Shown: positions 1 to 1,288 of the stretch, one piece after another
Layout of the letters: each line of letters starts with the position of its first letter
Position numbering within the stretch: position 1 is the first letter of the stretch
Assembly (NCBI GenBank): GCA_000004985.1
Contig: GG739455.1
DNA from: Naegleria gruberi
Taxonomy: Eukaryota
Length of the DNA: 1,288 nt
Direction: 5' to 3' (one strand)
Program-made: the position numbers and the translations under genes
The notes under the pieces: model-generated
The model's input: the letters and a program-made list of their open reading frames with translations, nothing else
Databases searched by the model: none
Told to the model about the DNA's origin: nothing

Positions 1-1
1 C

Positions 2-67
2 ATATGGCTTTTTAGTGAGATTCGTCAGCAGAATGTTTTTGAAATTATTGAGCTTGAAGAAGAATAA
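2..67 (+). CDS. 3' end of an upstream protein-coding gene (partial, product unknown); C-terminus ...IWLFSEIRQQNVFEIIELEEE*
   Basis: Frame 2 is open from the window edge to TAA at 65-67. Codons are overwhelmingly A/T-ending (ata, ctt, ttt, agt, att, cgt, aat, gtt, gaa x4) and position 1 is G-enriched, as expected for genuine coding sequence in an AT-rich genome. The overlapping frame 3 runs longer (3-122, stop TAA 120-122) but uses many G/C-ending codons (ggc, gtg, ttc, gtc, agc, ttg, aag, aac), which is atypical for this base composition. Only 21 codons are visible, so the frame choice is tentative. Confidence 0.35.
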   Translation: MWLFSEIRQQNVFEIIELEEE

Positions 68-126
68 CAGACAAATTACCAGTGATGGCTACGAGGAAAC
101 CTATTCCAAAGCAAGTGAATAAATTG

Positions 127-140
127 TATATTATAATATA
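127..140. repeat. Perfect 14-bp A/T-only palindrome TATATTATAATATA, containing TATAAT on both strands
   Basis: Direct reading shows 127-140 is self-complementary. TATAAT is on the plus strand at 132-137 and on the minus strand as the complement of 130-135. TG at 125-126 gives a TGTATATT extended -10-like arrangement. It lies immediately downstream of the left-end CDS stop codons. Confidence 0.8.
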
Positions 141-151
141 AAATTAATATT

Positions 152-180
152 TTGAAAAATTCTTATCAATTATTTACAGT
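152..180 (+). promoter_or_regulatory. Candidate sigma70-like promoter: TTGAAA (152-157), 17-bp spacer, TACAGT (175-180), upstream of ORF 211-381
   Basis: The -35-like hexamer matches 5/6 and the -10-like hexamer has the conserved T1, A2 and T6. Spacing is 17 bp and the predicted start is about 187, 24 nt before the ATG. AT-rich DNA yields many such matches by chance. Confidence 0.15.
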
Positions 181-186
181 AAACAT

Positions 187-196
187 TTCCCGCCCA
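187..196. repeat. GC-rich 10-mer TTCCCGCCCA; exact reverse complement of 1111-1120 (GC-box-like, GGGCGG core on minus strand)
   Basis: Exact 10/10 inverted match to TGGGCGGGAA at 1111-1120. A GC-only core of this length is very unlikely to recur by chance in 1.3 kb of about 27% GC DNA. Confidence 0.7.
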
Positions 197-210
197 ACAA
201 CAATTAAAAA

Positions 211-381
211 ATGAAAAAGCAAAGAAAAATTTCATCCATCAAAAAAACACGGGTGGCCGACGCATATCCCTTTTGGCCTGAAATCAGCACTGGGAAAACG
301 TGGGCCAAGTTGACTTCCAGAGAAATACATAGGTACATGATACCATATTTTCACAGTATGAGTTATCACGCTAAAAAATAA
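211..381 (+). CDS. Hypothetical small ORF, 56 aa, basic (MKKQRKISSIKKTRVADAYPFWPEISTGKTWAKLTSREIHRYMIPYFHSMSYHAKK); coding status doubtful
   Basis: ATG at 211 to TAA at 379-381; the frame is open from 148. It is the only ORF over 50 codons in the window and sits in a locally GC-richer segment. Against coding: many rare-type G/C-ending codons (cgg, ggg, agg, ccc, gcc, acg), weak G enrichment at position 1, no Shine-Dalgarno-like sequence upstream, and it contains the GC-rich repeated motifs GGGTGGCC and GGCCTGAA that recur in non-coding context at 980-991. Confidence 0.22.
   Translation: MKKQRKISSIKKTRVADAYPFWPEISTGKTWAKLTSREIHRYMIPYFHSMSYHAKK
251..282 (+). repeat. Split copy of GC-rich motif GGGTGGCC (251-258) ... 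GGCCTGAA (275-282), related to the contiguous copy at 980-991
   Basis: GGGTGGCC and GGCCTGAA are each exact 8-mers shared with 980-991. Here they are separated by 16 nt (GACGCATATCCCTTTT). The copy lies inside the putative small ORF. Confidence 0.6.
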
Positions 382-606
382 TTTTGGAAAACTTTTATTA
401 ATTTTTGTATTGTTTTTGACGAGTTATAAATAAATTCCCATTTTTAGAATTTTTTAAAATTGATTAATATGGTATTATCATAATGAATACAGAAATTCAT
501 CAAATAATATGAATCAATAATATAAATTGTGTATTAATGTACTTAAATTTCAATTTTCATTAATTCATTCCAACAAATAAAAGACTAGTTATAAAATAAT
601 AAGAGG

Positions 607-618
607 TGTCAATTGACA
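607..618. repeat. Perfect 12-bp palindrome TGTCAATTGACA (TTGACA on both strands), preceded by AAGAGG (601-606)
   Basis: Self-complementary by direct reading. TTGACA equals the sigma70 -35 consensus on either strand, but no convincing -10 sits 16-18 bp downstream in either direction. It is more consistent with a dimeric DNA-binding-protein site. Confidence 0.6.
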
Positions 619-653
619 ATCGCATTAATAGATCATACTTTATTTTAAATTGA

Positions 654-669
654 TGATGTTTTAACATCA
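654..669. repeat. Inverted repeat TGATGTT-tt-AACATCA (7-bp arms, 2-bp centre)
   Basis: Arms 654-660 and 663-669 are exact reverse complements. The spacer is too short for a stable RNA hairpin loop, so an operator-like DNA site or cruciform is more plausible. Confidence 0.55.
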
Positions 670-685
670 CCTTATAGACATGGTA

Positions 686-693
686 TGTATAAT
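686..693 (+). promoter_or_regulatory. TGTATAAT: -10 hexamer TATAAT (688-693) with adjacent upstream TG; possible extended -10 promoter element
   Basis: Exact TATAAT with TG immediately 5' (not the canonical TGnTATAAT spacing). No good -35 (TTAACA at 661-666 is 21 bp away). Nothing coding downstream within the window. Confidence 0.12.
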
Positions 694-708
694 ATTTTTT
701 CATTTTAG

Positions 709-733
709 TTGGTTGATATCAGATTATCAACAA
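709..733. repeat. Hairpin-capable inverted repeat GTTGATA (712-718) / TATCAAC (725-731), 6-nt loop TCAGAT; right arm contains DnaA-box-like TTATCAACA (724-732, 8/9 to TTATCCACA)
   Basis: The 7-bp arms are exact reverse complements. Two more A-T pairs (709-710 with 732-733) can form across a one-base bulge (G711). An EcoRV-type GATATC palindrome is at 715-720. Confidence 0.5.
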
Positions 734-979
734 GATAGAGCTCAACAAAACATTTTCTCCAAAATATGTTAGTGTTTTCATAAGTAAATTAAAAAAACTG
801 ACGACAAAAGTTGCTAAATAGTGTTTAGAGAATTTTCACGTATACGAACATGTATAACGTATTGTAATAAAAAACTAGATAGGGAAAAACATTTAATTCT
901 AAGCTAAAATTTGAAAATACTGTTATTGACCAATATTTTTCATGTTCTAAAAATAATCAGCTTGTTTGCACAGTAATTT

Positions 980-991
980 GGGTGGCCTGAA
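980..991 (+). repeat. Contiguous copy of GC-rich motif GGGTGGCCTGAA, direct repeat of 251-258 plus 275-282
   Basis: Exact 8-mer matches to both halves of the left copy. It is followed by AGGAG (991-995) but no start codon. Confidence 0.6.
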
Positions 992-1033
992 GGAGACTCT
1001 AAAAAAAATCGCTGGACTTGTAATAAGGAAACC

Positions 1034-1055
1034 ATTATTGGAGGCCTCCAATAAT
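1034..1055. repeat. Perfect 22-bp palindrome ATTATTGGAGG|CCTCCAATAAT with GC-rich centre
   Basis: All 11 position pairs are complementary (checked base by base). It is the longest perfect palindrome in the window and the GC-richest local segment. No T-tract follows on the plus strand. On the minus strand it is followed by GGTTTCCTTATTA (moderately U-rich), so a weak minus-strand intrinsic terminator is possible. A protein-binding or cruciform site is equally plausible. Confidence 0.85.
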
Positions 1056-1060
1056 CATCC

Positions 1061-1079
1061 CTATATTGTGATGATATAG
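1061..1079. repeat. Small inverted repeat CTATAT (1061-1066) / ATATAG (1074-1079) with 7-nt loop TGTGATG
   Basis: 6-bp exact complementary arms immediately downstream of the 22-bp palindrome. AT-rich, so weak. Confidence 0.35.
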
Positions 1080-1110
1080 TTGAGCTTGCTTAATGTCCTT
1101 AATATCTGTC

Positions 1111-1120
1111 TGGGCGGGAA
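1111..1120. repeat. GC-rich 10-mer TGGGCGGGAA; inverted partner of 187-196; close to the Sp1-type GC-box consensus KGGGCGGRRY (9/10)
   Basis: Exact reverse complement of 187-196. The inverted pair does not extend beyond the 10-mer, and there is no matching flanking direct repeat. Confidence 0.7.
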
Positions 1121-1130
1121 TCAAACTGAT

Positions 1131-1235
1131 TTTCCATTTCTTTCAAATGTGTAAATACGTTTTCAACATTTAGAACGTTTCAAACGTCTTTAACGTGTTT
1201 AATCAGTTTAGTTTAATAAATTCTTTTCAAAAATT
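1131..1235. repeat. Degenerate tandem array of about 9-bp units. Core copies are AACGTTTCA / AACGTCTTT / AACGTGTTT (1174-1200), flanked by AACATTTAG (1165-1173) and AATCAGTTT (1201-1209). TTTCAA(A) motifs recur at 1141, 1161, 1178 and 1226
   Basis: ACGT tetramers sit at 1157, 1175, 1184 and 1193 (spacing 18, 9, 9). T-tracts recur every 9 nt from about 1131 to 1229. A 13-bp palindrome ACGTTTCAAACGT (1175-1187) spans two units. The ACGT cores give AACGTT, AACGTC and AACGTG in successive units. Confidence 0.65.
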
Positions 1236-1288
1236 AAAAATAACCACCAACGAAATAATTGGAATTTTTTCACGGAATCATTCTGAAT
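1208..1288 (-). CDS. Possible 3' end of a minus-strand gene entering from the right edge (...IQNDSVKKFQLFRWWLFLIFEKNLLN*); weak
   Basis: The minus-strand frame is open for 26 codons from the window edge to a TAA whose complement is at 1208-1210. The other two minus frames hit stops within 6 codons. The stretch is short and AT-rich and it overlaps the 9-bp tandem repeat region, so it could be chance. Confidence 0.15.
   Translation of the reverse strand: MQNDSVKKFQLFRWWLFLIFEKNLLN

What the first reader, a model, noticed from the sequence alone, without database searches (positions are those of the whole stretch)
123..1207. More than 1 kb with essentially no coding capacity in an otherwise gene-like AT-rich context
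After the left CDS stop (67, or 122 in the alternate frame), every frame on both strands is interrupted every few codons for about 1.1 kb. The only exception is the doubtful 56-codon ORF. In a bacterial or organellar genome a spacer this long is itself unusual and usually marks an origin, a large non-coding RNA, a decayed pseudogene or mobile remnant, or a regulatory hub. In an AT-rich eukaryote it would be ordinary intergenic or intronic DNA. The embedded GC-rich motif islands, palindromes and tandem repeats argue for function rather than neutral spacer.
Basis: seen in the sequence. Interest (0 to 1): 0.55.

Follow-up and report, generated by a model that had tools for sequence, protein, structure and literature searches.

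The report
Unmatched AT-rich non-coding DNA, probably eukaryotic
The stretch without genes is real, but so is the rest of the window: all 1288 bases look like ordinary AT-rich non-coding DNA of unidentified, most likely eukaryotic, origin, with a few short non-random motifs and no sign of an RNA gene, origin, pseudogene or mobile element.

Summary
The absence of ORFs in 123-1207 is confirmed. It is no more than chance gives at 27.6% G+C: the longest open run is 63 codons, against 65 +/- 14 in shuffles. It also does not stop at the stated borders. The two "flanking CDS ends" are open for only 21-39 codons, show no period-3 signal and match no protein in 5.8 billion clusters. The window therefore gives no evidence of a gene-like context. 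Alternative genetic codes do not rescue an ORF.

The following were negative:
- Rfam, tRNA/tmRNA and terminator scans; DnaA boxes and promoter-like sites were at chance level.
- Six-frame Pfam and NCBIfam searches, apart from one weak MecI hit treated as chance, and a six-frame search of the protein collection.
- blastn against the phage, plasmid and E. coli collections.
- Exact and degenerate pattern scans of prokaryotic genomes, metagenomes and viral contigs.

Four short features exceed shuffle controls:
- a 22-nt perfect palindrome at 1034-1055 carrying ATTGG/CCAAT;
- a 10-nt GC-box/E2F-like inverted pair at 187-196 and 1111-1120;
- a GGGTGGCC pair at 251 and 980;
- a degenerate 9-nt array of six units at 1156-1209.

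Best reading, at about 0.55: ordinary intergenic, promoter-proximal or intronic DNA of an AT-rich eukaryote. This rests mainly on negative evidence, because the source could not be identified. Interest is low.

The parts
1..1288 (.). Whole window: AT-rich (about 27-28% G+C) DNA with no coding signal on either strand
   Evidence: No open run above 63 codons under the standard code, and no convincing ORF under six other stop-codon sets, including those of codes 4 and 6. No period-3 signal. No Pfam or protein-collection hit; one weak NCBIfam MecI hit treated as chance.
187..196 (+). TTCCCGCCCA, the left copy of a 10-nt GC-rich inverted pair. As TTTCCCGCC (186-194) it reads like an E2F site or, in reverse, a GC box. 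It lies 15 nt upstream of the ATG at 211
   Evidence: Exact inverted pair with 1111-1120; 0 of 2000 local-composition shuffles give such a pair. TTCCCGCC occurs twice against 0.20 expected. The transcription-factor reading comes from memory of consensus sites and was not tested.
211..381 (+). 56-codon ORF overlapping the left G+C-richer island (about 240-345, up to 47% G+C); probably not a gene
   Evidence: The length is within the chance distribution. It is not on record as a gene product. HMMER against 1.84 billion representatives gave only three tandem-repeat junk proteins. No period-3 signal.
251..282 (+). GGGTGGCC (251-258) and TTTGGCCTGAA (272-282): motifs shared with 980-991
   Evidence: GGGTGGCC direct pair: 0.35% of local shuffles. 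The GGTGGCCTGAA family has 5 matches against 0.97 expected, reached by 0 of 200 shuffles; two of the five are the two strands of the palindrome core.
400..600 (.). Most AT-rich core (15-18% G+C) with weak short tandem repeats (10-mer x2.1 at 441-461, 13-mer x1.9 at 503-527)
   Evidence: composition; TRF scores 35 and 43, below the default threshold of 50.
607..618 (.). 12-nt perfect palindrome TGTCAATTGACA
   Evidence: The count of palindromes of this size is at chance.
980..991 (+). GGGTGGCCTGAA, the second copy of the shared GC-rich motif, in the right G+C-richer island (about 960-1130)
1034..1055 (.). 22-nt perfect palindrome ATTATTGGAGGCCTCCAATAAT, with ATTGG and CCAAT on either side of an AGGCCT centre
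   Evidence: Half-length of 11 reached in 0.5% of 1000 dinucleotide shuffles. As single-stranded DNA it folds to a 9-bp hairpin with z = -2.25. It accounts for the only notable RNA-fold z-score in the window, -2.7 at 1001-1120.
1111..1120 (-). TGGGCGGGAA, the right copy of the 10-nt inverted pair (GC-box/E2F-like)
1156..1209 (+). Degenerate 9-nt-period array of six units (TACGTTTTC AACATTTAG AACGTTTCA AACGTCTTT AACGTGTTT AATCAGTTT; consensus AACGTNTTT)
   Evidence: 71% self-match at period 9, reached by 0 of 500 local shuffles. TRF score is 33 for the core.

Best explanation
The window is ordinary non-coding DNA, either intergenic and promoter-proximal or intronic, from an AT-rich eukaryotic nuclear genome that is not in the collections available here. 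The 1.1-kb 'spacer' is not a bounded element between two genes, because the whole 1288 bases are non-coding.

The two islands richer in G+C (about 240-345 and 960-1130) carry short motifs that look like binding sites for eukaryotic transcription factors. These are a GC-box/E2F-like TTCCCGCCCA in inverted copies, a palindromic pair of CCAAT boxes, and a shared GGGTGGCC(TGAA) word. If the region does anything, it most likely acts as cis-regulatory DNA bound by such factors. The 9-nt array is a small degenerate minisatellite of the kind produced by replication slippage.

Shown: the absence of coding and of known-RNA signals, the non-randomness of four short motifs, and the absence from prokaryotic, viral and plasmid collections. 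Inferred: the eukaryotic origin and any regulatory role.
For: 1. Nothing in the window looks coding.
- The longest open run equals the shuffle expectation.
- No period-3 signal appears anywhere.
- Six other stop-codon sets, including those of codes 4 and 6, give no convincing ORF.
- Six-frame Pfam and a six-frame search of 5.8 billion protein clusters give nothing.
- The flank peptides match nothing at E<=10.
A fully non-coding 1.3-kb window is rare in prokaryotes, phages and plasmids, and is the norm in AT-rich eukaryotes (established knowledge).

2. The sequence is absent from non-eukaryotic collections.
- blastn with 11-nt words finds nothing in 50,697 phage records, 72,556 plasmids or 5,426 E. 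coli genomes.
- An exact 24-mer and six degenerate 24-nt patterns spread over the window are absent from one genome for each of 185,579 bacterial and archaeal species, from 241 million metagenome records and from 2.9 million viral contigs.

3. No prokaryotic signals were found.
- No intrinsic terminators, and sigma-70-like sites at chance (12 against 8.7 +/- 2.8).
- DnaA boxes at chance.
- No tRNA or tmRNA and no Rfam family.

4. The non-random motifs read as GC-box/E2F-like and CCAAT elements. That combination is typical of eukaryotic TATA-less promoters. This is recalled consensus knowledge and counts only as a lead.
Against: The organism was never identified, so the eukaryotic assignment rests on negative evidence and on base rates. 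No eukaryotic nucleotide collection or repeat library was available.

The exact and degenerate pattern scans can miss a prokaryotic relative that is about 5% or more diverged, or a strain-specific region. CpG is barely depleted (observed/expected 0.88), which says nothing either way. The transcription-factor readings of the motifs are untested. A palindrome, a short repeat array and a very AT-rich core are also what a replication origin of an unsampled replicon would show.
Confidence: 0.55

Rival explanations
1. A long non-coding region of an unsampled AT-rich prokaryotic, plasmid or viral replicon that serves as a replication origin or regulatory hub. In this reading the AT-rich core (400-600) is the unwinding element, and the palindrome and the 9-nt array are protein-binding sites.
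For: The core is 15-18% G+C and carries weak 10- and 13-nt tandem repeats. A significant 22-nt perfect palindrome is present. So are a significant 9-nt periodic array of six units and GC-rich inverted 10-mers bracketing the region.
Against: DnaA boxes are at chance, with one 1-mismatch site against 0.51 expected. The window holds no initiator, rep or partition gene and no coding sequence at all. No relative exists in the phage, plasmid, viral-contig, prokaryotic-genome or metagenome collections. The array units are short (9 nt) and degenerate, unlike typical iterons of 17-22 nt. GC skew is uninformative at this length.
Confidence: 0.12
2. Heavily decayed pseudogene or mobile-element remnants in a reductive AT-rich genome such as an endosymbiont or a Firmicutes-like organism. 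One candidate remnant is a BlaI/MecI/CopY-type repressor at about 714-965, read in frame +3 through eight in-frame stops.
For: There is a weak collinear match to MecI residues 27-108: NCBIfam NF000243 at E 0.023 and 14.9 bits, and PDB 1sd6/1okr at E 0.17. MecI alone scores 10.5 bits against the window, above all 1000 shuffled windows. Two islands richer in G+C sit in an AT-rich background.
Against: The MecI hit is far below the curated cut-off of 250 bits. Its E-value becomes about 0.14 after allowing for six frames. A staphylococcal BlaI/MecI family profile scores lower than the single sequence (6.1 bits), hhalign gives 7% probability over only 29 columns, and Pfam PF03965 does not hit. MecI comes from an AT-rich organism, so a match driven by composition is expected. 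Nothing else hits in six frames. The degenerate-pattern scans found no relative in any GTDB species representative.
Confidence: 0.1
3. A eukaryotic gene fragment. Exon 1 would run from the ATG at 211 to 332 with donor AG|GTACAT. An intron of 641 nt would follow, then exon 2 from 974 (acceptor TTTGCACAG|T) to the stop at 1077-1079. The product would be a novel 75-residue protein expressed from the E2F-like site at 186-194.
For: The join is in frame, and both proposed exons coincide with the islands richer in G+C. The ATG has an A-rich context, and the E2F-like motif lies just upstream.
Against: The splice signals are weak, and GT and AG dinucleotides are everywhere in this sequence. An in-frame join has a one-in-three chance. 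No homologue of either exon peptide exists in 5.8 billion clusters. The 56-residue ORF has no real homologue among 1.84 billion representatives. No period-3 signal is seen, and the ORF length is within chance.
Confidence: 0.08
4. An organellar (mitochondrial or plastid) intergenic spacer or control region.
For: The region is AT-rich with short hairpins and palindromes and with islands richer in G+C. Spacers of about 1 kb are common in plastid and fungal mitochondrial genomes (established knowledge).
Against: No tRNA or rRNA is present and no group I or II intron family matches. The flank peptides match no organellar protein, although organellar proteins are highly conserved and densely sampled. 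Reading TGA as a sense codon gives no convincing ORF.
Confidence: 0.05

Closest known systems
Intergenic, promoter-proximal or intronic DNA of AT-rich eukaryotic nuclear genomes
   Same: More than 1.2 kb without ORFs, period-3 signal, known RNA families or protein remnants. Moderately G+C-richer islands lie in a 15-27% G+C background. The short motifs resemble GC-box/E2F and CCAAT elements, and a small degenerate minisatellite is present.
   Different: The organism was not identified. No transcription start, exon or repeat-family assignment could be made, and the motif readings are untested.
Bacterial or plasmid replication origins (oriC or iteron type)
   Same: A very AT-rich core, a perfect palindrome and a short tandem array of protein-site-sized units.
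   Different: There is no enrichment of DnaA boxes, no neighbouring initiator gene and no relatives in prokaryotic, plasmid or phage collections. The units are 9 nt and degenerate rather than iterons of 17-22 nt.
BlaI/MecI/CopY winged-helix repressor genes, as a decayed pseudogene
   Same: Frame +3 of about 714-965 aligns collinearly with MecI residues 27-108, including a K-x-[FW]-S-P-K-x-[IV]-x-x-[FL]-I-[ST]-[KR]-L pattern.
   Different: Eight in-frame stops interrupt it. The scores are 15-16 bits at E 0.02-0.2, the family profile and hhalign do not support it, Pfam gives no hit, and no N-terminal part or partner sensor gene is present.
Non-autonomous TIR transposons (MITE-like)
   Same: A perfect 10-nt inverted pair brackets 187-1120.
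   Different: The inverted similarity does not extend beyond 10 nt. No target-site duplication abuts the arms. There is no transposase remnant and no second copy anywhere searched.

Membership tests
Known structured RNA families (Rfam 15) | Covariance-model match at or near the family's gathering score | tested here: not met
   cmscan on both strands at E<=1 gave 0 matches. ARAGORN found 0 tRNA or tmRNA genes. Sliding-window fold z-scores are ordinary except at the palindrome.
Bacterial chromosomal origin (oriC) | Cluster of DnaA boxes (TTATCCACA-like) next to an AT-rich unwinding element | tested here: not met
   One 1-mismatch box against 0.51 expected; 81 of 200 shuffles do as well.
Bacterial chromosomal origin (oriC) | Switch in GC skew, and neighbouring dnaA/dnaN-type genes | tested here: inconclusive
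   The window is too short for a skew switch to mean anything. No gene of any kind was detected in the window.
Iteron-type plasmid or viral origin | Several well-conserved direct repeats of 17-22 nt next to a rep gene | tested here: not met
   Only a degenerate 9-nt array is present. No rep-like protein appears in six frames. There is no match in plasmids, phages or viral contigs.
Pseudogene of a known protein family | Significant six-frame similarity to a protein family across stops or frameshifts | tested here: not met
   Pfam gave 0 hits at E<=10. The 5.8-billion-cluster search gave 0 at E<=1. NCBIfam gave only MecI at 14.9 bits against a cut-off of 250. A family profile scored 6.1 bits, and hhalign gave 7% probability.
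TIR transposon or MITE | Terminal inverted repeats flanked directly by a target-site duplication | tested here: not met
   10-nt inverted arms exist. However, the bases abutting them (AAACAT| and |TCAAAC) are not a direct duplication, and the arms do not extend further.
Spacer between convergent prokaryotic genes | Real coding sequence on both sides, usually followed by terminators | tested here: not met
   The flank frames are open for 21-39 codons only. There is no period-3 signal, no protein match at E<=10 and no terminator-like site.
Eukaryotic Pol II promoter with GC-box/E2F and CCAAT elements | Presence of the consensus motifs | tested here: met
   TTTCCCGCC at 186-194 and GGCGGGAA at 1113-1120. 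ATTGG and CCAAT lie within the palindrome at 1034-1055. Matching these to factor consensus sequences relies on memory and is only a lead.
Eukaryotic Pol II promoter with GC-box/E2F and CCAAT elements | Eukaryotic source, a mapped transcription start and factor occupancy | not testable with these tools
   No eukaryotic nucleotide collection, transcriptome or binding data is available.

The most novel reading that the evidence does not exclude
The window comes from a compact, so far unsampled AT-rich replicon (bacterial, archaeal, viral or organellar). In that case at least 1.2 kb of non-coding DNA is a real functional locus: for example a replication origin, or the gene of a large unclassified non-coding RNA, organised around the 22-nt palindrome, the GC-rich inverted 10-mers and the 9-nt array.
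Probability: 0.08. Interest if true: 0.5.

Novelty: already known. Interest (0 to 1): 0.12.

Why it matters
As it stands it matters little. A window without ORFs in AT-rich DNA of unknown, probably eukaryotic, origin is the expected background, and it should not be promoted as a candidate origin, RNA or mobile element.

The useful result is negative. The 'long spacer' signal depended on assuming that the flanks were genes, and they are not detectably so. The significant short motifs would become worth following only if the window were later placed in a compact prokaryotic, viral or organellar genome.

Tried and rejected
- **Alternative genetic codes.** I tried TGA as a sense codon, TGA as the only stop, and TAA-only, TAG-only, TAA+TGA and TAG+TGA stop sets. 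None gave an ORF beyond what stop frequency predicts.
- **Known RNAs.** Rfam at E<=1 and ARAGORN found none. Sliding-window RNA folding showed only the palindrome.
- **Source identification.** All of these were negative:
  - blastn against phages, plasmids and E. coli genomes;
  - an exact 24-mer in genome, viral and metagenome collections;
  - the palindrome in viral contigs;
  - degenerate peptide-pattern scans of the viral, genome and metagenome collections, once with six patterns from the ORF region in viral contigs and once in each collection with six patterns spread over the window;
  - exact-product look-ups of the 56-residue ORF and the 39-residue left fragment.
- **Literature search** for five motif strings. 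It returned only chance primer matches.
- **Protein remnants.**
  - Six-frame Pfam, the six-frame concatenation against 5.8 billion clusters and the flank-only peptides found nothing.
  - NCBIfam gave one weak MecI hit.
It returned three tandem-repeat junk proteins.
  - Two family scans given as DNA references failed because of stop codons. The NCBIfam scan was repeated with X in place of stops; the PHROGs scan was not repeated.
- **The MecI/BlaI lead.** I followed it up with the PDB, shuffle controls and a family profile and hhalign. I rejected it as a post-hoc match driven by composition.
- **Long terminal or internal repeats** by self-blastn. Only low-complexity AT self-similarity turned up.
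- **Origin signals.** DnaA boxes were at chance.
- **A spliced two-exon gene.** I considered it, but it has no support beyond an in-frame join.
Full report
**1. The observation**

The window is 1288 nt.
- TAA at 65-67 closes frame +2.
- TAA at 120-122 closes frame +3.
- The only ATG-started ORF of note runs 211-381 (56 codons).
- A minus-strand frame that enters from the right edge stops at 1208-1210.

Between 123 and 1207 the longest run without a stop in any of the six frames is 63 codons. In 1000 shuffles of the same composition the longest run averages 64.9 +/- 14.2, and 49.5% of shuffles reach 63. The lack of ORFs is therefore real, but it is what random DNA of this composition gives.

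Six other stop-codon sets do not produce a convincing ORF. These were TGA as sense (code 4), TGA as the only stop (code 6), TAA-only, TAG-only, TAA+TGA and TAG+TGA. The longest runs they give are in line with the frequency of the remaining stop codons.

**2. The context is not detectably gene-like**

The finding treats 1-122 and 1208-1288 as ends of coding sequences. Several results argue against that.
- These flanks are open for 21 or 39 codons on the left and 26 or 38 on the right. That is shorter than the open runs inside the supposed spacer.
- A Fourier test for three-base periodicity in 180-nt windows never exceeds the 95th percentile of its shuffles anywhere, flanks included.
- A dedicated search with only the four flank peptides found three word-sharing candidates and nothing at E<=10 in 5.8 billion protein clusters.
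- The 39-residue left fragment is not on record as a gene product.
- No terminator-like hairpin follows either 'gene end'. Sigma-70-like sites number 12 against 8.7 +/- 2.8 in shuffles.

The whole window behaves as non-coding DNA. The 'spacer' has no demonstrable borders.

**3.

*Large or known non-coding RNA.* Rfam 15 on both strands with permissive filters at E<=1 gave no match. ARAGORN found no tRNA or tmRNA. Folding z-scores in 120-nt windows on both strands lie between -2 and +2.5, with one exception: -2.7 at 1001-1120, which is caused by the palindrome.

*Replication origin.* One DnaA box with one mismatch is present against 0.51 expected. No initiator gene is present, and GC skew over 1.3 kb is uninformative.

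*Pseudogene.*
- Six-frame translations with stops masked gave no Pfam hit at E<=10.
- The six frames, concatenated, gave no hit at E<=1 against 5.8 billion clusters.
- NCBIfam gave a single weak hit, to MecI: E 0.023 and 14.9 bits against a curated cut-off of 250.

I followed the MecI hit up. The PDB search also put MecI first (E 0.17), with a collinear 79-residue alignment through the in-frame stops. MecI alone scores 10.5 bits on the window, above all 1000 shuffled windows. Against this:
- A profile of 13 staphylococcal BlaI/MecI proteins scores only 6.1 bits.
- hhalign gives 7% probability over 29 columns.
- Pfam's family model does not hit.

A true remnant should score at least as well with the family profile as with one member. 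MecI comes from an AT-rich organism and was picked after the fact from thousands of models. I treat the hit as chance.

*The 56-residue ORF.* It has no real homologue among 1.84 billion representatives. The three hits are translated tandem repeats whose scores add up over copies.

*Mobile remnant.* Self-comparison shows only low-complexity AT similarity. The 10-nt inverted pair does not extend further and has no target-site duplication next to it.

**4. What is non-random**

Four short features exceed their controls.

| Feature | Coordinates | Control |
|---|---|---|
| Perfect 22-nt palindrome ATTATTGGAGGCCTCCAATAAT | 1034-1055 | 0.5% of 1000 dinucleotide shuffles reach this length |
| Inverted pair TTCCCGCCCA / TGGGCGGGAA | 187-196 / 1111-1120 | 0 of 2000 shuffles that keep local composition; TTCCCGCC twice against 0.20 expected |
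| GGGTGGCC direct pair | 251 and 980 | 0.35% of local shuffles; extended word GGTGGCCTGAA enriched |
| Degenerate 9-nt-period array of six units | 1156-1209 | 0 of 500 local shuffles |

The overall number of palindromes is at chance. The tandem repeats TRF finds all score below 50.

From memory of consensus sites, TTTCCCGCC/GGGCGGGAA resembles E2F and GC-box (Sp1/KLF) sites, and ATTGG/CCAAT resembles NF-Y sites. This is a lead, not a test.

**5. Where the window comes from**

I could not place it.
- blastn with 11-nt words found nothing in the phage, plasmid or E. coli collections.
- An exact 24-mer from the left island is absent from the prokaryotic species representatives, the metagenome records and the viral contigs.
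- Degenerate patterns back-translated from open stretches spread over the window found no confirmed relative in any of the three collections.
- The palindrome is absent from viral contigs.

These scans can miss relatives that are more than a few per cent diverged, so they are not proof. Taken together with a fully non-coding 1.3 kb, unmatched flanks and the absence of prokaryotic signals, the most economical reading is nuclear DNA of an AT-rich eukaryote. The collections available here do not cover that class.

**6. Explanation and rivals**

| Reading | Confidence |
|---|---|
| Ordinary eukaryotic intergenic, promoter-proximal or intronic DNA; the islands may carry cis-regulatory sites and the 9-nt array is a small slippage product | 0.55 |
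| Origin or regulatory region of an unsampled compact replicon | 0.12 |
| Decayed pseudogene or mobile remnants in a reductive AT-rich genome | 0.10 |
| Two-exon eukaryotic mini-gene (211-332 joined in frame to 974-1079), with no homology or periodicity support | 0.08 |
| Organellar spacer | 0.05 |

The remainder allows for artefactual or artificial sequence. That is unlikely for a plain shuffle, given the 22-nt palindrome.

**7. Verdict**

The feature is of a known, ordinary kind and interest is low. A single nucleotide search against eukaryote-inclusive databases would settle the matter.

Noticed in passing
window 1034-1055: Perfect 22-nt palindrome ATTATTGGAGGCCTCCAATAAT, with ATTGG and CCAAT on either side of an AGGCCT centre. 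It is rare in shuffles (0.5% reach it). It has no match in viral contigs, the only collection scanned for it.
   Followed up: partly
window 187-196 and 1111-1120: Exact GC-rich 10-nt inverted pair TTCCCGCCCA / TGGGCGGGAA, 914 nt apart, reached by 0 of 2000 local shuffles. It reads as GC-box/E2F-like. It has no extension and no target-site duplication.
   Followed up: partly
window 251-282 and 980-991: GGGTGGCC occurs in both G+C-richer islands, and GGCCTGAA follows in both, directly at 984 and after a 16-nt gap at 275. The meaning is unknown.
   Followed up: partly
window 1156-1209: Six head-to-tail units of 9 nt with consensus AACGTNTTT. In frame +1 they read as N-V-[SF] tripeptide repeats in a frame that stays open to the right edge of the window, but no start codon, homologue or period-3 signal supports coding.
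   Followed up: partly
window 714-965, frame +3: Weak collinear similarity to the MecI repressor (residues 27-108) through eight in-frame stops, at E 0.02-0.2. The family profile and hhalign do not support it, so it is probably a chance match driven by composition.
   Followed up: yes
window 211-332 and 974-1079: A donor-like AG|GTACAT at 332/333 and an acceptor-like TTTGCACAG|T at 973/974 would join the 56-codon ORF in frame to the open stretch of the right island. A similar TTTTCACAG lies at 348-356. There is no supporting evidence.
   Followed up: partly
window 148-185 and 1209-1246: A 38-nt direct repeat at 74% identity lies just outside the 10-nt inverted pair. It is AT-rich and close to what low-complexity self-similarity gives (blastn E 0.005).
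   Followed up: no
proteins P0001-P0003: The only library hits to the 56-residue ORF are proteins made of tandem repeats, translated satellite-like DNA. Their scores accumulate over copies, which shows how such entries create false positives for short queries.
   Followed up: yes

What the first reader, a model, noticed from the sequence alone, without database searches (positions are those of the whole stretch)
187..1120. Exact inverted GC-box-like 10-mers (TTCCCGCCCA / TGGGCGGGAA) bracketing about 934 bp of AT-rich DNA
A 10/10 inverted match with an all-GC core is far above chance expectation in 1.3 kb of about 27% GC sequence. The arrangement resembles terminal inverted repeats of a small non-autonomous element. 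However, the match does not extend, there is no target-site duplication, and the second motif family (GGGTGGCC) is in direct rather than inverted orientation. It more likely marks two oppositely oriented binding sites for the same factor, or two members of a dispersed GC-cluster family as seen in AT-rich organellar or endosymbiont genomes.
Basis: partly seen in the sequence, partly recalled or inferred. Interest (0 to 1): 0.55.

Follow-up and report, generated by a model that had tools for sequence, protein, structure and literature searches.

The report
Paired GC-rich protein-site-like motifs
Two exact, oppositely oriented copies of a GC-rich 10-base word really do sit 914 bases apart in this AT-rich non-coding DNA, but they look like ordinary short protein-binding sites (E2F / GC-box type), not the ends of a mobile element, and nothing here is surprising.

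Summary
TTCCCGCCCA lies at 187-196 and its exact reverse complement at 1111-1120. A distant inverted GC-rich 10-mer pair arises in only about 0.1-0.3% of composition-preserving shuffles.

The match does not extend in either direction. No adjacent target-site duplication exists; a non-significant AAAC appears only if both ends are moved 2 nt outward. The 914-nt interior has no coding capacity, no Rfam family and no tRNA.

No relative of the window was found in any phage, plasmid, E. coli, viral-contig, GTDB-genome, metagenome or protein collection. Copy-number and empty-site tests therefore could not be done.

The 10-mer contains a perfect E2F consensus (TTTCCCGC, left copy) overlapping a GGGCGG GC-box core. 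It is one of four GGGYGG-core sites (190, 251, 980, 1112; 0.13 expected). These sit in two GC-richer patches, 187-345 and 960-1125, that flank a 15-27% GC spacer.

Best reading (about 0.4): clustered binding sites for one or two GC-recognising factors in non-coding, probably eukaryotic, DNA. The inverted orientation is then incidental or reflects two oppositely oriented regulatory regions. Chance (about 0.2) and a small non-autonomous transposon (about 0.1) remain open. Interest is low.

The parts
187..196 (+). Copy 1 of the 10-mer, TTCCCGCCCA. With T186 it reads TTTCCCGC, a perfect E2F consensus. On the minus strand it reads TTGGGCGGGAAA and carries a GGGCGG core.
1111..1120 (-). Copy 2 of the 10-mer, read TGGGCGGGAA on the + strand. 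The E2F-like match ATTCCCGC is 7/8. It carries a GGGCGG core at 1112-1117.
251..258 (+). GGGTGGCC, first copy of the second GC-rich motif (GGGTGG core). It is embedded in CGGGTGGCCGACGC.
   Evidence: a direct repeat of an 8-mer with at least 7 G/C occurred in 3/3000 shuffles
980..991 (+). GGGTGGCCTGAA, second copy of GGGTGGCC, here fused to TGGCCTGAA.
   Evidence: (family D12)
274..282 (+). TGGCCTGAA, a direct repeat of 983-991. On its own it is only marginal: 162/3000 shuffles had a comparable direct 9-mer repeat.
1034..1055 (.). Perfect 22-nt palindrome ATTATTGGAGGCCTCCAATAAT, which holds two inverted CCAAT pentamers around GGCC. It lies 55 nt from copy 2.
   Evidence: arms of at least 11 nt in 10/3000 shuffles
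187..345 (.). GC-richer patch 1 (39-47% GC in 100-nt windows). It holds copy 1, GGGTGGCC, TGGCCTGAA and CGTGGGCC.
960..1125 (.). GC-richer patch 2 (35-40% GC). It holds GGGTGGCCTGAA, the palindrome and copy 2.
346..959 (.). AT-rich spacer (15-27% GC). It has no open reading frame of note, no repeat family and no RNA family.
211..381 (+). Longest ORF in the window (56 aa). Its ATG lies 15 nt after copy 1 in an A-rich context. It has no credible homologue and the opposite strand is equally open, so it is treated as not coding.

Best explanation
The two 10-mers are two of at least four short GC-rich recognition sites for sequence-specific DNA-binding proteins. They are of E2F/DP type (TTTCCCGCC), overlapping an Sp/KLF-type GC or GT box (GGGYGG).

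The sites cluster in two GC-richer patches, 187-345 and 960-1125, within otherwise very AT-rich, non-coding, most probably eukaryotic DNA. Each patch would act as a small cis-regulatory module or promoter-proximal region.

On this reading the inverted orientation of the 10-mer is either incidental, because such sites work in both orientations, or reflects two oppositely oriented regulatory regions. The 914 nt between the copies is ordinary spacer or intron-like DNA, not a unit that moves or inverts.

What is shown: the motifs exist, the GC-rich words recur more than chance allows, they match published consensus sequences, and coding, RNA-family and repeat signals are absent. What is inferred: that proteins bind here, which proteins they are, that the host is a eukaryote, and that the patches are regulatory.
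For: - The 10-mer pair, the GGGTGGCC pair and the count of five GGCC are each reached by about 0.1% or fewer of local-composition shuffles. The GC-rich words of this window are therefore a small reused vocabulary and not random G+C.
- Four GGGYGG cores occur against 0.13 expected; 0/200 shuffles reached four.
- The left copy equals TTTSSCGC 8/8 and the right copy 7/8. TTTCCCGCC and TTTGGCGGG are described as the commonest E2F/DP sites in Arabidopsis. TTTGGCGGGAAV is an abundant upstream E2F-like motif in the 30% GC genome of Cryptosporidium parvum (PMC3734150). By my own alignment, the left copy read on the minus strand (TTGGGCGGGAAA) matches that motif at 11/12 positions. TTTCCCGCC is also used as the rice E2F bait sequence (PMC1402289).
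- A 22-nt palindrome with two CCAAT pentamers lies 55 nt from copy 2. From general knowledge, CCAAT and E2F sites often accompany each other in promoters.
- Nothing codes: no ORF exceeds 56 aa under codes 1, 4, 6, 10, 11 or 25. The concatenated six-frame query found no protein at E<=10 among 5.8 billion clusters. The ORF next to copy 1 hit only tandem-repeat junk among 1.84 billion representatives.
- No Rfam family at E<=1 and no tRNA.
- The absence of extension and of wider similarity between the flanks of the two copies is what independent binding sites predict.
Against: - The loose E2F consensus with one mismatch is not itself enriched: two or more matches occurred in 62/200 shuffles.
- Two independent sites would not be expected to share all ten bases, including the non-consensus 3' CA.
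- GGGYGG was defined after looking at the sites.
- No gene, transcription start or host organism could be identified, so 'regulatory' is only an inference.
- No related locus was found, so conservation of the sites could not be examined.
Confidence: 0.42

Rival explanations
1. Coincidence. Two unrelated GC-rich words happen to be reverse complements in one window out of the many that the first stage scanned, and they have no shared function.
For: - The per-window probability is about 0.001-0.003, which is not rare across thousands of windows.
- There is no extension, no wider similarity and no supporting context.
- No relatives were found that could show conservation.
Against: The same window holds other improbable GC-word features: GGGTGGCC twice (3/3000), GGCC five times (1/3000) and a 22-nt palindrome (10/3000). 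These are not fully independent of one another. Together with the four GGGYGG cores (0/200), they still argue that the GC-rich words are constrained.
Confidence: 0.22
2. The 10-mers are the terminal or subterminal inverted repeats of a non-autonomous DNA transposon (MITE-like) of about 938 bp, spanning 185-1122 and inserted with a 4-bp AAAC target-site duplication.
For: - Exact 10-bp inverted repeats bracket an AT-rich interior with no coding capacity.
- AAAC lies on both sides when each end is moved out by 2 nt.
Against: - The two outermost bases of that element would not be complementary (AT... versus ...TC), and the repeat does not extend.
- The AAAC match is expected by chance in about 5-40% of trials, depending on how many boundary shifts are allowed (my estimate).
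- There is no subterminal symmetry, and the second motif is in direct orientation.
- Gapped patterns pairing a motif with its neighbouring motif (TTCCCGCCCA...GGGTGGCC, GGGTGGCCTGAA...TGGGCGGGAA, palindrome core...TGGGCGGGAA) returned only chance hits in GC-rich genomes, or none.
- 934 bp is at the large end of the range for MITEs.
Confidence: 0.1
3. The sites are members of a dispersed family of short GC clusters in an AT-rich organellar or endosymbiont genome. Such clusters serve as recombination or processing hot spots, not as transcription-factor sites.
For: - There are isolated GC-rich words in 15-27% GC DNA, and two motif families each occur twice.
- CpG is not depleted: 22 observed against 25 expected.
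Against: - The clusters are only 8-12 nt long and are not locally self-complementary.
- There is no tRNA, rRNA or other Rfam hit, and no organellar or bacterial protein in any frame or genetic code.
- The 29-mer taken from the window is absent from 185,579 GTDB species genomes.
Confidence: 0.08
4. The two 10-mers pair in a transcript and form a 10-bp helix of about -19 kcal/mol that closes a 914-nt loop. Examples would be bringing intron ends together or defining an RNA processing stem.
For: The two words pair with each other in both the minimum-free-energy and centroid structures of 177-1130, on both strands. Z-scores were -2.6 and -3.2. The duplex energy is -19.4 kcal/mol.
Against: - The energy excess over shuffles (18-24 kcal/mol) is about what the 10-bp helix and the palindrome contribute by themselves, and only 20 shuffles were run.
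- The patches fold no better than shuffles, with z from -0.07 to -1.3.
- There is no Rfam family, no covariation data and no evidence of a transcript.
Confidence: 0.06
5. The 10-mers are crossover sites of a site-specific recombinase, and the 914-bp segment is an invertible switch.
For: Short exact inverted repeats flank a non-coding segment. From general knowledge, the 9-bp repeats of the E. coli fim switch show that such short repeats can suffice.
Against: - No recombinase or any other gene lies in the window, and the sequence has no bacterial character.
- Sigma-70-like promoter matches are not enriched: 12 found against 8.7 +/- 2.8 expected.
- The sequence is absent from all prokaryotic, phage and plasmid collections searched.
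Confidence: 0.04

Closest known systems
E2F/DP binding sites (consensus TTTSSCGC; TTTCCCGCC / TTTGGCGGG)
   Same: The left copy with T186 is TTTCCCGCC, the textbook site, and the right copy is ATTCCCGCC. The sites are short, GC-cored, orientation-independent and stand out in AT-rich upstream DNA. This resembles the E2F-like motif TTTGGCGGGAAV of Cryptosporidium parvum (PMC3734150).
   Different: No target gene, transcription start or host is known. The two copies share two further bases (CA) that the consensus does not require. The loose consensus is not enriched over shuffles.
Sp/KLF GC box and GT box (GGGCGG / GGGTGG cores)
   Same: All four strongest GC-rich words in the window carry GGGYGG. 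TGGGCGGGAA fits 9 of 10 positions of the classical GC-box decamer KGGGCGGRRY, which I quote from general knowledge.
   Different: Sp/KLF factors are metazoan and the host is unknown. The flanks (GAA in one family, CC in the other) differ between the two motif families.
Miniature inverted-repeat transposable elements (MITEs)
   Same: Exact inverted repeats bracket AT-rich, non-coding DNA of under 1 kb.
   Different: The repeat is only 10 bp and does not extend. There is no significant target-site duplication, no second copy was found, and the internal motifs are not mirror-symmetric.
GC clusters of yeast and fungal mitochondrial DNA
   Same: GC-rich islands lie in very AT-rich spacer DNA.
   Different: From general knowledge, those clusters are about 30-50 nt long, self-complementary and present in many copies. 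Here the words are 8-12 nt, do not form local hairpins, and no organellar gene or tRNA is nearby.

Membership tests
E2F/DP binding site | Match to the consensus TTTSSCGC | tested here: met
   186-193 TTTCCCGC matches 8/8; 1121-1114 (minus strand) ATTCCCGC matches 7/8
E2F/DP binding site | More consensus matches than composition predicts | tested here: not met
   Two matches at up to 1 mismatch against 1.09 expected; 62/200 shuffles had at least 2. Only the exact shared 10-mer is improbable.
E2F/DP binding site | Located in a promoter and bound by E2F/DP in a host that has these factors | not testable with these tools
   Source organism and neighbouring genes are unknown. No homologue or related locus was found.
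Sp/KLF GC/GT box | GGGCGG or GGGTGG core | tested here: met
   Four GGGYGG cores at 190(-), 251(+), 980(+) and 1112(+), against 0.13 expected. The pattern was chosen after seeing the sites.
MITE / TIR transposon | Terminal inverted repeats at the very ends of the element | tested here: inconclusive
   10 bp are exact, with 0/10 complementary positions immediately outward and no significant inward extension
MITE / TIR transposon | Target-site duplication directly flanking the repeats | tested here: not met
   Nothing is adjacent. AAAC appears only after moving both ends 2 nt outward, past non-complementary bases, and this is within chance expectation.
MITE / TIR transposon | Multiple copies, or presence/absence polymorphism | not testable with these tools
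   The source genome is not available. A 29-mer and gapped motif patterns found no related locus in the viral, GTDB or metagenome collections.
Organellar / endosymbiont GC-cluster family | Self-complementary clusters of tens of nt in an organellar or bacterial gene context | tested here: not met
   The words are 8-12 nt and the 10-mer has no local complement. There is no tRNA, no Rfam hit and no protein match in any frame.
Invertible DNA switch | Inverted repeats plus a nearby site-specific recombinase and reads in both orientations | not testable with these tools
   The repeats are present. There is no gene in the 1288-base window, and no flanking sequence or reads are available.
Structured RNA with a closing helix | Conserved, covarying helix or a known RNA family | tested here: inconclusive
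   The helix is predicted in the MFE and centroid structures on both strands. However, there is no Rfam match, the patches fold no better than shuffles, and there are no homologues for covariation analysis.

The most novel reading that the evidence does not exclude
The segment 185-1122 is a discrete unit in an unsampled AT-rich genome, either a new small non-autonomous mobile element or an invertible cassette. Its ends are defined by the GC-rich 10-mer, with the 4-bp AAAC as its insertion footprint.
Probability: 0.08. Interest if true: 0.45.

Novelty: new member of a known kind. Interest (0 to 1): 0.14.

Why it matters
It matters little. If the best reading is right, these are further instances of a well-known class of short GC-rich regulatory sites, the kind that stands out in AT-rich genomes.

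The useful result is negative. The inverted pair should not be annotated as the ends of a transposon or as an organellar GC cluster on present evidence.

The window would become interesting only if the source genome showed many copies with the same ends, or both orientations of the segment.

Tried and rejected
1. Coding capacity.
- ORF lists, and translation under codes 1, 4, 6, 10, 11 and 25, gave nothing above 56 aa under the standard codes and nothing continuous under the others.
- A tentative two-exon model (211-332 joined to 973-1076) had no Pfam family and no homologue.
- All 47 stop-free segments of at least 18 aa were concatenated into one query, and no hit reached E<=10.
- An exact look-up of ten ORF products found none in the collection.
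- phmmer of the 56-aa ORF against 1.84 billion representatives returned three hits. All three are tandem-repeat proteins; the two inspected by BLASTP (P0001, P0002) owe their scores to summed weak repeat matches.

2. RNA.
- No Rfam match at E<=1 and no tRNA.
- The two GC-richer patches fold no better than shuffles.

3. Origin and relatives.
- blastn against phages and plasmids (distant mode) and E. coli genomes (near mode) gave nothing.
- The 29-mer from 262-290 is absent from the viral, GTDB-genome and metagenome contig collections.
- Gapped two-motif patterns gave nothing in the viral and metagenome collections.
- In GTDB genomes one such pattern gave 8 hits, all in bacteria of 51-72% GC. 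In viral contigs another gave 33 hits, in contigs of 46-73% GC. None showed wider similarity to the window, so these are chance matches.
- The palindrome 18-mer hit one 31% GC phage contig (L009). There it is the junction of two tandem terminator-like hairpins and is unrelated.
- Full-text searches for the 10-mers and for longer words from the window returned only primers and unrelated sequences.

4. Repeat structure.
- No diverged duplication or long inverted repeat surrounds the motifs.
- Tandem repeats are trivial.

5. Bacterial signals.
- Sigma-70-like sites are not enriched, and there are no intrinsic terminators.

6. Guesses about the host (plant, insect, nematode, microsporidian, Cryptosporidium, fungal mitochondrion) were considered from motif resemblances only. 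None could be tested, so none is claimed.
Full report
**Observation**

The window is 1288 bases and 28% G+C, and CpG is not depleted (22 observed against 25 expected). TTCCCGCCCA lies at 187-196, and its exact reverse complement TGGGCGGGAA lies at 1111-1120. With one mismatch allowed there are no further copies.

An inverted 10-mer match as such is expected in AT-rich DNA, so I asked a narrower question: how often does a shuffle contain any inverted exact 10-mer pair with at least 7 G/C?
- 4/2000 global dinucleotide shuffles and 6/2000 100-nt-block dinucleotide shuffles did.
- 3/3000 50-nt-block shuffles did when the copies had to lie at least 30 nt apart.

It is not extraordinary for a scan of many windows.

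**Anatomy around the copies**

Complementarity stops at once in the outward direction: 0 of the first 10 positions pair. Inward it resumes only as ACA...ATTAA after a 1-nt gap, and the resulting alignment score was reached by 51/300 shuffles.

No direct repeat abuts the 10-mers. If both boundaries are moved out by 2 nt, AAAC flanks both sides. The two added terminal bases are not complementary, however. A 4-nt match among the boundary shifts tried is within chance by my estimate: about 5% for the symmetric shifts and about 40% for all shifts.

The two GC-richer patches share nothing in direct orientation beyond TGGCCTGAA, and that score is below the shuffle mean.

**The rest of the GC-rich vocabulary**

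Only five places in the window hold an 8-mer with at least 7 G/C: 188-196, 250-263, 299-306, 980-987 and 1110-1119. Four of these five belong to two repeated words.
- The 10-mer pair is inverted.
- GGGTGGCC is direct, at 251 and 980 (0/200 shuffles; 3/3000).
- All four carry GGGYGG, against 0.13 expected, and 0/200 shuffles reached four. I defined that pattern after seeing the sites.
- GGCC occurs five times against 0.77 expected (1/3000).
- A perfect 22-nt palindrome, ATTATTGGAGGCCTCCAATAAT, lies at 1034-1055 and contains two inverted CCAAT pentamers. Arms of at least 11 nt arose in 10/3000 shuffles.

These words sit in two patches of 35-47% G+C, 187-345 and 960-1125, separated by 15-27% G+C DNA. 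The order is A> B> ... B> <A, so the arrangement is not mirror-symmetric.

**No coding and no known RNA**

- No ORF exceeds 56 aa. Alternative genetic codes (4, 6, 10, 25) do not open a continuous frame.
- The 56-aa ORF starts 15 nt after copy 1 in an A-rich context. The opposite strand is equally open there: a 63-codon stop-free stretch spans 423-235.
- That ORF has no Pfam family and no exact or near match. Among 1.84 billion representatives it hit only three tandem-repeat proteins. BLASTP against two of them (P0001, P0002) shows scores built from summed weak matches to each repeat unit.
- A concatenation of all 47 stop-free segments of at least 18 aa from six frames, including those that run to the window edges, found nothing at E<=10 among 5.8 billion protein clusters.
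- Rfam at E<=1 and ARAGORN found nothing.
- Sigma-70-like sites are not enriched, and no intrinsic terminator is present.

**Origin**

I could not identify the source.
- There is no blastn match in phages, plasmids or E. coli genomes.
- A 29-mer from the window is absent from IMG/VR, the GTDB species genomes and JGI metagenomes.
- Gapped patterns joining the motifs found nothing, or only chance hits in genomes and contigs of 46-73% GC with no wider similarity.
- The palindrome 18-mer hit one AT-rich phage contig. There it is the junction between two tandem terminator-like hairpins.

A 1.3-kb stretch with no coding signal in any code and no prokaryotic or viral relative suggests nuclear eukaryotic non-coding DNA. 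The G+C-richer patches in AT-rich spacer, several AATAAA words and splice-site-like words are in keeping with that. This is an inference, not a result.

**What the 10-mer resembles**

With T186, the left copy reads TTTCCCGCC, a perfect match to the E2F consensus TTTSSCGC. The right copy matches 7/8.

The literature held here supports the resemblance:
- TTTCCCGCC and TTTGGCGGG are described as the commonest E2F/DP sites in Arabidopsis.
- TTTGGCGGGAAV is reported as one of the most abundant upstream motifs in the 30% GC genome of Cryptosporidium parvum (PMC3734150).
- TTTCCCGCC serves as the rice E2F bait sequence (PMC1402289).

By my own alignment, the left copy read on the minus strand (TTGGGCGGGAAA) matches the Cryptosporidium motif at 11/12 positions. 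The same bases contain the GGGCGG GC-box core. The second family contains GGGTGG, the GT-box variant (general knowledge of Sp/KLF sites).

Against over-reading this, the loose E2F consensus is not itself enriched: 62/200 shuffles had two or more matches.

**RNA-level alternative**

When 177-1130 is folded as RNA on either strand, the two 10-mers pair with each other in both the minimum-free-energy and centroid structures. Z-scores are -2.6 and -3.2 from 20 shuffles.

The energy excess over shuffles is 18-24 kcal/mol. That is about what the 10-bp helix (-19.4 kcal/mol) and the palindrome supply on their own. The patches alone fold no better than shuffles. The pairing is a consequence of the repeat and not independent evidence for a structured RNA.

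**Verdict**

The most economical account (about 0.42) is clustered binding sites of E2F / GC-box type in two small regulatory patches of non-coding, probably eukaryotic, DNA. The inverted orientation then carries no mechanistic meaning of its own.

| Reading | Confidence |
|---|---|
| Clustered E2F / GC-box-type binding sites | about 0.42 |
| Pure coincidence | about 0.22 |
| MITE-like element | about 0.10 |
| Dispersed GC-cluster family | about 0.08 |
| Long-range RNA helix | about 0.06 |
| Invertible switch | about 0.04 |

The organellar GC-cluster alternative is not supported. Interest is low.

Noticed in passing
window 1034-1055: Perfect 22-nt palindrome ATTATTGGAGGCCTCCAATAAT, with two inverted CCAAT pentamers around a GGCC centre. 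Arms of at least 11 nt arose in only 10/3000 shuffles. It could be a dimer-binding site. It forms only a modest RNA hairpin.
   Followed up: partly
window 251-258, 274-282 and 980-991: GGGTGGCCTGAA at 980 appears split at 251-282 into GGGTGGCC, 15 nt, then TGGCCTGAA, as if by a small insertion or duplication. GGCC occurs five times against 0.77 expected.
   Followed up: partly
window 1157-1196: Four ACGT cores lie within 40 nt. Three of them occur as AACGT spaced 9 nt apart (TRF period 9, AACGTCTTT, 2.2 copies). This resembles a small array of bZIP-type sites, but it was not tested.
   Followed up: no
window 253-260 and 298-306: TGGCCGAC reads like the plant C-repeat/DRE core, and ACGTGGGCC like an ABRE-type core overlapping a site II TGGGCC. 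These resemblances are recalled from memory only. They could hint at a plant origin or could be chance.
   Followed up: no
window 348-358 and 965-975: TTTTCACAGTA and TTTGCACAGTA (family D10) both look like 3' splice acceptor sequences. A GT at 333 after CATAG could be a donor. The two-exon protein this implies has no homologue.
   Followed up: partly
window 607-618: A 12-nt perfect palindrome, TGTCAATTGACA, lies in the middle of the AT-rich spacer.
   Followed up: no
window 1-3 and 2-67: The window begins with CATATG, so an ATG reads leftward off the edge on the minus strand. On the plus strand a frame open from the left edge ends ...EIIELEEE* at 65-67, with AATAAA at 118. Neither edge peptide has any database match.
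   Followed up: partly
L009 1730-1790 (IMGVR_UViG_3300028569_000044): This 31% GC phage contig carries two tandem copies of a terminator-like hairpin, GCCTCCAATAATGTGTGATATTGGAGGC. Their junction reproduces 21 nt of the window's palindrome by coincidence.
   Followed up: yes

What the first reader, a model, noticed from the sequence alone, without database searches (positions are those of the whole stretch)
251..991. GGGTGGCC...GGCCTGAA is contiguous at 980-991 but interrupted by 16 nt at 259-274, inside the small ORF
The right copy reads GGGTGGCCTGAA. The left copy reads GGGTGGCC + GACGCATATCCCTTTT + GGCCTGAA. That looks like either an insertion with GGCC duplication or two half-sites at variable spacing. 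The left copy would encode ...RVADAYPFWPE... of the putative 56-aa ORF. A GC-rich repeated motif carrying its own non-coding twin elsewhere is a reason to doubt the ORF, or it indicates an RPE-like in-frame inserted element.
Basis: seen in the sequence. Interest (0 to 1): 0.5.

Follow-up and report, generated by a model that had tools for sequence, protein, structure and literature searches.

The report
Short GC-rich repeat in Naegleria spacer
The repeated 12-base word is really there and is rarer than chance predicts, but it lies in ordinary gene-free DNA of the amoeba Naegleria gruberi, is not a bacterial-style inserted element, and the small reading frame it touches has no support as a gene.

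Summary
GGGTGGCC (251-258 = 980-987) and TGGCCTGAA (274-282 = 983-991) are exact repeats. They are contiguous on the right and split on the left, which amounts to a 20-nt indel flanked by a 5-nt direct repeat, TGGCC. Nothing else aligns around them.

The window is eukaryotic. Bases 3-122 encode the last 39 residues and stop of Naegleria gruberi NAEGRDRAFT_76231, an RGS-domain protein, at 100% identity. The rest is AT-rich unannotated spacer with two GC-richer islands.

A GC-rich two-block repeat of this kind arises in about 0.15-0.2% of shuffles that keep local composition. That is unusual for one window but expected dozens of times across a 41-Mb genome.

The two islands also share an inverted 10-mer, TTCCCGCCCA. 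The right island holds a 22-nt perfect palindrome.

The 56-aa ORF has no credible homologue, and its length is expected by chance in about 25% of shuffles. An RPE-like in-frame element is rejected.

My best guess, at low confidence, is that these are short protein-binding (cis-regulatory) words shared by two islands. Chance and a decayed transposon are close rivals. The Naegleria genome could not be reached with these tools, so recurrence and conservation remain untested. Interest is low.

The parts
3..122 (+). 3' end of a known gene: the last 39 codons and TAA stop of Naegleria gruberi NAEGRDRAFT_76231 (EFC36104.1 / XP_002668848.1, 376 aa, RGS domain PF00615). AATAAA at 118-123 overlaps the stop. 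This fixes the source organism.
   Evidence: 100% identity to the C-terminus of P0004, E 2.3e-12. Protein sequence. Accessions and names.
251..282 (+). Left, split copy: GGGTGGCC (251-258), then a 15-nt unique spacer GACGCATATCCCTTT (259-273), then TGGCCTGAA (274-282). TGGCC is present twice (254-258 and 274-278).
980..991 (+). Right, contiguous copy: GGGTGGCCTGAA.
187..196 (+). TTCCCGCCCA, left arm of an exact inverted 10-mer. It is the second GC-rich word shared by the two islands and lies 55 nt upstream of the left motif copy. It reads as an E2F-type or GC-box-type word (resemblance from memory, not tested).
   Evidence: A repeated 10-mer with at least 7 G/C arises in about 0.2% of block shuffles.
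1111..1120 (-). TTCCCGCCCA on the minus strand (TGGGCGGGAA on plus), right arm of the inverted 10-mer, 119 nt downstream of the right motif copy. TATTTACA (171-178) and TGTAAATA (1150-1157) extend the pair as a gapped inverted repeat.
1034..1055 (.). 22-nt perfect palindrome ATTATTGGAGGCCTCCAATAAT centred on GGCC. It holds two inverted CCAAT words (ATTGG 1037-1041, CCAAT 1048-1052). Its core TGGAGGCC is 2 mismatches from GGGTGGCC on both strands.
   Evidence: Hairpin fold z -1.76.
211..381 (+). 56-aa ORF that overlaps the left copy. Judged unsupported as a gene.

Best explanation
The window is nuclear DNA of Naegleria gruberi immediately downstream of an RGS-domain gene. About 1.15 kb of it is AT-rich, unannotated spacer containing two GC-richer islands, roughly 185-310 and 975-1125.

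The repeated word is a DNA-level motif, not a protein-level one. The most likely reading is that it belongs to a small vocabulary of short GC-rich protein-binding (cis-regulatory) words that both islands share:
- GGGTGGCC / TGGCCTGAA
- TTCCCGCCCA
- GGGYGG, four times
- GGCC, five times
- CCAAT words

On this reading a sequence-specific factor, or two factors, recognise GGGTGG/GGCC-type sites in both islands. The left site differs from the right by a 20-nt indel bounded by TGGCC microhomology, the usual footprint of replication slippage or microhomology-mediated repair. Equivalently, the two half-words are separate sites that abut in one island.

Shown: the source organism, the exact repeats, their rarity under composition-preserving nulls, and the lack of support for coding.

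Inferred: that the words bind proteins, and that the two islands are regulatory.
For: - Source.
- Both halves are exact and GC-rich in a 28% GC window.
- A chained GC-rich repeat occurs in 0.14-0.21% of block shuffles, and the independent inverted 10-mer class in about 0.2%.
- GGGYGG occurs 4 times against 0.13 expected, with 0 of 200 shuffles reaching four.
- GGCC occurs 5 times against 0.82 expected, with 0 of 200 shuffles reaching five.
- Every stretch of 12 nt with at least 8 G/C lies in one of these words or in the palindrome.
- The same two words co-occur in both islands.
- The motif would be read in different frames at the two sites (RVA...WPE on the left, GGLK in the only long ORF on the right). 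A 20-nt difference is not a multiple of 3, so the repeat is not explained by protein coding.
- No RNA family, tRNA or stable shared fold was found.
- A gene-free kilobase is normal for this genome: 40.9 Mb, 15,711 genes, 35% GC (PMC6125883).
Against: - No binding factor, transcript or conservation data exist here.
- Recurrence of the words elsewhere in the N. gruberi genome could not be tested.
- The resemblance to E2F, GC/GT-box and CCAAT words is recalled from other eukaryotes, not tested in Naegleria.
- A literature search found nothing on Naegleria promoter motifs.
- The p-values are per window and post hoc.
- The block-shuffle null ignores any genome-wide k-mer bias, such as a general excess of GGCC.
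- The orientation of TTCCCGCCCA relative to the motif differs between the islands.
Confidence: 0.35

Rival explanations
1. Chance. The two islands are simply GC-richer patches, and a short GC-rich word recurs by coincidence. The split form is a by-product of the self-complementary GGCC core occurring often.
For: - The total shared information is only 12 distinct bases, and no flanking similarity exists.
- A per-window p of about 0.0015-0.002 implies tens of such coincidences in the roughly 31,000 windows of this size in a 40.9-Mb genome.
- The finding was picked post hoc by a reader looking for oddities.
- GGCC is over-represented locally, which makes overlapping GGCC-containing matches easier than the shuffles assume.
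Against: A second, independent GC-rich repeat (TTCCCGCCCA, about 0.2%), four GGGYGG and a 22-nt perfect palindrome lie in the same two islands. If the first two are independent, their joint probability is about 3e-6 per window.
Confidence: 0.3
2. Relic of a non-autonomous DNA transposon, or another old duplication. On this reading 171-1157 is an element of about 0.99 kb. It has degenerate terminal inverted repeats (TATTTACA...TTCCCGCCCA), subterminal short repeats (the GGGTGGCC/TGGCCTGAA words) and an AT-rich interior that codes for nothing. The indels accumulated after insertion.
For: - Exact inverted 10-mer at 187-196 / 1111-1120, extended by TATTTACA / TGTAAATA as a gapped inverted repeat.
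- The 10-mer continues to 17 of 22 matches.
- The interior at 400-900 has 15-27% GC and no long ORF.
- Subterminal short repeats in either orientation are usual in hAT and CACTA elements (established knowledge).
- The 8 nt flanking the 10-mer arms share a central AAAC: GTAAACAT against TCAAACTG.
- N. gruberi is about 5% repeats.
Against: - There is no clean target-site duplication.
- Inverted repeats of 10 nt are short.
- No transposase remnant was found.
- Copy number could not be tested.
- No match in the phage, plasmid, viral or metagenome collections, though these hold essentially no Naegleria DNA.
Confidence: 0.2
3. The GC-richer islands are exons of an unannotated small gene, and the repeat is incidental to coding sequence. 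One model joins 211-332 to 974-1079 through GT(333)...AG(973), giving 75 aa in frame.
For: - The islands have 40-47% GC against 15-27% between them.
- GC at the third codon position (0.45 and 0.43) is close to that of the known CDS (0.49).
- AG|GTACAT and TTGTTTGCACAG| are acceptable splice sites, and the join keeps the frame of the only two sizeable plus-strand ORFs.
- The start context is AAAAAATG.
Against: - No homologue for the ORF, and no Pfam hit for either the ORF or the spliced product.
- The best PDB hit has E = 0.5.
- ORF length is expected by chance in about 25% of shuffles, and the overlapping minus-strand ORFs have similar codon-position GC.
- The frame match has a 1-in-3 prior.
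- Neither ORF matched any protein in the collection that holds the neighbouring annotated N. gruberi protein.
- Even if true, this would not explain the repeat, which is read in different frames.
Confidence: 0.1
4. An RPE-like or REP-like mobile palindromic element inserted in-frame into a small gene.
For: There is a GC-rich segment inside an ORF with a twin elsewhere.
Against: - The host is a eukaryote.
- The extra segment is 20 nt and is not in-frame.
- There is no palindromic fold.
- Only two copies exist, with no flanking similarity.
- The host ORF is unsupported.
Confidence: 0.01

Closest known systems
Clusters of short GC-rich promoter-proximal words in eukaryotes: GC/GT (CACCC) boxes GGGCGG/GGGTGG, E2F sites TTTSSCGC, CCAAT boxes
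   Same: The words are 6-10 nt and GC-rich, and sit in AT-rich intergenic DNA. They occur in either orientation, recur in combination in two nearby islands, and vary in spacing. TTTCCCGC (186-193), GGGCGG, GGGTGG and CCAAT are literally present.
   Different: No factor, transcription start or expression data exist for this locus. Sp/KLF proteins are metazoan. The TGGCCTGAA half has no counterpart that I know of. The resemblance is recalled from memory, not tested.
Microhomology-flanked indels (replication slippage or microhomology-mediated end joining)
   Same: One copy equals the other minus one TGGCC repeat and the 15 nt between the two TGGCC, which is the classic footprint.
   Different: That mechanism relates alleles or true paralogues. 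Here the two sites are 700 nt apart and share nothing else, so common descent is unproven.
Non-autonomous DNA transposons (MITE-like; hAT/CACTA-type subterminal repeats)
   Same: There are short inverted termini, an AT-rich non-coding interior of about 1 kb, and short repeated words near both ends.
   Different: There is no clear target-site duplication, the termini are only 10 nt exact, and neither family nor copy number is known.
Rickettsia palindromic elements (RPE) and bacterial REP elements
   Same: Only the superficial picture matches: a GC-richer repeated segment lying inside an ORF.
   Different: RPEs are 100-150 nt, palindromic, in-frame, multi-copy and bacterial. This segment is 20 nt, not in-frame, not palindromic, present in two copies and eukaryotic.

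Membership tests
Rickettsia palindromic element (RPE) / in-frame inserted repeat | Host is a Rickettsia or related bacterial genome | tested here: not met
   The window encodes the C-terminus of a Naegleria gruberi protein at 100% identity.
Rickettsia palindromic element (RPE) / in-frame inserted repeat | The insert length is a multiple of 3 and keeps the host frame | tested here: not met
   The difference between the copies is 20 nt.
Rickettsia palindromic element (RPE) / in-frame inserted repeat | Palindromic element able to form a stable hairpin, about 100-150 nt | tested here: not met
   Folds of 240-320 and 965-1065 are no better than shuffles (z -0.77, -0.54, +0.12, -0.66). The shared segment is 12 to 32 nt.
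Rickettsia palindromic element (RPE) / in-frame inserted repeat | Host ORF is a conserved protein-coding gene | tested here: not met
   No homologue found. ORF length is unremarkable.
MITE / non-autonomous DNA transposon | Terminal inverted repeats | tested here: inconclusive
   There is a 10-nt exact inverted repeat at 187-196 / 1111-1120 with a gapped extension. It is short.
MITE / non-autonomous DNA transposon | Target-site duplication directly flanking the termini | tested here: not met
   The flanks GTAAACAT and TCAAACTG share only AAAC. There is no match outside 171 / 1157.
MITE / non-autonomous DNA transposon | Multiple copies in the host genome | not testable with these tools
   The N. 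gruberi genome is not in any searchable collection.
Transcription-factor binding-site cluster (cis-regulatory module) | Words over-represented relative to local composition | tested here: met
Transcription-factor binding-site cluster (cis-regulatory module) | Words enriched genome-wide near gene starts, or conserved at orthologous loci | not testable with these tools
   No Naegleria genomic DNA is reachable. P0004 has no detectable relatives.
Transcription-factor binding-site cluster (cis-regulatory module) | Bound by a factor, or has an effect on transcription | not testable with these tools
   This needs ChIP, DAP-seq or reporter assays in Naegleria.
Structured RNA / snoRNA / tRNA-derived element | Match to a covariance model, or a stable fold shared by both copies | tested here: not met
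   All Rfam hits have E above 1 and lie far below gathering scores. No tRNA. No shared fold. No C box upstream of either CUGA.

The most novel reading that the evidence does not exclude
GGGTGGCC...TGGCCTGAA, together with TTCCCGCCCA, marks a Naegleria-specific dispersed element. That could be a very short mobile or regulatory module whose copies differ by a TGGCC-bounded 20-nt cassette, or the ends of an uncharacterised non-autonomous transposon family. Either would recur many times in the genome and shape neighbouring gene expression.
Probability: 0.06. Interest if true: 0.4.

Novelty: new member of a known kind. Interest (0 to 1): 0.12.

Why it matters
It matters little as it stands. If the words prove to be enriched near Naegleria gene starts, they would be among the first candidate promoter motifs for a heterolobosean, a group whose transcriptional regulation is almost undescribed. 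If the 171-1157 segment is multi-copy, it would add a small transposon family.

The practical result is negative and still useful. The window is eukaryotic, the 56-aa ORF should not be annotated on present evidence, and the bacterial 'in-frame repeat element' idea does not apply.

Tried and rejected
- Exact 32-mer scans of genome, viral and metagenome contigs found nothing.
- blastn of the whole window against phages and plasmids found nothing.
- The 18-nt palindrome core in viral contigs gave one unrelated phage terminator hairpin, L001.
- A literature search for the 12-mer returned only primers and guide sequences.
- Literature searches for Naegleria motifs and promoters returned nothing relevant.
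- Exact look-ups of the ORF, P0004 and other window ORFs were not on record.
- A search for P0004 homologues found only P0004 itself. P0004 in metagenome and viral contigs found no relative.
- HMMER of the ORF against 1.84 billion representatives gave three hits. All are tandem-repeat translations whose scores add up over 1-6 short stretches, so they are not homologues.
- The ORF in viral contigs gave two 'relatives' at 44% identity. They lie antisense to a 496-aa ORF I take to be a phage terminase (not checked against any family library), and their E-value covers only the candidate stretches, so they are spurious.
- Rfam at E up to 10 gave only chance-level hits, including ROSE_2 at 259-321 on the minus strand at 16 bits against a gathering score of 65.
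- snoRNA reading (CUGA as a D box): no C box upstream of either copy.
- Extended alignment of the two islands in both orientations found nothing beyond the words.
- Tandem-duplication origin of the 20-nt segment: 254-273 against 274-293 match at only 4 of 15 positions after TGGCC.
- The resemblance of the left copy's reverse complement to a Tc1 terminal repeat was recalled from memory. There is no inverted partner in the window, so I dropped it.

Full report
**Observation.** GGGTGGCC is at 251-258, GACGCATATCCCTTTT at 259-274, GGCCTGAA at 275-282, and GGGTGGCCTGAA at 980-991. A list of maximal exact repeats shows that the second block is one base longer: TGGCCTGAA, 274-282 = 983-991. The two blocks therefore overlap by TGGCC in the right copy, and the left copy carries TGGCC twice (254-258 and 274-278), 20 nt apart. 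The cleanest formal description is a 20-nt indel bounded by a 5-nt direct repeat. Nothing else aligns. The best local alignment of 151-420 against 881-1160 does not contain the motif and is no better than block shuffles (score 25 against 21.3 ± 3.1; 43 of 300 shuffles score at least as high). The other shared 6-7-mers are not collinear.

**Is it more than chance?**
- Each half occurs twice against 0.01-0.02 expected, and 0 of 200 dinucleotide shuffles reach two copies.
- That null ignores the fact that both copies sit in GC-richer patches. I therefore shuffled within 15-, 25- and 40-nt blocks, 20,000 shuffles each.
- In those shuffles a GC-rich 8-mer direct repeat chained to a second 8-mer repeat on another diagonal within 40 nt arose in 0.14-0.21% of cases.
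- Chains of AT-rich 8-mers occur in nearly every shuffle. Only the GC content makes this one rare.
- A per-window p of about 0.002 is real but modest. A 40.9-Mb genome holds about 31,000 windows of this size, so dozens of equal coincidences are expected genome-wide. The finding was also chosen post hoc.

**Where the window comes from.**
- No ORF in the window exceeds 56 codons, and all six frames are full of stops.
- Exact-pattern scans and blastn found nothing in the prokaryote, virus, plasmid or metagenome collections.
- I searched a chimeric query made from the open stretches at the window ends and the larger internal ORFs. It hit one protein at 100% identity over its C-terminal 39 residues (E 2.3e-12).
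- That protein is a Naegleria gruberi predicted protein, NAEGRDRAFT_76231 (EFC36104.1 / XP_002668848.1, 376 aa, RGS domain). Its last residues ...SKASE are followed by the TAA at 120-122.
- The window is therefore eukaryotic nuclear DNA: the 3' end of a gene plus about 1.15 kb of unannotated, AT-rich DNA.
- With 15,711 genes in 40.9 Mb at 35% GC (PMC6125883), a gene-free kilobase is ordinary.
- The other open stretches tried from the window, including the two at its right end, matched no annotated protein.

**The ORF.**
- The 56-aa ORF (211-381) has no homologue in the word-indexed search.
- The exhaustive HMMER scan of 1.84 billion representatives returned three proteins. All are translations of tandem repeats whose scores accumulate over short repeated stretches.
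- Pfam is empty.
- Two tblastn 'relatives' in viral contigs lie antisense to a 496-aa ORF that I take to be a phage terminase; I did not check it against a family library. Their E-value counts only the 14 candidate stretches.
- An ATG ORF of at least 56 codons appears in about 25% of block shuffles of the non-coding part.
- Codon-position GC (0.30/0.43/0.45) does not distinguish the ORF from overlapping minus-strand ORFs.
- Its first third is a translation of an A-rich run.
- I conclude the ORF is unsupported.

**What else is in the two islands.**
- Every stretch with at least 8 G/C in 12 nt belongs to a repeat or a palindrome.
- TTCCCGCCCA occurs at 187-196 on the plus strand and at 1111-1120 on the minus strand. 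A repeat of that class arises in about 0.2% of block shuffles.
- That pair extends as a gapped inverted repeat through TATTTACA (171-178) and TGTAAATA (1150-1157).
- GGGYGG occurs four times against 0.13 expected, and GGCC five times against 0.82.
- A 22-nt perfect palindrome, ATTATTGGAGGCCTCCAATAAT, lies at 1034-1055. It contains two inverted CCAAT words, and its core TGGAGGCC is two mismatches from GGGTGGCC on both strands.
- If the chain and the inverted 10-mer are independent, their joint per-window probability is about 3e-6. This is the main argument that the islands are not random sequence.

**What it is not.**
- Rfam gives only chance-level hits, and there is no tRNA.
- Neither copy nor its surroundings folds better than shuffles, and no structure is shared.
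- There is no C box upstream of either CUGA, so it is not a box C/D snoRNA.
- An RPE-like in-frame element is excluded. The host is a eukaryote, the difference is 20 nt, there is no palindrome, there are only two copies, and the host ORF is unsupported.

**Explanations.**
1. *Shared cis-regulatory words (confidence 0.35).* I rank first the reading that these are short protein-binding words shared by two GC-richer islands. It accounts for a small shared vocabulary recurring in both islands, in either orientation and at variable spacing, in non-coding DNA. It also fits the literal presence of E2F-type (TTTCCCGC), GC/GT-box (GGGCGG, GGGTGG) and CCAAT words. Those identifications come from my knowledge of other eukaryotes and are leads, not tests. 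On this reading the split and contiguous forms are either two abutting sites or one site altered by a TGGCC-mediated slippage or MMEJ indel.
2. *Chance (0.30).* This remains close, because of the look-elsewhere effect and because the shuffle null cannot capture genome-wide k-mer biases.
3. *Decayed non-autonomous transposon spanning 171-1157 (0.20).* It would explain the inverted ends and the AT-rich interior that codes for nothing. It lacks a target-site duplication, and its copy number is untestable here.
4. *Unannotated small gene (0.10).* This is possible. GT at 333 and AG at 973 join 211-332 in frame to 974-1079, giving 75 aa. The product has no Pfam hit, and its best PDB match has E = 0.5, to the last strands of GH13 neopullulanases. 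The model would not explain the repeat, because the word is read in different frames at the two sites.

**Limits.**
- The neighbouring protein has no detectable relatives.
- No related locus exists in the metagenome or viral collections.
- The literature held here has nothing on Naegleria promoter motifs.

The decisive computations are simple genome-wide counts, a self-BLAST of the segment, and RNA-seq mapping on the N. gruberi assembly.

**Verdict.** The feature is a short, statistically unusual but biologically unremarkable GC-rich word pair in a eukaryotic intergenic region. Interest is low (0.12).

Noticed in passing
window 1034-1055: A 22-nt perfect palindrome, ATTATTGGAGGCCTCCAATAAT, centred on GGCC, with two inverted CCAAT words. 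It is by far the least probable repeat in the window. As RNA it forms a 9-bp hairpin (z -1.76). Its function is unknown.
   Followed up: partly
window 187-196 and 1111-1120 (with 171-178 and 1150-1157): An exact inverted 10-mer, TTCCCGCCCA, reads as an E2F-like or GC-box-like word. It is extended by TATTTACA / TGTAAATA into a gapped inverted repeat that brackets about 0.99 kb of AT-rich non-coding DNA. It could mark transposon ends or paired regulatory sites.
   Followed up: partly
window 211-332 + 974-1079: GT at 333 and AG at 973 (AG|GTACAT ... TTGTTTGCACAG|T) would splice the 56-aa ORF in frame to the 37-aa ORF, giving a 75-aa product. The would-be intron is the most AT-rich part of the window. 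There is no Pfam hit, and the best PDB hit has E = 0.5 (C-terminal strands of GH13 neopullulanase, spanning the junction), which is not significant.
   Followed up: partly
window 607-618: A 12-nt perfect palindrome, TGTCAATTGACA, lies in the middle of the AT-rich stretch.
   Followed up: no
window 255, 275, 303, 984, 1043: There are five GGCC sites against 0.82 expected. At least four (five counting the palindrome on both strands) are preceded by a G-rich context: GGTGGCC twice, GTGGGCC once, and GGAGGCC on both strands of the palindrome.
   Followed up: partly
window 3-123: The left end is the C-terminus of N. gruberi RGS-domain protein NAEGRDRAFT_76231. AATAAA (118-123) overlaps its stop codon. 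In a search of 5.8 billion proteins this protein found only itself, despite its Pfam RGS domain.
   Followed up: yes
window 926-936: TTGACCAATAT, a further CCAAT-box-like word, lies about 50 nt upstream of the right motif copy.
   Followed up: no
P0001-P0003: The only HMMER 'hits' to the 56-aa ORF are long translations of tandem repeats from eukaryotic-looking assemblies. Their E-values (down to 2.6e-9) are inflated by summing repeated short matches. This is a caution for small-ORF searches in that library.
   Followed up: yes
L001 1720-1790: An unrelated phage contig carries the same 18-nt core, TATTGGAGGCCTCCAATA. It arises there from a duplicated terminator-like hairpin (AAGCCTCCAATAATGTGTGATATTGGAGGC). 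The match is a coincidence.
   Followed up: yes

What the first reader, a model, noticed from the sequence alone, without database searches (positions are those of the whole stretch)
1034..1055. Perfect 22-bp palindrome with GGAGGCCTCC core in an AT-rich background
This is the longest exact dyad in the window and has no spacer. That is typical of a dimeric transcription-factor operator, a recombinase or resolvase site, or a cruciform-forming origin element, more than of an RNA terminator. It has no downstream U-tract on the plus strand and only a mediocre one on the minus strand. It lies between the contiguous GGGTGGCCTGAA copy (980-991) and the GC-box 10-mer (1111-1120), forming a roughly 140-bp cluster of GC-rich signals.
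Basis: seen in the sequence. Interest (0 to 1): 0.55.

Follow-up and report, generated by a model that had tools for sequence, protein, structure and literature searches.

The report
Single perfect 22-bp palindrome, function unproven
The window does contain one perfect 22-base palindrome with a G+C-rich centre in A+T-rich, apparently non-coding DNA, but it is a single copy with no relatives, no partner gene and only a weak hairpin, so it is most likely an ordinary protein-binding dyad or a by-product of replication.

Summary
ATTATTGGAGGCCTCCAATAAT at 1034-1055 is a perfect, spacerless 22-nt palindrome and the longest in the window. It is rare by composition: 12 of 5000 dinucleotide shuffles reach 22 nt, and 3 of 20000 also carry 10 or more G/C.

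Nothing fixes its function. The window (28% GC) has no ORF above 63 codons under any genetic code, no protein, Pfam, PHROG, NCBIfam or Rfam match, no tRNA, and no DNA match in phages, plasmids or E. coli genomes. The exact 22-mer is absent from the genome, viral and metagenome collections. The 16-nt core occurs only at chance level, in unrelated contexts. The window holds no further half-sites.

The hairpin is weak (RNA -7.5, DNA -5.6 kcal/mol), has no U-tract, and its flanks do not extend the pairing beyond chance. It is therefore not an intrinsic terminator. The self-complementary centre points to a DNA-level dyad.

Best guess (0.35): a binding site for a symmetric dimeric protein, within a cluster of recurring G+C-rich words. 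Main rival (0.30): a functionless palindrome made by template switching. The source genome is unknown and may be eukaryotic. Interest is low.

The parts
1034..1055 (.). Perfect spacerless 22-nt palindrome ATTATTGGAGGCCTCCAATAAT: two 11-nt half-sites ATTATTGGAGG
   Evidence: sequence; equals its own reverse complement; symmetry ends at C1033/C1056. Shuffle p about 0.0024; with 10 or more G/C, 3 of 20000 shuffles.
1040..1049 (.). All-G/C-rich 10-nt core GGAGGCCTCC (holds AGGCCT/GGCC), flanked by the A+T arms ATTATT and AATAAT; the flanks also read ATTGG and CCAAT
   Evidence: GGCC at 1043, AGGCCT at 1042, CCAAT at 1048, ATTGG at 1037.
980..991 (+). GGGTGGCCTGAA, the contiguous copy of a G+C-rich word that also occurs split at 251-258 and 276-283
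   Evidence: GGGTGGCC at 251 and 980; TGGCCTGAA at 274 and 983. Repeated GC-rich 8-mers, p below 0.0003 in shuffles. No wider similarity between the two islands.
251..283 (+). GGGTGGCC ... GGCCTGAA, the split copy of the same word (16 nt lie between the two 8-mers, i.e. a 20-nt interruption of the contiguous 12-mer), in the most G+C-rich island of the window (47% GC)
1111..1120 (+). TGGGCGGGAA, right member of an inverted pair of G+C-rich 10-mers
   Evidence: p about 0.0007 in shuffles.
187..196 (+). TTCCCGCCCA, left member of the inverted 10-mer pair, 914 nt before the right member and 14 nt upstream of the ATG at 211
   Evidence: The bases next to the 10-mers are neither complementary nor duplicated (read).

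Best explanation
The palindrome acts, if at all, at the DNA level rather than as an RNA hairpin. It is most likely a recognition site for a symmetric (homodimeric) DNA-binding protein. Each subunit would read one 11-bp half-site, ATTATTGGAGG, across a G+C-rich centre. The site sits in a non-coding, A+T-rich region that carries a few other recurring G+C-rich words, which looks like a cis-regulatory cluster. What is shown: exact 22-bp dyad symmetry that includes the centre, rarity by composition, a weak hairpin without U-tract, and non-random G+C-rich words nearby. What is inferred: that a protein binds, and that binding regulates transcription of a neighbouring gene lying outside this window.
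For: 1. The symmetry is perfect over 22 bp and includes the central GGCC. A hairpin loop has no need to be self-complementary.
2. The boundaries are sharp. Pairing beyond the 22 nt is no better than with shuffled flanks on either strand (fraction of shuffles at least as stable 0.63 on +, 0.16 on -).
3. The hairpin is weak: RNA -7.5, DNA -5.6 kcal/mol. The terminator scan found no site.
4. A 10-bp G/C-rich core in a 28% GC window is rare: 3 of 20000 shuffles.
5. Other G+C-rich words recur nearby. The inverted 10-mer pair has p about 0.0007, repeated GC-rich 8-mers p below 0.0003, and five GGCC p about 0.002. They recur as discrete short words, not as part of a longer duplication, as binding sites do.
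6. There is no coding signal that would explain the G+C-rich core as a codon effect.
Against: 1. No binding protein, regulator gene or target gene is visible; the window has no detectable gene.
2. There is no second copy or half-site in the window (6 matches against 4.9 expected).
3. The full 22-mer is absent from all collections, so neither recurrence nor conservation could be tested.
4. Real operators rarely need, or keep, 22 of 22 perfect symmetry. Perfection fits a recent mutational origin at least as well.
5. Promoter-like sites are not enriched (12 against 8.7 +/- 2.8).
6. If the source is a large eukaryotic genome, a few such palindromes are expected without any function.
Confidence: 0.35

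Rival explanations
1. The palindrome has no function. It is a young by-product of replication template switching, either an inverted copy of a neighbouring 11-mer or the 'correction' of an imperfect inverted repeat, in neutrally evolving non-coding DNA that may be eukaryotic.
For: The palindrome is perfect, spacerless and single-copy, with no relatives and no associated gene. The window is an orphan with no ORF under any genetic code, as expected for intergenic or intronic DNA. Template switching is documented to create perfect reverse-complement repeats in a single event and to correct imperfect ones (PMC8794818 abstract; PMC5941160 abstract; PMC5453318). The rate of 1.5e-4 per 1.3 kb implies a few such palindromes per 10-100 Mb by chance alone.
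Against: It is rare for this window. A G/C-rich core should erode quickly under A+T-biased mutation unless it is young or selected. It lies within a set of non-random G+C-rich words.
Confidence: 0.3
2. It is an RNA hairpin on the minus strand. It could be a 3'-end stabiliser or weak terminator for a leftward transcript. Alternatively it could be a hairpin that hides the ribosome-binding site GGAGG and the ATG of a 31-codon ORF (1035..940).
For: On the minus strand GGAGG lies 9 nt before the ATG at 1035-1033. The preceding 29-codon ORF (1124..1035) ends in TAATG, overlapping that ATG. A promoter-like site lies upstream at 1099..1071. The minus-strand fold extends through G-U pairs to -16.2 kcal/mol. 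The 3' flank is moderately U-rich.
Against: The terminator scan found nothing. The core is only -7.5 kcal/mol. The minus-strand extension is not better than with shuffled flanks (0.16). The two small ORFs have no homologue and the 31-residue peptide is not hydrophobic. Promoter-like sites are at chance level. There is no Rfam match above noise. A palindromic loop is unnecessary for RNA.
Confidence: 0.13
3. It is a DNA recombination, resolution or replication site. A symmetric enzyme (tyrosine or serine recombinase, telomere resolvase, homodimeric nuclease) would cut around the centre, or the site would extrude as a cruciform. It might act together with the inverted 10-mers at 187-196 and 1111-1120, which would bound a roughly 930-bp invertible or mobile segment.
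For: A spacerless perfect palindrome is the form of telomere-resolvase targets (42-bp perfect palindrome in PY54 and 56-bp telRL in N15, PMC3540006). An inverted G+C-rich 10-mer pair brackets the region (p about 0.0007).
Against: At 22 bp it is far shorter than the 42-56 bp sites, and its centre GGAGGCCTCC differs from their shared TACGCGCGTA. There is no further dyad symmetry in the flanks. The window holds no enzyme gene. The 10-mers have no target-site duplication and no extension. The DNA hairpin is only -5.6 kcal/mol. DnaA boxes are at chance level. A symmetric centre gives a recombinase no directionality.
Confidence: 0.08
4. The dyad is incidental sequence inside a small eukaryotic exon. 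On the + strand the gene would run from ATG 211 to a GT donor at 333, then from an AG acceptor at 972-973 through exon 2 (974-1079), where the dyad would encode PLLEASNN.
For: The two G+C-richer islands (about 40-47% GC) flank a segment of about 21% GC. The GT...AG boundaries keep the reading frame open, giving 75 codons. An A-rich context and an E2F-like word lie just upstream of the ATG. AATAAA lies downstream at 1214-1219.
Against: The 75-residue product has no homologue. The 56-residue first ORF hits only tandem-repeat artefacts among 1.84 billion representative proteins. The frame match has a one-in-three chance expectation. No splice-site model could be applied.
Confidence: 0.07

Closest known systems
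Palindromic operators of homodimeric transcription factors (for example the 22-bp symmetric CRP consensus or LacI-family sites; comparison from general knowledge, not tested)
   Same: Two inverted half-sites with no spacer, about 20-22 bp in all, located in non-coding DNA.
   Different: No cognate regulator, promoter overlap, second site or conservation could be shown. Perfect 22 of 22 symmetry exceeds what natural operators usually show.
Intrinsic (Rho-independent) terminators
   Same: An inverted repeat able to form a 9-bp stem with a GGCC loop. In the phage-like contig L001 the same arms, in the opposite order, do form a terminator-like hairpin followed by a T-run.
   Different: Here there is no T-run, only three G-C pairs, -7.5 kcal/mol, and no hit in the terminator scan.
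Telomere-resolvase (protelomerase) target sites: N15 telRL and PY54 pal
   Same: A perfect, spacerless palindrome with a G+C-rich centre and A+T-rich arms.
   Different: Those sites are 56 bp and 42 bp and share the centre TACGCGCGTA (PMC3540006). This one is 22 bp with a different centre, no flanking symmetry and no tel gene in view.
Hairpin-forming palindromes that mark mRNA 3' ends in Mimiviridae and Pithovirus (the 'hairpin rule')
   Same: An A+T-rich genome, a palindrome in non-coding DNA that is not conserved in sequence (PMC4402537), and one AAAATTGA word at 455-462.
   Different: No ORF ends just upstream. A 1.1-kb stretch without genes is unlike those dense genomes. The giant-virus contigs that hold the 16-mer carry it inside an ORF. 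AAAATTGA occurs once, at about chance expectation.
Perfect inverted repeats created or corrected by replication template switching
   Same: Perfect arms, single copy, no associated function needed (PMC8794818, PMC5941160, PMC5453318).
   Different: The event cannot be demonstrated without an ancestral or sister sequence.
Eukaryotic promoter words (E2F-type TTTCCCGCC, CCAAT/ATTGG boxes)
   Same: TTTCCCGCC occurs at 186-194 and GGGCGGGAA at 1112-1120. The dyad contains ATTGG and CCAAT. TTTCCCGCC is used as an E2F site in animal and plant papers.
   Different: This is word matching only. The organism is unknown. The two CCAAT pentamers are 11 bp apart, probably too close for two NF-Y complexes (general knowledge, not tested).

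Membership tests
Intrinsic terminator | G+C-rich stem-loop of adequate stability | tested here: inconclusive
   A 9-bp stem with a GGCC loop forms, at -7.5 kcal/mol with only three G-C pairs. It is absent from the + strand minimum-energy fold in context.
Intrinsic terminator | Run of U directly after the stem | tested here: not met
   The + strand continues CATCCCTATATTG and the - strand GGTTTCCTTATTAC. The scan found 0 terminator-like sites.
Intrinsic terminator | Position just downstream of a gene end | tested here: not met
   No ORF above 63 codons under any code and no homologue in six frames.
Dimeric transcription-factor operator | Dyad-symmetric half-sites | tested here: met
   11 + 11 nt, perfect.
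Dimeric transcription-factor operator | Overlap with or proximity to a promoter | tested here: inconclusive
   One 9-of-12 promoter-like site on the - strand (1099..1071) would place the dyad at about +9 to +31. Such sites are not enriched (12 against 8.7 +/- 2.8).
Dimeric transcription-factor operator | Cognate regulator gene nearby, or recurrence of the site in a regulon | not testable with these tools
   The source genome was not found. There is no gene in the window and no extra half-site in the window.
Telomere-resolvase target (telRL/pal) | Perfect or near-perfect palindrome of about 42-56 bp | tested here: not met
   The symmetry stops at 22 bp. Required sizes are from PMC3540006.
Telomere-resolvase target (telRL/pal) | Adjacent protelomerase gene | tested here: not met
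   No protein-family match in any of the six frames of the window. The genome beyond the window is unknown.
Tyrosine-recombinase core site (lox/FRT/dif type; general knowledge) | Two inverted arms around an asymmetric 6-8 bp spacer, 28-34 bp in all | tested here: not met
   The centre is itself symmetric and the total length is 22 bp.
Dispersed palindromic repeats (REP-like elements, MITEs) | Many copies per genome | tested here: inconclusive
   The 22-mer has 0 hits in the genome, viral and metagenome collections. The 16-mer core has 47 scattered hits in 596 Gb against about 139 expected for uniform composition, with no shared flanks. The source genome itself could not be searched.
Terminal-inverted-repeat transposon (for the 10-mer pair 187-196 / 1111-1120) | Terminal inverted repeats flanked by a target-site duplication | tested here: not met
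   The repeat is exactly 10 nt. The adjacent bases (...AAACAT on the left, TCAAAC... on the right) give no duplication of 2-8 nt (read).
Helitron 3' end (general knowledge) | Short hairpin about 10-12 nt before a terminal CTRR | tested here: not met
   No CTAA, CTAG, CTGA or CTGG within 15 nt after the dyad on either strand.
Mimiviridae-type 3'-end hairpin | Palindrome directly after the stop codon of a viral gene, in a gene-dense A+T-rich genome | tested here: not met
   No gene ends upstream and the window is essentially ORF-free. There is no match in IMG/VR apart from chance 16-mers.
Known structured RNA families (Rfam) | Score at or above the family gathering threshold | tested here: not met
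   The match over the dyad is RAGATH-32 at 15.4 bits against a threshold of 41.8, E 1.3. All five matches in the window are far below threshold.

The most novel reading that the evidence does not exclude
The inverted G+C-rich 10-mers (187-196 and 1111-1120) bound a gene-less cassette of about 930 bp that is inverted or mobilised by an enzyme encoded elsewhere. The 22-bp palindrome inside it would be the minimal symmetric binding or cleavage site of a homodimeric enzyme. That would make a new kind of non-coding switch or mobile element in an unsampled A+T-rich genome.
Probability: 0.04. Interest if true: 0.6.

Novelty: new member of a known kind. Interest (0 to 1): 0.2.

Why it matters
If the dyad is a real binding site, it would mark a regulatory region in an A+T-rich genome that none of the searched collections contains. 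Its half-site, ATTATTGGAGG, would be a handle for finding the regulator. As the evidence stands it is one isolated palindrome with no conservation, no partner and no transcript data. Its main value is as a worked negative: it is not a terminator, not a known repeat family, not a telomere-resolution or recombinase core site, and not part of any detectable gene.

Tried and rejected
1. Source and relatives.
- Whole-window blastn against phages, plasmids and E. coli genomes: no match.
- Exact 22-mer in genome, viral and metagenome contigs: 0 hits.
- A 40-mer from 251-290 in viral contigs: 0 hits.
- 16-mer core: 5 viral and 47 genome stretches, none sharing flanks with the window.
- Arms with a 0-30 nt spacer: one hit, inside a phage ORF.
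- Combined motif-spacing ('syntax') patterns: 0 hits, or hits only in contigs of 46-73% GC.
- Sequence strings in full-text papers: only incidental primers and cDNAs, or nothing.

2. Coding content.
- ORFs under seven stop-codon schemes.
- Ten ORF products looked up exactly.
- Six frames against Pfam, PHROGs and NCBIfam and against 5.8 billion proteins.
- HMMER of ORF 211-378 against 1.84 billion representatives: only tandem-repeat artefacts.
- A tblastn 'relative' in IMG/VR (L006/L007): rejected, because it contains a stop codon, lies antisense to a real gene, and the contig is 48% GC.

3. RNA.
- Rfam at E up to 10 and tRNA search: nothing credible.
- Folds of the G+C-richer islands: z-scores between -0.4 and -0.8.
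- Flank-extension test: negative.

4. Other ideas rejected.
- Replication origin: DnaA boxes at chance level.
- Duplication between the two G+C-rich islands: alignment score within the null range.
- Terminal-inverted-repeat transposon, Helitron end, and telRL-like extended symmetry: read directly from the sequence, none met.
- Tandem repeats: only marginal arrays.

Full report
OBSERVATION. The window is 1288 nt and 28% GC. Positions 1034-1055 read ATTATTGGAGGCCTCCAATAAT, which equals its own reverse complement. C1033 and C1056 end the symmetry, so this is a perfect 22-nt palindrome without a spacer. It is the longest in the window; the next are 14 nt (127-140) and 12 nt (607-618). The longest palindrome reached 22 nt in 12 of 5000 dinucleotide-preserving shuffles. 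A palindrome of 22 nt or more with at least 10 G/C appeared in 3 of 20000. At about 1.5e-4 per 1.3 kb it would still turn up by chance in tens of megabases of similar sequence, or in a scan of many windows.

WHAT SURROUNDS IT. The window has no detectable gene.
- The longest open frame is 63 codons with the standard stops. No stop-codon reassignment opens a frame spanning more than about half the window; the longest is 271 codons when TAG alone is a stop, about chance length for so few stops.
- Ten ORF products are absent from a collection of 15 billion proteins.
- All six frames, with stops masked, match nothing in Pfam, PHROGs or NCBIfam, and nothing among 5.8 billion proteins at E up to 1.
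- An exhaustive HMMER search with the 56-residue ORF 211-378 returned only tandem-repeat proteins, in which a weak 15-residue match is multiplied by the repeats.
- There is no tRNA, and no Rfam match near any gathering score.
- Promoter-like sites are not in excess and no terminator-like site was found.

The DNA itself is an orphan.
- blastn found nothing in phages, plasmids or E. coli genomes.
- The exact 22-mer is absent from one genome per bacterial and archaeal species, from IMG/VR and from JGI metagenomes.

The source is therefore unknown. A stretch of about 1.3 kb without any ORF is rare in prokaryotes and their viruses and normal in eukaryotes. Several words read like eukaryotic signals: TTTCCCGCC at 186-194, ATTGG/CCAAT inside the dyad, AATAAA at 118-123 and 1214-1219, and a GT...AG pair that joins two G+C-richer blocks in frame. 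These are leads, not tests.

IS IT ONE OF A FAMILY? Within the window the half-site ATTATTGGAGG has no further copies. Allowing up to three mismatches gives 6 matches against 4.9 +/- 2.3 expected, and two of the six are the palindrome itself.
- The 16-nt core ATTGGAGGCCTCCAAT occurs in 5 viral contigs and in 47 stretches of 596 Gb of genomes. Uniform composition would predict about 139. The hits lie in unrelated taxa, mostly inside genes, and none shares flanks with the window.
- Two contexts are instructive but unrelated. In a phage-like contig (L001) the 16-mer is the junction of two tandem copies of a terminator-like hairpin, GCCTCCAATA-ATGTGTGA-TATTGGAGGC, followed by a T-run. In five Stenotrophomonas records (L025, L029, L035, L037, L041) it is the centre of a conserved 28-nt palindrome. 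In L025, the only locus whose surroundings were read, that palindrome lies between two co-directional genes, about 0.7 kb from a 507-codon ORF that looks like an integrase.
- Patterns that ask for the same arms with a spacer, or for the window's own motif spacing, gave nothing or gave chance hits in G+C-rich contigs.

RNA OR DNA? As RNA the dyad forms a 9-bp stem with a GGCC loop at -7.5 kcal/mol. On the + strand it is not part of the minimum-energy fold in context. On the - strand G-U pairs extend it to -16.2 kcal/mol. When the 9-bp stem was held fixed and the 20-nt flanks were shuffled, the observed energies were ordinary: the fraction of shuffles at least as stable was 0.63 on + and 0.16 on -. 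No U-run follows on either strand. The four central bases are themselves self-complementary. A hairpin loop does not need that, whereas a true DNA dyad has it by definition. As DNA the hairpin arm is worth only -5.6 kcal/mol, so spontaneous cruciform extrusion is not favoured. DnaA-box-like words are at chance level. Together these results argue against a terminator and against a structure-driven origin. They leave a DNA-level dyad.

THE NEIGHBOURHOOD IS NOT RANDOM. Against dinucleotide shuffles:
- the inverted 10-mers TTCCCGCCCA (187-196) and TGGGCGGGAA (1111-1120) have p about 0.0007;
- repeated G+C-rich 8-mers, including GGGTGGCC at 251 and 980, have p below 0.0003;
- GGCC occurs five times (p about 0.002), while CCGG, GCGC and CGCG do not occur at all;
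- ACGT occurs seven times (p about 0.004).

The two G+C-richer islands (180-400 and 940-1160) share only these short words and no longer similarity. None of the islands folds better than shuffles do. Short G+C-rich words recurring in A+T-rich non-coding DNA are what protein-binding sites look like. This is the main positive argument for the best explanation.

EXPLANATIONS. I rank a binding site for a symmetric dimeric protein first (0.35). A functionless palindrome produced by replication template switching comes second (0.30). That mechanism is documented to create and to perfect inverted repeats (PMC8794818, PMC5941160, PMC5453318). Perfect 22-of-22 symmetry fits a recent template switch at least as well as it fits selection. 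A minus-strand RNA hairpin (0.13) has some suggestive anatomy: GGAGG lies 9 nt before an ATG, there is a TAATG stop-start overlap, and a weak promoter-like site lies upstream. It fails every quantitative test. A recombination or resolution site (0.08) shares the spacerless perfect form of protelomerase targets. Those are 42-56 bp with a different conserved centre (PMC3540006). No enzyme gene, target-site duplication or extended symmetry is present. An incidental position inside a small eukaryotic exon (0.07) cannot be excluded.

COMPARISON AND VERDICT. The element works most like a palindromic operator, but membership of any named family could not be established. It fails the defining features tested for intrinsic terminators, telomere-resolvase sites, tyrosine-recombinase cores, terminal-inverted-repeat transposons, Helitron ends, Mimiviridae 3'-end hairpins and Rfam families. 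It is a real but isolated sequence feature of a familiar kind in an unidentified, apparently non-coding, A+T-rich locus. Interest is low (0.2). The decisive step is simply to find the source genome and look at copies, conservation and transcripts.

Noticed in passing
window 187-196 and 1111-1120: Inverted pair of G+C-rich 10-mers, TTCCCGCCCA and TGGGCGGGAA, with 914 nt between them (p about 0.0007 in shuffles). The repeat is exactly 10 nt and has no target-site duplication. Both members contain the E2F-type word (TTTCCCGCC at 186-194). They could bound an invertible or mobile segment, or be two transcription-factor sites.
   Followed up: partly
window 251-283 and 980-991: GGGTGGCCTGAA occurs once contiguous (980-991). 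It occurs once split as GGGTGGCC + 16 nt + GGCCTGAA, as if 20 nt had been inserted with a GGCC duplication. No wider similarity surrounds the two copies.
   Followed up: partly
window 255, 275, 303, 984, 1043: GGCC occurs five times (expected about 0.8, p about 0.002), while CCGG, GCGC and CGCG are absent. Four of the five sit in TGGCC/GGCCA.
   Followed up: partly
window 1157-1202: Four of the window's seven ACGT cores cluster here, with a 9-nt period (AACGTTTCA AACGTCTTT AACGTGTTT). TRF score is only 33. This could be an iteron-like or bZIP-type site array, or chance.
   Followed up: partly
window 1-1288: No ORF above 63 codons with standard stops, and no stop reassignment opens a frame spanning more than about half the window (longest 271 codons with TAG as the only stop). 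There is no protein, RNA-family or DNA match anywhere searched. The window is an orphan, apparently non-coding stretch, which is unusual for prokaryotic or viral DNA.
   Followed up: yes
window 211-332 and 974-1079 (+ strand): A possible two-exon gene. ATG at 211 sits in an A-rich context, a GT donor at 333, an AG acceptor at 972-973, and the frame stays open to TAG at 1077-1079 (75 codons). The exon-like blocks are about 40-47% GC and the 641 nt between them about 21% GC. The product has no homologue.
   Followed up: partly
window 1124-940 (- strand): A 29-codon ORF (1124..1035) ends in TAATG, overlapping the ATG of a 31-codon ORF (1035..940). GGAGG of the palindrome lies 9 nt before that ATG. 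A promoter-like site lies at 1099..1071. Neither ORF has a homologue.
   Followed up: partly
L001 1720-1800 (IMGVR_UViG_3300028569_000044): In this 31% GC phage-like contig the same 16-mer arises at the junction of two tandem copies of a terminator-like hairpin (GCCTCCAATA-ATGTGTGA-TATTGGAGGC, then a T-run), between two minus-strand ORFs. This shows one evolutionary route to such a palindrome.
   Followed up: partly
L025 3630-3657 (also L029, L035, L037, L041; Stenotrophomonas spp.): A conserved 28-nt perfect palindrome, ACGGATATTGGAGGCCTCCAATATCCGT, is present in all five loci. In L025, the only one whose surroundings were read, it lies in a roughly 60-nt gap between two co-directional genes, about 0.7 kb from a 507-codon ORF that looks like an integrase (not checked against any family). 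It has no T-run; it may be an operator or an RNA-processing hairpin of a mobile island.
   Followed up: partly
window 127-140 and 607-618: Two shorter perfect palindromes, TATATTATAATATA and TGTCAATTGACA; the second is two back-to-back TTGACA hexamers. Both lengths are common in shuffles of this composition.
   Followed up: yes
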